DNA from: Minisyncoccia bacterium | GTDB lineage: Bacteria; Patescibacteriota; Minisyncoccia; SW-4-49-11 | NCBI GenBank assembly: GCA_044341565.1 | Contig: JBIIRM010000008.1 | Span: forward strand, 1-47,688 | Length of the DNA stretch: 47,688 bases | Direction of reading: 5' to 3' | In this document: piece by piece, positions 1 to 47,688 of the stretch | How the letters are laid out: each line of letters starts with the position of its first letter | How positions within the stretch are numbered: the first letter of the stretch is position 1 | The notes under the pieces: model-generated | The model's database searches: none | Seen by the model: only the letters and a program-made list of their open reading frames with translations | Told to the model about the DNA's origin: nothing | Made by a program: the position numbers and the translations under genes

Positions 1-114
1 CCAGGGTCCTCTGGAGGGAGAATAGCCTTATATTATGGAAGTAATATCTTTAGTGGAACCCTCACTGCAAATGGAGGAGTTGGAGGAGCAGGAGCAGGAA
101 CAATATATCAATAA
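1..114 (+). CDS. 3' end of a truncated upstream gene with a Gly-rich beta-helix-like C-terminus (partial)
   Basis: Frame 1 is open from the window edge to TAA at 112-114. It reads PGSSGGRIALYYGSNIFSGTLTANGGVGGAGAGTIYQ*. It is absent from the ORF track because it has no in-window start. Confidence 0.4.
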   Translation, partial: PGSSGGRIALYYGSNIFSGTLTANGGVGGAGAGTIYQ

Positions 115-127
115 TAAGAATAATAAT

Positions 128-661
128 ATGAAAAAGAAGCTAATCATCGGAATAATCATTATCCTAGTATTAGGGGGAGGTTTGTATTTAGGATATAGTC
201 AAGGATATTTTAACTCTATTATTCCTAATATAGCAAAAGATAATTACCAGTATAAAAGTGAAGAATTAAAGAAAATGTCAGAAGAGGCAGGGATAAATTT
301 AGAGAAAGGAATGGTAGAGCAGCCCAAACAAGAGATACCTTTAGTATATGAGAAACAAAAAGAAGAAGAACTCATAAATAGGAATAGCCCAATATATAAA
401 GGAAAATTAACTATCAATGAAGCTAACAATAAAGAATGGTTAGTAAGAGTAGGAATTCCAACCGAGAAAGATAAAAAGTATGGTATATGGAAACAAGAAG
501 GAAGAACCCCAATAGTATTTATGGAAGAATTAAAATCTTCAGGATATGAAGAATGGGAATACAAAAGTGAAGGGAAGCAGGAATTAAAAGGAGGATTTTA
601 TATTGGAGTTATAGGTGATAATAATACGATTATTGATACCTTATATACGATACAAAAATAA
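128..661 (+). CDS. hypothetical membrane-anchored protein
   Basis: ORF 35-661 overlaps the end of the upstream gene. The first sensible start is ATG 128, giving MKKKLIIGIIIILVLGGGLYLG (an N-terminal TM anchor) followed by a Lys/Glu-rich soluble part. I recognise no family. Confidence 0.65.
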   Translation: MKKKLIIGIIIILVLGGGLYLGYSQGYFNSIIPNIAKDNYQYKSEELKKMSEEAGINLEKGMVEQPKQEIPLVYEKQKEEELINRNSPIYKGKLTINEANNKEWLVRVGIPTEKDKKYGIWKQEGRTPIVFMEELKSSGYEEWEYKSEGKQELKGGFYIGVIGDNNTIIDTLYTIQK

Positions 662-695
662 TATTTCATACTAAATAAAGAAGTACAATAAAAAG

Positions 696-2771
696 ATGCA
701 AAAGCGGATAAAAGGATTTACATTATTAGAAATACTATTAGTAATAGCTGTAATAGGGATATTGGCAGCAATAGTATTGATAGCCATAAATCCAAATCGA
801 CAATTAGCCCAAGCAAGGAATGCAGAGAGAAGAGTAGATCTCAATACATTAAATAAAGGATTAGAACAAATATTAATCGATACGGGTTCATATCCTGCAG
901 GAATAACAGATAGTTATCAAGAAGTATGTGCGACAGGAAATAAAAGTAGTACAACTCCCTTAACAGATGCCCCGAGTGTAGATTGTGCGGGGAAACTAGA
1001 CTTAAGATCATTAATCCCAACATATATAGCAGCAATACCAAGAGACCCTCAATCTACAGGTTCTAGTACAGGATATTATGTAGCAAGAAATAGTAATAAT
1101 AATAGAATAAGTATAAAGAGTACAAATGCAGAACTGTCTCAATCGCTTGCTATTAATGATACAGGACAGAGTATAGGTAGTGGTGGTGATGTGTATTATA
1201 ATAATGTATCACTATTATTGCATATGGAAAATGGGTATACTGATTCTAGCCCCAATAATATTTCTGTTACTCCGGGTACTCCAACTACTTTTGCATATGA
1301 TCCATATTATAAATTTGGTGCAGGATCAGTTGTTTTGAATAATACAACAGATGCTTTTGTAGCAACACATCCAACAGCATTTGCAGTTACAGCAAATGAA
1401 GATTATACAATAGAATTTTGGCTAAAACCAAGTAGTACAGGAGGCTTTCAATATTTGGTATATTGTTATGGATCACTAGTAATATTTAATAACTCAGGTG
1501 GGATTCGTGTTGAACAAAATGGAGGTAATTTTGGATTAGAGGGAGGTAGTTTTGTTGTGGGACAATGGTATCATATTGTTACTACGAAATCTTCTGGTAC
1601 GATGCGATTATTTGTTGATGGGGTTTTAGTTTCAACAACGACTTCTAATACCACAGCTTCTAATCAGACAACTGCAGGTCTAAACCCTGGTCCATTTAGA
1701 TCAGCCAATGGAACTATTGTGGATGAAATTCGATTTACAAAAGGAGTAGCTCGATATACATCTAATTTTACACCTCCAACAGCACAATTTCCTGACTCTT
1801 TTTCAAGCTCACCTCCAACAGCTCCAACTGGATTAGCTGTCAATAATATAGATAATAATCAGATTACTTTAACGTGGAACTCTTCATTGAATTCAGAGAT
1901 AACCAATTATGTAATACAATATAGTAGTGATAATGGTGCAACATGGACTACTTCCACAAACCCAGTTTCAAGTTTACCTCGAAAAACAGTACAGGGATTA
2001 ATAAACGGGTCTACATATTTGTTTAGAGTAGCAGGGGTGAATGCCAATGGAACTGGTTCATATAGTGCTCCAACTAGTGCCTATACCTTACCTGAACTGG
2101 ACACATATTATGCTAATACTCCTACATTACTTCATTTTGATGGAAGTAATGGGAGTACTACATTTACGAATTCAGGGAATACAGCTATGACATTTACTCC
2201 AGCTGGGGGAGCCTCTATTAGTACTGCACAAAGTCAATTAGGTGGAGCTAGTGGACTTCTAAATGGTACAAATGCATGGATTCAAGCTCCATATAGTTCT
2301 ACTTTAGATTTTGATGGAGCCTTCACTTTTGAAGGATACTTTAGATTATCGAGTTTACCTGGTAGTATGATACTTTATTCTCGGGCGCAATCAACATGGG
2401 GTATTCCTATAGAGTCAGCTTTTTACCTCACATCTCCTACAAATGTTAATTTGTATTATGGACTCAGAGGATCCTGGATGCAACTAAGAAGTTTTACATT
2501 ACCGCAAACGCTTGTTACTAATCAATGGTATCATATTGCTATTACAAGAGATAGTAATAGTTTGTTAAGAGTATGGTTAGATGGTATCTCATCATCTAAT
2601 TTATATACTGATAATATAAATTTATCAGGAGCACATCCTCTCTATATTGGAGCATTTTTTGACGGTAGCTCATTGTTTAACGGTAATTTGGATGAATTTA
2701 GATTTACAAAAGGAGTTGCACGATATACTGCTCCATTTGTACCTCCTATAGCTCCATTTGCAAATAATTAA
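696..2771 (+). CDS. type IV pilin-like protein: prepilin N-terminal methylation motif fused to LamG-like, FN3 and LamG-like domains
   Basis: The N-terminus MQKRIKG/FTLLEILLVIAVIGILAAIVLIAI is a class III signal (G-1, F+1, E+5). Two concanavalin/LamG_3-like modules are present (LLLHMENGYTDSS...WYHIVTT...VDEIRFTKGVARYTSNFTPP and TLLHFDGSNGSTTFTNS...WYHIAITR...LDEFRFTKGVARYTAPFVPP). They flank an FN3-like module (PTAPTGLAVNN...ITLTWNSS...YVIQYSSDNGATWTT...STYLFRVAGVNANGTGSYS). Confidence 0.85.
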   Translation: MQKRIKGFTLLEILLVIAVIGILAAIVLIAINPNRQLAQARNAERRVDLNTLNKGLEQILIDTGSYPAGITDSYQEVCATGNKSSTTPLTDAPSVDCAGKLDLRSLIPTYIAAIPRDPQSTGSSTGYYVARNSNNNRISIKSTNAELSQSLAINDTGQSIGSGGDVYYNNVSLLLHMENGYTDSSPNNISVTPGTPTTFAYDPYYKFGAGSVVLNNTTDAFVATHPTAFAVTANEDYTIEFWLKPSSTGGFQYLVYCYGSLVIFNNSGGIRVEQNGGNFGLEGGSFVVGQWYHIVTTKSSGTMRLFVDGVLVSTTTSNTTASNQTTAGLNPGPFRSANGTIVDEIRFTKGVARYTSNFTPPTAQFPDSFSSSPPTAPTGLAVNNIDNNQITLTWNSSLNSEITNYVIQYSSDNGATWTTSTNPVSSLPRKTVQGLINGSTYLFRVAGVNANGTGSYSAPTSAYTLPELDTYYANTPTLLHFDGSNGSTTFTNSGNTAMTFTPAGGASISTAQSQLGGASGLLNGTNAWIQAPYSSTLDFDGAFTFEGYFRLSSLPGSMILYSRAQSTWGIPIESAFYLTSPTNVNLYYGLRGSWMQLRSFTLPQTLVTNQWYHIAITRDSNSLLRVWLDGISSSNLYTDNINLSGAHPLYIGAFFDGSSLFNGNLDEFRFTKGVARYTAPFVPPIAPFANN

Positions 2772-2829
2772 ATATGCATTGAGTCAATCTACTCAGTATG
2801 ATATACTATATCTATTGAATAGATACTAT

Positions 2830-3207
2830 ATGATAAGTGTATTTACGAAAATAAGAAATAAAGAAATCCCAGGAATTATATTTGATGATAATGGTGATTT
2901 TTTTGTAATACATAGTAATAATCCTGCTCAATTGGGACATTTACTCGTAATTCCTTATCAAGAAATAGATTATATTTTTGATTTAGAGACAGATTCTTAC
3001 CATAAATTATGGGATTATGTAAAGCAAATAGCAACTCGATTACAAAATATTACAGGAGCTAAAAAAATAGGAATTAGAGTAGAGGGATTAGAGGTAGCTC
3101 ACACACATATTCATCTTATCCCTATTAATCAGGCAGGGGATTTAGAAAATTCTACTCAAATTAGTGAAGAGAATATACAGCAATTATACCAACAATTCAA
3201 ACAATAA
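2830..3207 (+). CDS. HIT (histidine triad) family protein
   Basis: Histidine triad HTHIHLIP near the C-terminus. N-terminal FTKIRNKEIPG...LGHLLVIP is typical of HIT/Hint proteins. The start is moved to ATG 2830 (MISVFTK) because the track start 2758 overlaps the pilin gene end. Confidence 0.85.
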   Translation: MISVFTKIRNKEIPGIIFDDNGDFFVIHSNNPAQLGHLLVIPYQEIDYIFDLETDSYHKLWDYVKQIATRLQNITGAKKIGIRVEGLEVAHTHIHLIPINQAGDLENSTQISEENIQQLYQQFKQ

Positions 3208-3208
3208 T

Positions 3209-5365
3209 ATGCCAAAAAAGAAAACAACAGCCAATAAACCAAAAATCAAATCAGAAGCAAAGCGTTCCATTGTAGGAGTTATATTAATTGCCATTGCTTT
3301 ACTGAGTTTTTTGTCATTCTTCTCATCAGCGGGAGTATTCGGGAAGGGACTTAATGGGGGTATTGGATTTCTTTTTGGTGTAGGTAAATTCATATTACCA
3401 TTTGCATTACTTTATATAGGGCTTACATTATTAGCTCGGCCAAAGGATAGGGGATTATATTATTTTCAACTATTCGTATTAATTATGGGACTATTATTAT
3501 TCTTAGGATTAATACAATTAATACAATTCTCAGATGCAAAAGAATCATTAGCTGAGGCCCAAAAAGGGCTTGGGGGTGGCTATATAGGTCATTATGTAAG
3601 TGTAGGAACGCAATATATATTTGGGTATTGGGGCGCTTTTGTAGCATTAATCACAGGATTTATTACAGCAGGTATTATTGTGATGAATCAATCTATTCAT
3701 CTTGACGGTATAGTAGATTGGATAAAAGAAGTATTTGCTCCTAATAATAGCGAAAATACTATTGCTATTGCTCCCACAGATACATCAGAGGTAAAGGCAG
3801 AAAATACTCGAATATTTCATCAAGATGCAGAAGATGAGGATAAATTAGATAACAAAAAAGTTGCTGATAAGGGGAATATTATTCCAAAAACTCCTGAATG
3901 GATGACAGAAAGTTTATTTAATTTACCCACAGTTGACTTACTAGAAAAAGGAAAAACAGATGATATTGCCCAAAGTGGAGATACCAAAAAAAGCTCAGAA
4001 ATTATTAAAAGTACTTTATCCACATTTGGTATTGAGGTGGAAATGGGGAAAATTGATGTGGGTCCATCAGTAACTCGATTTATGTTACGCCCTTCCAATG
4101 GAATTAAATTATCTCGTATTACATCATTACAAAGTGATTTGGCTCTTGCAATGGCAGCACAGGCTATTCGTATAGAAGCACCTATTCCGGGAATGTCATA
4201 TGTTGGGGTAGAAACTCCAAATGCTAAGCGGGCTACTGTCAGAATTCGCAATATTTTTGAATCAAAAGAATTTAATGAAAATGATTTCCATTTGCCACTT
4301 GCACTTGGACTTGATGTTATGAATAAAGTTATTGTATTTCCGCTAGAGAAAATGCCTCATTTATTAATTGCAGGAGCAACAGGAGCAGGTAAATCTATGG
4401 GATTGAATGCTATGATATTGAGTATGCTATACAAAAATCCTCCATCCAAGCTTAAATTTATTTTTATTGATCCAAAACGAGTAGAATTATCTACATATAA
4501 TGGTATTCCTCATCTCCTAACCCCTGCTATTGTGAGTCCTGAAAAGGCAATGAATGCTCTTAATTGGTGTGTAACAGAAATGGAAAGACGATATGAAGTA
4601 TTGGCTCGTATGGGTTCTCGTAATATTTTTACCTATAATGAAAAAATTGCCTCAGGAACTATTAAAGCTGGAGAAGATGAACAAGAATATGAAATTATGC
4701 CATTTATTGTAGTAGTAATTGATGAACTTGCTGATTTGATGAGTAGTCATAAAAAAGAAGTTGAGGGCTCTATTGTGCGTATTGCACAAATGGCAAGAGC
4801 AGTCGGAATACATCTTATTCTTGCTACACAAAGACCATCAACTGATGTTATTACGGGTCTAATTAAAGCTAATTTACCTTCTCGAGTAAGTTTTCAAGTA
4901 GCTTCCCAAATTGATTCAAGAACTGTTTTGGATATGATGGGAGCAGAAAAATTATTAGGAATGGGGGATATGCTATTCCTAGGGGGAGATCTTGGTAAGC
5001 CGCAGCGTATACAAGGGGCTTTTGTACCAGAGCATGAAGTAAAGGCAGTGGTAGAATGGCTAAAAAGTCAAGGGGAAAACGAATATAATCTAGCTATTAC
5101 AGAAACTGATACTCCAAAACAAATATATCATGATGGGGGAGTTGATTATGGGGAGGGAACAGATCAATTATTCGAACAGGCAAAAGATTTAGTATTACAA
5201 ACAGGCAAAGGTTCAGCCTCATTATTACAAAGAAGATTAAAGGTTGGATATGCCAGGGCCGCCCGATTATTAGATGAATTAGAAGAAGCAGGAATAGTTG
5301 GTCCGGCTGAAGGTTCAAAACCTCGAGAAGTATTTTCAGATGGACATATTGAAGAAAATGAGTAA
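3209..5365 (+). CDS. ftsK: DNA translocase FtsK/SpoIIIE
   Basis: N-terminal multi-TM region, Walker A IAGATGAGKSMGLN, Walker B VVVIDELADL, motif ILATQRPS, and a C-terminal gamma winged-helix ASLLQRRLKVGYARAARLLDELEEAGIVGP. The start ATG 3209 (MPKKKTT) lies just after the HIT stop. Confidence 0.95.
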   Translation: MPKKKTTANKPKIKSEAKRSIVGVILIAIALLSFLSFFSSAGVFGKGLNGGIGFLFGVGKFILPFALLYIGLTLLARPKDRGLYYFQLFVLIMGLLLFLGLIQLIQFSDAKESLAEAQKGLGGGYIGHYVSVGTQYIFGYWGAFVALITGFITAGIIVMNQSIHLDGIVDWIKEVFAPNNSENTIAIAPTDTSEVKAENTRIFHQDAEDEDKLDNKKVADKGNIIPKTPEWMTESLFNLPTVDLLEKGKTDDIAQSGDTKKSSEIIKSTLSTFGIEVEMGKIDVGPSVTRFMLRPSNGIKLSRITSLQSDLALAMAAQAIRIEAPIPGMSYVGVETPNAKRATVRIRNIFESKEFNENDFHLPLALGLDVMNKVIVFPLEKMPHLLIAGATGAGKSMGLNAMILSMLYKNPPSKLKFIFIDPKRVELSTYNGIPHLLTPAIVSPEKAMNALNWCVTEMERRYEVLARMGSRNIFTYNEKIASGTIKAGEDEQEYEIMPFIVVVIDELADLMSSHKKEVEGSIVRIAQMARAVGIHLILATQRPSTDVITGLIKANLPSRVSFQVASQIDSRTVLDMMGAEKLLGMGDMLFLGGDLGKPQRIQGAFVPEHEVKAVVEWLKSQGENEYNLAITETDTPKQIYHDGGVDYGEGTDQLFEQAKDLVLQTGKGSASLLQRRLKVGYARAARLLDELEEAGIVGPAEGSKPREVFSDGHIEENE

Positions 5366-5987
5366 AGAGAAAATTACATTAGGATATGTCCTTACAAAAT
5401 ATCGGCTAAAGTCGAATTTAACCACGGAACAATTAGCTGATAAATTATCTATTGAAGAAAAATATCTAATTGCTCTTGAAAAAGGAGATTATCATGAATT
5501 TACTTCATTAAATCAACCCTTTCCCATTATTAAGAGGCTAAGTTATGTATTTGGACTTAAATATAATGTTTTAATCGAATTATATCATCAAGAATATGAA
5601 ATTTATATACATCAATTAGATCAAAAAAAAGCAAAACCTAAACTGATTATTAGTCATACTATGATGAGAATGTTTATAGGTATTACTATAGGATTGATTG
5701 TCGTAATATATTTAGGAATACAAGTATATCAATTAGGATATACTCCGGTATTAACACTTAATAATAAAGATAGCTATGAAATTAATAATAATACAGAATA
5801 TACTTTGACAGGAGATATATCAAGAGCGGGACAATTGACTTTAAATGGACAAAAGGTTACACTTAAAGAAGATGGGAAATTTGAAGTTATATTATCCCTA
5901 AGAGATGGAGAAAATAGATTAGAATTACAAGTTTCAAAAGATAATAAACCATTAAAAACAACACAAAAAATTGTGTATAAACAATAA
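5358..5987 (+). CDS. HTH (XRE-type) domain, single TM and beta-rich extracytoplasmic domain; RodZ-like architecture
   Basis: MSKEKITLGYVLTKYRLKSNLTTEQLADKLSIEEKYLIALEKGDY is a helix-turn-helix. The TM segment is MMRMFIGITIGLIVVIYLGIQVY. The start ATG 5358 overlaps the ftsK stop (ATGAGTAA). Confidence 0.65.
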   Translation: MSKEKITLGYVLTKYRLKSNLTTEQLADKLSIEEKYLIALEKGDYHEFTSLNQPFPIIKRLSYVFGLKYNVLIELYHQEYEIYIHQLDQKKAKPKLIISHTMMRMFIGITIGLIVVIYLGIQVYQLGYTPVLTLNNKDSYEINNNTEYTLTGDISRAGQLTLNGQKVTLKEDGKFEVILSLRDGENRLELQVSKDNKPLKTTQKIVYKQ

Positions 5988-5992
5988 ATACT

Positions 5993-7234
5993 ATGTCAAT
6001 CAAGCATATTTTTGGCTATGAAATATTAGACTCAAGGGGAAATCCTACTACTGCGAGTTTAGTAGAATTAGAAGATGGGAGCAAGGCGATAGCCTATGTG
6101 CCTTCAGGAGCATCAACCGGAGCTCATGAGGCAGTTGAACTTCGAGATGGAGATGAAAAACGATATCAGGGTCAGGGAGTATTGCGAGCAGTACATAATA
6201 TTAATACAGAAATTGCAACAGCTCTCATCGGTAAAGATAATTCAAAGCAAAGAGAATTAGATAATCTTTTAATAGCATTAGATGGTACTCCAAATAAGGC
6301 GAAACTCGGTGCTAATGCTATATTAGCTGTATCCCTAGCTCTTGCTCGTGCTACAGCAATTTCCCAAAAAAAAGAATTATATCAATATATTCGAGAATTA
6401 TATGGTAATGATATGGGGGTAGATAAGGTATTCCCACAAATTGGATTTAATGTATTGAATGGAGGTAAACATGCTGATTCAGGTCTAGATATCCAAGAAT
6501 ATATGATAATACCTCAAAAAGATTCAATAGCTGAGAATATTCGTGTTGCCTCTGAAATTTATCATACTCTCAAAAAGATTTTGGCAAAACAAGGACAAGT
6601 AACAGCTGTTGGTGATGAAGGTGGTTTTGCACCTCATTTAGATAATAATGAAGAGGGTCTCAAATTATTAGTACAAGCCATTACAGAAGCAGGATATATT
6701 CCAGGAACAGATTGTAGTATTGCCCTAGATGCTGCTGCTACTGAGTTTTTCTCAGCTGACAGCAATTTGTATACTCTTGATAAAAAACAGCATACAGCTT
6801 CAGAACTGGCAGAAATATATCATAATTGGATACAACAATATCCTATTGTCTCCCTAGAAGATCCTTTTGCAGAAGATGATTTTGCTTCTTGGCAAGCATT
6901 TAGGCAAAAAATGAGTCCGGAACTTCGATTAGTAGGGGATGATTTATTAGTGACGAATACTCAGCGTATTCAAGAAGCTATTGATAAGCAATTATGTAAT
7001 TCTGTTCTCATTAAACCAAATCAAATTGGGACTTTGACTGAAGTAATTGATGCTATTCAATTAGCACATCAAAATCAATTCACCACCATGATATCACATC
7101 GTAGTGGGGAGACTATTGATACCTTTATATCAGATTTAGCAGTTGCAAGTCGCTCAGCCTATATGAAGGCTGGAGCTCCAGCCAGAGCCGAAAGGGTAAG
7201 TAAATATAATCGATTATTAGAAATATCTTATTAA
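5993..7234 (+). CDS. eno: enolase (phosphopyruvate hydratase)
   Basis: EILDSRGNPTTASLVELEDGS...VPSGASTGAHEAVELRDGD...IKPNQIGTLTE...SHRSGETIDTFISDLAV are canonical enolase motifs. Confidence 0.97.
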   Translation: MSIKHIFGYEILDSRGNPTTASLVELEDGSKAIAYVPSGASTGAHEAVELRDGDEKRYQGQGVLRAVHNINTEIATALIGKDNSKQRELDNLLIALDGTPNKAKLGANAILAVSLALARATAISQKKELYQYIRELYGNDMGVDKVFPQIGFNVLNGGKHADSGLDIQEYMIIPQKDSIAENIRVASEIYHTLKKILAKQGQVTAVGDEGGFAPHLDNNEEGLKLLVQAITEAGYIPGTDCSIALDAAATEFFSADSNLYTLDKKQHTASELAEIYHNWIQQYPIVSLEDPFAEDDFASWQAFRQKMSPELRLVGDDLLVTNTQRIQEAIDKQLCNSVLIKPNQIGTLTEVIDAIQLAHQNQFTTMISHRSGETIDTFISDLAVASRSAYMKAGAPARAERVSKYNRLLEISY

Positions 7235-7235
7235 T

Positions 7236-8207
7236 ATGATAGCAAGAAAAGCATATAGGATTTTACTTGTAGATGATGATGAACTAGTTCGGAGTATATA
7301 CTCAGAAAGATTAGCTCAAGAACCTGATTTTGTAATTGATACTGCAATAGATGGGGCTGATGGGCTTACTAAAATACAAGAAAATGATTATGATTTAATA
7401 TTCTCAGGAATACAAATGCCAAATCTCACAGGATTTGAATTATTTGAAAAATTACAAGGGAATGCAGAATGGATAACAATTCCATTTATAATATTTAGCC
7501 ATTTAGGAAGAATAGAAGATGTTCAAAGAGCTCATGATTTAGGTGTACAGCATTTTATTGTGAGAGGACAGGCAACCCCTAATGATATTACGCAAAAAAT
7601 TCGAGATATTCTCGTTGAAAGTGAGGAGTTGAAAATAGGAGCTATTACCCGATCACATATACTCATTGTAGAAGATGATCCAATTATACTCTCAACTTAT
7701 ATTGGACGATTTCAGGCAGAATCAAATTTTATGGTTGACTCTGCTGTGGATGGGGCAGATGCTTTAGCTAAAATCAAGCAAAATGTATATGATTTGATAT
7801 TTTCAGGAATACAAATGCCGAATCTTACAGGATTTCAATTATTCGAAGTCCTACAACAAGATGAAAAATACAAAAAAATCCCAGTAGTACTATTTAGTCA
7901 TTTAGGAAGAATAGAAGATATTGAAAATGCACATAGATTAGGGGTAAAACATGTCATTGTGAGAGGAGAAACTACCCCAAATGATGTGGTAAATAAAATA
8001 CAGGATATTCTTGATGTTAAAGATAAGAATTATAATTTGAGTATTAGTAAGAATTCTCCTGATTATGCAGAATTCATCAAGTTATTTTTTGGAGTAGATT
8101 GTGTAGAATATCAAGATATGGATACAACTCCTATTACTATTACTCTACAACAATCATCAGAACCCTATATATTTACTATAGAATTGAATTGTAAAAACCC
8201 CAAATAA
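7236..8207 (+). CDS. tandem receiver (REC)-like domain protein with no output domain; the phospho-acceptor Asp is replaced by Gly in both domains
   Basis: There are two CheY-like modules: ILLVDDDELV...DYDLIFSGIQMPNLTGFELFEKL...IPFIIFSH...HFIVRG and ILIVEDDPII...VYDLIFSGIQMPNLTGFQLFEVL...IPVVLFSH...HVIVRG. Aligned to the canonical DxxxxDxxMP, the acceptor Asp is Gly58 (7407-7409) and Gly191 (7806-7808). The conserved Lys is Arg. Confidence 0.8.
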   Translation: MIARKAYRILLVDDDELVRSIYSERLAQEPDFVIDTAIDGADGLTKIQENDYDLIFSGIQMPNLTGFELFEKLQGNAEWITIPFIIFSHLGRIEDVQRAHDLGVQHFIVRGQATPNDITQKIRDILVESEELKIGAITRSHILIVEDDPIILSTYIGRFQAESNFMVDSAVDGADALAKIKQNVYDLIFSGIQMPNLTGFQLFEVLQQDEKYKKIPVVLFSHLGRIEDIENAHRLGVKHVIVRGETTPNDVVNKIQDILDVKDKNYNLSISKNSPDYAEFIKLFFGVDCVEYQDMDTTPITITLQQSSEPYIFTIELNCKNPK

Positions 8208-8213
8208 AATTAT

Positions 8214-10043
8214 ATGCAATCAAAATATAAATGGCATATAAAGCCAGCTATTACAAAAGATATCATCAATAGCTATCCAGAATTAAATCCTATTATTTTA
8301 CAATTATTATGGAATAGAGATATTCAGGCTACCAAGGATATAGATAATTTTATTAATTCTGATTATCAAGATTTATTGAATCCATTTTTGATATTGGATA
8401 TGCAAAAAAGCATAGATAGAATTATTGAAGCTTTACAGAAAAAAGAAAAAATTATTATTTTTGGAGATTATGATGCCGATGGAGTAACAGGAAGTACTAT
8501 TTTGTATCAGGGGCTAAAAACAGTATATTTTGCTTTGAATCAAAAAGGTGGATTCCAATTAGGAGATAAAGATATTACAGAATTTGATACATATGTTGAG
8601 GTATATATTCCAGATAGACATAAAGAAGGATATGGATTAAAAGATGAGGGAGTGGCCTATATTTTGTCTCAAAAGCCCAATATAGTTATTACCGTTGATT
8701 GTGGAGTAAGAAGTGCTAAGGAAATTGAAATAATACAAGAATCAGGAATTGATGTCATTGTAGTAGATCATCATTCGGTACCCGAAGAAATGCCTCCAGC
8801 ATTTGGAATTATTGTACCAAAACGAAAAGGAGATCCTTATCCCTTTAAAGAATTATGTGGAGCTGGACTCGCCTTTAAGGTTATTACTGCTCTTTTGAGT
8901 GAGGTCAGAACCAAAATAGGATATGACAGTATACCATTGGGATATGAAAAATGGCTTTTAGATTTAGCTGCTATTGGAACTATTGCTGATATGGTACCAC
9001 TTGTGGGGGAGAATAGAATTCTCGTTAGATATGGGCTTTATGTGCTCGCTAAGACTCGAAATATAGGGCTACAAGCCTTGATTGAAGAAACAGGTATTAT
9101 GCCTGAAGTTGATGAAATAGATGGTGTGGAGTCAGCTAATATTAGTGTATATTCAGTAGGATTTCAAATAGCTCCTCGTATTAATGCTGCGGGAAGAATT
9201 GCACATGCTAATCAAGCTTTTAAACTTTTTACTACGCAGGATATAACTGAGGCACAACATTTGGCTCAAGAATTACAAAAGCTCAATGATCATAGAAAAA
9301 GTCTTACTGATACAGTTCTCAAAGAAGTGGAAGCAAAATTAGCCCAATATGATGATATTTCTCAATTAGCAGTTATTTTTGAAGGAGATAAAAATTGGTC
9401 AATTGGTGTATTGGGGATAGTTGCTTCAAGATTAGTAGAAAAATATTATAGGCCAGTGATTTTGTATCAGGAACAGCCCCATCATAATGTCGCCTCAGCT
9501 CGAAGTATTCCAGAATTTAATATTGCTGATGCGGTACAAAATATGCAAGATATTATTATTTCAGGAGGAGGACATAGTCAAGCAGCAGGATTATCATTTG
9601 ATACTCATCAAACTGATGCTGTCAAAGAATCATTGCAAAGTCAAATTCGTAAGCAAGTTGATATTAATAGTTTATCCCCCTATAAAAAAGTAGATATAGA
9701 ATTATCAGCCGAAGCTGTAGACTGGGATTTATATGATACCTTTTATAAATTGGCTCCATTTGGTATGCAAAATCCAAATCCAGTATTTTTGGTGCGTAAA
9801 TTAAGAATAACTGATATTAAACCACTTGGAAAAGAACAAAATCATGTCAAATTACAATTGATATCAGAAGCTCAAGCAGGAAGGCCATTAACTATTTCTG
9901 CCATTGGATTTAATTTTGCTTATGTTTTGGATAAACTGCATCGTAATGATATTATTGATCTTGTATTTCGTCTAGAAATCAATGAATGGGGAGGCAATAG
10001 AGAATTGCAACTTCATATTATTGATTTGGCTTCTAGCGAATAA
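8214..10043 (+). CDS. recJ: single-stranded-DNA-specific exonuclease RecJ
   Basis: DHH family motifs IIIFGDYDADGVTG, ITVDCG and VVVDHH, followed by GGHSQAAG (DHHA1) and a C-terminal OB-like region. Confidence 0.93.
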   Translation: MQSKYKWHIKPAITKDIINSYPELNPIILQLLWNRDIQATKDIDNFINSDYQDLLNPFLILDMQKSIDRIIEALQKKEKIIIFGDYDADGVTGSTILYQGLKTVYFALNQKGGFQLGDKDITEFDTYVEVYIPDRHKEGYGLKDEGVAYILSQKPNIVITVDCGVRSAKEIEIIQESGIDVIVVDHHSVPEEMPPAFGIIVPKRKGDPYPFKELCGAGLAFKVITALLSEVRTKIGYDSIPLGYEKWLLDLAAIGTIADMVPLVGENRILVRYGLYVLAKTRNIGLQALIEETGIMPEVDEIDGVESANISVYSVGFQIAPRINAAGRIAHANQAFKLFTTQDITEAQHLAQELQKLNDHRKSLTDTVLKEVEAKLAQYDDISQLAVIFEGDKNWSIGVLGIVASRLVEKYYRPVILYQEQPHHNVASARSIPEFNIADAVQNMQDIIISGGGHSQAAGLSFDTHQTDAVKESLQSQIRKQVDINSLSPYKKVDIELSAEAVDWDLYDTFYKLAPFGMQNPNPVFLVRKLRITDIKPLGKEQNHVKLQLISEAQAGRPLTISAIGFNFAYVLDKLHRNDIIDLVFRLEINEWGGNRELQLHIIDLASSE

Positions 10044-10085
10044 GAATACAGTTGCTCTTTTGTCAAAAACCCTTATAATAAAGAG

Positions 10086-10416
10086 TATCCAAGGAGAATG
10101 GTAATCGCGCATATCCATATATATGGTGAGTGAGGAAAGTCTGGACACCTATTACTTTGTAATAAATGATAGTGGGTAATACCCACCATTGAGCTTGCTC
10201 AATCGGGATAGTATCGCAGAAACAAGACATTTGAGTATATCTCATCTAAGGTGAAAAGAGATAAACCCTATCAGGTGCAAGGCCGTGCTTTTCTGTATTG
10301 AAAAGAGTGCCGCCAAGAATATGCTGGTAACAGTATATCAAGATAAATGATTACCTATGTATATTTGCTTGCAAGTATGCATAACAGAATCCAGCTTATA
10401 TTCTTCTTGGATAATT
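10086..10416 (+). ncRNA. rnpB: RNase P RNA (bacterial type A-like)
   Basis: Conserved CR-I-like GAGGAAAGTCTGGAC at 10132-10146 and CR-V-like ACAGAATCCAGCTTAT at 10384-10399. Internal GGGTAATACCCACC and AGATAAATGATTACC resemble universal rnpB elements. The P1 helix forms between TATCCAAGGAGAAT (10086-10099) and ATTCTTCTTGGATA (10400-10413) with one G-U pair. A TATAAT at 10074-10079 puts a transcription start near 10086. Confidence 0.85.
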
Positions 10417-10435
10417 CTATAAACAATTACTATAT

Positions 10436-11851
10436 ATGAATAGATTCGAGTTATTATTTAGTGCTATACGAGTACCCATAGATTTTTTTGTCATTCTTTT
10501 GGCAGGAATATTATCTTATCAATTACGTATATCTGAATTTGCAATAGAGGTTCGTCCCATACCATATGATTTCAGTAGTGACTGGTATAATGGATTTGTT
10601 ATTGTATTTGCATTAGTAACCGTAATTATCCTTGCAATATCAGGAATGTATAGTGTCAGGAAAACTCCAGGAATTGTGAGCGAATTTTATCGTATTTTGA
10701 GTTCTGTATCAATCACAATTTTAATTATTATTTTATATTATTTCTTTTATTCTCGTGATTTATTCTCATCAAGATTTTTGATTATTTCCCTTTGGGCATT
10801 AGCTATTATCTTATTATTAATTGGAAGATTATTAGTACATAGCATACAGGATGCTATTGTAAGGCATTATAAATGGGGAATACATAGAGTTGTTATTATT
10901 ACAGGAGAAGATATAGCTGGTAAATTAGTACTTGATGCACTTAATACTAAAGACGGTATAGGATATCAAATAGTAGAAACACAAAAAGTATTGAATCTGA
11001 AAGGCTTAAGGCATTTAGCATTGACTAAACAAATTGACGAAGTAATTTTAGCAGATACCAAATTACCACAAGATCAATTAATTACAGTAAATTATCTGTG
11101 TGAGGAATATAAAATTGATTTTCAATATATCCCCAATATATTCGATATATATACACAGGTAGAGGTAAAAAATCTCTCAGGAGTATTATTATTTAGAGTA
11201 AAGCGTACAACCTTAGAAGGATGGGGAAGTATCTGGAAGAGATTATTCGATATTATTGTTGCTACATTAGCTATTATTATCCTCTCCCCAATTTATCTTA
11301 TTACCATTATTGCAATAAAACTTGATTCACCAGGACCAATTCTCTATAAAAGTCGTAGAGTGGGAGTAGCAAAAAAACCATTTGATGTATACAAATTCCG
11401 GAGTATGTATGAGGAATTATGTACGGATGAAGATAATGCAGAATCTATTGCCTTAGAGCAGAAAATATTAGCAGAAAAAGGTATCAAAAAAGGTCCCGTC
11501 AATAAAATTAAAGATGACCCTCGTGTTACTAAATTAGGGAAATTTATTCGTAAAACCAGTATAGATGAATTACCGCAATTCTTTAATGTACTCGTAGGAA
11601 GTATGAGTCTTGTAGGTCCTCGCCCTCATCAACCACGAGAAGTAGATAAATATAAACAACATCATAAAAAAGTACTCACAATCAAACCTGGAATAACCGG
11701 TATGGCGCAAGTTAATGGCCGCTCAGACTTGAGTTTTGAAGAAGAAGTATTATATGATACCTTTTATATAGAGAATTGGAGTATATGGCTGGATATTATT
11801 ATACTACTCAAAACGCCTTGGGCAATCATAGCTCCCCGCAAAGCTGATTAA
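10436..11851 (+). CDS. polyprenyl-phosphate glycosyl-1-phosphate transferase (WbaP/bacterial sugar transferase family)
   Basis: N-terminal TM bundle and a C-terminal sugar-transferase domain: [42 protein letters not shown]...YKFRSM...[22 protein letters not shown]...[11 protein letters not shown]. Confidence 0.9.
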
Positions 11852-11911
11852 AAAATTGAGAATTATATATCAATATGATATAATAAAAATAATGTAAAAT
11901 AAATAGATATT

Positions 11912-14900
11912 ATGGGAGAATCATTTAGACAAATACCCGAAGATTATAGAGAGCCTAATGAACATGATAGAGGTTTAGAAAATGGTCAAGGACTTATAGA
12001 ATTTGTTTCTGCTTCAGTCAAAAAAAGGAATAGATTTAATAAGGAATTAGGGCCAGTCATTGGTATTACGGACACAGATAATTTGGCTAAATTAAGACGT
12101 AAACTTCAAGAAGAATTGACAATCCCACAGTTAAATGGTAATACATTAGATTTAGAAACAGTAAATTTTTTACGTAATCGTTATGGTTTTGATGCTTTAG
12201 GACAAGAAGAATATGAGGTACAGCAAAGCCAGACACAGGAAGTTGAAAATAGTGTTGAACAGTTAGCTCCAGAAGAAAAAATTAGTCTTAACTCCCTAAA
12301 TTCAGAACAAACTCAAATAGTAGAAGAGGAAACAGGAATAACTCCTGAAATACCAGCTGAGCAAGAATTGGTATCAGAAGTATTGTCACCCATACAGGAC
12401 CAACAAGATCAAATTACCCCTATTGCGGAAGAATCAATTCTTCAAAATCCTGAGCAAGTTGCTCCAAAAGAAGAATTGACTTCTGAAAATCCAGATGTAC
12501 AGGGAATGTTGGCTGAGGTCACAGCTATTGTAGAGGCGGAACAACAGGAGGAAGAAAAATTAGATGTACCTGAAGGAGGAGAAAATAAAGGAGAAGAGAC
12601 TGAAAGATTAACACAAGAAGCTCGTGAAACTATTGCTATATATCAAAAATTTGGACAAGAGCATCCTATTTTTACAAGAGATCAGGCAACGCAAGAGCGA
12701 TATCGTCAATTAGAAGCTGAAGCTTGGGGAGCTCAGAATAGACTTGCTCATATGAATGGGGGAGAAATTTTTGCTTTACCACAAAAAAGAGATATAGAAT
12801 TATCACATCCAGAAGCAAAAGACACAAAAGACTATCTGGAATCATTAGAATATGGATTTGATGAGAAGGGTAATATTATTACCATTAAACATCATAATAA
12901 AAATATAGAATTGAATCGACCTTATAGTGTGGCAAATTTGATAGATAAAGCTCGACCAGCACAAATACTTACTGATATTAATTTAGATAATATCGATACA
13001 GATCTACATCGTATAGGATATGTATTACCGGGTTTGAATCCCCAAACCCCAGACTTTATTGTGAGTACACTCAGCAAAGATGAATTTATACAAGGAGTGA
13101 TTGTTGATGATATTGTTCCCGAACAAGTAGTAACACCTGAAGCTAATCCAGAGATACAAGCTTCTAGTGTTTTATTTCCGCCCGAGCCAACGGCAGAACA
13201 ATTACCAATCACCCCAGTACCAGAAGTTAATCTTGAAGTAGAAAACTCTACGCTTGAAGTTGTGATAAGTCCAGAAATAGAACAAGCACCAATAAATCCA
13301 GATTTGGGAAGTTTATATTATCAAGAAATTCAATTATGGAATAATATTCAAGCATTAAAAGAGCGAAGAGAGCAAAAAGAAGCTAAAGAAGAAGATATTG
13401 ATACACAAATTGAAAAAGCCGAGTCAGATTATCAAAGTTTTATAAACACATTATGGGGAAGTGAATTGGGAAGACGTTTTGTCCAATTTCTTGATTTGCG
13501 TACAGAGAGTGCATATACTGAAGAGCAAAATAATAAATATGGTAGAGATAAAGGTTTATTAGAGAAAATTCGTGATAAATTCTCAAGAGAAGATGTATCA
13601 GATACAGAAGAATTAAGTCCTAAAGATCAGGAACTTAAGGCTAGAAATGAATATAATCAAGCTTTACAAGAATTAATTAGAACTGAATCAGCTATTGGAT
13701 TAGAATCAGAAATACAAACATTATTTGCAACTGAAGTACAGCGTTTGCGAGATGAAAGAATAGTACAATCTCAGGAATTACAAGAATGGGATCAAACAGG
13801 ACTTGAAAAAATAGCTAATTCAACTAAAGAAAAACTATTCAACTGGTATATTAAACATAAAAATACTATTGGTAAAGTTAATCTTGCATTATTTGCAACA
13901 AGTACAACACTAGCATTAACTGGAGCTGGACTACCTGTAGCAGGAGCATTAGAGGCTGTAAGGCGTACAATAGCATATCCTATGGCTTTTGCTTCTGGAG
14001 TATCAAGTAGAGAACTTATAAGGTCAAAATTTGAAGATGGGGATGTTAATATACTTAATATTATTAAATATAAAGGGGGAATTACTAAACTAGTAGGGGA
14101 GTCTCTACAAGGAAATTATATTCAGGAAGCTCAAGATACTGAACTTACTGCAAAACTTAGTACCCTGGAGTCTTATTATCGGCTTAATGGAGGTAAATTT
14201 ACTGAATTGTCTCAGCAAAAAGCTTATGAGTTGATATTAACTGAATTAGGGCAGAGAGTAGAAAATCAAAAAATTGATGATGTTAAACCAGATATAGAGC
14301 AACCTGAAGAGCAAGAGACTACAGCTAACACAGGATTAGATTATAATATTAATTTAAAAGATAATCCTATAGAACAAAATCCAAACTATGTTAATAGCTT
14401 ATTAGAGACAGTATCAGAAAAGCGTATTACAGAATTACAAAGACTACAAAGGAATAGAACTATTGCAAATGTAGCAGGAACAGTTGTAGCGGGATCACTA
14501 TTAGTCAATTTAGCGGCACATGCTATTAAACTTGATAAACCAGATATTGCAGATACTCCTGATAATCTGTCTGTTGGGACAAGTCCAGAGACTGCTACTC
14601 CAAATCCTACAGAAATATCTCCAGTTAAACCTGATATTCCATCTTCAGAAGGAGCTGAATCTATGAATGAGGTTGCAAAAGAAGCTACTCAGCAATTATC
14701 AACAGAACAATTACAAGATATCTCTGAATTAAGTAAGGGAGAGACTTTATGGGGAGAAATAGCTAAAAAATTAGGAGCGAATGCCAGTGAAGCCCAAATT
14801 CAACAAGGAGTAGAAACATATATGCAATCAACACAAGGTTCAGAAACTATATTTAATTTAGCAAATCAAACTGAGGGGGGAAGAGCTTTATTATCTCAAT

Positions 14901-15859
14901 GGGGGATTGATAATGCAGGAGAACTATCACAAGTATCAAAAACAGATTTATATGAATTATCTCGTCATCTAGGAGTAGGACAATTAAAGGGGTTAGATAC
15001 ATTAGATATTACTAATCTCCCTCCTCTTGATGAGGTATCAACTCCTACAGGATTAACTCCTCCTGAAAGTCCTAGTTCTGGAGTAACTCCTCCTGGACCT
15101 GGAGCCGAGTCTATTCCTCCAACTGATACTAATACTTTTGCTCGAGAAGTATCTCATACATTGCGTTTAGAGAATACCTCTCTCGATGATAATCAAGTTA
15201 AAGATATTTTGGAAGCATATCATTCCACTGAGCAGGGACGTAATTCTATGTATGAATTAATATTATCCGCTCCTGAAGGAGATACCTATTTATCTAATTT
15301 AGGTATTAAGACTATAGAAGATTTTTCAAATCTATCAGAGGATCAATTATATGAGCTTTCCCAGAGTATTGATTTAAACAAGCTTGAAGGATTTAATTTC
15401 AATAATATTATCTTATCTCGATTTGAAGATGCTCCAAACTCCATTCCATTGATAAAAGGAACCGGAGCTTTATCCCAAGTAAACCAGTATATTGATTTGT
15501 ATGCGGGAGCATTGCCATATAATTCTACTTTGGGACAAGAAGTATTAACTACATATTTGAATACCCCAGAAGGAAAAGATTGGCTATATGATGCTATTGT
15601 AAATAATCCAGATACATTAAATGGAAATCAAGGTATTCAAATTGCAAAAGAATATTTCCGACAAAAGGGTATACAACAGGGAACAGATATTGATTGGACA
15701 CTCTTAAGTGGAGATAAAAAAAATCCCACCTCAATTTTCTGGAGAGAGACCTCTTTGACAGGAGGAAGAAAAATCCCACCATTATCTACTCTTTTGAAAC
15801 CAGGTACAATGCCAGGTATCAAGAAAGCACTTGAGCAAGTATTAACATTAAAACAATAA
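11912..15859 (+). CDS. giant (1315 aa) hypothetical membrane protein: acidic Glu/Gln-rich N-terminal half, central TM segments, C-terminal triple repeat of about 90 aa
   Basis: Uninterrupted 3.9-kb ORF. TM-like stretches are VNLALFATSTTLALTGAGLPVAGAL and IANVAGTVVAGSLLVNLAAHAI. Repeats sit at about 14741-15010, 15131-15400 and 15520-15680 (shared pattern Q[IV]...Y..[ST].QG....[FY].L....EG...LS..GI....S..S...LYELS). I recognise no family. Confidence 0.8.
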   Translation: MGESFRQIPEDYREPNEHDRGLENGQGLIEFVSASVKKRNRFNKELGPVIGITDTDNLAKLRRKLQEELTIPQLNGNTLDLETVNFLRNRYGFDALGQEEYEVQQSQTQEVENSVEQLAPEEKISLNSLNSEQTQIVEEETGITPEIPAEQELVSEVLSPIQDQQDQITPIAEESILQNPEQVAPKEELTSENPDVQGMLAEVTAIVEAEQQEEEKLDVPEGGENKGEETERLTQEARETIAIYQKFGQEHPIFTRDQATQERYRQLEAEAWGAQNRLAHMNGGEIFALPQKRDIELSHPEAKDTKDYLESLEYGFDEKGNIITIKHHNKNIELNRPYSVANLIDKARPAQILTDINLDNIDTDLHRIGYVLPGLNPQTPDFIVSTLSKDEFIQGVIVDDIVPEQVVTPEANPEIQASSVLFPPEPTAEQLPITPVPEVNLEVENSTLEVVISPEIEQAPINPDLGSLYYQEIQLWNNIQALKERREQKEAKEEDIDTQIEKAESDYQSFINTLWGSELGRRFVQFLDLRTESAYTEEQNNKYGRDKGLLEKIRDKFSREDVSDTEELSPKDQELKARNEYNQALQELIRTESAIGLESEIQTLFATEVQRLRDERIVQSQELQEWDQTGLEKIANSTKEKLFNWYIKHKNTIGKVNLALFATSTTLALTGAGLPVAGALEAVRRTIAYPMAFASGVSSRELIRSKFEDGDVNILNIIKYKGGITKLVGESLQGNYIQEAQDTELTAKLSTLESYYRLNGGKFTELSQQKAYELILTELGQRVENQKIDDVKPDIEQPEEQETTANTGLDYNINLKDNPIEQNPNYVNSLLETVSEKRITELQRLQRNRTIANVAGTVVAGSLLVNLAAHAIKLDKPDIADTPDNLSVGTSPETATPNPTEISPVKPDIPSSEGAESMNEVAKEATQQLSTEQLQDISELSKGETLWGEIAKKLGANASEAQIQQGVETYMQSTQGSETIFNLANQTEGGRALLSQWGIDNAGELSQVSKTDLYELSRHLGVGQLKGLDTLDITNLPPLDEVSTPTGLTPPESPSSGVTPPGPGAESIPPTDTNTFAREVSHTLRLENTSLDDNQVKDILEAYHSTEQGRNSMYELILSAPEGDTYLSNLGIKTIEDFSNLSEDQLYELSQSIDLNKLEGFNFNNIILSRFEDAPNSIPLIKGTGALSQVNQYIDLYAGALPYNSTLGQEVLTTYLNTPEGKDWLYDAIVNNPDTLNGNQGIQIAKEYFRQKGIQQGTDIDWTLLSGDKKNPTSIFWRETSLTGGRKIPPLSTLLKPGTMPGIKKALEQVLTLKQ

Positions 15860-15860
15860 T

Positions 15861-16277
15861 ATGGCAAATCCAGAAGACAATATTATCGCATTATTAGGAC
15901 TAGAAGATTTACCTGTTGAGAATAGAGCTCAATTAGTGGATGAATTAACCCAAATTCTTGAAGTTCGTGTACTCAGTGCCGCTTATGATACATTGAGTGA
16001 AGATCAGGCAAAACATTTAGATACACTACTTAATGAGAATAATCCAGAAGTAGTCACTACCTATATTCAAGAAAATGTTCCAACTCTTAGTGATATATTT
16101 GCCAATCAAATAGAAGTATTAAAAGAGGAATTAGTACAACATAAAGAGAAAATCACCAAGAATTTGACACAAGAATTAGAACTTGAGCATAATCACGATG
16201 AAGATGATGGACATACTCATGAACATGGAGAAGATCATATTCACACAGAATCAGGTGACGAAAATCCTACAGAATAA
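15861..16277 (+). CDS. small acidic protein with a His-rich C-terminal tail
   Basis: It starts 1 nt after the giant gene's stop, so translational coupling is likely. The tail is ELEHNHDEDDGHTHEHGEDHIHTESGDENPTE (about 16182-16277), and the rest looks helical and acidic. Confidence 0.7.
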   Translation: MANPEDNIIALLGLEDLPVENRAQLVDELTQILEVRVLSAAYDTLSEDQAKHLDTLLNENNPEVVTTYIQENVPTLSDIFANQIEVLKEELVQHKEKITKNLTQELELEHNHDEDDGHTHEHGEDHIHTESGDENPTE

Positions 16278-17384
16278 TTATCCAATTACTGGTATAGAGA
16301 ATCTAGGTTCGGGGCTTGATTTACGAGATTTTTTGGCTTCAAATGTATTGAGATAAGCATAGTGATATTTATGTACTTGTCCTTCAATAGATAATATATC
16401 TTGAATTATTGGCATATATTCTGAGGCTATGCGCTTGAGAATAGGATACATATCCTCAATAATATTGAGCCCGGTTACAATAGAGCTATAATTATAAGGA
16501 GTAAAGAATATTCCATTTGCTTTTATTAATTCTTGATTATATTCTCCTTTTGAAGCAAGAACAGGAATCCCAGCAATTAGAGCTAGGGATAGAGGATATT
16601 TATCTTCATTATTCGGAGAAATTTCTACAAATATATGAGCATTTTGAATCAGAGACTGTTCGGTATTCCCGCTTAATTCTCCTACAAAAAGCATAGTATC
16701 ATTTTGATAAGACTCACGTATAGATGGCTTTACTTTACCCAGTACAATAACAGGAAGATTCAGATTATGTTTGCGATATGCCTTTAACCATAATTCTAAA
16801 CTTTCAGAATCTCTATATTGCCCATTATGAACCAGAATATATTCTTGAGGATATAAATCTTTGAAATTATTTTGAGAATTTACAATAGAAGCAGTATCAA
16901 TTCCTGTTGGTATACTATATACTTTTGATTTAAAAGAAGCGTTTAGGAGAGTTTGTAATTCTGGATTATCTATAATCAAAGAATCAGAAAACTGAGCAGA
17001 TATATAAGAGAGTAGCATATAGCGTCGTCTATTCTTTTTGCTATTGACAAAAGTATATTGATGATAATCAAAAATAACCCTTACTTGAGGCATTTGTAAT
17101 GATACCCAAAAAGCCACCCAAGCATATTCTAGCGATCTAATATGTACAATATCAAGATTTTCTATTTTCCGGAGCTCACGAATAATGGACTTAACTTTAG
17201 GTTGACTGGGAATAATATGAATATTCTTATATTCCGTTAATTGGGTGTAATTAGGGTCTGAGAGCACATATACAGAATGTCCTCGTCTTGCCAATTGAGT
17301 CGCTACAATTTCACAATTATACTCATTTCTATCTCGAGTATTTTGATAAGGAATTCCTCTGGTACCAACAAATGCTATGACCAT
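16278..17384 (-). CDS. glycosyltransferase (GT-B fold, GT4-like)
   Basis: The N-terminus MVIAFVGTRGIPYQN...ATQLARRGHSVYVL and the C-terminal half (LFVGELSG...EISPNNEDKYPLSLALIAGIPVLAS) fit GT-B glycosyltransferases. The track start at 17408 is a TTG, and ATG at 17384 is preferred. Confidence 0.75.
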   Translation of the reverse strand: MVIAFVGTRGIPYQNTRDRNEYNCEIVATQLARRGHSVYVLSDPNYTQLTEYKNIHIIPSQPKVKSIIRELRKIENLDIVHIRSLEYAWVAFWVSLQMPQVRVIFDYHQYTFVNSKKNRRRYMLLSYISAQFSDSLIIDNPELQTLLNASFKSKVYSIPTGIDTASIVNSQNNFKDLYPQEYILVHNGQYRDSESLELWLKAYRKHNLNLPVIVLGKVKPSIRESYQNDTMLFVGELSGNTEQSLIQNAHIFVEISPNNEDKYPLSLALIAGIPVLASKGEYNQELIKANGIFFTPYNYSSIVTGLNIIEDMYPILKRIASEYMPIIQDILSIEGQVHKYHYAYLNTFEAKKSRKSSPEPRFSIPVIG

Positions 17385-17453
17385 ATGGGATATTAGTTCT
17401 ACAGACAAAAACTATAGCATAAAATAGCAGTTTTGTCAATTTCTGATATTATT

Positions 17454-17956
17454 TTTCCACCCCTTTCCCTGCTACCCCTCAATTTATCTCCCGTAGGGAG
17501 AGAGGGGAATTAGCTAAGTCCACACCCGTCGACTTTGTCGACACCCTCGCCGGCGAGGCCTGCCTGCGGTAGGCAGGGACAGTTTTATTGTCCTCCCTTG
17601 GGGGAGCTTTGGTTCCTCCTATATTTGTTTAGGAGGGGGTGCCCGTAATAGACTGAAGGTCTGGGAAAGGGGTCGGGAAAACAGAAGTTTTCCCGTGGAG
17701 GAAGGTTGGGAAACCGTGAGGTTTCACAGGAGCAAATCCCATTTGCGACGGGGGAGGGAGGATAGAGTTTAAGTTTGTATTTTATCCACCCCGTCCAGCA
17801 AAGCTGTCCACCCCTCAAGAGGGGAATATATACAATGTACTGTCCTAAAAATTCCCCTCATGGGTTGTGAGTAGATAGGAGTCAGTATATAACAAAGTGC
17901 TTTGTCCGAAAAATTCCCCTCTTGAGGGGTGCCGTCGCTAGACGGCGGGGTGGAAA
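17454..17956 (+). repeat. G+C-rich mosaic stem-loop cassette, copy A (the largest), bounded by a 10-nt inverted repeat
   Basis: TTTCCACCCC (17454-17463) and GGGGTGGAAA (17947-17956). At least 11 short perfect GC-rich hairpins are present. The backbone is shared with 38577-38778, 42131-42206 and 47131-47305. Confidence 0.85.
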
Positions 17957-17959
17957 GTA

Positions 17960-18913
17960 TTACAATAACTCTCTATTCACAAAATACACCCCTGCATATC
18001 CATTCGCAAAGCTATCAGCAGTAATAGTATTTTTCCCCTCTACAGTTAATTCTTTGACCGCAATATTACCTATTTTTGTCCCAATAATCAGATTGTGACT
18101 GACAGAATCTAATTGCCAATATCCTGGCTTAAGTTTAATATCAGATATATGCTCAAGATCTAATCTATCCAATACTACTTTTTTGTCCGTATTGAGATAG
18201 GTATATACTTGTGGCCAAATAGTATAAGCTCTATAGGCATTATTAATGTCCTCGGCTGATTGACTCTCCCAATCAATAAGCCCATCCATTTTTTGAACCA
18301 TTTTCACAAAACTAGCTTTAGCATCATCTTGAACCCAGGGAGTAATTTCTCCATTCATAAAAGGAATAAGATTTTGTCTCAATATATCAGCCGCAACAGT
18401 GATAATTTTTGCCTCAAGTTCAATATAGGTATCGGTAGGAGATATAGTGATTTCCTCTTGAGCAATAATAGGTCCATGATCCATCAAATGATCAATTTCC
18501 ATCAAACTAACAGCAGTACTCTTGTCTCCATTACGGAGGCTCGCCTGTATAGGAGATGGCCCACGATACTGAGGTAGTCTTGAAGGATGAATATTCAACA
18601 CTCGATGAGGCATAATATCTAATATAGCTTGCGGAATAATTTTACCATAGGCAATAATTAGCCAAATATCAGCAGATAATCCTCGCAATAATTCACTAGT
18701 CTCAGGAGCTTTGAGAGAATGAGGACTATACACGGGAATAGAATGACTTTCCCCAAATACTTTGAGAGGACTAGGAGTTAATATTCTTTTACGCCCCTGC
18801 GGAGTATCAGGAGTAGTAATAATAGCCACAATATCAGCCCAATCGAGTAGAGACTCAGCAATAGCAACCGTAAGCTGAGGAGTACCCCAAACTACAATAC
18901 GGGGTTTAGACAT
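17960..18913 (-). CDS. fmt: methionyl-tRNA formyltransferase
   Basis: PRIVVWGTPQLTV...TTPDTPQGRKR...LNIHPSRLPQYRGPSPIQASLRNGDKSTAVSLMEI...MDHGPIIAQ. The start is probably ATG 18913 (MSKPRIV), which overlaps the def stop by 8 nt. The alternative start is 18925. Confidence 0.93.
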   Translation of the reverse strand: MSKPRIVVWGTPQLTVAIAESLLDWADIVAIITTPDTPQGRKRILTPSPLKVFGESHSIPVYSPHSLKAPETSELLRGLSADIWLIIAYGKIIPQAILDIMPHRVLNIHPSRLPQYRGPSPIQASLRNGDKSTAVSLMEIDHLMDHGPIIAQEEITISPTDTYIELEAKIITVAADILRQNLIPFMNGEITPWVQDDAKASFVKMVQKMDGLIDWESQSAEDINNAYRAYTIWPQVYTYLNTDKKVVLDRLDLEHISDIKLKPGYWQLDSVSHNLIIGTKIGNIAVKELTVEGKNTITADSFANGYAGVYFVNRELL

Positions 18914-19424
18914 ACATTTTCCCACTTTGTTTTAGCTTTACAGGAAGAGCCTTATCTGCGAATAATACGCCATCAAGATGATCAATTTCATGTTGCAGAA
19001 TTCGAGCAAAAATTCCAAAAGCCTTACCAGCAATTTTCTCACCTTTTAGATTAAGCCCCGTAAATTCAATACTCGTAGGACGAATCACATCAGCAAAATA
19101 TTCAGGTAAAGACAAACACCCCTCTTCCATAGTAGCAGTATCCTTACTTAAAGCGGTTAATTCAGGATTAATAATTACATAATGTTGATCCAGAGCACAA
19201 TCCTCAAATCCTGACTCTTCAAAATGATCTCCTGGGACATTAATCAAAATCAATCGCACATTATGTCCGACTTGTGGAGCAGCAAGCCCCATACCATGAT
19301 GAGGTCTAATACTAGATTTCATATCTCGAGCTAATTTATGAATATCTCGAGTAATAGAATCAATAGGTTCAGATTTGGTACGGAGAATAGGATTTTTAAG
19401 CCCTGTTTCAATATCAAGAATCAT
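18906..19424 (-). CDS. def: peptide deformylase
   Basis: The three PDF motifs are present: GLAAPQVG, EGCLSLP and HEIDHLDG. Confidence 0.96.
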   Translation of the reverse strand: MILDIETGLKNPILRTKSEPIDSITRDIHKLARDMKSSIRPHHGMGLAAPQVGHNVRLILINVPGDHFEESGFEDCALDQHYVIINPELTALSKDTATMEEGCLSLPEYFADVIRPTSIEFTGLNLKGEKIAGKAFGIFARILQHEIDHLDGVLFADKALPVKLKQSGKMYV

Positions 19425-19483
19425 ATAATGCTATAACAATTTGTTACTATATTATAGCATAAATGAGGCAAAAAAGCAAGATG

Positions 19484-21421
19484 CTATACCAAATTCGGGG
19501 GATTGATTTCAATTTCCTGCCCATATTCTAATATGGGTACTAATTTGCGTTTGATAGAGGTGGCTTGTTTGGGTGAGGTTTGTATAGTGAGGGTAAAGCG
19601 ATACAGACCCTTGCCTCGAGCAATATATTTTTCTAAAGGTCCAAGAGCTCGTATATGTATACTAGACAAAGCCTCTTTGATGCGGAGAGCCTGTGCGAGA
19701 GATTTGGATCTGATATGATGTTGTGAATGTATGGCGATAATCTCATATTGCGGGGGATAATGATAGAGATTGCGATTCTCATATTCTTGTTCCCATAACT
19801 CGGCAATGGGGTGATTGAGTATGGTATGAATATGTGAGGGGCTTTCCTCATCACGATTCCAAGCGGTAAATGTCTGTATTAGAGTTTTATCACTATGCAT
19901 TATGAGCTCGGATAAAACCTGTATTGACTTTTCTCGAATAGTATAATCAGGGAAATTGACCAGGGATTCAGCTGAGGGAATAATGGTGAGAGTTTTCGGT
20001 ATTATATCTAGAAATTTATGTATCATACGCGTGGTGAGGAGAATTGCGGGTTTCACCTGATTAAAATTATCTATAATACTTTGCTGATGTTCCAAGTTAC
20101 TGGCGGTATCACTAGAAAGTACAAAATGGGGGGTGTTGGGGAATAAGGATTTACTAAAATCTTCAATTTTCTCAATTCCAATTCCTCCTTGATGTAAATT
20201 GAGGGATTTGCATTGTGGGCAAATATGTATCATCTTAAACCATTTATGTGAGCTATGGGATAATAATACTTGATTCTCGGTATAATTGGGTATGGCTTTT
20301 GGTAAAGTGTCTACACGATGTACTGTGAGTAAAGTTCCTGTTTTGGGGTCTCTGAGGTGATATCCACAATCTCGGCAAGATACATACAGGGATTCTCCTC
20401 GGCGATTGACATATATAATGGCGGATTGATTATTTTGTAGAGACTTCTGTATAGCTTTTTGGGCTGGTATTGATAATAAATCTCTATTTCCCTTATAGAA
20501 TTCGGTTTGCATTTCAATCAAATTGATTTTGGATTTAGGGATATGGGGATATAACTCAGTAGGGAGGCTAAGATTATGAGACTCTAGGATTGCAAGTGTA
20601 CTAATGCTCGGAATAGTAGAAGCAAGAGTAATATTGGCTTGATATAATTTAGCAACTTCTAAGGCGATACTGGTTGTATGATAATGAGGTTTGGTATCAA
20701 AAGAATAATAGGCTTCAGATGACTCATCTTCTATAATAATATGAGTTAAATGCTGAAAGGGTAAGAATATACTACTTCTGGTACCAATAATAATCTTAGC
20801 TTCTCCTGATTTAACTTGAGACCAAGCGGCTCTATGGGCGGTAATGCCAAGTTGTGAGCTGATGAGTAGGGGATTGAAGTCCGCAAATTCAAGAGCAAAA
20901 CTCTCGAGGCTAATAGTATCGGGTACTAATATCAGTATTTGGCCTATAGTTGATTTGAGAATAGTATGATAGTGTTTGATTCTTTTGGAGAGGGTCCCGA
21001 GGAATACTTTTGGGATATAATGAGGCCCTAACTCTATCTCTGGAGAGGCTACATTGAGTATATTTGGATAACGTTTTATTTTGTTTGATAATTTTGGCAG
21101 GAATAATTTAATAATATTGCCAAGAGCATGGGCATAATAATTACTCATCCATTGGGCTAAGTTTAATTGTTGGCTTGTTAATAGGCTATTATCAGAAAAT
21201 CGCTTACGAATTGGCTTGGGACTAAAGCTTGCAAATTTCTTTAAATCTTGTTTAGCATTTGTCAGCTCTTGACAAAAGTAAACTATTGCGGTAATATCTG
21301 TGTTACGAACTTCCACAACAATCAATGTTCCGGGGAGAATATTCTCGGAAGCATAATAGGTCAAAGTTTGGCTTATTTGACCAGGAAGTTTGATAAGAGG
21401 GACAACTTGCAAAATATACAT
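19484..21421 (-). CDS. priA: primosomal protein N' (PriA)-like protein with degenerate helicase ATPase motifs
   Basis: PriA-type N-terminus (VVPLIKLPGQ..LTYYAS..ILPGTLIVVEVRN), IIIGTRSSIFLPF, and a Cys4 insertion CRDCGY...CPQC. The Walker A position reads LGTLSKRIKHY (20972-20998) instead of GxTGSGKT. The DEEH position reads EDES (20720-20731). Confidence 0.8.
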   Translation of the reverse strand: MYILQVVPLIKLPGQISQTLTYYASENILPGTLIVVEVRNTDITAIVYFCQELTNAKQDLKKFASFSPKPIRKRFSDNSLLTSQQLNLAQWMSNYYAHALGNIIKLFLPKLSNKIKRYPNILNVASPEIELGPHYIPKVFLGTLSKRIKHYHTILKSTIGQILILVPDTISLESFALEFADFNPLLISSQLGITAHRAAWSQVKSGEAKIIIGTRSSIFLPFQHLTHIIIEDESSEAYYSFDTKPHYHTTSIALEVAKLYQANITLASTIPSISTLAILESHNLSLPTELYPHIPKSKINLIEMQTEFYKGNRDLLSIPAQKAIQKSLQNNQSAIIYVNRRGESLYVSCRDCGYHLRDPKTGTLLTVHRVDTLPKAIPNYTENQVLLSHSSHKWFKMIHICPQCKSLNLHQGGIGIEKIEDFSKSLFPNTPHFVLSSDTASNLEHQQSIIDNFNQVKPAILLTTRMIHKFLDIIPKTLTIIPSAESLVNFPDYTIREKSIQVLSELIMHSDKTLIQTFTAWNRDEESPSHIHTILNHPIAELWEQEYENRNLYHYPPQYEIIAIHSQHHIRSKSLAQALRIKEALSSIHIRALGPLEKYIARGKGLYRFTLTIQTSPKQATSIKRKLVPILEYGQEIEINPPNLV

Positions 21422-21550
21422 ACATATAGTATACTCTATTAACAGTAAAAGTGAATATACAATTTATACATTCACACAAAAGAACAGAATTAATCTCTAA
21501 CAGATATAATGCCTGTCATTTACTGTTATCTAATTAATCATTTATATATT

Positions 21551-22006
21551 ATGAAGAAGTATCATATGACCCAATCAGGGCTAGAAAAGGCACAAGTAGA
21601 ACTTGAGGCTCTTTTGGTACGACGCAAGGAAATTGTTGAAAAAATTAAATTTGCTAAGGAACAAGGGGATTTGAAAGAGAATTCAGAGTATCATGAAGCT
21701 AAAAATGATATGGCTTTTAATGAATCTAAGATTCTAGAGTTAGAAGATTTGATTCGAAATGCAGAAATTATTGAGGCTCCAAAGCAATCTCAATTTGTAT
21801 CAATAGGGTCTCGTATCAAAGTAAAAGGGAAAAGAGGAGAAAGAGAATTCCTTATTGTAGGAGCTTCTGAAGCTAATCCAGCTGAGAGTAAAATTTCAGA
21901 TGAATCTCCACTTGGATCTGCTTTTATACATCGCAGTGTTGGAGAAGAAGTAGAAGTAGCAACTCCTGCTGGAAATCAACAATATACTATTATTGAAATC
22001 GCATAA
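21551..22006 (+). CDS. greA: transcription elongation factor GreA
   Basis: MKKYHMTQSGLEKAQVELEAL...KEIVEKIKFAKEQGDLKENSEYHEAKNDMAFNESKILELE is the GreA coiled coil. The C-terminal ISDESPLGSAFIHRSVGEEVEV is the GreA/B C-terminal domain. The start is trimmed from 21509. Confidence 0.9.
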   Translation: MKKYHMTQSGLEKAQVELEALLVRRKEIVEKIKFAKEQGDLKENSEYHEAKNDMAFNESKILELEDLIRNAEIIEAPKQSQFVSIGSRIKVKGKRGEREFLIVGASEANPAESKISDESPLGSAFIHRSVGEEVEVATPAGNQQYTIIEIA

Positions 22007-22060
22007 TTTAGTCCTGATTCGTTTGCACAAATAGATAGTATTTGGTATTATAACAATAAT

Positions 22061-23542
22061 ATGAGTAAATCATTTTTTGTTACCACACCAATTTATTATC
22101 TGAATGGGGAACCTCATCTCGGGCATTATTATGCAACCACTATTGCTGATGTATTAGCACGCTATAATCGTAAATTTGGAGAGGGGGCTTTTTTCTTAAC
22201 TGGAACCGATGAACATGGACAAAAAGTAGCCGAAGCAGCAAACAAAGATAATATAACTCCCCAAGAATATACCGATAAATTATCTGCTATTTGGGAAGGA
22301 GTTTGGAAAGATTTGGATATTAGCTATGATTATTTTATTCGCACCACTAATCCTACTCATAAGGCTTTATGTCAATTTGTTATTCAAACATTATTAGAAA
22401 CTGATGATATATACCCACAAGAATATGAGGCATTATATTGTGTAGGAGCTGAGTCTTTTGTCACTCAATCTGAATTGAGAGTGGGGGGATTATGTCCTGA
22501 TCATGATGAGAAGCCACAAATTGTATTAGAAAAGAATTACTTTTTCCGATTAAATAAGTATAAGGATAGAGTTTTACAGCTTATAGATGATGGTAAGATT
22601 AATATTGTACCAGAATCTCGACGCAATGAGGCAATTGAGCTATTGAAAAATCCAGAAGTGGGAGATTTTTCGGTAACCCGAGAAAAAGTAAGCTGGGGTA
22701 TACCAGTGCCATTTGATACTAGTCAAACATTATATGTTTGGATTGATGCTTTATTTAATTATATGTCTGGAATATTGGCGAGTCAAAATATAGATATTAA
22801 GGATTTATCTATAGGAGAGATTTTAGCTAAAATTGGAGATATTTGGCCACCAGATTTGCATATTATTGGTAAGGATATTTTGAAATTCCATGCAGTATAT
22901 TGGCCAGCCTTCCTTTTGGCCTTCGGAATACCAGAAGAGAATTTACCGAAGACAATTCTCATCACAGGATTTTTCCTCTCTGATGGGCGTAAAATGAGTA
23001 AAAGTATTGGAAATGTAATAGTTCCTCAAGATATTATTACATATTTTGATGAGATAACGGATGGACTTGGGAATGATATTTTGAGATATGTGATCCTGAG
23101 AGAAATGCGAATTGGGAATGATGGAGATATTACCAAGGAGAAAATTATTGGAATTTATCAATCGGAACTTGTCAATAAATTTGGCAATACTTTTAGTCGT
23201 GTAATTGGAATGGCAAAGAAATATGACGTGCAAGTACAGCCTGAATCAAGTGCAGTCTTTCAAGATTATCATAATGCTTTTCAAAAATATGATATTTATG
23301 GTACAATACATAGTATATTTGAGCAGATCAATATCATTGGTCAAGAAATAGAGTCTCATAAACCCTGGGAATTATATAAAGAGGGAAAAACTGAGGAATT
23401 ATTTACTCTTATGCAGAATTGGCTAAAGTCTCTTCATCAAATTACAGAGATAATTGAACCAATAATGCCATCAACCGCAAATTTGATGAAGAAGCTACTT
23501 GCAGGAGAGAGTATTCACATATTCCCACGCATAGAAAAGTAA
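22061..23542 (+). CDS. metG: methionyl-tRNA synthetase
   Basis: TTPIYYLNGEPHLGHYYATTIADVLARY (HIGH-type motif HLGH) and GRKMSKSIGN (KMSKS). Confidence 0.95.
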   Translation: MSKSFFVTTPIYYLNGEPHLGHYYATTIADVLARYNRKFGEGAFFLTGTDEHGQKVAEAANKDNITPQEYTDKLSAIWEGVWKDLDISYDYFIRTTNPTHKALCQFVIQTLLETDDIYPQEYEALYCVGAESFVTQSELRVGGLCPDHDEKPQIVLEKNYFFRLNKYKDRVLQLIDDGKINIVPESRRNEAIELLKNPEVGDFSVTREKVSWGIPVPFDTSQTLYVWIDALFNYMSGILASQNIDIKDLSIGEILAKIGDIWPPDLHIIGKDILKFHAVYWPAFLLAFGIPEENLPKTILITGFFLSDGRKMSKSIGNVIVPQDIITYFDEITDGLGNDILRYVILREMRIGNDGDITKEKIIGIYQSELVNKFGNTFSRVIGMAKKYDVQVQPESSAVFQDYHNAFQKYDIYGTIHSIFEQINIIGQEIESHKPWELYKEGKTEELFTLMQNWLKSLHQITEIIEPIMPSTANLMKKLLAGESIHIFPRIEK

Positions 23543-23547
23543 AAAGT

Positions 23548-24528
23548 ATGAATTGGTTTCGAAGACAAACAGTAATATTCAAAATAGGGATAATCATTAT
23601 CTTGATTTTGGGATGTATTGTATTACTGAGAGGAGGTAATATTAAAAAAATAGAAGTTGCTCAGACAGGGACATATACTTATACGGGTGCTACTAATTAT
23701 ACTAATACATGTACAGGTGGTTTTGTGTGTACCAATATTGCTTATAATGATATTAATAATAAACCAGTTAATGTGGTTGTTTTTTCGGATAAACTAACTA
23801 CTCCTTCCCCAGTAGATTTAGTTGATGTTTTAGTGGTATATCATGGAACAGTGGATACCAATGATAAAATTGAAGGGGCTGCAAAACAAACTTTGGCACA
23901 GTTTAAAAATATATTAAGTTCCCAAAATAAAGATATGCTTATAATAAGTGTTGCTTACCCTGAAGGGGATTTATTAATGGGGGATAATGTTACAGCTTCA
24001 TTAGCTGCATTAGATTGGGCTTTGGATAAAACTGGAGTTAATGGTGCTAGTAAAACATTAGGGGTGAATATTAATAAGGTATTTATTGCTGGACACTCGC
24101 AAGGTGGATATACTGTGGTTCGTTTGAATAGTCTTAGAGAAACAGCAGGAGTAATTGCAAATGCACCCGGACCTATTGATTTAGTATATCGATGTGGTCT
24201 TGATGAGGCTACTAAAAATGGGAAGTCTAGTAAGACTTGTGTCAATTTATATAATGAGTATGGTTCGGTATCTACTAATCCCAATCCATACAAAGATAGA
24301 TCTCTCTCTGGTTTTACTAATAATTTTAAATCTGATATATTATTGAATCAAGGAATGCAAGATGATGAAATTCAGATTTATCTTTGGCCAGGATTCAAAC
24401 AACAGGTGAAAGATTGCACAACCTGTAAAGAGACAAAATTTGTAGAAGTGCAGGGAAAACACGCATCATTATTCGTCAATCCTATTTCAATACAAGAGTT
24501 TAATACATTTATATCTACTCGTAGATAA
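23548..24528 (+). CDS. membrane-anchored/secreted alpha/beta hydrolase (esterase-like)
   Basis: N-terminal TM segment IFKIGIIIILILGCIVLL, nucleophile elbow GHSQGG, and candidate Asp (QGMQDDE) and His (QGKHASLF) completing a Ser-Asp-His triad. Confidence 0.7.
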   Translation: MNWFRRQTVIFKIGIIIILILGCIVLLRGGNIKKIEVAQTGTYTYTGATNYTNTCTGGFVCTNIAYNDINNKPVNVVVFSDKLTTPSPVDLVDVLVVYHGTVDTNDKIEGAAKQTLAQFKNILSSQNKDMLIISVAYPEGDLLMGDNVTASLAALDWALDKTGVNGASKTLGVNINKVFIAGHSQGGYTVVRLNSLRETAGVIANAPGPIDLVYRCGLDEATKNGKSSKTCVNLYNEYGSVSTNPNPYKDRSLSGFTNNFKSDILLNQGMQDDEIQIYLWPGFKQQVKDCTTCKETKFVEVQGKHASLFVNPISIQEFNTFISTRR

Positions 24529-24540
24529 TTACTATCTTGA

Positions 24541-24577
24541 TTTTAGTATATATTACTCTCAGTAATATATACTAAAA
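24541..24577. terminator. A+T hairpin just downstream of the hydrolase gene
   Basis: TTTTAGTATATATTACT-ctc-AGTAATATATACTAAAA is a 17-bp perfect inverted repeat starting 13 nt after the stop at 24528. No separate U-tract follows. Confidence 0.4.
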
Positions 24578-24826
24578 GAACAGAAGCTCCTTTTGTTCCA
24601 TATAATGGGGGTACATGAGAGGGATTCTCAATAGAAGAACCTATTAATTATTGGGTAAAAAGGAATCGAACGACTCAAATACCAATAATTACTAATTTCC
24701 CTGATATTAATAAAAAAGATAAAAGTATATATATAGATGGTGTGTGAGGTATGGAATTTCTTAAAAAATAAATCGAAGTAAAAGGCTTCTCATCTCATAC
24801 AACTTCTAGCAAAATTATAGAATATA

Positions 24827-24835
24827 TGGTATAAT
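24827..24835 (+). promoter_or_regulatory. candidate extended -10 promoter element upstream of gatB
   Basis: TGgTATAAT (TG 24827-24828, TATAAT 24830-24835) lies 33 nt upstream of the gatB ATG. There is no clear -35. Confidence 0.3.
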
Positions 24836-24867
24836 GAGGTATAAAATAATACCTATACAGTGTTTAT

Positions 24868-26355
24868 ATGAGAGAATACGAAGCAGTGATCGGGATGGAA
24901 GTACATGTCGAGTCCAAAACAAATTCTAAAATGTTCTGCTCCTGTATAAATGGGAGAGGATTAGAAGATAAGCCTAATATCAATATTTGTCCTATTTGTA
25001 CTGGGCATCCTGGGACACTACCAGTTCCTAATCGTGAGGCTTTGGTTAAAATAACTCGATTTGGGCAAGCTTTAAATTGTCAAATTTCTGATTATACTTG
25101 GTTTGAACGTAAAAGTTATTTTTATCCCGATTTGCCAAAGGGTTATCAGATTACCCAATATGAAAGACCTATTTGTTATGAGGGTGATATTGAAATATTA
25201 ACCTCAAAAGGTCCAAAGCATATTCGTATTACCCGAATTCATATGGAAGAGGATACGGGTAAATTATCTCATATTAATGGGAAAACCGTTGTGGATTATA
25301 ATAGAGCGGGACTTCCTTTGATGGAACTTGTGACTGAGCCTGATATTCGAAATGCCGAGGAGGCAAAAATATTCTGTGAAGAATTGCAATTAATATTGCG
25401 TTATCTTGATATCTCAGATGGAGATATGGATAAAGGACAAATGCGCTGTGAGGTCAATATTTCTCTTCGAGAAAAGGGGACTGAAGCTTTTGGAACTAAG
25501 GTGGAAATTAAAAATTTAAATTCATTTCGTGTAGTAGAGCAAGCTATTGAATATGAAATTATCCGTCAAACTGAGGTTATATCACAGGGTGGAGAAATAG
25601 TGCAGGAAACCAGAGGTTGGGATGATGCTAAATCTATTACCTTTAGTCAGCGTAAAAAAGAAAATGCACATGATTATCGATACTTTGTAGAGCCTGATAT
25701 TCCTCCTTTTGAGACGGCAGATATTGTGACTGATGCAGCCTCTATTACTGCTGAACTTCCTATTGCAAAGAGAAAGCGATTCATGGATGAATATCAATTA
25801 GCTATACAGCAGGTTGAGATTTTAGTCCGTAATAAGGCTCTAGCTGATTATTTTGAACAGACAATATCTGAATTAAAAGCTTGGACAGAAGCTGAGACTA
25901 AAGAATTTACTGCTGAAGAGACTGCTAAATTAATCAAATTATCTGCTAATTATCTTCTGACTGAGCTAATTAAGCATTATTCTGAGAAAGGTTTGACATT
26001 TGATAATTCTCCTATTAGTCCTGAGAATTATGCTGAATTTATCAAAATTGTATTTAGTGGAGAGGTATCATCTACAGGAGCACAGACATTATTATTCCAA
26101 ATGATTGAGACGGGTTCAGACCCTAGTGATATTGTGGAATCTCAAGGATTAAAGCAAGTAAATGATACGAATGCTCTGCAGGGAATTGTAGATCAAGTCA
26201 TTACCGAAAACCCCAAAGTAGTGCTAGACTATCAGAATGGGAATGAAAATGTGTTACAATTCTTAATAGGGCAGGTAATGCGCTATTCTAAGGGTAGTGC
26301 TAATCCACAAATTGCAAGACAAATTCTTCACGATACTATTACTCAGAATAAATAA
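24868..26355 (+). CDS. gatB: aspartyl/glutamyl-tRNA(Asn/Gln) amidotransferase subunit B
   Basis: YEAVIGMEVHVESKTNSKMFCSC...CPICTGHPGTLPV...YFYPDLPKGYQITQ...RIHMEEDTGK is the canonical GatB N-terminus, and a C-terminal YqeY-like tail is present. Confidence 0.95.
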   Translation: MREYEAVIGMEVHVESKTNSKMFCSCINGRGLEDKPNINICPICTGHPGTLPVPNREALVKITRFGQALNCQISDYTWFERKSYFYPDLPKGYQITQYERPICYEGDIEILTSKGPKHIRITRIHMEEDTGKLSHINGKTVVDYNRAGLPLMELVTEPDIRNAEEAKIFCEELQLILRYLDISDGDMDKGQMRCEVNISLREKGTEAFGTKVEIKNLNSFRVVEQAIEYEIIRQTEVISQGGEIVQETRGWDDAKSITFSQRKKENAHDYRYFVEPDIPPFETADIVTDAASITAELPIAKRKRFMDEYQLAIQQVEILVRNKALADYFEQTISELKAWTEAETKEFTAEETAKLIKLSANYLLTELIKHYSEKGLTFDNSPISPENYAEFIKIVFSGEVSSTGAQTLLFQMIETGSDPSDIVESQGLKQVNDTNALQGIVDQVITENPKVVLDYQNGNENVLQFLIGQVMRYSKGSANPQIARQILHDTITQNK

Positions 26356-26361
26356 TCAGAT

Positions 26362-26952
26362 ATGCAGATTCAATGGCAAAATAATACGACAATTACAATA
26401 AAAGGAAAAGATTATCGGGTGATTATCAATCCTATTGAGGCTGAGGAGGGGAAATTTATTATACCTCAAAAAGAAAATGATTTATTGATTTCTACGAAAG
26501 CTGTGACAATAGCTGATGTGAAGGGATTTCATATTAATGGGGCTGGAGAATATTCTTATCAGGGAGTTACAGTCAGAGCTGCTGCAATTCGGCAAATTGA
26601 AGATGAAGATAAAATTAATCTTATTTCTCTTTCCGTAGAAAATATATTAGTGGCAATAGTATTTGGTATCAAAAAAGAATTAACTTCAGAGGATTTAGAA
26701 TTCATAGGGAGCCCAGATATTCTTGTATTATCATTGAGTGAATCATTTGGATCAGAGAAATCTCTCCATCTTATTAATGCTATTGAGCCTCGTATTGTAA
26801 TCCCGGTATATACACAGGATTCACAATTACAGGGATTAGTGAGTGAATATGGGGTAAAACAAGAGCCTCAAGATGATTTTAGTATCAAAAAATCAGAGCT
26901 TCCATTCGATACTGTCGAAATAAAACCTCTTATACAGCAGATTAAATCTTAA
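26362..26952 (+). CDS. hypothetical protein (possibly a degenerate metallo-beta-lactamase-fold protein)
   Basis: A 196-aa ORF tightly packed between gatB and gyrA. The [24 protein letters not shown] opening resembles UPF0173-like MBL-fold proteins, but no HxHxDH motif is present. Confidence 0.55.
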
Positions 26953-26957
26953 AGACT

Positions 26958-29453
26958 ATGGCAGACGATACCAAAATTTCAACAATTGAGAATATAGGAA
27001 CTATTGAGCTTACAGATATTGTGGCTGAGATGGAGCGCGCCTATATTGATTATTCAATGAGCGTAATTGTAGATAGAGCTCTTCCTGATGTAAGAGATGG
27101 ATTAAAACCAGTGCACAGAAGAATTTTGTATGCTATGCATGAACTTGGTTTGAGGCCAGAAGCAAAATTCCGTAAATCAGCTACCATAGTTGGAGAAGTA
27201 CTCGGAAAATACCATCCTCATGGAGATACTGCTGTATATGATTCTTTGGTTCGTATGGCACAAGATTTCTCTTTGAGATATACCTTGGTAAAAGGACAGG
27301 GAAACTTTGGATCTATGGATGGTGACTCAGCTGCAGCTATGCGATATACTGAGGCTAAAATGGACAAAATTGCTCGAGAAATGCTTGTCGATATTGATAA
27401 GAAAACTGTCAATTTTATTCCTAATTATGATGGAAGTATAGAAGAGCCAACAGTATTACCAGCGAGAGTTCCTAATCTTCTTATTAATGGAGGAACAGGA
27501 ATTGCTGTAGGTATGGCAACTAATATTCCACCTCATAATTTAAAAGAAATTGTAGGAGCAACTATTGCTTTGATTGAAAATCCAGAAATTACTATTGAAG
27601 AATTATTACATTTTGTTAAGGGACCAGATTTCCCAACTGGAGGAGAATTATATAATATTGAAAATATTCGGCAAGTATATGCTACTGGAAGAGGACCTCT
27701 TGTTACTCGAGCTAAAGCTGAAATTGTAGAGCGAACCAAAAAGGGAAATGCTTTTGATATTATTGTCTCAGAAATGACATATCAAACCAATAAATCTACT
27801 TTGATTGAGAAAATGGCTAATATGGTCAGGGATAAAAAACTTGATGGTATTAAGGATATTCGAGATGAATCTGATAGAGATGGAGTAAGAGTAGTAATTG
27901 AGCTTAAATCTGATGCTTATCCACAAAAAGTTCTCAATAAATTATACAAATTAACTGATTTACAAAAAACCTATCATGTGAATATGTTGGCTCTTTGTGA
28001 TGGTATTGAACCTAAAACCTTATCATTAAAGCAAGCCCTACAATATTATATTATTCATCGTAAAGAAGTTGTAACCCGAAAAACTGAATTCGAATTACAA
28101 CAGGCTAAAGATAGAGCTCATATTTTGGAAGGACTCAAAAAAGCTCTTGATTTTATTGATGAAGTTATTACAATTATTCGAGGATCTGAGAGTAAAGAAC
28201 TTGCTAAAGTAAATTTGATTAAGCGTTTTGAATTCAGCACATTACAAGTTCAAGCTATTCTCGATATGAGATTACAAACTCTGGCTGGATTAGAGCGACA
28301 AAAAATCCTTGATGAATTAGCAGAATTATTAATCCTTATCAAAGAACTGGAATCAATTCTTGGTTCAGAAGAAAGAATTTCCCAAATTATTAAAGATGAT
28401 TTGAAACAAGTATCCGAGCAATATGGTGATGAGCGAAAAACTCGTGTATTCCAAGAAGAGTTAGGAGATTTTAAAGAAACAGACTTTATTCCTAATGAGG
28501 ATACTATTATTATTTTGACTAAGGATGGATATATTAAGCGAGTAGACCCTAAAGAATATCGTTCTCAAAGACGAGGTGGGGTTGGAATTTCTGGAGTTAA
28601 AACTCGAGAAGATGATTCGGTATCAATTTTCCTCCATACCATTACCCATGCAAAATTATTATTCTTTACTAATGATGGAAGAGTATTGAAATTGAAGGCT
28701 TATGAAATCCCACAAGGATCTCGTATTGCCAAAGGTCAATCTATTGTGAATTTCTTGGAACTTACGAAAGATGAGCAAATTCAATCCATTTTACCAACTG
28801 AGGATGCTTCAGATAGCTTTGTATCCATTGTTACCAAATTTGGTATTATCAAGAAAAGTGCAATGTCAGTATATTCCAATGTGAGAAAGGGTGGAATTAT
28901 TGCTATTAATCTCAAGGACAAAGATAGTCTTATACAGGCAACTATTACTCATCCTGATGATGATGTGATTTTATTTACAGCTCAAGGAAAAGCTATACGA
29001 TTTTCTCAAGAAGAATTAAGACCAATGGGAAGAACTGCATCTGGAGTAAAAGCAATTACATTAAAACCTGATGACTCAGTATTATCTATGCAAACAATTC
29101 GTTCTGGAGATGAGCAAGGATGGCTTGTGATTGCAACAGCCCAAGGATATGGTAAAAAAAGTAAATTAAGTCATTATAAAGTACAAAGACGAGGTGGGGG
29201 AGGAGTAAAGGTTTCTAAAATTACCACTAAAACTGGTCTTGTTATGGGAGCTCAAGTAGTAACCCCAGATAGTAAGGAATTGATCGCTATTTCTCTAGGG
29301 GGGAATATTATTAAGCTTAATATTCAAAAAGATATTCCGACCCTTTCCAGAGATACACAAGGGGTAAAAATTATGAGACTTAATAAAGATGATACTATTG
29401 CTTCAATCGCTGTTACTACGGAAGATGAAAAAGAAGAAGAAATAGAATCATAG
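26958..29453 (+). CDS. gyrA: DNA gyrase subunit A
   Basis: [14 protein letters not shown]...[20 protein letters not shown]...[11 protein letters not shown] (catalytic Tyr), C-terminal beta-pinwheel repeats including [10 protein letters not shown], and an acidic tail. Confidence 0.97.
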
Positions 29454-29459
29454 AAATAG

Positions 29460-29488
29460 TTGACGATTTATAGGAATAACTATATACT
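29460..29488 (+). promoter_or_regulatory. candidate sigma70-type promoter for the methyltransferase/SBP/pilin gene string
   Basis: TTGACG (29460-29465), a 17-nt spacer, then TATACT (29483-29488), 29 nt upstream of ATG 29517. Confidence 0.4.
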
Positions 29489-29516
29489 AGATACAGGTAT
29501 AAAATAAAATCTCATT

Positions 29517-30059
29517 ATGTTAGAAACCACTACTCGATTTCTATCACCTCGTGAAATAGTACAGCAATTTGATTTAGAAGTTGGTATGAAAATTGCTGAT
29601 TTTGGATCAGGGGCAGGAGATTTTTCTATTGCCATTGCTCAATATATTCAGCCTACAGGGAAAGTCTTTGCAATTGATGTGATGGAATCAGCTCATCAAT
29701 CTCTTAGAAGTAAATATAAAATTCAAGGAATTACGAATATTGAACTGATTTTGACTAATCTAGAGACTGAAACAGGTTCTACTTTACCAAAAGAATCAGT
29801 AGATAGAGTAATGATACATAATATTTTATTTCAAGTAAATGATAAAAAACATTTGCTCAAAGAAGCTCATAAAATCTTAAAAGATAAAGGAAAATTAGTT
29901 GTAATAGAATGGGATATTTCAAGTCCAATAGGACCTCTTAAATCATCAAGAATTCCAGAGAGAGAATTAGTGTCCCTGATACAGAATAATGGTTTTGAAA
30001 TTGATCATAAAATTGACTCAGGAAAATACCATTATGGATATATATTTAATAAATCATAA
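29517..30059 (+). CDS. class I SAM-dependent methyltransferase
   Basis: Motif I IADFGSGAGDFSIAIA, then VFAIDV, and a post-II region HNILFQV. Confidence 0.8.
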   Translation: MLETTTRFLSPREIVQQFDLEVGMKIADFGSGAGDFSIAIAQYIQPTGKVFAIDVMESAHQSLRSKYKIQGITNIELILTNLETETGSTLPKESVDRVMIHNILFQVNDKKHLLKEAHKILKDKGKLVVIEWDISSPIGPLKSSRIPERELVSLIQNNGFEIDHKIDSGKYHYGYIFNKS

Positions 30060-30061
30060 AT

Positions 30062-31408
30062 ATGGCAGGGAATAATTCTCTTGATTCATTTACCAAAAAT
30101 CGCAACGTAATTATTATTGCTGGTGTCGCTATATTAGCTATTGTTATATTGATGCTTGGTAATGCGCTTGGATTCAAAATTGGAGGTGAGAAAAAAGTAC
30201 AAAAAGCAAATTTGGTAGTATGGGGAGTCTGGGATGAAAGTGAGACAATGACGAAATTGGGAAGTGATTTTCGTAAAATATATCCTAATGTAAGTATAGA
30301 ATATCGTAAATTCAAGCCACAAGATTATGAGACAGAACTTATTAATGCTTTAGCTGAGGGACGAGGTCCAGATATATTGGCAATGGAGAGAACTTGGCTT
30401 GGTAAACATAAGAATAAGTTAGCCCCAATGCCAGAAGAAATTATGACACTCAAAGAGTATCAAGATACTTTTGTAGATGTGGTTAATCAAGATTTTATTG
30501 ATGAGGGTAAAATATATGGATTCTCTCTATACACCGATACTTTAGCATTATTATATAACAAAGATGCTTTTAATGATGCTGGAATTGCAAATCCACCAGT
30601 AACTTGGGAAGAATTACAAAGTATAGTACCCAAATTAACTAAAATAGATCAATTTGGTGAGATTAAACAGGCGGGAGTTGCATTAGGTACAGGAGATAAT
30701 ATAAATCGTTCACCAGATGTTTTGATGGCATTAATGTTACAGTCTGGAGCTCAATTTACTGACCCTAAAGATACTAGTAGAATTACTTTTTCTCAAAGTA
30801 AAAATGTCAATGGACAAAATATAAATCCTGCTCAATTATCTTTAGCTTATTATACCGATTTTGCTAATCCTCGAAAAGGAGTATATACCTGGAATTCAAC
30901 CTTAAATAATTCAATAGATGCTTTTTATGAAAGAGAAGTTGCTATGATATTTGGATATTCATATCAGGTAGAAGCAATTAAAGCAAAAGCCCCAAGACTT
31001 AATTTTGCAGTAGCTCCTCTCCCTCAGGTATCTACAGATTCTGGCCTTGCTAATTTTGCAAATTATTGGGGATATGGAGTAAGTGGTCAATCTAAATACC
31101 CAAAAGAAGCCTTTGCATTCCTCAAATCAGCCACTGAAAAGGAAAATGCTCAAGAGTATTTCTTGAAAACCAAGCGCCCAACAGCCAGAAGAGATTTAGT
31201 AGATACACAATCACAAGACATTGATTATGGAGTATTTGTAAAACAAATATTACAAGCTAAAACCTGGAGACAACCCGATAATAATTCAGTAGATAAAATA
31301 TTTATCAATGCTATTAATGGAGTAAATTCAGGATTACTTGACTATAGTAAAGCTATTTCGCAAGCTCAAACAGAAATACAGACATTAGCTGATAATGTGA
31401 AAAAATGA
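30062..31408 (+). CDS. ABC-transporter-type extracellular solute-binding protein (family 1, sugar-like), N-terminally membrane-anchored
   Basis: TM anchor VIIIAGVAILAIVILML, then VVWGVWDESE...YPNVSIEYRKFKPQDYETELINALAEGRGPDILAM...YNKDAF, typical of SBP_bac_1. No permease or ATPase gene is adjacent. Confidence 0.8.
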   Translation: MAGNNSLDSFTKNRNVIIIAGVAILAIVILMLGNALGFKIGGEKKVQKANLVVWGVWDESETMTKLGSDFRKIYPNVSIEYRKFKPQDYETELINALAEGRGPDILAMERTWLGKHKNKLAPMPEEIMTLKEYQDTFVDVVNQDFIDEGKIYGFSLYTDTLALLYNKDAFNDAGIANPPVTWEELQSIVPKLTKIDQFGEIKQAGVALGTGDNINRSPDVLMALMLQSGAQFTDPKDTSRITFSQSKNVNGQNINPAQLSLAYYTDFANPRKGVYTWNSTLNNSIDAFYEREVAMIFGYSYQVEAIKAKAPRLNFAVAPLPQVSTDSGLANFANYWGYGVSGQSKYPKEAFAFLKSATEKENAQEYFLKTKRPTARRDLVDTQSQDIDYGVFVKQILQAKTWRQPDNNSVDKIFINAINGVNSGLLDYSKAISQAQTEIQTLADNVKK

Positions 31409-32730
31409 AATATATAAAGTTCAGTATAGTTTTTGGTATAATATTCTTAGTAGTTTCATTTTTTAGTATTAACTATACTAATGCACAGAGTGCAGATGGA
31501 GCTTGTAGTGCAGGGGCAACATCATTAGAGCAAAACTGTACTTTTCAAAATGGAAGCTCTCGTTTAAATGGAAAATGCCAGGTTAAAGATAAAAATAATC
31601 CAGGTTTAGGATTAACTTGTCGTACTAGCTTAGGATCATCCTGCTCAGGTGATACTTGTCAAAATGGATTAGCCTGTATTAATCAGGTTTGTTCCAGTCC
31701 AAGAGGGGCTAAAACTCAAGGTCAATCTTGTTCAGGGAATGGAAATGAATGTATTGCAGGTCTTGAATGTAGAAATTTTATATGTACAAAAGAAGCTGCC
31801 ATTACTGGTGGAGGGTCTGGGCAAACTGGAGGTGGTCAAGTCGGTACCCCTGGAGGCTCAACAGGGGCAGAAACAGGCCTTGTTAAATGTGGAGTGAGTC
31901 GAGATTGTACTATTTGTGATATATTTATCTTAATTCGAGATATCTTTAATTTTGCTTTAGGGCTACTAGCCTCACTCGCGGTATTAAGTGTTGTTATTGG
32001 TGGGGTCTATGTGTTGACTTCAGCAGGTAATCCTGGAGCGGTAAGTACAGGATATGGCATTATTACCAATGCAGTAATTGGACTATTACTCGTAATGGCA
32101 AGCTTTCTCTTATTTAGTTTCCTTCTTGTGGGGCTTGGATTTCAAGAACAAAATTTCTCAGCTGTACTTACTTTTCAACCAGGTAAAGTATTCGAGGTAA
32201 AATGTGATAATGCTAGTACTTTTAATGATAATGGATCAAATGGAGGAGGGTCTGCTGTACTGGGTAATGGTGGGAGTAACTCATCAACTATAAGTTGTGC
32301 GAGTTTAAATGATTCGGTTAAGGCGGATTTAAATAATGCTAGTTCTCAGACGGGTGTTCCTTCTGAACTATTGGCTGGAATTATGCAAAGAGAATGTCCT
32401 GCAGCCTTTAATAATGCTAATGCTTGTCCAAATGAAAATGGCTCTGGAGCAGCTGGAGCAGGTCAATTTTTACAAAGTAGCTGGAATGAGCTGGGATGTA
32501 GTGGAAGTAGAACGAATCGAAGAGATGCCCTTGTTTGTATGGGGAAACATTTAAAACGGTATAATAAATGTTCTAGTCAATGTAATGGATATTCTAATTT
32601 TTCATCCAGAGCTTGTTCTGATTGTGTGGCAGGAGATTATTGTGGTGCATGTTCAGGTTCATCAGCTTGTGGAGGTAATTATTGTGATGGGGTGTGGAGT
32701 AACTATCAAAAATTTAAAACATGTAAATAA
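31405..32730 (+). CDS. secreted Cys-rich domain, T4SS-pilin-like TM hairpin and C-terminal Cys-rich lytic-transglycosylase-like domain (fusion)
   Basis: Signal peptide MKYIKFSIVFGIIFLVVSFFSINYTNA. Cys-rich repeats follow the pattern C.G..C..GL.C.N..C. The pilin core is FNFALGLLASLAVLSVVIGGVYVLTSAGNPGAVSTGYGIITNAVIGLLLVMASFLLF (about 31897-32155). The SLT-like motifs are ELLAGIMQRECP...GAAGAGQFLQSSW (about 32302-32730). The ATG overlaps the SBP stop (ATGA). Confidence 0.7.
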   Translation: MKYIKFSIVFGIIFLVVSFFSINYTNAQSADGACSAGATSLEQNCTFQNGSSRLNGKCQVKDKNNPGLGLTCRTSLGSSCSGDTCQNGLACINQVCSSPRGAKTQGQSCSGNGNECIAGLECRNFICTKEAAITGGGSGQTGGGQVGTPGGSTGAETGLVKCGVSRDCTICDIFILIRDIFNFALGLLASLAVLSVVIGGVYVLTSAGNPGAVSTGYGIITNAVIGLLLVMASFLLFSFLLVGLGFQEQNFSAVLTFQPGKVFEVKCDNASTFNDNGSNGGGSAVLGNGGSNSSTISCASLNDSVKADLNNASSQTGVPSELLAGIMQRECPAAFNNANACPNENGSGAAGAGQFLQSSWNELGCSGSRTNRRDALVCMGKHLKRYNKCSSQCNGYSNFSSRACSDCVAGDYCGACSGSSACGGNYCDGVWSNYQKFKTCK

Positions 32731-32734
32731 TAAT

Positions 32735-33841
32735 ATGAATAAAATCTTCAGTCTATTTTTACTAATAGCATCTTTCTATTCTATTTCTCCAGTATATGCA
32801 GATACTAGTATATACTCAAGTTTCTTATATCCAAGTTTTGCTGTAAATAATGAAATTTTATATTTTGATCAATATGCAGGAGCTATTGTGAAACAAAATG
32901 TTATTACTGGTGAGAAGTCAGAGATATTTGATTTAATACCTTCTGCTACTAACTTAGTATCAATTTCTCCTGAACAATCTAAAATATTACTTTATCCTCC
33001 TAATATATCATTTCCAAAATATCAAGCACCATTTTTTGATAGTTCAAGAAAATCTCCCGATAATCAATGGTGGGTATATGATTTTAATACAACAAATAAA
33101 ATACTACTAGATGATAAAATTAATTTAGTTGGCTGGTATTCTGATAATGAAATTATATATGTATTTAATAATAAAGATATCACAGTTGCCCCAACCAATG
33201 ACCTATCTAAATTTAATATTCTATACTCTAATATACCATCTAATGTGGATATTAATAAACAAATTATAGCAAATGATAACCATCAAATAATTCCATTAGT
33301 TGATGGTTATCTTGTGGGAAATAAGAAAAACTTTGTATATCAAAAAAGTACTAATTATCAAATTTCAGCCAATCCAAAATTGAATTATTTTTTGGAATAT
33401 AATAATAGTCAGATAAAAGTTTTTGATTGGGATAGTAAGCAAGTAGGTAGTATTATTAATATCAGTAACAGGAAAGCTTTGTTACTGAATAATGATACTA
33501 TAGCTATATTGGCTACAAATGGTAATTTGATACAATATAATTTACAAGGGCAGGAGCAATCAAATGTATCATTAAATCCAATAGTTACTGATATATATTC
33601 GGTTGATCAATCTGGAAATGAACTATTAATTAATCAAAATAATCAAATACGTACTTATAATTTATTAAAAAAAGAGCAGGGAACCATCCTATTATCCACC
33701 AATACTCCTACTCCTAATACTGACACAAATTCAGAGACAGAACAATCCAACACATTAGGGAATATTGCTATTTTAATAGGAGGAATAGTATTCCTTGCTG
33801 GGGGACTGGGGCTATTTATTTGGAAATTAAGAAAAAGATGA
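32735..33841 (+). CDS. secreted beta-propeller-like protein with a C-terminal TM anchor
   Basis: The true start ATG 32735 gives the signal peptide MNKIFSLFLLIASFYSISPVYA. The body is Asn/Ile-rich and beta-strand-like with PD40/TolB-like strings (ISPEQSKILLY, WWVYDFNT). The C-terminal anchor is IAILIGGIVFLAGGLGLFIWKLRKR. Confidence 0.6.
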   Translation: MNKIFSLFLLIASFYSISPVYADTSIYSSFLYPSFAVNNEILYFDQYAGAIVKQNVITGEKSEIFDLIPSATNLVSISPEQSKILLYPPNISFPKYQAPFFDSSRKSPDNQWWVYDFNTTNKILLDDKINLVGWYSDNEIIYVFNNKDITVAPTNDLSKFNILYSNIPSNVDINKQIIANDNHQIIPLVDGYLVGNKKNFVYQKSTNYQISANPKLNYFLEYNNSQIKVFDWDSKQVGSIINISNRKALLLNNDTIAILATNGNLIQYNLQGQEQSNVSLNPIVTDIYSVDQSGNELLINQNNQIRTYNLLKKEQGTILLSTNTPTPNTDTNSETEQSNTLGNIAILIGGIVFLAGGLGLFIWKLRKR

Positions 33842-33871
33842 TATAATTAAAAATAATTAAATACAGATACT

Positions 33872-34711
33872 ATGAAATTAATCATATCTACAGCATTTGG
33901 AATTGTCTTTGCACTAGTATTCTTTAGTAATTCTAATATAACACTTGCTCAATGTGGAAGTGGTCCAAGCTGTACAGGGAATTTTGTTTGTGTGAACGCA
34001 GATGGTACTCCTAAATGTTTGCTAAATCAGGTTAGTAATAATGGTTTATGTGAGGGCGACTCTTCTGTGAAATGTTCAGCAAATCAAGCTTGTATTCAAA
34101 ATAATGCAACAGAAATTGTATGTGCCCCTTTAGCGGGATCATCAGCTAATACAAATTTACCAGGTTCTGGAAGTACAACAACTTGTCCAACCTGTAAATC
34201 TGGTGAAACATGTATTAAGAGTGCAGCAGGACCACTCGTATGTAGATCCGCCGCTACAAATTGTACTCCTGCTTGTACAACAGGTAAGGTGTGTGTTAAA
34301 GCAACGCCAACAGCAACTACTGGAACTTGTGTAGATAATGCGCCTACTCAAGCTGCTGGAGGAGCTGGTGGTAATGGTGCTGGAGGGAATGGATCTTCAG
34401 GAGGAAGTGGTGGTGGCTTATTAGAAGGTCTCAATGCTTTTGGTAGTGCAGATTCTGGACTTAATACAGAGGGAACTCTCATTGGGTTTATTTCTAATAT
34501 TATTCGTTGGATATTAGGACTTCTTGGAACTGTGTTCTTTGTAATCATAGTTTTACAAGGGTATCTTTATATGACATCTTCAGGAGATGCGAGTAAAACA
34601 GCAGCAGCTACGGGGGCTATTACTAATGCAGTAATAGGACTACTGATTATTATGGGAGCTTTCCTCATTACTAATTTTGTGACAAGTGGTTTGATTGCCG
34701 CTGGGTCTTAA
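33872..34711 (+). CDS. T4SS-pilin-like protein, paralogue 1, with a long Cys-rich N-terminal extension and Gly-rich linker
   Basis: Signal peptide MKLIISTAFGIVFALVFFSNSNITLA, then about 20 Cys in C..G..C-type repeats and the linker AGGAGGNGAGGNGSSGGSGGG. The pilin core is IIRWILGLLGTVFFVIIVLQGYLYMTSSGDASKTAAATGAITNAVIGLLIIMGAFLITNF. Confidence 0.8.
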   Translation: MKLIISTAFGIVFALVFFSNSNITLAQCGSGPSCTGNFVCVNADGTPKCLLNQVSNNGLCEGDSSVKCSANQACIQNNATEIVCAPLAGSSANTNLPGSGSTTTCPTCKSGETCIKSAAGPLVCRSAATNCTPACTTGKVCVKATPTATTGTCVDNAPTQAAGGAGGNGAGGNGSSGGSGGGLLEGLNAFGSADSGLNTEGTLIGFISNIIRWILGLLGTVFFVIIVLQGYLYMTSSGDASKTAAATGAITNAVIGLLIIMGAFLITNFVTSGLIAAGS

Positions 34712-34721
34712 TATCTTATAT

Positions 34722-35069
34722 ATGATAGAAGCATTTATATCCAATTTCATCATAGTAACAGCTAAAGCCCAGGAGACATCGCCTCCTCCTATATTAGCTA
34801 TACCTACAGGAACAGGAGTGGGGGAGCAAGGAGATCTGTTTACTTTTGTGTCAGCTATTGTGCAATGGGGATTGGGATTAATAGGGATAGTATTATTTGT
34901 ACTTATACTCTTTTCTGGATTCCAATATGCAACAGCAGGGGGCGACTCTAAAAAAACTGAAGAAGCTATTAGTAGAATTACTTCTGCAGTAATCGGAGTA
35001 TTCATTGTAGGGGTGGCTTTTATACTATCCAATGCAGTATTAGGATTTGTTTTTAGTCTAGGATCTTAA
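34722..35069 (+). CDS. T4SS-pilin-like protein (TrbC/VirB2-type two-TM hairpin), paralogue 2
   Basis: The core is IVQWGLGLIGIVLFVLILFSGFQYATAGGDSKKTEEAISRITSAVIGVFIVGVAFILSNAVLGFVF. The start is trimmed to ATG 34722, after the upstream stop at 34711. Confidence 0.8.
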   Translation: MIEAFISNFIIVTAKAQETSPPPILAIPTGTGVGEQGDLFTFVSAIVQWGLGLIGIVLFVLILFSGFQYATAGGDSKKTEEAISRITSAVIGVFIVGVAFILSNAVLGFVFSLGS

Positions 35070-35097
35070 TATACTGACTTATCCACAATAGTATCAC

Positions 35098-35126
35098 TTG
35101 CATAGTAATATAAGATATGATAGTAT
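35098..35126 (+). promoter_or_regulatory. candidate promoter for pilin paralogue 3
   Basis: TTGCAT (35098-35103), a 17-nt spacer, then TAGTAT (35121-35126) in the 100-bp A+T-rich spacer. Confidence 0.25.
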
Positions 35127-35169
35127 AAAAACATAGAACATATTATTCAATAATTATTAAGATATTCTT

Positions 35170-35553
35170 ATGAATACTTCCCAGATAAAATCAATAGCAA
35201 CAAGAGCATTATTACCTGTATTAGTATTAGCTCCTACTTTAGCTGGAGCTGCAACTCCCATAAAAGATACTAGAGTCATAGGTGAAATACCTCAAGTAGC
35301 TGGTACTAATCAATCTACTGACCTTGTGGCTACAGTACAAGTGGTTATTCAATGGGCATTAGGATTTATCGGAATTGTAATATTCATTATTTTCTTATTT
35401 GCAGGATTTGAATATGCAACAGCAGGAGGAGATGAAGGAAAAGCAAAAACTGCACAGTCTCGAATGATTAACGCGGTAATTGGACTTATTATTATATTCT
35501 TTGCCTTTGTAGCTTCAAATGCAATATTGTCATTCGTATTCCCAGGAAATTAA
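35170..35553 (+). CDS. T4SS-pilin-like protein, paralogue 3
   Basis: Signal-like N-terminus ...LVLAPTLAGAATP. The core is VIQWALGFIGIVIFIIFLFAGFEYATAGGDEGKAKTAQSRMINAVIGLIIIFFAFVASNAILSFVFP. Confidence 0.85.
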   Translation: MNTSQIKSIATRALLPVLVLAPTLAGAATPIKDTRVIGEIPQVAGTNQSTDLVATVQVVIQWALGFIGIVIFIIFLFAGFEYATAGGDEGKAKTAQSRMINAVIGLIIIFFAFVASNAILSFVFPGN

Positions 35554-35573
35554 TCAAATTGATAGATACTATG

Positions 35574-35610
35574 AAACAATAAAAAGGGATTATATCCCTT
35601 TTTATTGTTT
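35574..35610 (+). terminator. rho-independent terminator-like hairpin after pilin paralogue 3
   Basis: AAACAATAAAAAGGGAT-tat-ATCCCTTTTTATTGTTT is a 17-bp perfect stem whose 3' arm carries a T-run. Confidence 0.65.
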
Positions 35611-35697
35611 AGAGAATACATATTCAAATAGTATAATCTTCTTGTCAGATAATAGAATACTTGATATACTTGTAATATATAGAATAGTAAAATAGAT

Positions 35698-36114
35698 ATG
35701 AGAGTCTTATTGATTATAATAGCTTTATTGATGGGGGTATTTGTATTAAGTTCTAATATATCTCTAGCTCAAAGAGCCCCTGATGCCACTCTCCCTGGTC
35801 CAGGAACAATCCCAATTAATACCGGAATAGCTGAGGGACCAAGCTTGATAGAAACAGTGTCTATTATTATAAGGTGGATATTAGGATTTATTGGAATTAT
35901 AATATTTATTATATTCCTATATGCAGGATTTGAATATGCAACAGCAGGAGGGGATGAGAAGCAGGCTGAATCAGCTCAAAAAAGAATGGTAAATGCAATC
36001 ATAGGACTGATTATTATATTCTTTGCATTTGTATTGTCGAATGCAGTATTAAGCTTTGTATTTCCTCCAGACGATACAGTAGATGATCCTAATATGCCAT
36101 TAAATGTAAATTAG
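35698..36114 (+). CDS. T4SS-pilin-like protein, paralogue 4
   Basis: Signal peptide MRVLLIIIALLMGVFVLSSNISLA. The core is IIRWILGFIGIIIFIIFLYAGFEYATAGGDEKQAESAQKRMVNAIIGLIIIFFAFVLSNAVLSFVFP. Confidence 0.85.
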   Translation: MRVLLIIIALLMGVFVLSSNISLAQRAPDATLPGPGTIPINTGIAEGPSLIETVSIIIRWILGFIGIIIFIIFLYAGFEYATAGGDEKQAESAQKRMVNAIIGLIIIFFAFVLSNAVLSFVFPPDDTVDDPNMPLNVN

Positions 36115-36115
36115 T

Positions 36116-36556
36116 ATGAAATATCTATCAATAGTAATAATTGCAATAATGATACTAATGAGTAATCCTTTTATTAGCTTTGCAGGTACCCCATCAGGGG
36201 GAGGAACTACTCCAGCTACGGGTGGTACTCCATCAGGGGGAGGAACTACTCCAGCTACGGGTGGTACTCCCACAACCCCAACTGACAATACTTCTGCTCA
36301 AAGTGTAGGATTTGTGAATCCAATTCGATTTAATTCTATCCCTGAGCTTATAGCAGGTATTATCAATGCTCTCTTGGGTATACTCGGAGCTATTACTGTG
36401 GCAATATTAGTGATGTCAGGATTTAAATATATGACAGCTTCTAATCCAGGAGCAGTAGGGCAAGCTTTAGATGGTATTAGGAATGCAATTGTAGGACTTA
36501 TGATTATTATGGGGGCTTTTCTCATCACACAATATATTATATCTGCTTTGGTGTAA
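36116..36556 (+). CDS. T4SS-pilin-like protein, paralogue 5, with a tandem Thr/Pro/Gly repeat
   Basis: Signal-like MKYLSIVIIAIMILMSNPFISFA, then (GTPSGGGTTPATG)x2. The core is IINALLGILGAITVAILVMSGFKYMTASNPGAVGQALDGIRNAIVGLMIIMGAFLITQY. Confidence 0.85.
   Translation: MKYLSIVIIAIMILMSNPFISFAGTPSGGGTTPATGGTPSGGGTTPATGGTPTTPTDNTSAQSVGFVNPIRFNSIPELIAGIINALLGILGAITVAILVMSGFKYMTASNPGAVGQALDGIRNAIVGLMIIMGAFLITQYIISALV
36185..36262 (+). repeat. two tandem copies of a 39-bp coding repeat
   Basis: GGTACCCCATCAGGGGGAGGAACTACTCCAGCTACGGGT (36185-36223) is repeated at 36224-36262 with 2 substitutions. Each copy encodes GTPSGGGTTPATG, and a partial third unit (GTPTTPT) follows. Confidence 0.9.
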
Positions 36557-36574
36557 ATATTAGATAAAGAAAAA

Positions 36575-36598
36575 CACCCTGTACTTTCGTAAAGGGTG
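36575..36598. terminator. hairpin between convergent genes; the T-run is on the minus strand
   Basis: CACCCT(g)TAC-tttc-GTA(a)AGGGTG. On the minus strand it is followed by TTTTTCTTT, so it best fits the terminator of gene 36613-37323. Confidence 0.55.
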
Positions 36599-36612
36599 CT
36601 ATGTATCTATAC

Positions 36613-37323
36613 TCAGCGAGCTTGTATCACTGGGTATCCAGATTGCCCACCTGGCATCTTCTGGTAATATTCATAATCATTATTAACATCTGCTCCGATA
36701 TTAAATTTCCTTTTAATATCGGGAGTATATTGTTTACCAAATACTCCTAGGGATATTTTGATCCTTTTCCCAGAAAGTGATGAAGGTAAATCGTGGCATT
36801 TAGCGTAAGGCTCAATAACCCTCCAATTGTCACCAATGGTAACCTCTTGATTTATCCAGTGTTTCTCTGGATGGCCAGTCTGTTTGAAGCAGACCTTGAG
36901 AGGTCGTGCTGGGAGATCATACTCACCATCACGATTGATCACGATGGGAGTCATTTCCCCGGGGGGATTGAGTTGTGCCTGCCTTGCACTATGTATGCTC
37001 TGGTTGAAGTTAGCTGAGCAATAGTTCAAGAGGAGAATTACTCCAATCACAGTAGCAGCAAACCTGAGCTTGCTATTGAGTACCGCTGCAATTATAGTAA
37101 TGGCCATCAAAAAGAATATCTCACCATCAGAAATACTTCCTCCGATGAGAATCATTTTGGCCCCCAACCAAAGACCAGCCAAACTAATCAGTAAAACTGA
37201 CCAGTTCAGTCCGCGAGCTTTACTCCACAAATTCCCAGAACTTGCCGGAGATGGGGAGGAGTTTGTGGATGATGAGGTGTTTGAGCCTCTAGATCCACGG
37301 GACCCGTATTGACGATTTGTCAT
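36613..37323 (-). CDS. hypothetical membrane protein: Ser-rich N-terminus, 3 TM segments and a soluble domain of about 120 aa
   Basis: MTNRQYGSRGSRGSNTSSSTNSSPSPASS, then TM segments (WSVLLISLAGLWLGAKMILIGG, IFFLMAITIIAAVL, FAATVIGVILLLNY). It is visibly more G+C-rich than neighbouring genes. I recognise no family. Confidence 0.65.
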   Translation of the reverse strand: MTNRQYGSRGSRGSNTSSSTNSSPSPASSGNLWSKARGLNWSVLLISLAGLWLGAKMILIGGSISDGEIFFLMAITIIAAVLNSKLRFAATVIGVILLLNYCSANFNQSIHSARQAQLNPPGEMTPIVINRDGEYDLPARPLKVCFKQTGHPEKHWINQEVTIGDNWRVIEPYAKCHDLPSSLSGKRIKISLGVFGKQYTPDIKRKFNIGADVNNDYEYYQKMPGGQSGYPVIQAR

Positions 37324-37395
37324 GATAAAATGAACGAATTACTTTCTATATATAGCATATTTTAGGTAAAATGTCAATATTTATAGACAATAAAA

Positions 37396-37418
37396 AAGCC
37401 GTGACATTGTCACGGCTT
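37396..37418 (-). terminator. rho-independent terminator of the SPFH gene
   Basis: AAGCCGTGAC-att-GTCACGGCTT is a 10-bp stem. On the minus strand it is followed by TTTTTTATT, and it lies 17 nt after the stop at 37435. Confidence 0.8.
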
Positions 37419-37434
37419 GGTAATATGCTGCTGA

Positions 37435-38460
37435 TCAGTCTTTGGAAGCTTCGAGAGCTCCCAGGACTTGATTTGCTATATCTTGCCCTTTACCCCCTCC
37501 ATGGAAAATAACTTTGGCATTGGTACCAAGAGTTTTTTCCAAAATAGGATATTGGGCGAGTTTAGCAAAAAGCTGTTGCTCTGAGATATCAGAGCCCATT
37601 GCTCCAGCTTTAATTGCAGCTGTGAATCCTTTGGTTTCAGCCAATAGATTCTCATTCTGTTGCTTAATAACCAGACCACGGGCTGTCTCGCGATCGAGAT
37701 CAGCTTTTTGCTCAGCTTTTGCTATGGCAGATTTATTCTTGGCATCATTGACCTCGGACGGTAACTCTAAATCATCTATATTTATTGCAGATAGCTCAAT
37801 ACCAATATTATCTAGTTTCTTCAGAATGGTCTTACCAAGAGCAAGAGCTTCAATATCCTCTGTAGTATCCATACCCTTAATACGAGATCCATCTTGCTCC
37901 AGACCAAGAGCTTGAAGTAATTGATCAGGAGTCATTGTAGATATTTGAATATCCTGAACCTCTTTACCCGCAGCTATATGCTTGGAGTATTCTTGATAGG
38001 TATGTTGTTGCAGTACTAGACGAATATAAGGGTTCAAGATGCGTTCAGTTGCCTGACGTTCATCCTGATCCTCTGCATTATAGTGCAAGTTATAAACATG
38101 CTTTATTTTTTCCTGCAGAGTATTTCCTTTAATTTGAGCAATTACGCTAACTCTTGCTTCTAGAGTAACATCAGCCAATTCTAATTTGGCAAAGTCATCA
38201 GTACTAGGAGCATCAGATCTATCCTGAGGGGCTACTTTTCTAGGCCCGTCATGTCTAAAAAGATAGACAGGAAACTGGTTGGTTTCATACCATCCAGCTA
38301 ATTTTGATCCCGGTACAATCAGATGAGGTCCCGGAGTAGCAATTTTGGAAAGAATTCCACTCCCATTATGATTTGGACGGCTTCCTAACCATGAAATCAC
38401 ATGAACTTCATCATCAGGTACAATCCAGATAGGGGGGATAAAGAAAGAATCAAAGGCCAT
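37435..38460 (-). CDS. SPFH/Band-7 (prohibitin/flotillin-like) domain protein without an N-terminal TM segment
   Basis: IWIVPDDEVHVISWLG...GPHLIVPGSKL, then IGIELSAINIDDLELPSEVNDAKNKSAIAKAEQKADLDRETA, matches the SPFH core and the following Ala/Glu-rich helix. G+C is visibly higher than the surroundings. Confidence 0.7.
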   Translation of the reverse strand: MAFDSFFIPPIWIVPDDEVHVISWLGSRPNHNGSGILSKIATPGPHLIVPGSKLAGWYETNQFPVYLFRHDGPRKVAPQDRSDAPSTDDFAKLELADVTLEARVSVIAQIKGNTLQEKIKHVYNLHYNAEDQDERQATERILNPYIRLVLQQHTYQEYSKHIAAGKEVQDIQISTMTPDQLLQALGLEQDGSRIKGMDTTEDIEALALGKTILKKLDNIGIELSAINIDDLELPSEVNDAKNKSAIAKAEQKADLDRETARGLVIKQQNENLLAETKGFTAAIKAGAMGSDISEQQLFAKLAQYPILEKTLGTNAKVIFHGGGKGQDIANQVLGALEASKD

Positions 38461-38576
38461 TTTGTGAATGAACGAGGGACTTCTTATTCATAACACAAAA
38501 TCATAAATTTGTCAACTCATAATAACAGGTGTATATACATAAAATTATTCCGACTCAGGTCAATGAGTACTTATAA

Positions 38577-38778
38577 TGTCCTCCCTTGGGGGAGGTGGGG
38601 AAAGGGGTCGGGAAAACGAGAGGTTTCACAGGAGCAAATTTTATTTGCGACGGAGGAGGATAATTCAAAAAGTCCACACCCACCGCTAACGCGGTACCCC
38701 CTCGCCAGCGAGTGACAGATTTAATATCCTCCCCCGGGGGAGGATAAAATAGTACAGGCGACTGAAAGGTCGCCCCTA
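38577..38778 (+). repeat. G+C-rich mosaic stem-loop cassette, copy B
   Basis: A 17-nt run GTCCTCCCTTGGGGGAG (38577-38593) is identical to 17590-17606. GGGAAAGGGGTCGGGAAAAC, GAGCAAAT-ttt-ATTTGCGACG (38631-38651) and AAGTCCACACCC (38669-38680) are all shared with copy A. A 22-nt perfect palindrome lies at 38724-38745. Confidence 0.85.
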
Positions 38779-38821
38779 CAAAATTGATAATTCACAACTA
38801 TTACTTCATCTCAACCTTGTA

Positions 38822-38850
38822 TTGACAAATAGCACTATATATACTACAAT
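38822..38850 (+). promoter_or_regulatory. candidate sigma70-type promoter of the rpsL-rpsG-fusA operon
   Basis: TTGACA (38822-38827), a 17-nt spacer, then TACAAT (38845-38850), 81 nt upstream of the rpsL ATG. Confidence 0.5.
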
Positions 38851-38931
38851 AGAACAAGTTCCCAAAAGAGGTGTGCTTTTGAGTGTCTTTAGGTGTAAAG
38901 ATGCTCACCCCGCTAATTATAATTATTATTT

Positions 38932-39345
38932 ATGCCTACTATACAACAATTAGTACGAAAAGGTCGTAAGACCGGAGTAAAGAAAACCAAGTCCCCAGCA
39001 TTGGCTAGAACTTTTAATGTTCTCAAAAACAAGCCTATGGAGAGTAATTCTCCTTTCAAAAGAGGAGTATGTGTGAAAGTTACTACTACCACTCCAAAAA
39101 AACCTAACTCAGCTTTACGTAAAATTGCAAGAGTTCGATTATCTAATGGACAAGAAGTTACTGCGTATATTCCAGGAATGGGACATAATCTTCAAGAGCA
39201 TTCAGTAGTAATGCTAAGAGGAGGGCGAGTAAAAGATTTGCCTGGAGTACGATATCATATTGTTCGAGGAGTATTAGATACTGCTGGAGTAGATGGACGA
39301 TCTCAAGAGCGAAGTAAATATGGGGTAAAAAAGCCGAAGAAATAA
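38932..39345 (+). CDS. rpsL: 30S ribosomal protein S12
   Basis: [13 protein letters not shown]...[10 protein letters not shown]...[18 protein letters not shown]. Confidence 0.98.
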
Positions 39346-39369
39346 GGTTAATTAAGATATTGTAATATT

Positions 39370-39837
39370 ATGGCTAGAAGAAAGCGCAATTATACCAGAG
39401 AAATCGAACTTGATCCACGATACAAGAATCTTTTGGTTTCTCAATTCATCAACTATATTATGTTGGATGGTAAAAAGTCAGTAGCTCGAAATGTATTTTA
39501 TGGAGCTATGGATATTATTGAGAAAGATTATTCACAAGAACCATTAAATGTATTCAATACTGCGGTAAAGAATGTATCTCCTGCCGTTGAGGTAAAATCT
39601 CGAAGAGTTGGGGGTGCTAATTATCAAGTACCGGTAGAAGTTCGACCAGAACGAAAAACTTCTCTTGCTTTTCGATGGATTCTGGATGCTGTACGTAAGA
39701 AAAAAGGTAAGTCAACTGATAAAAAATTAGCTGAAGAGTTAATGGATGCTTTCAATAAAACTGGTTCTGTTATCAAGAAAAAAGATGATACCCAGAGAAT
39801 GGCGGAAGCAAACCGAGCTTTTGCTCATTTGAGATAA
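39370..39837 (+). CDS. rpsG: 30S ribosomal protein S7
   Basis: MARRKR...DPRYKN...MLDGKKS...VEVKSRRVGGANYQVPVEVRPERK...ANRAFAH. Confidence 0.98.
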   Translation: MARRKRNYTREIELDPRYKNLLVSQFINYIMLDGKKSVARNVFYGAMDIIEKDYSQEPLNVFNTAVKNVSPAVEVKSRRVGGANYQVPVEVRPERKTSLAFRWILDAVRKKKGKSTDKKLAEELMDAFNKTGSVIKKKDDTQRMAEANRAFAHLR

Positions 39838-39926
39838 TTGAAATACTGCTAAGAATCCTGCCTATGAATATCATGGTCAGGATTTGAGCGGTGAGTATAC
39901 TAATTAGTAATTAATAATCAAATACC

Positions 39927-42047
39927 ATGGCCAAAGATCACAAAGATATTCCTCTTGATGATGTTCGTAATATTGGAATTATTGCGCATATTGATGCAGG
40001 TAAAACTACTACTACGGAGCGAATTTTGTATTTCACTGGATTAAAGCATAAAATTGGTGAGGTTCATGATGGTGCGGCTGAAATGGATTGGATGGCACAA
40101 GAGCGAGAGCGAGGAATTACTATTACCTCAGCAGCTACTACGTGTTTTTGGAAAGATCATAGAATTAATATTATTGATACTCCTGGCCATGTTGATTTTA
40201 CTATGGAAGTGGAGCGATCTCTTCGTGTACTTGATGGTGCTGTTACTGTATTCGATGGAAAATCCGGTGTAGAACCACAATCTGAGACAGTTTGGCGACA
40301 AGCTGATCGATATAATGTACCGCGAATTTGTTTTGTGAATAAAATTAATCAAACGGGAGGGGATTTTTATAAATCATTTGCATCTATTCAAGAGCGACTA
40401 TCTAAGGATGCAGTAGTTATTGCTCTTCCTATTGGATTTGAGCAAGGTATACGAGGGCTTGTAGATTTGGTAGAGAATAAAGCTTATGTCTATGCTGATG
40501 AAGCTGGTATGACTGAAATTGTTGAGGCTGAAATCCCCGCAGATATGCTCGAGCAAGTAGAAGAATATCGACAAGTATTAATGGAGAAAGTCTCAGAAGT
40601 AGATGATAGACTTATTGAATTATTCTTGAATGATGGTGTGCTCTCAACTGAAGAGATGAAATATGCTATTCGACGAGGAACTCTAGAATCAAAGATTTTC
40701 CCCGTACTTGGAGGAGATTCTCGAACTGCTATTGTACGAAAACTTCTTGATGCTGTTATTGATTATCTTCCATCCCCATTAGATATTGATGCCGCTAAGG
40801 GTACTGATGTTAATGATGAGGAAAAAGAATTAGAAAGAAAGGCAGACAAGAATGAGCCATTTGCAGGACTTGCTTTCAAAATTGCAACTGACCCTTATAT
40901 TGGACAATTAGTATTTTTCCGTGTATATTCTGGAACTCTTAAGAGTGGAAGTTATGTGTATAATTCAACCAAGGGGGAGAAAGAGCGAATTTCTCGACTT
41001 GTTTTGATGCATGCTAATTCTCGAACCGAAGTAGATGAATTATCTGCAGGAGAAATTGGAGCTATTGTAGGACTTAAGAATACTACTACTGGAGATACTC
41101 TTTGTGATGAGAAAGATCCTATTATTTTGGAGAAAATTGTTATCCCAGAACCTGTTATTCAGATTAAACTTGAGCCAAAGACTAAGGTAGATCAAGAAAA
41201 AATGAGTTTAGCTCTTCACAAATTATCTGATGAAGATCCAACTCTTAAAGTTAGCTCTGATGAAGTGACAGGAGATACCCTTATTGCAGGAATGGGAGAG
41301 CTTCATCTTGATATTATTGTGGATCGTATGAAGCGAGAATTTGGTGTAGAAGTAAATGTAGGACAACCACAAGTAGCCTATAAAGAAACTATTCAAAGTT
41401 CTGCTGAAGCACAAGGGAAATATATCAAACAATCAGGAGGAAAAGGACAATATGGAGATGTATATCTTCGAGTTGAGTCATTTGATCCTGAAACAACTGA
41501 AATTGATCCAAAGAAACCACAACATTATATTTTTGGAAATGAATTAAAGGGAGGATCTATTCCATCTGAATATGTGCCTGCTATTGAAAAGGGAGTAAAA
41601 GAATCTATAGATCGTGGTGTTATAGCTGGATATCCATTGATTAATATCAAGGCAACCGTATATGATGGATCATATCATGATGTTGACTCCTCTGAATCAG
41701 CTTTCAAAATTGCAGGTTCTATGGCTCTTTCAGCCGCTGTAAAAAAAGCAAATCCTATTATTCTTGAGCCAATTATGGCTGTCGAAGTAACTATCCCAGA
41801 ACAATATATGGGAGATGTAGTAGGAGATTTGAATTCACGACGAGGACTTATTGAAGAAATGAATGATAGAACTGGTGGACTTAAAGTTGTATCAGCAAAA
41901 GTACCTCTATCTTCAATGTTCGGATATGTGACTACACTTCGGTCTATGACACAAGGACGAGGAAATGCAGTGATGGAATTCAATGATTATCAGCCAGTTC
42001 CTAGCAATGTACAACAAGATATTATTGCCAAGAGAACAGCGAAATAA
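39927..42047 (+). CDS. fusA: translation elongation factor G
   Basis: [22 protein letters not shown]...[19 protein letters not shown]...[12 protein letters not shown] and full-length EF-G domains II-V. Confidence 0.98.
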
Positions 42048-42073
42048 TAGTGTAAATCTATAAACCTAAAAAG

Positions 42074-42099
42074 CCTGAGAATAAAAACTCAGGTTTTTT
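42074..42099 (+). terminator. rho-independent terminator after fusA
   Basis: CCTGAG-aataaaaa-CTCAGG followed by TTTTTT (42094-42099). Confidence 0.7.
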
Positions 42100-42130
42100 G
42101 GTATATACTCACTATAGGTAATCCTCCTCC

Positions 42131-42206
42131 GTTCCTCCTATATATAATAGGAGGAACACCTCCCCCCAAGGGAGGACAGAAATTTTGTCCCTCGCCAGCG
42201 AGGGAC
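42131..42206 (-). repeat. G+C-rich mosaic stem-loop cassette, copy C (condensed, inverted relative to copy A)
   Basis: GTTCCTCCT-n9-AGGAGGAAC (42131-42157). CTCCCCCCAAGGGAGGACAGAAATTTTGTCCC (42160-42191) matches the reverse complement of 17576-17606 with one extra C and a changed loop. GTCCCTCGC-ca-GCGAGGGAC lies at 42187-42206. Confidence 0.8.
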
Positions 42207-42253
42207 AATAATACGTTTATGCTATACTGTAAGTATTACTATAATTATCCTTT

Positions 42254-43393
42254 ATGCCACTTGCAGATAGAGTCAGGCCCATCGATCTGAATACCTTTAT
42301 AGGGCAAAAACACCTTGTAGGAGAAGGTAAACCCCTCTACCTGTGTATTACACAGCAATTACCACAATCTTTTATTTTGTGGGGTCCCCCTGGAGTGGGT
42401 AAAACCACTTTAGCCCGTATATACAGTAATGCAATTGATGGTAAATTATATGAAGTCTCAGCGGTCAGAGCAGGGAAAAAAGATATAGAAGCAATTATCA
42501 AAGATAATACGGAACAGCAAAAGATTTTATTCCTGGATGAGATACATCGTTTTAATAAAGCTCAGCAAGATTATTTACTTCCTTTTGTGGAAGACGGGAC
42601 TTTGATTTTGATTGGAGCTACCACAGAGAATCCAAGTTTTGAAATTATAGCCGCCCTACAATCTCGTTGTATTATTTATACCCTTATAGCACTCACCGTA
42701 GAGGAAATACAAGATATATTAGCTCAGGCGGGATTAAAGGATACTGCTATAAGTGAGTATATTGCTCAATATACTAATGGAGATGCCCGCAAGGCTTTGG
42801 GAATTTATGAGAGAGCTAAATCTATGTATTCAGATACTCTAAGTATTGAGAATATTGAAGCTATTTTGAAGGATACCAATCTTAGATATGATAGGGCAGG
42901 GGAGGAGCATTATGATGTTATTAGTGCTTTTATCAAAAGTATGAGAGCCAGCCAAGTGGATGCAGCTTTATATTATCTTGCTCGTATGTTAGAAGGGGGC
43001 GAAGACCCTAAATTTATTGCACGTAGAATGATTATATTTGCAAGTGAGGATATTGGTATGGCTCTTCCCACAGCTCTTGTGATTGCCAATGAAGTATTCC
43101 GAACAGTAGAAGTAGTGGGATTACCGGAGGCTTCTATTAATCTCGCGCATGGAGTAGTATATTTAGCTCAAGCCCCCAAGGATAGACGAGTATATGATGC
43201 TATTAAAGATGCTCAAAGAGAAGTGAAACAGTCAGGGAACCTTACAATACCATTAAATATTCGCAATGCTCCTACTAATTTGATGAAAGATTTGGGCTAT
43301 GGCAAAGAGTATGAATTGTATGATACAGAAAGTTATCTCCCAGAAAAAATACAGAATAAAGCTTTTTGGAAAAAATCTAAAAAAGAGAAGTAA
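42254..43393 (+). CDS. rarA: replication-associated recombination protein A (RarA/MgsA AAA+ ATPase)
   Basis: LADRVRPIDLNTFIGQKHLVG...WGPPGVGKTTLARI...LFLDEIHRFNKAQQD.LLPFVEDG...IGATTENPSFE...ALYYLARMLEGGEDPKFIARR. Confidence 0.93.
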   Translation: MPLADRVRPIDLNTFIGQKHLVGEGKPLYLCITQQLPQSFILWGPPGVGKTTLARIYSNAIDGKLYEVSAVRAGKKDIEAIIKDNTEQQKILFLDEIHRFNKAQQDYLLPFVEDGTLILIGATTENPSFEIIAALQSRCIIYTLIALTVEEIQDILAQAGLKDTAISEYIAQYTNGDARKALGIYERAKSMYSDTLSIENIEAILKDTNLRYDRAGEEHYDVISAFIKSMRASQVDAALYYLARMLEGGEDPKFIARRMIIFASEDIGMALPTALVIANEVFRTVEVVGLPEASINLAHGVVYLAQAPKDRRVYDAIKDAQREVKQSGNLTIPLNIRNAPTNLMKDLGYGKEYELYDTESYLPEKIQNKAFWKKSKKEK

Positions 43394-43445
43394 ATAAAAA
43401 AGAGAGTTTATCGGCTCCCTTTTTTCTTTTTGATATTCTCAAGAT

Positions 43446-46163
43446 TTAATTGAAGTCTTTTTTACGGAATATTTTTCTCCATACAAATCGTCGAGTATGA
43501 GCCAAGGCAACATAGAATACCGGATAGGCAAATATTACCAATAGGGTACTAGATGCGAGTCCGAATACCAATGCATAGGCAAGCCCTTCCCAGAACGGGT
43601 CAGCAAAGGCGAGAGGCAGTATACCAACAATAGTTGAGAGAGAAGTAGTAATCAAAGCTCGGAAACGATATTTGATTGCCCCAGAAATTGATTCTCGAAT
43701 AGATCCCGTTTCTGCTAAGACTGTATTAGAATAGTCGAGTAAGAGAATAGTATTATTAACTACAATACCGACAAGCCCCGTAATACCAATTAAGGCAAAG
43801 AAGCTCAGAGGATTATTGGTCAAATAGAGTCCAAAGAATAATCCAGGGAATGAGAATGGTACGGCCATTAAGATAAGGAATGGTTGACTCAAGGAATTGA
43901 ATTGCAATACCAAGAGTATATACATAATGATAATAGCCGCAATAAGAGCAAATATTGCTGATTGGAAGGAGTCAAGATTTTCTCCTTGTTGTCCTAGATC
44001 AAATGCAACTCCATCTTTAGCTAAATCATATTTAGCACGGAATTCATCAGTATCAAATTTTTCTTTGATAGCAGTTTGAGCTTCTAATACCAAATTAGTA
44101 TTCTCAGGGTCAGATACTGCAACTTGTACAGAAGCATAACGTCGGCCATCTTTTCGGGTAATAGTATCAATATTATTGATAATGACATCTTTGATTTCAC
44201 CACCATCTAATTTGATATCTTGAGTAAAGTCTCGAATTTCTTTGGTTGAATTCTCAAGAGTTTTTTGGTCATCTGAGAATACTTGGAAAGTAATTTGATA
44301 ATCATCGGTTGGAGGCCCAGCTCCAGATATACCAGCCTTTACTTTCAAATCCTTAAGCTTTACATTATCTGCAATTTTATCATTAATTTCTGCTACCATA
44401 GTTGCAGAAGTTTTCTCTCTTTCTCCAAGAGGAGTAAGAGTAATATACATCAATACACCAGATGCATCTGCATTAAAGTAGGTAATATCATCAATATAAT
44501 CTGCATTGGTATCCTTTATGATTTTCTCAATTTCCTTAGTGGTATCAATAGATTTCTGAAGATCACGATTATCTTTTAATATAGAAGTAACCGTAATCTC
44601 ATTGGTGTCTTTGGCTGGAGCAAAAATAGCAAATTTGAGCTTACTTGCAGTAAATATTCCTCCTCCGATAAGTGCTATCGTCAAAACAAATATTATCGTA
44701 CTACGCCATATATTATTAAGATACCAATTGGTATACTGATACACCTTAATATTAATCCAATCAATAATACCAGGAACAAAATAGAGAACATTATATAATG
44801 CTTTACTAATACCTTTTCTTTTTACTTTAACTCCAGTCTCAGCCTCATAATGAGGTAATACCAGATTTGCAAAGAAAGGAATCAGAGTAAGACTTACAAT
44901 AAGAGATAAAGCTAAAGTCAAGATAACGGTAATAGGAATAAGCTTAATAAATTCTCCTAAAGTACCAGATACAAGAGCAATAGGAATAAAGGCTAGAATG
45001 GTAGTAACAGTTCCTGATATATCAGCTAGCCCAACAGTATTAATGGCCTTTATAACCGCTTGTTTACCTCGGTGTCCCGCTTTACGGGCATTATCAATAG
45101 CATCAATCACAAGAATAGCATCATCGGCGATTAATCCAATCACCAGAATCAGTCCAAATAAAGTCAGGGTATTAAGAGAATATCCAATCAGATATAATCC
45201 TAAAGAAGTAAGTGCAATAGAGACAGGGATAAACACCGCAATTACAATAGAAGCTCTCCAGTTAACAATTAATATCATAATAATCATTACTGCAAGAAGC
45301 CCAGATATAGCACTTTCCTGGAGTAAAGATAATTGAGCTTTGAGTGAATTAGAAGCATCTCCACCCCCAAATATCACATCATATCCATCTAAATCCCCTG
45401 AATCTTTGAGCTTTTGAACTTTATCTTGAATAGCCTGTGAGAATTCAATAGTACCAACATTAGTGTCTCTGACAGCACCAATAAGAATGGCATCAGTAAA
45501 TACTAATTTATTATCAGCATTACGATGAGCAGATCTTCCAAATTTAATTTGCTCTAAATTAGATTCTCCCGTAATAGGATTCGTTTGAACTTCTTGTAAA
45601 TCAATTACATTTGTTCGAATAACTGAATTAACAGCATCTATTTCCTTTGCTACAAAATTAGCTTTATCTTGTAATTCTTGAGTAGATTTCCCATTGCTAA
45701 TCAAACTGAATACAAGGTCATTTTCTCCATCAAAAGAAGCAGCATTAATAGTGACAAAAGAAGGCTTGGTATCCTTGGGTAGGGTAGCGCCATTAACTGC
45801 ATCCTCTAATAATTTAGCCCCAGCCTTAGAAGTTGTACCTTCTTTGAACTCGACTGTAATATTAGAGAAATTATCAGTGCTGGTAGAGGTAATAGCTTTA
45901 ATCTCCTGTATACTTCCAATAGCCGATTTAATTGGGCCGGTAACATCTTTATCTACAAGCCCTTTGTCATTAACAAAATAAGGCGTTTGAATAAGGGCAA
46001 CCGGAACCTCAATAGTAGGGAAGCCTTCTCGTTTAAGGAATGTGGTATAAGCCGCAGTTCCAATTGCAAGAATACCCACTAATAAAAGAACAGTAATTCG
46101 CCATTTATTCAGGAAGAATAAGGCAATTTTTGTTAATGCATCTGGTTTATTGGATGTATCCAT
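43446..46163 (-). CDS. RND-superfamily efflux/export permease (AcrB/AcrD/AcrF-like)
   Basis: A 905-aa protein with a 12-TM-type layout. The N-terminus is LTKIALFFLNKWRITVLLLVGILAIG...FPTIEVPVALIQTPY. Two large extracytoplasmic loops and conserved GLIADDAILVIDAI and GIVVNNTILLLDY segments are present. No adaptor or outer-membrane partner gene is adjacent. Confidence 0.85.
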   Translation of the reverse strand: MDTSNKPDALTKIALFFLNKWRITVLLLVGILAIGTAAYTTFLKREGFPTIEVPVALIQTPYFVNDKGLVDKDVTGPIKSAIGSIQEIKAITSTSTDNFSNITVEFKEGTTSKAGAKLLEDAVNGATLPKDTKPSFVTINAASFDGENDLVFSLISNGKSTQELQDKANFVAKEIDAVNSVIRTNVIDLQEVQTNPITGESNLEQIKFGRSAHRNADNKLVFTDAILIGAVRDTNVGTIEFSQAIQDKVQKLKDSGDLDGYDVIFGGGDASNSLKAQLSLLQESAISGLLAVMIIMILIVNWRASIVIAVFIPVSIALTSLGLYLIGYSLNTLTLFGLILVIGLIADDAILVIDAIDNARKAGHRGKQAVIKAINTVGLADISGTVTTILAFIPIALVSGTLGEFIKLIPITVILTLALSLIVSLTLIPFFANLVLPHYEAETGVKVKRKGISKALYNVLYFVPGIIDWINIKVYQYTNWYLNNIWRSTIIFVLTIALIGGGIFTASKLKFAIFAPAKDTNEITVTSILKDNRDLQKSIDTTKEIEKIIKDTNADYIDDITYFNADASGVLMYITLTPLGEREKTSATMVAEINDKIADNVKLKDLKVKAGISGAGPPTDDYQITFQVFSDDQKTLENSTKEIRDFTQDIKLDGGEIKDVIINNIDTITRKDGRRYASVQVAVSDPENTNLVLEAQTAIKEKFDTDEFRAKYDLAKDGVAFDLGQQGENLDSFQSAIFALIAAIIIMYILLVLQFNSLSQPFLILMAVPFSFPGLFFGLYLTNNPLSFFALIGITGLVGIVVNNTILLLDYSNTVLAETGSIRESISGAIKYRFRALITTSLSTIVGILPLAFADPFWEGLAYALVFGLASSTLLVIFAYPVFYVALAHTRRFVWRKIFRKKDFN

Positions 46164-46257
46164 ACTGATAATTAATTACTACATAGAGTTGCTGCATTCA
46201 GTATATACGATATATAGGTTTCTAGCAAACAAAATAATAGATTGCTAAATGAAAAAG

Positions 46258-46278
46258 AGGAGCTCATATTGAGCTCCT
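46258..46278 (-). terminator. rho-independent terminator of the small Cys protein gene
   Basis: AGGAGCTCA-tat-TGAGCTCCT is a 9-bp stem, followed on the minus strand by CTTTTTC. It lies 31 nt beyond the stop at 46309. Confidence 0.65.
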
Positions 46279-46308
46279 TGGTGAGAGGGGGGTAGAGCGC
46301 ATCCTTAT

Positions 46309-46563
46309 TCAGTCAGGCTCATAGAATGCACTGGAGTAGGGGAGGGCTTCAGTAAGGTTGAATGCCTCTTTTCGAGACATGGAGTTCAATTGCCGTGTGC
46401 GACAACAGCTACAGAATCTTCCATTTTGTTCGAATACCCGCACTTCTCCATGAACTCGAATGTGGATATCTGCGCCTACCCAGCGTGAGACTTGATTTGT
46501 GCAATTAGGCGTTGCACATGGGGCATTGAGTACATAATCAAGAATCCGATCAAGAAATGACAT
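46309..46563 (-). CDS. small (84 aa) Cys-containing hypothetical protein, relatively G+C-rich
   Basis: MSFLDRILDYVLNAPCATPNCTNQV...GRFCSCCRTRQLN carries CxxxxC plus CxCC, a possible metal site. It has its own terminator. I recognise no family. Confidence 0.5.
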   Translation of the reverse strand: MSFLDRILDYVLNAPCATPNCTNQVSRWVGADIHIRVHGEVRVFEQNGRFCSCCRTRQLNSMSRKEAFNLTEALPYSSAFYEPD

Positions 46564-46635
46564 GACAGAAAGTCGAGTTTACAAAAATAACCATACCATA
46601 TTTTTGCAAAAATGTCAATATGTATAAACAATTTA

Positions 46636-46890
46636 TTATTTTGTATATATAAATCTCTGGATAGCAAGAGTCGACCAAAGTATAACTGATATCACGGTCA
46701 CAGCAGTAGATAACCAAAGTTCGAGAGAAGCAAAAGATAAACCAATTGCAGTTAAAGACAGAGCATAAGGAATAGAAGTCCAATAGCGAACTGGTCCTAT
46801 TTTGGTCTTAAAGCCCAATACAACCTGAGGTATCAGAGATAGGGAAATAATAATGCTCGCAATAGTAATAACAATATCTTGTATATTCAT
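46636..46890 (-). CDS. SemiSWEET/PQ-loop family small membrane transporter (3 TM)
   Basis: An 84-aa protein with three TM helices and a PQ motif in TM1 (ASIIISLSLIPQVVLGFKTK). Its size and layout match bacterial SemiSWEETs. Confidence 0.55.
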   Translation of the reverse strand: MNIQDIVITIASIIISLSLIPQVVLGFKTKIGPVRYWTSIPYALSLTAIGLSFASLELWLSTAVTVISVILWSTLAIQRFIYTK

Positions 46891-46974
46891 AAAATAATTT
46901 AGTATATATGTATAGTAAACCGATATATAACTCTAGTCAATAAATCAAATATCTGATAAAATAATCAAGATAAT

Positions 46975-47060
46975 GGAGAGTTCGCATAGTTGGTCTAGTG
47001 CGCACGCTTGGAAAGCGTGTATACCGCAAGGTATCAAGAGTTCGAATCTCTTACTCTCCG
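46975..47060 (+). tRNA. tRNA-Ser (anticodon GGA), class II with a long variable arm
   Basis: Acceptor GGAGAGT/ACTCTCC plus discriminator G. D-arm GCA/TGC with a GG loop. Anticodon stem CACGC/GCGTG with loop TTGGAAA. Variable arm ATACC-gcaa-GGTAT. T-arm AAGAG-TTCGAAT-CTCTT. No CCA is encoded. Confidence 0.93.
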
Positions 47061-47063
47061 CAA

Positions 47064-47101
47064 AAATTAAAAATAGGGGTTTTTGCCCCTATTTTTAATT
47101 T
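47064..47101 (+). terminator. long hairpin terminator after tRNA-Ser
   Basis: AAATTAAAAATAGGGG-tttttg-CCCCTATTTTTAATTT is a 16-bp perfect stem. Confidence 0.7.
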
Positions 47102-47130
47102 CCGTGAGTTAGTAAAGAGAAATTCGAACT

Positions 47131-47305
47131 CGGGAAGGGGTCGGGAAACGGAAGTTTCCTGTGGCGGAAGTAATCAATACCCCTAGATAGGAAGGCAATG
47201 AGGAGCTTGCTCCGAATGTCGGAAACCGTGGGTGTCCGAGATGGGGTTGTAGGGGTATTGAGGGAACTGAGGGGGTTTCAAAGAGCAAATCCCATTTGCG
47301 ACGAG
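47131..47305 (+). repeat. G+C-rich mosaic stem-loop cassette, copy D
   Basis: CGGGAAGGGGTCGGGAAACGGAAGTTTCCTGTGGCGGAAG (47131-47170) is colinear with 17662-17704. GGAAACCGTGGGTGTCC is present. The 21-nt core GAGCAAATCCCATTTGCGACG (47283-47303) is identical to 17730-17750. More hairpins follow up to about 47413. Confidence 0.85.
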
Positions 47306-47325
47306 TTCGGAATCTCTTACTATCT
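47303..47325 (+). repeat. degenerate direct repeat of the tRNA-Ser 3' end (att-like)
   Basis: GAGTTCGGAATCTCTTACTATCT compared with GAGTTCGAATCTCTTACTCTCC in the tRNA (47038-47059): one inserted G and two substitutions near the 3' end. Confidence 0.75.
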
Positions 47326-47512
47326 ATATTCCGACACTCGGGAATAAATCCCTCGCTGCCTTCCTGCACGGGGGATTTTGCCTTCATACATACGATGTAT
47401 GAAATCCTGAAGGAGTTATTTAGATTCAAACTTCATTTTTAATTGGACTAAATAAATTTTAGTTGGTATTCTATTTATTAGGTGGTATATCAGTTAATCT
47501 AAAAATAATTTT

Positions 47513-47688
47513 ATGTTGAATATATTGTTTTTAATATTACCATTGGCGATAGTAGATAGCTTAAATCCCTTTACTATTGCAACACATGTTTTTTTATTAA
47601 CCACAAAGAATCCTTTGCCAAAGGCAATTTTTCATATTATTGGTATCTATTTAATGTATTTGATAGGTGGTATTTTAATATTTTTAGG
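47513..47688 (+). CDS. 5' end of a polytopic membrane protein gene (GAP/Sap-like; partial, runs off the window)
   Basis: ATG 47513 opens a frame with no stop up to the window edge: MLNILFLILPLAIVDSLNPFTIATHVFLLTTKNPLPKAIFHIIGIYLMYLIGGILIFL. It is absent from the ORF track because it is unterminated. Confidence 0.55.
   Translation, partial: MLNILFLILPLAIVDSLNPFTIATHVFLLTTKNPLPKAIFHIIGIYLMYLIGGILIFL

What the first reader, a model, noticed from the sequence alone, without database searches (positions are those of the whole stretch)
42131..42206. A third, condensed cassette copy lies in inverted orientation just after the fusA terminator
The segment 42160-42191 (CTCCCCCCAAGGGAGGACAGAAATTTTGTCCC) is the reverse complement of copy A 17576-17606 (GGGACAGTTTTATTGTCCTCCCTTGGGGGAG). 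It has one extra C and a different loop inside the GGACA...TGTCC stem. It is flanked by GTTCCTCCT-n9-AGGAGGAAC (42131-42157; A: 17612-17637) and GTCCCTCGC-ca-GCGAGGGAC (42187-42206; A: CCTCGCCGGCGAGG). Module order matches inverted A, but the CCTGCCT/AGGCAGG hairpin is absent. The family therefore occurs in both orientations relative to flanking genes. That argues against a simple orientation-dependent role such as a terminator, and a canonical terminator (42074-42099) already precedes this copy.
Basis: seen in the sequence. Interest (0 to 1): 0.5.

Follow-up and report, generated by a model that had tools for sequence, protein, structure and literature searches.

The report
Inverted hairpin repeat unit after fusA
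The sequence between fusA and rarA is a real, full-length, inverted copy of a short GC-rich two-hairpin repeat; such repeats litter the gene spacers of this tiny-genome (Patescibacteria) bacterium and its relatives, and behave like selfish REP/BIME-type mobile DNA, not like terminators.

Summary
Window 42160-42191 is the reverse complement of 17576-17606, with one extra C and a different AT loop, and the flanking hairpins follow in the same order.

It is far beyond chance. The local alignment scores 53, against 15.8±2.5 for shuffles. A covariance model built only from copies in other genomes hits 42119-42180(-) at 50.9 bits, E=1.6e-13.

- A complete "type I" unit at 42121-42178 on the minus strand: TGTCCTCCC-TTGG-GGGAGG, GTG, a variable hairpin, then GGAGGAGGA.
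- A "type II" hairpin at 42185-42208.

Copy C is the near-canonical form. Copy A is the same pair expanded by nested inserts.

About 10 related Paceibacteria MAGs carry the family. It is confined to spacers and shows no orientation bias (20 sense, 17 antisense). It occurs in tandem, convergent and divergent spacers. The variable hairpin covaries.

The fusA-rarA spacer is empty (86-90 nt) in four of six related lineages, including the outgroup. In the other two it holds different units.

RayT-like HUH transposase genes exist in two element-bearing relatives, but their link to the units is only inferred.

Best reading: a new REP/BIME-like variant. Similar units occur in Bacteroidota and in one viral contig. 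Rfam's Whalefall-1 motif is the closest described relative, below threshold.

The parts
42074..42099 (+). Intrinsic-terminator-like hairpin after fusA: CCTGAG-AATAAAAA-CTCAGG followed by TTTTTT. Shared with L004 and L208. L002, L207, L209 and L007 have a different terminator here.
   Evidence: Sequence; alignment A1; spacers
42121..42178 (-). Complete type I repeat unit (copy C). Read on the minus strand: TGTCCTCCCTTGGGGGGAG (42178-42160), GTG, long variable hairpin TTCCTCCT-ATTATATAT-AGGAGGAA (42156-42132), C, GGAGGAGGAT (42130-42121).
   Evidence: CM R1 hit at 42119-42180(-), 50.9 bits, E 1.6e-13; regex census; the same long-hairpin subtype occurs in L120, L140, L153, L195 and L202; RNA and DNA folds, z -4.4 to -8.0
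42179..42184 (.). AT-rich 6-nt linker (GAAATT) between the type II hairpin and the type I unit.
   Evidence: The recurrent II-(5-8 nt AT)-I composite is seen in L106, L109, L132, L136, L147, L153, L159, L175 and L120
42185..42208 (.). Type II family hairpin TTGTCCCTCGC-CA-GCGAGGGACAA. It is a perfect 11-bp palindrome, so its strand cannot be assigned. The 5' half of a full type II unit (TCCACACCC plus a variable hairpin) is missing.
   Evidence: Hairpin scan; the same variant occurs upstream of type I in L152 and L140
42220..42228 (+). Extended -10 promoter of rarA (TGCTATACT). It is conserved as TGnTATA(C/A)T in all relatives, whether the spacer is empty or occupied.
   Evidence: Alignment A1; spacers
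17518..17581 (+). Copy A, type II unit: GTCCACACCC, GTCGAC-TTT-GTCGAC, ACCCTCGCCGGCGAGG, the nested CCTGCCT-GCGGT-AGGCAGG hairpin (17559-17577), then GACA.
   Evidence: Sequence; the same nested form occurs in L167; R1 cross-hit at 17516-17583(-), 19.9 bits
17589..17763 (+). Copy A, type I unit expanded by nesting. Layout: hp1 17589-17606; inserted TTCCTCCT...AGGAGG hairpin 17607-17638; left half of the variable hairpin, GTGCCCGTA, 17639-17647; nested ~102-nt element 17648-17749; closing GGGGGAGGGAGGAT 17750-17763.
   Evidence: Sequence; the same nested arrangements occur in L152, L124, L127 and L209; R1 hit, 22.8 bits
38577..38661 (+). Copy B, a type I unit whose variable hairpin is replaced by a shortened copy of the ~102-nt element. 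It ends in GGAGGAGGAT.
   Evidence: Repeat families D14 and D4; sequence; R1 hit, 30.3 bits
38672..38717 (+). Type II unit: GTCCACACCC, ACCGC-TAA-CGCGGT, ACCCCCTCGCCAGCGAGTGACA.
   Evidence: Sequence; R1 cross-hit at 38670-38719(-)
38757..38779 (+). REP-like module GGCGAC-TGAAAG-GTCGCC-CCTAC (reverse complement: GTAG followed by a hairpin). It sits at the edge of the cluster with CTAC facing outward.
   Evidence: Cluster maps; similar hairpin+CTCTAC repeats flank a RayT-like gene in L211
17785..17827 (+). Type III unit: TCCACCCC, a variable hairpin, then CACCCCTCAAGAGGGGAAT. A second copy lies inverted at 17913-17954.
   Evidence: Sequence; k-mer census; R1 cross-hit at 17911-17957, 20.7 bits

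Best explanation
Copy C is a full-length type I member of a lineage-wide superfamily of short (about 40-60 nt) GC-rich repeat units.

Each unit has three pieces:
- a family-specific hairpin (here CCTCCC-TTGG-GGGAGG);
- a variable hairpin whose stem covaries;
- a purine-rich closing segment (GGAGGAGGA) that can pair back to the 5' end.

In the window, C sits next to a type II hairpin, in the recurrent II-then-I arrangement. Relative to copy A it is inverted. Copy A is the same pair with further units nested inside it.

Shown here:
- The units are multi-copy and confined to spacers.
- They show no orientation bias relative to transcription.
- They differ in presence and content among strains that are about 95% identical.
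- They lack target-site duplications.
- They tend to lie beside or inside one another, producing BIME-like mosaics.

Inferred:
- They are selfish, non-autonomous DNA that spreads by copy-and-paste as single-stranded hairpins.
- The most likely mobiliser is a RayT-like HUH (Y1) transposase supplied in trans.
- They persist in spots that do not disturb expression. In this spacer that spot is between the fusA terminator and the rarA extended -10 promoter.
- Any effect on the host, such as acting as a two-way transcription barrier, would be incidental.
For: Family membership: CM R1, built from other genomes, hits 42119-42180(-) at E 1.6e-13.

Copy number and spread: the exact 17-base core recurs about 50 times in about 10 Paceibacteria/Parcubacteria MAGs. 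In unrelated high-GC genomes it occurs only singly. None of the module motifs searched occurs in about 0.9 Mb of more distant Patescibacteria loci, apart from a short GGACA...TGTCC pattern and one 9-mer match.

Spacers only: the apparent in-gene hits are spurious ORFs running across the GC-rich clusters, or in one case the last codons of a real ORF.

Orientation: 20 sense and 17 antisense, with copies in all spacer types.

Turnover:
- The fusA-rarA spacer is empty in L002, L003, L207, L209, L007 and L008. It is filled with other units in L004 and L208.
- The empty state is shared by the 86%-identical outgroup, so it is ancestral.
- A clean single-unit indel of 32 nt separates L004 from L208.

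Hairpin constraint:
- Covariation score in the variable hairpin is 0.185 against 0.065 in shuffles, 0 of 500 shuffles as high.
- G.T mismatches on the unit's own strand outnumber A.C mismatches 10 to 1.

Nesting and recurrent composites.

No target-site duplications.

Candidate mobiliser:
- L166:595-1155(-) matches NCBIfam REP_Tyr_transpos at E 4e-17 and has HUH and Tyr motifs.
- Two paralogues occur in the element-bearing MAG JAULZW01.
- A homologue in L211 is flanked by hairpin+CTCTAC repeats. These resemble the window's GTAG-type module at 38757-38779.
Against: Movement was not observed directly.

The link to the transposase is weak:
- The RayT-like genes score below the curated cut-offs (62 bits against 80; Pfam 18.8 against 23).
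- In the element-bearing MAGs they are not flanked by these units.
- None lies in the window.
- Only about 7% of the related genomes was sampled.

Type I and II units lack the 5' GTAG that RayT needs in E. coli (PMC3479197).

The derived fusA-rarA spacer differs from the empty one over its whole length, including the terminator. It is therefore a replacement, not a clean insertion.

The covariation and the G.T asymmetry would fit an RNA function equally well. Many copies are related by descent, so the counts are not independent events.
Confidence: 0.6

Rival explanations
1. The units are structured RNAs: a multi-copy small RNA family related to Rfam Whalefall-1, or cis-acting hairpins that protect or terminate neighbouring mRNAs. 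On this reading the hairpins are selected at the RNA level.
For: - Whalefall-1 (RF01762) is the only Rfam family that repeatedly touches the units. It scores 21.9 bits at 42157-42208(-), and gives five more hits of 21.7-25 bits in 57 kb of related loci.
- Weinberg et al. rated that motif as certainly an RNA (PMC2864571).
- The variable hairpin covaries.
- G.T pairs are tolerated on one strand.
- Loops are often GNRA, UUCG or CUUG-like (sequence).
- Folds are very stable, z -4.4 to -6.8.
Against: - All hits are below the gathering score of 37.
- There is no conserved promoter or terminator around the units. Flanks are variable apart from a short T-rich run upstream and recurrent linker motifs downstream.
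- Orientation relative to genes shows no bias.
- Copy C lies downstream of a terminator and upstream of the next promoter.
- Units are absent from orthologous spacers of close relatives.
- Units nest inside each other's loops.
Confidence: 0.15
2. The units are host-selected DNA sites. They might be binding or structural sites for a nucleoid, topoisomerase or recombination protein, or two-way transcription insulators placed between genes.
For: - They lie strictly in spacers, between terminator and promoter or between divergent promoters.
- Lack of orientation bias fits a palindromic DNA site.
- E. coli BIMEs are known to bind IHF (PMC3479197) and gyrase (own knowledge).
- The minus-strand scan finds terminator-like hairpin+T sites inside copy C.
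Against: - The units are dispensable. The same spacer is empty in L002/L003, L207, L209 and L007/L008, and holds unrelated units in L004 and L208.
- Many different unit families and nested forms are hard to reconcile with one binding protein.
- Closely similar units also occur in a different phylum and in a viral ORF.
Confidence: 0.1
3. The clusters are guide-RNA arrays, such as TIGR-Tas stem-loop arrays or degenerate CRISPR. These are known from Patescibacteria.
For: TIGR stem-loop arrays have variable but consistently palindromic stems and are reported in CPR bacteria (PMC12045711). CUGA occurs in some loops (sequence).
Against: - There is no box C (UGAUGA) / box D frame and no 36-nt periodicity.
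- The clusters are scattered genome-wide, not at one locus.
- No Nop-domain or Cas gene was found among the 39 window proteins scanned.
- The variable parts are self-complementary stems, not spacers.
Confidence: 0.02
4. The similarity between C and A is chance similarity among GC-rich palindromes in an AT-rich genome, or an assembly artefact.
For: Short CCTCC/GGAGG palindromes are low in complexity.
Against: - The alignment score lies about 15 sd above shuffles.
- CM hit at E 1.6e-13.
- An identical spacer occurs in an independent Logan assembly, L001.
- The family occurs in many independent assemblies.
Confidence: 0.01

Closest known systems
REP / BIME elements with RayT (REP-associated tyrosine transposase), including REPINs
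   Same: - Short GC-rich imperfect palindromes.
- Tens of copies per genome in the best-sampled MAG, confined to extragenic space.
- Occur in both orientations and combine into mosaics with recurrent linkers.
- No target-site duplication.
- Variable between strains.
- RayT-like HUH genes are present in related genomes.
- One module in the same clusters (38757-38779) has the GTAG-plus-hairpin layout.
   Different: - Type I and II units have two hairpins plus a closing segment, not one hairpin.
- They have no GTAG at the hairpin foot.
- Units nest inside each other's loops.
- The RayT-like genes found are not flanked by the units; two sit inside type I restriction-modification operons.
- The host is a Patescibacteria genome presumed to be about 1 Mb (genome size from own knowledge of the phylum, not measured here).
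Whalefall-1 RNA motif (Rfam RF01762; Weinberg et al. 2010, PMC2864571)
   Same: Same layout: a conserved hairpin CUCUCC-UUGG-GGAGAG, then a variable hairpin, then a purine-rich 3' segment GGGUGAGGAC. The model repeatedly aligns to the units. It is known only from environmental DNA of unknown organisms.
   Different: All matches score 21.7-25 bits against a gathering score of 37. The sequence differs. Whalefall-1 was interpreted as a non-coding RNA gene, not as dispersed repeat DNA.
MITEs and palindrome-associated elements derived from IS200/IS605 (own knowledge)
   Same: Non-autonomous, hairpin-rich and spacer-located. The II-then-I pair resembles a left-end plus right-end remnant. In Roseivirga the two hairpins are 55-100 nt apart.
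   Different: No target-site duplication. No full-length parent element with the same ends was seen. The units are much shorter than typical MITEs.
Pneumococcal BOX elements, cyanobacterial small dispersed repeats and yeast mitochondrial GC clusters (own knowledge, not tested here)
   Same: Modular or nested short repeats. GC-rich palindromes stand out in AT-rich spacers. The mobilising mechanism is unknown.
   Different: No sequence relationship was tested or is expected. Different hosts. These are analogies only.

Membership tests
REP/BIME-RayT system | Short imperfect palindromes in high copy number, confined to extragenic DNA | tested here: met
   About 50 exact-core copies in about 10 related MAGs. 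73 relaxed-pattern copies in 575 kb, all effectively in spacers.
REP/BIME-RayT system | Conserved GTAG tetranucleotide 5' of the hairpin foot (PMC3479197) | tested here: not met
   Copy C and the type I and II consensus have no GTAG at the foot. GTAG appears only inside the commonest variable-hairpin loop (CCGTAGG). It also appears in a different module, GGCGAC..GTCGCC-CCTAC, at 38757-38779.
REP/BIME-RayT system | A RayT gene in the same genome, typically flanked by its REPs | tested here: inconclusive
   RayT-like ORFs are present in JBIKVS01 (L166; NCBIfam 62.3 bits, cut-off 80) and twice in JAULZW01 (L213, L214), but they are not flanked by the units. None lies in the window. Only a small part of each genome was available.
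REP/BIME-RayT system | Units combined in mosaics with recurrent partners and linkers (BIME-like) | tested here: met
   The II-(5-8 nt)-I composite occurs in at least 9 loci. The I-TGAGCTAAAT-III(inverted) composite also recurs. The GTAG-type module sits at cluster edges.
REP/BIME-RayT system | RayT binds the hairpin and cuts single-stranded DNA at CT | not testable with these tools
   This needs biochemistry. The only hint is that the ~102-nt element is nested between C and T of CCCCC^TACGGG.
MITE | Terminal inverted repeats plus a target-site duplication | tested here: not met
   The 8-bp ends TGTCCTCC/GGAGGACA exist. However, 52 copies show no direct repeat beyond the 2-5 nt matches seen in the AT-rich flanks (not compared with a shuffled control).
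Intrinsic (Rho-independent) terminator | GC-rich hairpin followed by a U-run, oriented with the upstream gene | tested here: not met
   On the + strand no hairpin of copy C is followed by a T-run. A separate terminator already precedes it. The family is 20 sense to 17 antisense and also lies in divergent spacers.
Whalefall-1 RNA (RF01762) | Score at or above Rfam's gathering threshold (37 bits) | tested here: not met
   21.9 bits in the window. 21.7-25 bits at five related units. Nothing at gathering level in the window or in 144 kb of related loci.
TIGR-Tas array | Tandem units with box C/D motifs and dual spacers next to a Nop-domain Tas gene (PMC12045711) | tested here: not met
   No Nop-domain protein among the 39 window ORFs scanned. 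The clusters are dispersed. The variable parts are self-complementary.

The most novel reading that the evidence does not exclude
The units belong to a cross-phylum superfamily of modular, nestable two-hairpin elements. On this reading the superfamily is present in Patescibacteria, in Bacteroidota (including the cultured Roseivirga ehrenbergii KMM 6017) and in at least one virus. It would also include the orphan Whalefall-1 'RNA' motif. The elements would act as strand-specific single-stranded DNA substrates of RayT-like HUH enzymes and move between phyla, possibly between an epibiont and its host or through phages.
Probability: 0.25. Interest if true: 0.65.

Novelty: new variant of a known kind. 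Interest (0 to 1): 0.45.

Why it matters
Patescibacteria are usually described as having small, streamlined genomes with little room for junk. Here the spacers of housekeeping operons carry a diverse and fast-changing population of hairpin repeats, so selfish DNA persists even in such genomes.

The units are sensitive strain markers: the same spacer differs among strains that are about 95% identical.

They would also mislead annotation in three ways:
- They produce spurious ORFs.
- They produce false terminator and small-RNA calls.
- They may explain an orphan Rfam motif.

If the link to RayT-like genes and to Bacteroidota holds, a cultured host (Roseivirga) becomes available in which to test how REP-like DNA spreads.

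Tried and rejected
- Metagenome scan for RarA relatives. It returned only distant homologues (61% identity or less). None of the module motifs searched occurs in their loci, apart from a short GGACA...TGTCC pattern and one 9-mer match.
- Rfam at gathering level on the window and on 144 kb of related loci. Only RNase P and tRNAs were found.
- Rfam on the Roseivirga unit. Nothing.
- TIGR-Tas and CRISPR arrays. Rejected: no box C/D, no Tas or Cas gene, and the clusters are dispersed.
- Integron attC sites. Considered because of GTT...AAC ends, but rejected on the sequence and gene content seen: the flanking genes are conserved housekeeping genes, there is no cassette array, and no integrase was found among the window proteins scanned.
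- Terminator role. Rejected by the orientation census and by the position behind a separate terminator.
- Target-site duplications. None found.
- In-gene insertions in Patescibacteria. The candidates are spurious ORFs across GC-rich clusters, or in one case the last codons of a real ORF.
- RayT-like gene in the window. None.
- Literature search for such repeats in Patescibacteria/Parcubacteria. Nothing relevant in the held library.
- The promoter/terminator scan did not list the + strand fusA terminator, which is plain in the sequence. I rely on the sequence for that feature.

Full report
**Context**

The window is a 47.7-kb contig of about 34% G+C. It carries housekeeping genes, six tandem T4SS-pilin paralogues and the rpsL-rpsG-fusA operon followed by a short rarA. 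RarA homologues carry source names from Patescibacteria, and the closest genomes are labelled Paceibacteria/Parcubacteria. No transposase, integrase, Cas or Nop-domain protein was found among the 39 window ORFs scanned.

GC-rich perfect hairpins are concentrated in three spacers, and a fourth spacer is GC-rich:
- 17455-17957
- 38570-38780
- 42120-42208
- 47107-47390 (GC-rich; it holds the ~102-nt element rather than perfect hairpins)

**The observation**

Segment 42160-42191 is the reverse complement of 17576-17606, with one extra C and a different AT stretch. The hairpins at 42131-42157 and 42187-42206 follow in the order of inverted copy A. The CCTGCCT hairpin is missing.

The match is not chance:
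- Local alignment score is 53. Two thousand dinucleotide shuffles give 15.8±2.5, with a maximum of 29.
- rc(A) is the best non-self match to C anywhere in the window.
- An independent Logan assembly has the identical spacer.

**What the unit is**

A scan of one genome per species for the core TGTCCTCCCTTGGGG(N1-2)AG found about 50 copies. They lie in about 10 related Patescibacteria MAGs. Unrelated high-GC genomes gave only single hits.

Aligned, these copies define a canonical unit of about 45 nt:
- TGTCCTCCC-TTGG-GGGAGG, the first hairpin
- GTG
- a variable hairpin
- C-GGAGGAGGAC

A covariance model built from 28 such copies, none of them from the window, gives these window hits:

| Window hit | Strand | Bits | E-value | Identity |
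|---|---|---|---|---|
| 42119-42180 | - | 50.9 | 1.6e-13 | copy C, full length |
| 38575-38639 | + | 30.3 | 4.3e-07 | copy B |
| 17587-17643 | + | 22.8 | 9.7e-05 | copy A |
| 17911-17957 | + | 20.7 | 4.4e-04 | type III unit |
| 17516-17583 | - | 19.9 | 7.6e-04 | type II unit |
| 38670-38719 | - | 16.0 | 0.012 | type II unit |

The weaker hits to type II and III units show that all these unit types share one architecture.

So copy C is a complete type I unit on the minus strand, at 42121-42178.
- Its variable hairpin is the long TTCCTCCT...AGGAGGAA subtype, also seen in L120, L140, L153, L195 and L202.
- This II-(5-8 nt AT)-I pair recurs in at least nine other loci.

Copy A is the same pair with three nested additions, each seen elsewhere:
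- the CCTGCCT hairpin inside the type II unit, as in L167;
- a TTCCTCCT hairpin after the first hairpin, as in L152;
- a ~102-nt element inside the loop of the variable hairpin, as in L124, L127 and L209.

C is therefore near-canonical and A is the expanded form.

**Behaviour of the family**

Location and orientation:
- In 575 kb from 64 loci the type I unit is effectively always in spacers. The few in-gene hits are spurious ORFs across the clusters, or in one case the last codons of a real ORF.
- In tandem spacers it is 20 times sense and 17 times antisense.
- It also lies in convergent (11) and divergent (8) spacers.
- A second unit family is 12 sense to 14 antisense.

Sequence features:
- There is no target-site duplication.
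- The variable hairpin keeps pairing through compensatory changes: UA/GC/CG at one pair and AU/CG at another. The covariation score is 0.185 against 0.065 in shuffles, with 0 of 500 shuffles as high.
- G.T mismatches on the unit's own strand outnumber A.C mismatches 10 to 1. This points to a single-stranded form of one strand. The events are not all independent.

**Orthologous spacers**

Among five lineages that are 94-96% identical in fusA, plus an 86% outgroup, the fusA-rarA spacer looks like this:

| Locus | Spacer | Content |
|---|---|---|
| L002/L003 | 87 nt | terminator and promoter only |
| L207 | 88 nt | terminator and promoter only |
| L209 (outgroup) | 86 nt | terminator and promoter only |
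| L007/L008 (outgroup) | 90 nt | terminator and promoter only |
| window | 206 nt | the type I unit (copy C) plus the type II hairpin |
| L208 | 268 nt | the window's terminator, then different units |
| L004 | 277 nt | the window's terminator, then different units |

The empty state is therefore ancestral, and the occupied state turns over quickly.

In the neighbouring Band7-rpsL spacer, L004 differs from L208 by one clean 32-nt unit, CCCTCC-loop-GGAGGG-ACAAAAGC.

The rarA extended -10 promoter (TGnTATACT, 42220-42228) and the rpsL promoter and leader are conserved in all lineages. The units sit between these functional signals.

**Mechanism**

A RayT-like HUH transposase is the best candidate mobiliser, but this is inferred.

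In favour:
- tblastn with E. coli RayT found a 186-aa ORF in the element-rich MAG JBIKVS01 (L166:595-1155, minus strand).
- That ORF has the motifs MPNHFHGII and FYDHIIRNE. It matches NCBIfam REP_Tyr_transpos at E 4e-17, 62 bits against a cut-off of 80. Pfam Y1_Tnp gives 18.8 bits against 23.
- Homologues are common in Patescibacteria.
- Two paralogues lie in another element-bearing MAG, each just upstream of hsdR in a type I restriction-modification operon.
- A homologue in a further genome (L211) is flanked by hairpin+CTCTAC repeats.
- The window's clusters contain a module of that kind, GGCGAC-loop-GTCGCC-CCTAC at 38757-38779. Across loci it sits at cluster edges with CTAC facing outward.

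Against:
- Type I and II units lack the foot-GTAG that E. coli RayT requires (PMC3479197).
- The RayT-like genes in the element-bearing MAGs are not flanked by the units.
- None is in the window.

I therefore describe the units as working like REP/BIME elements. I do not file them as members of that family.

**Rivals**

- RNA function. It is supported by the covariation, by tetraloop-like loops and by repeated sub-threshold Whalefall-1 hits (21.7-25 bits against a gathering score of 37). Against it: orientation shows no bias, there are no conserved promoters, C lies behind a terminator, the units nest, and they are dispensable.
- Host-selected DNA site or insulator. This cannot be excluded, but it fits poorly with the presence/absence pattern and the many unit families.
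- TIGR/CRISPR arrays, chance similarity and assembly artefact are rejected.

**Wider distribution**

- Closely similar type I units occur in Bacteroidota. The carriers include the isolate Roseivirga ehrenbergii KMM 6017 and MAGs of Roseivirga, Saprospiraceae, Cyclobacteriaceae and unclassified Bacteroidetes.
- In Roseivirga a type II-like hairpin (CCCCCGCCAGCGGGGG) precedes the type I-like hairpin by 55-100 nt. This suggests the II+I pair represents the two ends of one element.
- One viral contig carries a full unit inside an ORF.
- None of the module motifs searched was found in about 0.9 Mb of more distant Patescibacteria loci, apart from a short GGACA...TGTCC pattern and one 9-mer match.
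- No description of such repeats in Patescibacteria was found in the held literature.

**Verdict**

The feature is a new variant of a known kind, REP/BIME-like palindromic repeat DNA. It is of moderate interest because of its host, its nesting, its fast turnover, and the possible links across phyla and to Whalefall-1.

Noticed in passing
window 47107-47325: Just after tRNA-Ser(GGA) (46975-47061) and its terminator lies a copy of the ~102-nt GGGAAGGGGTCGGG...ATTTGCGAC element. It is bracketed by an inverted copy (47110-47130) and a direct copy (47303-47325) of the tRNA-Ser 3' end. The arrangement is syntenic in L004 and L007. It could be a remnant of tRNA-targeted integration, or a long closing stem.
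   Followed up: partly
L123, L177, L197 (Roseivirga ehrenbergii KMM 6017); L149, L170, L150, L158, L193, L204: Closely similar type I units occur in Bacteroidota, including a cultured isolate. An example is TGTCCTCCCTTGGGGGAGGTG-hairpin-GGAGGGGGA. In Roseivirga a CCCCCGCCAGCGGGGG hairpin lies 55-100 nt upstream in the same orientation.
   Followed up: partly
L215 5824-5861 (IMGVR_UViG_3300038701_002518): A viral contig carries a full type I unit inside a 176-aa ORF (5445-5975, minus strand), where it encodes ..TPSACGTSPKGGQP.. This may be an in-frame insertion of the kind known for Rickettsia palindromic elements.
   Followed up: no
L213 4001-4678 and L214 5001-5663 (MAG JAULZW01): Two RayT-like paralogues (84% identical) each sit inside a type I restriction-modification operon, directly upstream of hsdR. 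This is an unusual, domesticated-looking setting.
   Followed up: no
window 42157-42208(-); L101, L120, L141, L182: The orphan Rfam motif Whalefall-1 (RF01762, known only from whale-fall metagenome DNA) repeatedly aligns to these units at 21.7-25 bits and has the same three-part layout. It may itself be a dispersed repeat of this kind.
   Followed up: partly
window 31405-36556: Six consecutive genes encode T4SS_pilin-domain proteins. Their C-terminal segments are repeated at the DNA level (families D1, D3 and D7). A 39-nt perfect tandem repeat lies at 36185-36262.
   Followed up: no
window 38815-38931: The rpsL promoter (TTGACA-N17-TATACT type) and an ~80-nt leader (AGTTCCCAAAAGAGGTGTGCTTTTGAG...CTCACCCCGC) are nearly invariant across all relatives, while the rest of the spacer turns over. 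This may be a ribosomal-protein leader structure.
   Followed up: no
window 47109-47429(-) and several ORFs in related loci: The GC-rich repeat clusters create spurious ORFs of 80-180 codons, which gene callers could annotate as hypothetical proteins.
   Followed up: yes

Follow-up and report, generated by a model that had tools for sequence, protein, structure and literature searches.

The tRNA-Ser(GGA) locus and the repeat of its 3' end

The window analysed here, by which we mean the whole stretch of 47.7 kb, is low in G+C (~35%) and carries housekeeping genes (gyrA, gatB, enolase, metG and rpsL-rpsG-fusA), an AcrB-like pump, several type IV secretion pilin paralogues and a class A RNase P RNA. 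Its sole tRNA gene, as identified by ARAGORN and Rfam, is that of tRNA-Ser(GGA) (Table 1), and the block upstream of this gene is also kept in three related loci (L058, L017 and L127). The 3' end of the gene (GAGTTCGAATCTCTTACTCTCC, positions 47038-47059) is repeated downstream as GAGTTCGGAATCTCTTACTATC(T) at positions 47303-47324/5, the downstream copy having an additional G in the T-loop, which falls between positions 57 and 58, and two substitutions in the acceptor part. The repeat gives a local alignment score of 17. When the 622 nt downstream of the tRNA gene were shuffled 2000 times with dinucleotides preserved, the scores averaged 7.6 (sd 1.0) and did not exceed 13; when 298 other segments of the window were compared with the tRNA 3' end, the top score was 12. 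Chance, given the local composition, is all but excluded by the shuffles as the source of this repeat. A conserved 20-nt core (AGCAAATCCCATTTGCGACG, positions 47284-47303), which belongs to a family of G+C-rich cassettes and also occurs at positions 17731 and 38633 of the window, directly abuts the repeat at 47303. No credible gene is present in the 243 nt between the two tRNA-end copies; the two mechanical ORFs there are broken by the length differences (85 nt and 177/179 nt) between orthologous loci.

Table 1. Features of the tRNA-Ser(GGA) locus, with positions in the 47.7-kb window
Feature	Position	Strand	Evidence
Promoter-like site of tRNA-Ser(GGA), TAGTCA-17-TAAAAT with TG	46934-46962	+	Consensus scan
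tRNA-Ser(GGA) gene, intact; putative rebuilt target gene (attL side)	46975-47060/61	+	ARAGORN; Rfam RF00005, 55.3 bits
Left copy of the direct repeat, T-loop position 58 to discriminator, AATCTCTTACTCTCCG	47045-47060	+	
Terminator hairpin, cassette-borne, AAAAATTAAAAATAGGGG-ttttt-GCCCCTATTTTTAATTT	47062-47101	+	Homologous terminator at Ser-GGA, Ser-GCT and Ser-CGA loci
Left arm, tRNA-Ser 3' end copied in inverted orientation, with indels	47102-47131	+	Alignment score 12; folding
Body, 5' part: GGGAAGGGG, hairpin H1 (GGGAAAC-GGAA-GTTTCC) and linker	47132-47172	+	Kept in all D-type copies
Nested 85-nt G+C-rich hairpin module	47173-47257	+	Absent from L017, L044 and L059; present in L105 (Ser-CGA) and L128
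Body, 3' part: H2 (GGGAAC-TGAGG-GGTTTC), core hairpin H3 (GCAAAT-CCC-ATTTGC) and GAC	47258-47302	+	Family D4
Putative displaced, decaying 3' fragment of tRNA-Ser(GGA) (attR side)	47303-47325	+	Alignment; same layout in at least 15 loci
Module E, 5'-truncated copy ending in the inverted T-loop-like GATTCAAAC	47326-47431	+	96% identity to L058 4432-4536

The left arm of this cassette (copy D) matches the tRNA end less closely than the right copy does, its score being equalled by 7 of the 2000 shuffles. It is in register with the palindrome of the terminator, which it lengthens, so that positions 47038-47131 form a bulged hairpin of ~45 bp (DNA fold of -27.7 kcal/mol, z of -9.2). The arm ends exactly at the complement of the T-stem, its pairing tracks the type of T-stem, and it can also pair with the right-hand copy in an alternative fold that closes the whole cassette. 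The + strand of the cassette folds 18 kcal/mol better than the - strand, and the variation in H1 consists mostly of G-C to G-U changes on the + strand. Since the copies of the body are nearly identical, they show hardly any covariation, which says nothing for or against an RNA structure.

The orthologue of the window locus (L017) is without the nested module, and the net insertion of 265 nt in the window corresponds to 180 nt plus this 85-nt module, within which one Logan contig (L001) stops at a position equivalent to 47228. The contig of the window is contained in SRR27335585. Module E, which is seen only beside tRNA-Ser genes, is whole in L058 and L042, where it sits between tRNA and core, and its truncated copy in the window is likely a remnant of an older insertion that was pushed outward. 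The window copy as a whole appears to be partly decayed, with a mutated displaced fragment, a nested module inside and a truncated module adjoining it.

A sequence-only reading of this locus had claimed that the last 22 nt of the tRNA recur downstream with one inserted G and two substitutions, that the conserved core abuts the repeat and that the bracketed segment holds no credible ORF or integrase, and these three claims held. The further hairpins that it reported up to 47413 turned out to be part of the truncated module E, which reaches ~47431. It had missed the inverted copy at 47102-47131, the nested 85-nt module and the identity of module E.

Two classes of the cassette in related genomes

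The public sequences closest to the window belong to MAGs labelled Paceibacteria, Parcubacteria, Minisyncoccia or, in one case, 'Saccharibacteria' (CAZPCB), the last of which (L058) is 94% identical over 4 kb beside the tRNA. A scan for the core, taking one genome per species, returned it repeatedly from a few Paceibacteria-type MAGs, one of which (JBIKVS) has at least 17 copies, and the same architecture is seen in independent assemblies from NCBI, JGI, ENA and Logan. A scan of metagenomes for the cassette returned 5 loci only, 2 of them being chance matches.

The copies fall into two classes. In the majority (class 1), GGGGAGGGTGGATA follows the core, and the copies are embedded in mosaics of other G+C-rich hairpins, away from tRNAs; those at 17.7 kb and 38.6 kb of the window are examples. 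In class 2, the core is followed by RGTTC..AATC and an acceptor strand, and each copy for which upstream sequence is available sits just 3' of a tRNA on the same strand, the orientation of the cassette being always that of the tRNA. The tail of a class-2 copy is the 3' end of whichever tRNA lies upstream, as observed in at least 15 Paceibacteria loci. The tRNAs concerned are Ser-GGA (the window, L017, L058 and L128), Ser-GCT (L042, L044, L107, L111, L115, L120, L122 and L124), Ser-CGA (L059 and L105) and, at L035 only, Gln. For example, the tail reads CTCTTACTCTCC at Ser-GGA, CCCTTTCTCTCC(GCCA) at Ser-GCT and CCCTGTCTGGCAA at Gln. Scores of the downstream repeat are 17-22 at the Paceibacteria tRNA-Ser and tRNA-Gln loci and 5-10 for 18 tRNAs of other identity at the same loci, while the upstream controls for all 45 scored tRNAs gave 6-14, the 14 arising beside a neighbouring tRNA-Ala and the remainder not exceeding 12. 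In two orthologous orphans (L030 and L112), the tRNA-like end is present and no tRNA precedes it.

The join between cassette and tRNA always lies at T-loop positions 57/58 and is marked by an extra or changed base, with the exception of L035, in which a second, related cassette joins in the anticodon loop with 41 nt duplicated. All displaced copies carry a 1-nt anomaly of the T-loop (TTCG followed by G, T or C and then AAT, or else TTCTAAT). The long variant found in the window is 98.8% identical in L128, at a Ser-GGA gene, and 94.2% identical in L105, at a Ser-CGA gene. The terminator and the left arm are homologous across cassettes at different tRNAs and are therefore parts of the unit. They vary among genomes, whereas the body is near-invariant even across genomes whose neighbouring proteins are 72-80% identical. 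The orthologous sites at which copies occur belong to genomes whose neighbouring proteins share 72-90% identity; many copies may therefore be old and maintained rather than actively mobile. The neighbours of the tRNA-linked copies (glutathione peroxidase, nitroreductase, NUDIX and similar proteins) are housekeeping genes and syntenic between genomes, and thus the insertion is really only ~0.2 kb long.

Empty sites, rebuilt tRNA ends and tandem stacks

The tRNA-Ser(GCT) locus was fetched from graded relatives by means of the orthologues of the adjoining nitroreductase gene. Two pairs of colinear loci show a clean insertion, namely one of 177 nt in L120 as compared to the empty site of L123 (flanks 91% identical) and one of 179 nt in L124 as compared to the empty site of L125 (flanks 83% identical), and the tRNA-Ser(GCT) site of L121 is empty too. 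A similar retrieval using glutathione-peroxidase orthologues did not find a clean empty site at tRNA-Ser(GGA), where L126 and L127 are truncated variants and tandem variants also occur. Presence/absence polymorphism of the insertion is hence shown at the tRNA-Ser(GCT) gene. We note that empty sites might also stem from deletion between the repeats and need not be sites that were never occupied.

The occupied loci carry signs of an exchange of tRNA ends. In L120, the tRNA now ends in CTCTCCG-CCA and is followed by a terminator, homologous to that of the window, which the empty L123 lacks, and the right copy is followed by the trailer of L123 itself (cattataaaatc / cattataaaatcttaaaa). The tRNA of L042 has lost its encoded CCA, and both this CCA and the native terminator persist at the right copy. 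The right copy and trailer of L105 correspond to the present tRNA end of L059, and the tRNA of L105 has two compensatory changes in its T-stem, fitting a strand supplied by the cassette. In L124, a stretch of 60 nt running from the T-loop to the end of the terminator is perfectly duplicated on either side of the left arm and body. Overall, the duplication covers 16-60 nt of the tRNA end, sometimes including the terminator, and the blocks of identity are as short as 16-17 nt (L120). It is very likely that the cassette brings a new tRNA end while the old end and its trailer are displaced; for the window itself this is inferred by homology, and by analogy with L120 versus L123, L042 and L105 we infer that the segment AATCTCTTACTCTCCG (47045-47060) was supplied by the cassette.

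Tandem arrays are present in L035, L059 and L128, wherein different bodies (D, E and X-type) each have their own tRNA fragment, and decay of the displaced fragments is seen in the window, L058 and L059.

Search for a recombinase and for known RNA families

We found no integrase, transposase or reverse transcriptase in the 47.7-kb window. Neither beside any tRNA-linked copy nor among the genes that recur near cassettes, which by protein clustering encode housekeeping proteins, toxins and similar products (EF-G, Dus, KsgA, MazF, RhuM and NYN), were genes of these three kinds found, and a RAYT (HUH) transposase was likewise absent from the cassette neighbours, a search that covered the flanks and not whole genomes. 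The cassette is absent from IMG/VR (3 scans), from the INPHARED phages and from the PLSDB plasmids. Thus, an autonomous relative having the same att site and a recombinase was not found in 129 loci, IMG/VR or the phage and plasmid collections, whole genomes being outside the scan.

Rfam 15 gave no match on the cassette at either gathering or permissive thresholds, families such as tmRNA, tRNA-like RNAs and ribozymes included, and the only matches above threshold in the window are to tRNA and RNase P. ARAGORN detected no tmRNA in the window, and a consensus scan found no promoter-like site for the cassette body.

Three other identities were considered and rejected. The arrangement GATTCGAA...GAC-GGGTTCG..CCA is reminiscent of a tmRNA or tRNA-like gene; neither ARAGORN nor Rfam matches it, the acceptor 5' strand is without a partner and the acceptor follows the adjoining tRNA. 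The reverse complement of the core resembles a CRISPR repeat or guide RNA (GTCGC...GAAAC), with the tRNA fragment as the 'guide'; there is no array and no cas or tnpB, and the empty-site pairs explain the fragment. The left arm does not qualify as a primer-binding site, as its complementarity to the last nucleotides of the tRNA is not conserved.

A gene-less cassette that may be inserted in trans

Based on these observations, we hypothesize that positions 47045-47310 are one copy of a Paceibacteria-specific group of gene-less integrative cassettes that target the T-loop region of tRNA-Ser genes and are moved in trans, a reading that we favour by a modest margin. Its parts differ in strength. 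The architecture of insertion and duplication, the identity of the target, the tandem arrays and the absence of an enzyme in cis are shown, as is the presence/absence polymorphism, and an insertion that regenerates the tRNA gene is very likely. A conservative chemistry carried out by a recombinase acting in trans finds at best slight favour over the alternatives, because no integrase-bearing relative was found, so that both the enzyme and the chemistry are only inferred, and neither excision nor recombination has been demonstrated. Also inferred only are the crossover point in the T-loop and the role of the left arm and body as recognition structures.

In the proposed scheme, the unit would comprise, in order, a replacement tRNA 3' end (the 3' half of the T-loop, the T-stem and the acceptor strand), the terminator, the inverted left arm, the three-hairpin body and a T-stem with the 5' half of the T-loop. 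Its T-arm-like site would recombine with the tRNA gene and splice the unit in. The tRNA would then be completed by the cassette's own 3' end and terminator, forming attL, and the original 3' end would be displaced to the far side as attR (47303-47325), where it would be free to decay. Since the unit encodes nothing, its movement would depend on an enzyme acting in trans, most probably a site-specific recombinase whose gene lies elsewhere in the genome or on a different element. Units inserted one after another at one site would form a stack in which the older ones are pushed outward, which would explain the truncated E module at 47326-47431. If excision is ongoing, one would expect an empty-site junction in which the T-loop of tRNA-Ser(GGA) is joined to CTATATTCC or to the downstream flank, and a circular junction of ATTTGCGACGAGTTCG(G)AATCTCTTACTCTCCGCAAAAATTAAAAATAGG.

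The sequence-only reading had interpreted the repeats as attL and attR of a miniature or decayed integrative element, perhaps mobilised in trans, and had thereby linked the hairpin family to mobility. Its main point is supported, with the enzyme inferred; the link to mobility held for the tRNA-linked copies, while the class-1 copies end differently and offer no such evidence. Its alternative of a remnant of a larger element is less likely than a complete small unit, because the ~180-nt unit recurs intact at many loci. As for the checks that it had proposed, empty sites in relatives were found at tRNA-Ser(GCT) (L123, L125 and L121) and were not clean at tRNA-Ser(GGA), a chance match was excluded, and the association with tRNAs in relatives was borne out by cassette tails that equal the 3' end of the upstream tRNA, the orphans L030 and L112 being without a tRNA. 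An integrase-bearing element with the same cassette was not found in the window, the loci, IMG/VR or the phage and plasmid records.

Certain features do not fit a simple picture, viz., the 1-nt anomaly of the T-loop, which is unexpected within a strictly identical crossover region, the inverted arm that is in register and the near-invariant three-hairpin body. These may point to a folded site that imitates the target, to an origin by cDNA or template switching, or to an added function of the body, each of which is no more than possible. A bolder reading is conceivable as well. The cassettes could be the smallest self-contained integrative elements, with a folded hairpin site, made up of the tRNA-end copy, the terminator and the inverted copy, that imitates the double-stranded tRNA-Ser 3' end; they may hijack a housekeeping recombinase (or reverse transcriptase) of the host, with the body as a recognition or loading module; and the larger family away from tRNAs might use the same trick at other targets. 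There is no evidence that the class-1 cassettes move like the tRNA-linked ones.

Alternative explanations

One alternative dispenses with a dedicated recombinase and supposes that a small circular or linear copy containing the tRNA-Ser 3' segment, derived by reverse transcription of a hybrid RNA or by DNA uptake, integrates through Campbell-type homologous recombination. In its support, the right duplication stops where a transcript would, namely at the 3' end of the tRNA or, in L124, with the last base of the terminator's U-tract, the left arm is as expected from snap-back copying off the terminator hairpin, and the variable extra base at 57/58 resembles a scar of template switching. Many tRNAs carry m1A58. 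The reverse transcriptase of the Neurospora retroplasmid initiates cDNA at tRNA 3' ends (PMC9925561), and integration via a hybrid cDNA and homologous recombination is reported to occur (Chiang et al. 1994). Against this, no locus has a reverse transcriptase, an identity of 16-17 nt (L120) is poor for RecA, and the left arm has several indels and is therefore old and not made anew at each event. The joins, moreover, lie at the two classical sublocations of tRNA-targeting integrases, the T-loop and the anticodon loop (Islander Table 1, PMC4383910); the attB of Ms6, for example, is in the T-loop (PMC1762012). We consider this alternative unlikely. A third view, which we also regard as improbable, is that the cassette is a functional, vertically inherited accessory of tRNA-Ser, an RNA or a terminator/processing module whose tRNA-like end arose by local duplication and was kept for a function such as processing, stability or protein binding. 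The near-invariance of the body between diverged genomes while the terminator and arm vary, the preference of the + strand in folding along with the G-C to G-U changes in H1, the constant orientation with the tRNA and the orthology of copies across species speak for it. It is opposed by the clean presence/absence in a colinear context, the occurrence of one variant at different tRNA genes, tandem stacks of unrelated bodies, the decay of displaced fragments, the terminator that parts the tRNA from the body, and the lack of a promoter-like site for the body and of an Rfam family. Function and mobility of the cassette are not mutually exclusive.

The left and right arms are imperfectly inverted copies of 22-24 nt, and their pairing closes the element by a long helix. 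They could alternatively be taken as the terminal inverted repeats of a MITE that is moved by a transposase and whose ends resemble a tRNA-Ser 3' end by accident and were homogenised with the neighbouring tRNA by gene conversion. However, there is no short target-site duplication, armed copies are confined to the sides of tRNA-Ser and tRNA-Gln genes (among ~60 cassette loci, none is an armed copy at a non-tRNA site with short duplications), the right arm is the exact local tRNA end even at Gln, the insertion supplies a new tRNA end and terminator, and no transposase was found, all of which make a MITE very unlikely. A chance similarity or an assembly artefact might be invoked given that T-arm sequences are partly palindromic and common and that the Logan contig breaks within the cassette, but both are practically ruled out by the score of 17 against a shuffle maximum of 13, by the low scores of other tRNAs in the same loci, by the empty-site pairs and by the same layout in independent assemblies.

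Significance and comparison with known systems

Integration into tRNA genes is a textbook property of integrase-bearing islands and prophages. On balance, and with due caution, we prefer to view the Paceibacteria cassette as a new, gene-less variant of the tRNA-targeting integrative elements in a poorly studied lineage. If true, integrative elements would have a new lower size limit, since a unit of ~180 nt that is complete, conserved and non-coding inserts with the same rebuilding of the target gene, forms tandem stacks and is found at several tRNA-Ser genes. A further implication would be that the very small, repeat-poor CPR genomes host an active or recently active family of mobile repeats, one that remodels the 3' ends of tRNAs (encoded CCA and terminator) and the neighbouring synteny. 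Were the partner enzyme to be found, the cassette would constitute a compact site-specific insertion system and also a natural marker for strain-level population studies of uncultured Paceibacteria.

The integron attC site and the attP(+) of CTX-phi fold to a hairpin that imitates a double-stranded target, CTX-phi using the host XerCD and integron cassettes using IntI. The cassette resembles them, in fold only, in its two inverted target-like copies, bulged stem, variable apical structure and lack of a recombinase of its own. Unlike them, it has no R-box (GTTRRRY/RYYYAAC) or dif-like site, the sequences GTTAGTA and TACTAAC misfitting the R-box consensus by eye; there is no evidence of a single-stranded stage, and no IntI is present in the window. 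With REP/BIME, the Rickettsia palindromic elements and the mitochondrial GC clusters and double-hairpin elements, the family shares G+C-rich intergenic hairpins in an AT-rich, reduced genome, nesting and mosaics, and it meets the REP/BIME-like criterion of multi-copy G+C-rich hairpin modules that are combined as intergenic mosaics. However, no repeat of the REP/BIME type is known to restore the end of a tRNA gene or to leave behind a displaced piece of one, and no RAYT-type transposase is seen near the cassettes.

The cassette has in common with CIMEs and mobilisable islands that att sites flank DNA without a recombinase, which is presumably moved in trans. Known examples of the CIME type span kilobases, and autonomous partners sharing their att sites have been identified, whereas no such partner is known for the Paceibacteria cassette. 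The likeness to Islander-type islands and prophages extends to an intact tRNA with a displaced 3' fragment in the same orientation, restoration of the gene by the element, joins in the T-stem/loop or anticodon loop, tandem arrays and empty sites in relatives. Those islands, however, are multi-kilobase elements with their own integrase, which Islander requires (PMC4383910), while the cassette is ~180 nt long and gene-less, and in the observed units of 177-265 nt, which are non-coding, an integrase inside the element is absent. The tycheposons of Prochlorococcus (bioRxiv 10.1101/2020.12.28.424599) similarly target tRNAs in a streamlined genome, with older insertions pushed outward and partial tRNAs left behind; they bear a tyrosine recombinase along with cargo genes, and what is left of decayed ones are pieces of larger elements, whereas the Paceibacteria units are complete, conserved and non-coding.

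Small cassette bodies at tRNA-Ser genes

A third small cassette body, type X (...GAGCCCGGTGTGAGTTTCCCTGAAAGGG...CTGTGAC), is present in two loci from related public assemblies (L059 1507-1700 and L128 50-90). Like the D and E bodies, type X terminates in a tRNA-Ser fragment, with the join at T-loop position 56/57 (GAC|CGAATC), and therefore the same site is used by several unrelated small bodies.

The cassette at tRNA-Ser(GGA) also occurs in truncated form. In L126 and L127 (2800-2960), it is cut off (AGCAAATCCCATT|catttcc) within the core, the conserved hairpin segment next to the displaced tRNA 3' end, and the truncated copies lie immediately upstream of the promoter of a glutathione peroxidase gene. 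A trace of the core still remains in L129 (2930-2960) despite the absence of a nearby tRNA. The nitroreductase locus of CAZPCB, a close relative of the window genome, lacks both tRNA-Ser(GCT) and its cassette (L119 3150-3250); all that survives of them, apart from the displaced terminator, is a 'gttcgaac' remnant.

Logan contig L001 (SRR27335585), the sole public contig with an identical AcrB-like protein, ends at window position 47228, within the module nested in cassette D, which is the unit 3' of tRNA-Ser(GGA). Either repeats or population heterogeneity at this locus account for the break.

On the 5' side, the promoter block of tRNA-Ser(GGA) ('ctctagtcaata...aaatatctga') is present twice in L127 (1040-1110 and 2660-2710) and also in L017, and the duplicated blocks bracket about 1.6 kb of DNA with three genes, one of them encoding a methyltransferase, which is missing in the window and in L058 (CAZPCB). 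The 5' side of this gene is a second rearrangement hot spot.

Class-1 cassettes and other features of the window

The class-1 copies, i.e., cassettes away from tRNAs, sit among the hairpin mosaics of the window, with core positions 17731 and 38633. One of them, at 38.6 kb, lies upstream of rpsL and is missing hairpin H1, a loss seen in comparison with the L082 orthologue. Five other genomes carry class-1 copies near fusA, and hence these cassettes were apparently inherited at orthologous positions.

Coordinates of additional features in the window
Feature	Position	Strand	Remarks
Mosaic arrays of G+C-rich hairpin modules	17450-17960, 38560-38770, 42110-42200		Intergenic DNA
Class A RNase P RNA	10089-10414	+	140 bits, 326 nt
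Type IV secretion pilin paralogue cluster	31405-36556		Internal DNA repeats, 487-522 nt spacing
39-nt tandem repeat	36185-36262		Within the interval of the pilin cluster
40-nt repeat pair	37352-37391, 46593-46632		85% identity

The RNase P RNA has shortened P12 and P3 regions. On its minus strand the 40-nt repeat carries a promoter-like site of the TTGACA type, and each copy is located upstream of a minus-strand gene, the two genes being unrelated.

Matches in archaea

The core pattern also matches loci of Micrarchaeota MAGs (L049, L061, L072, L075, L093 and L104), where AATGnnATTTGCGACG comes after the tRNA-Glu 3' end (..GGGAGCA), with a T-arm-like CTCGGGTTCGGAAAC about 10 nt further on. This arrangement may be a coincidence, or possibly a comparable tRNA-linked element exists in DPANN archaea.
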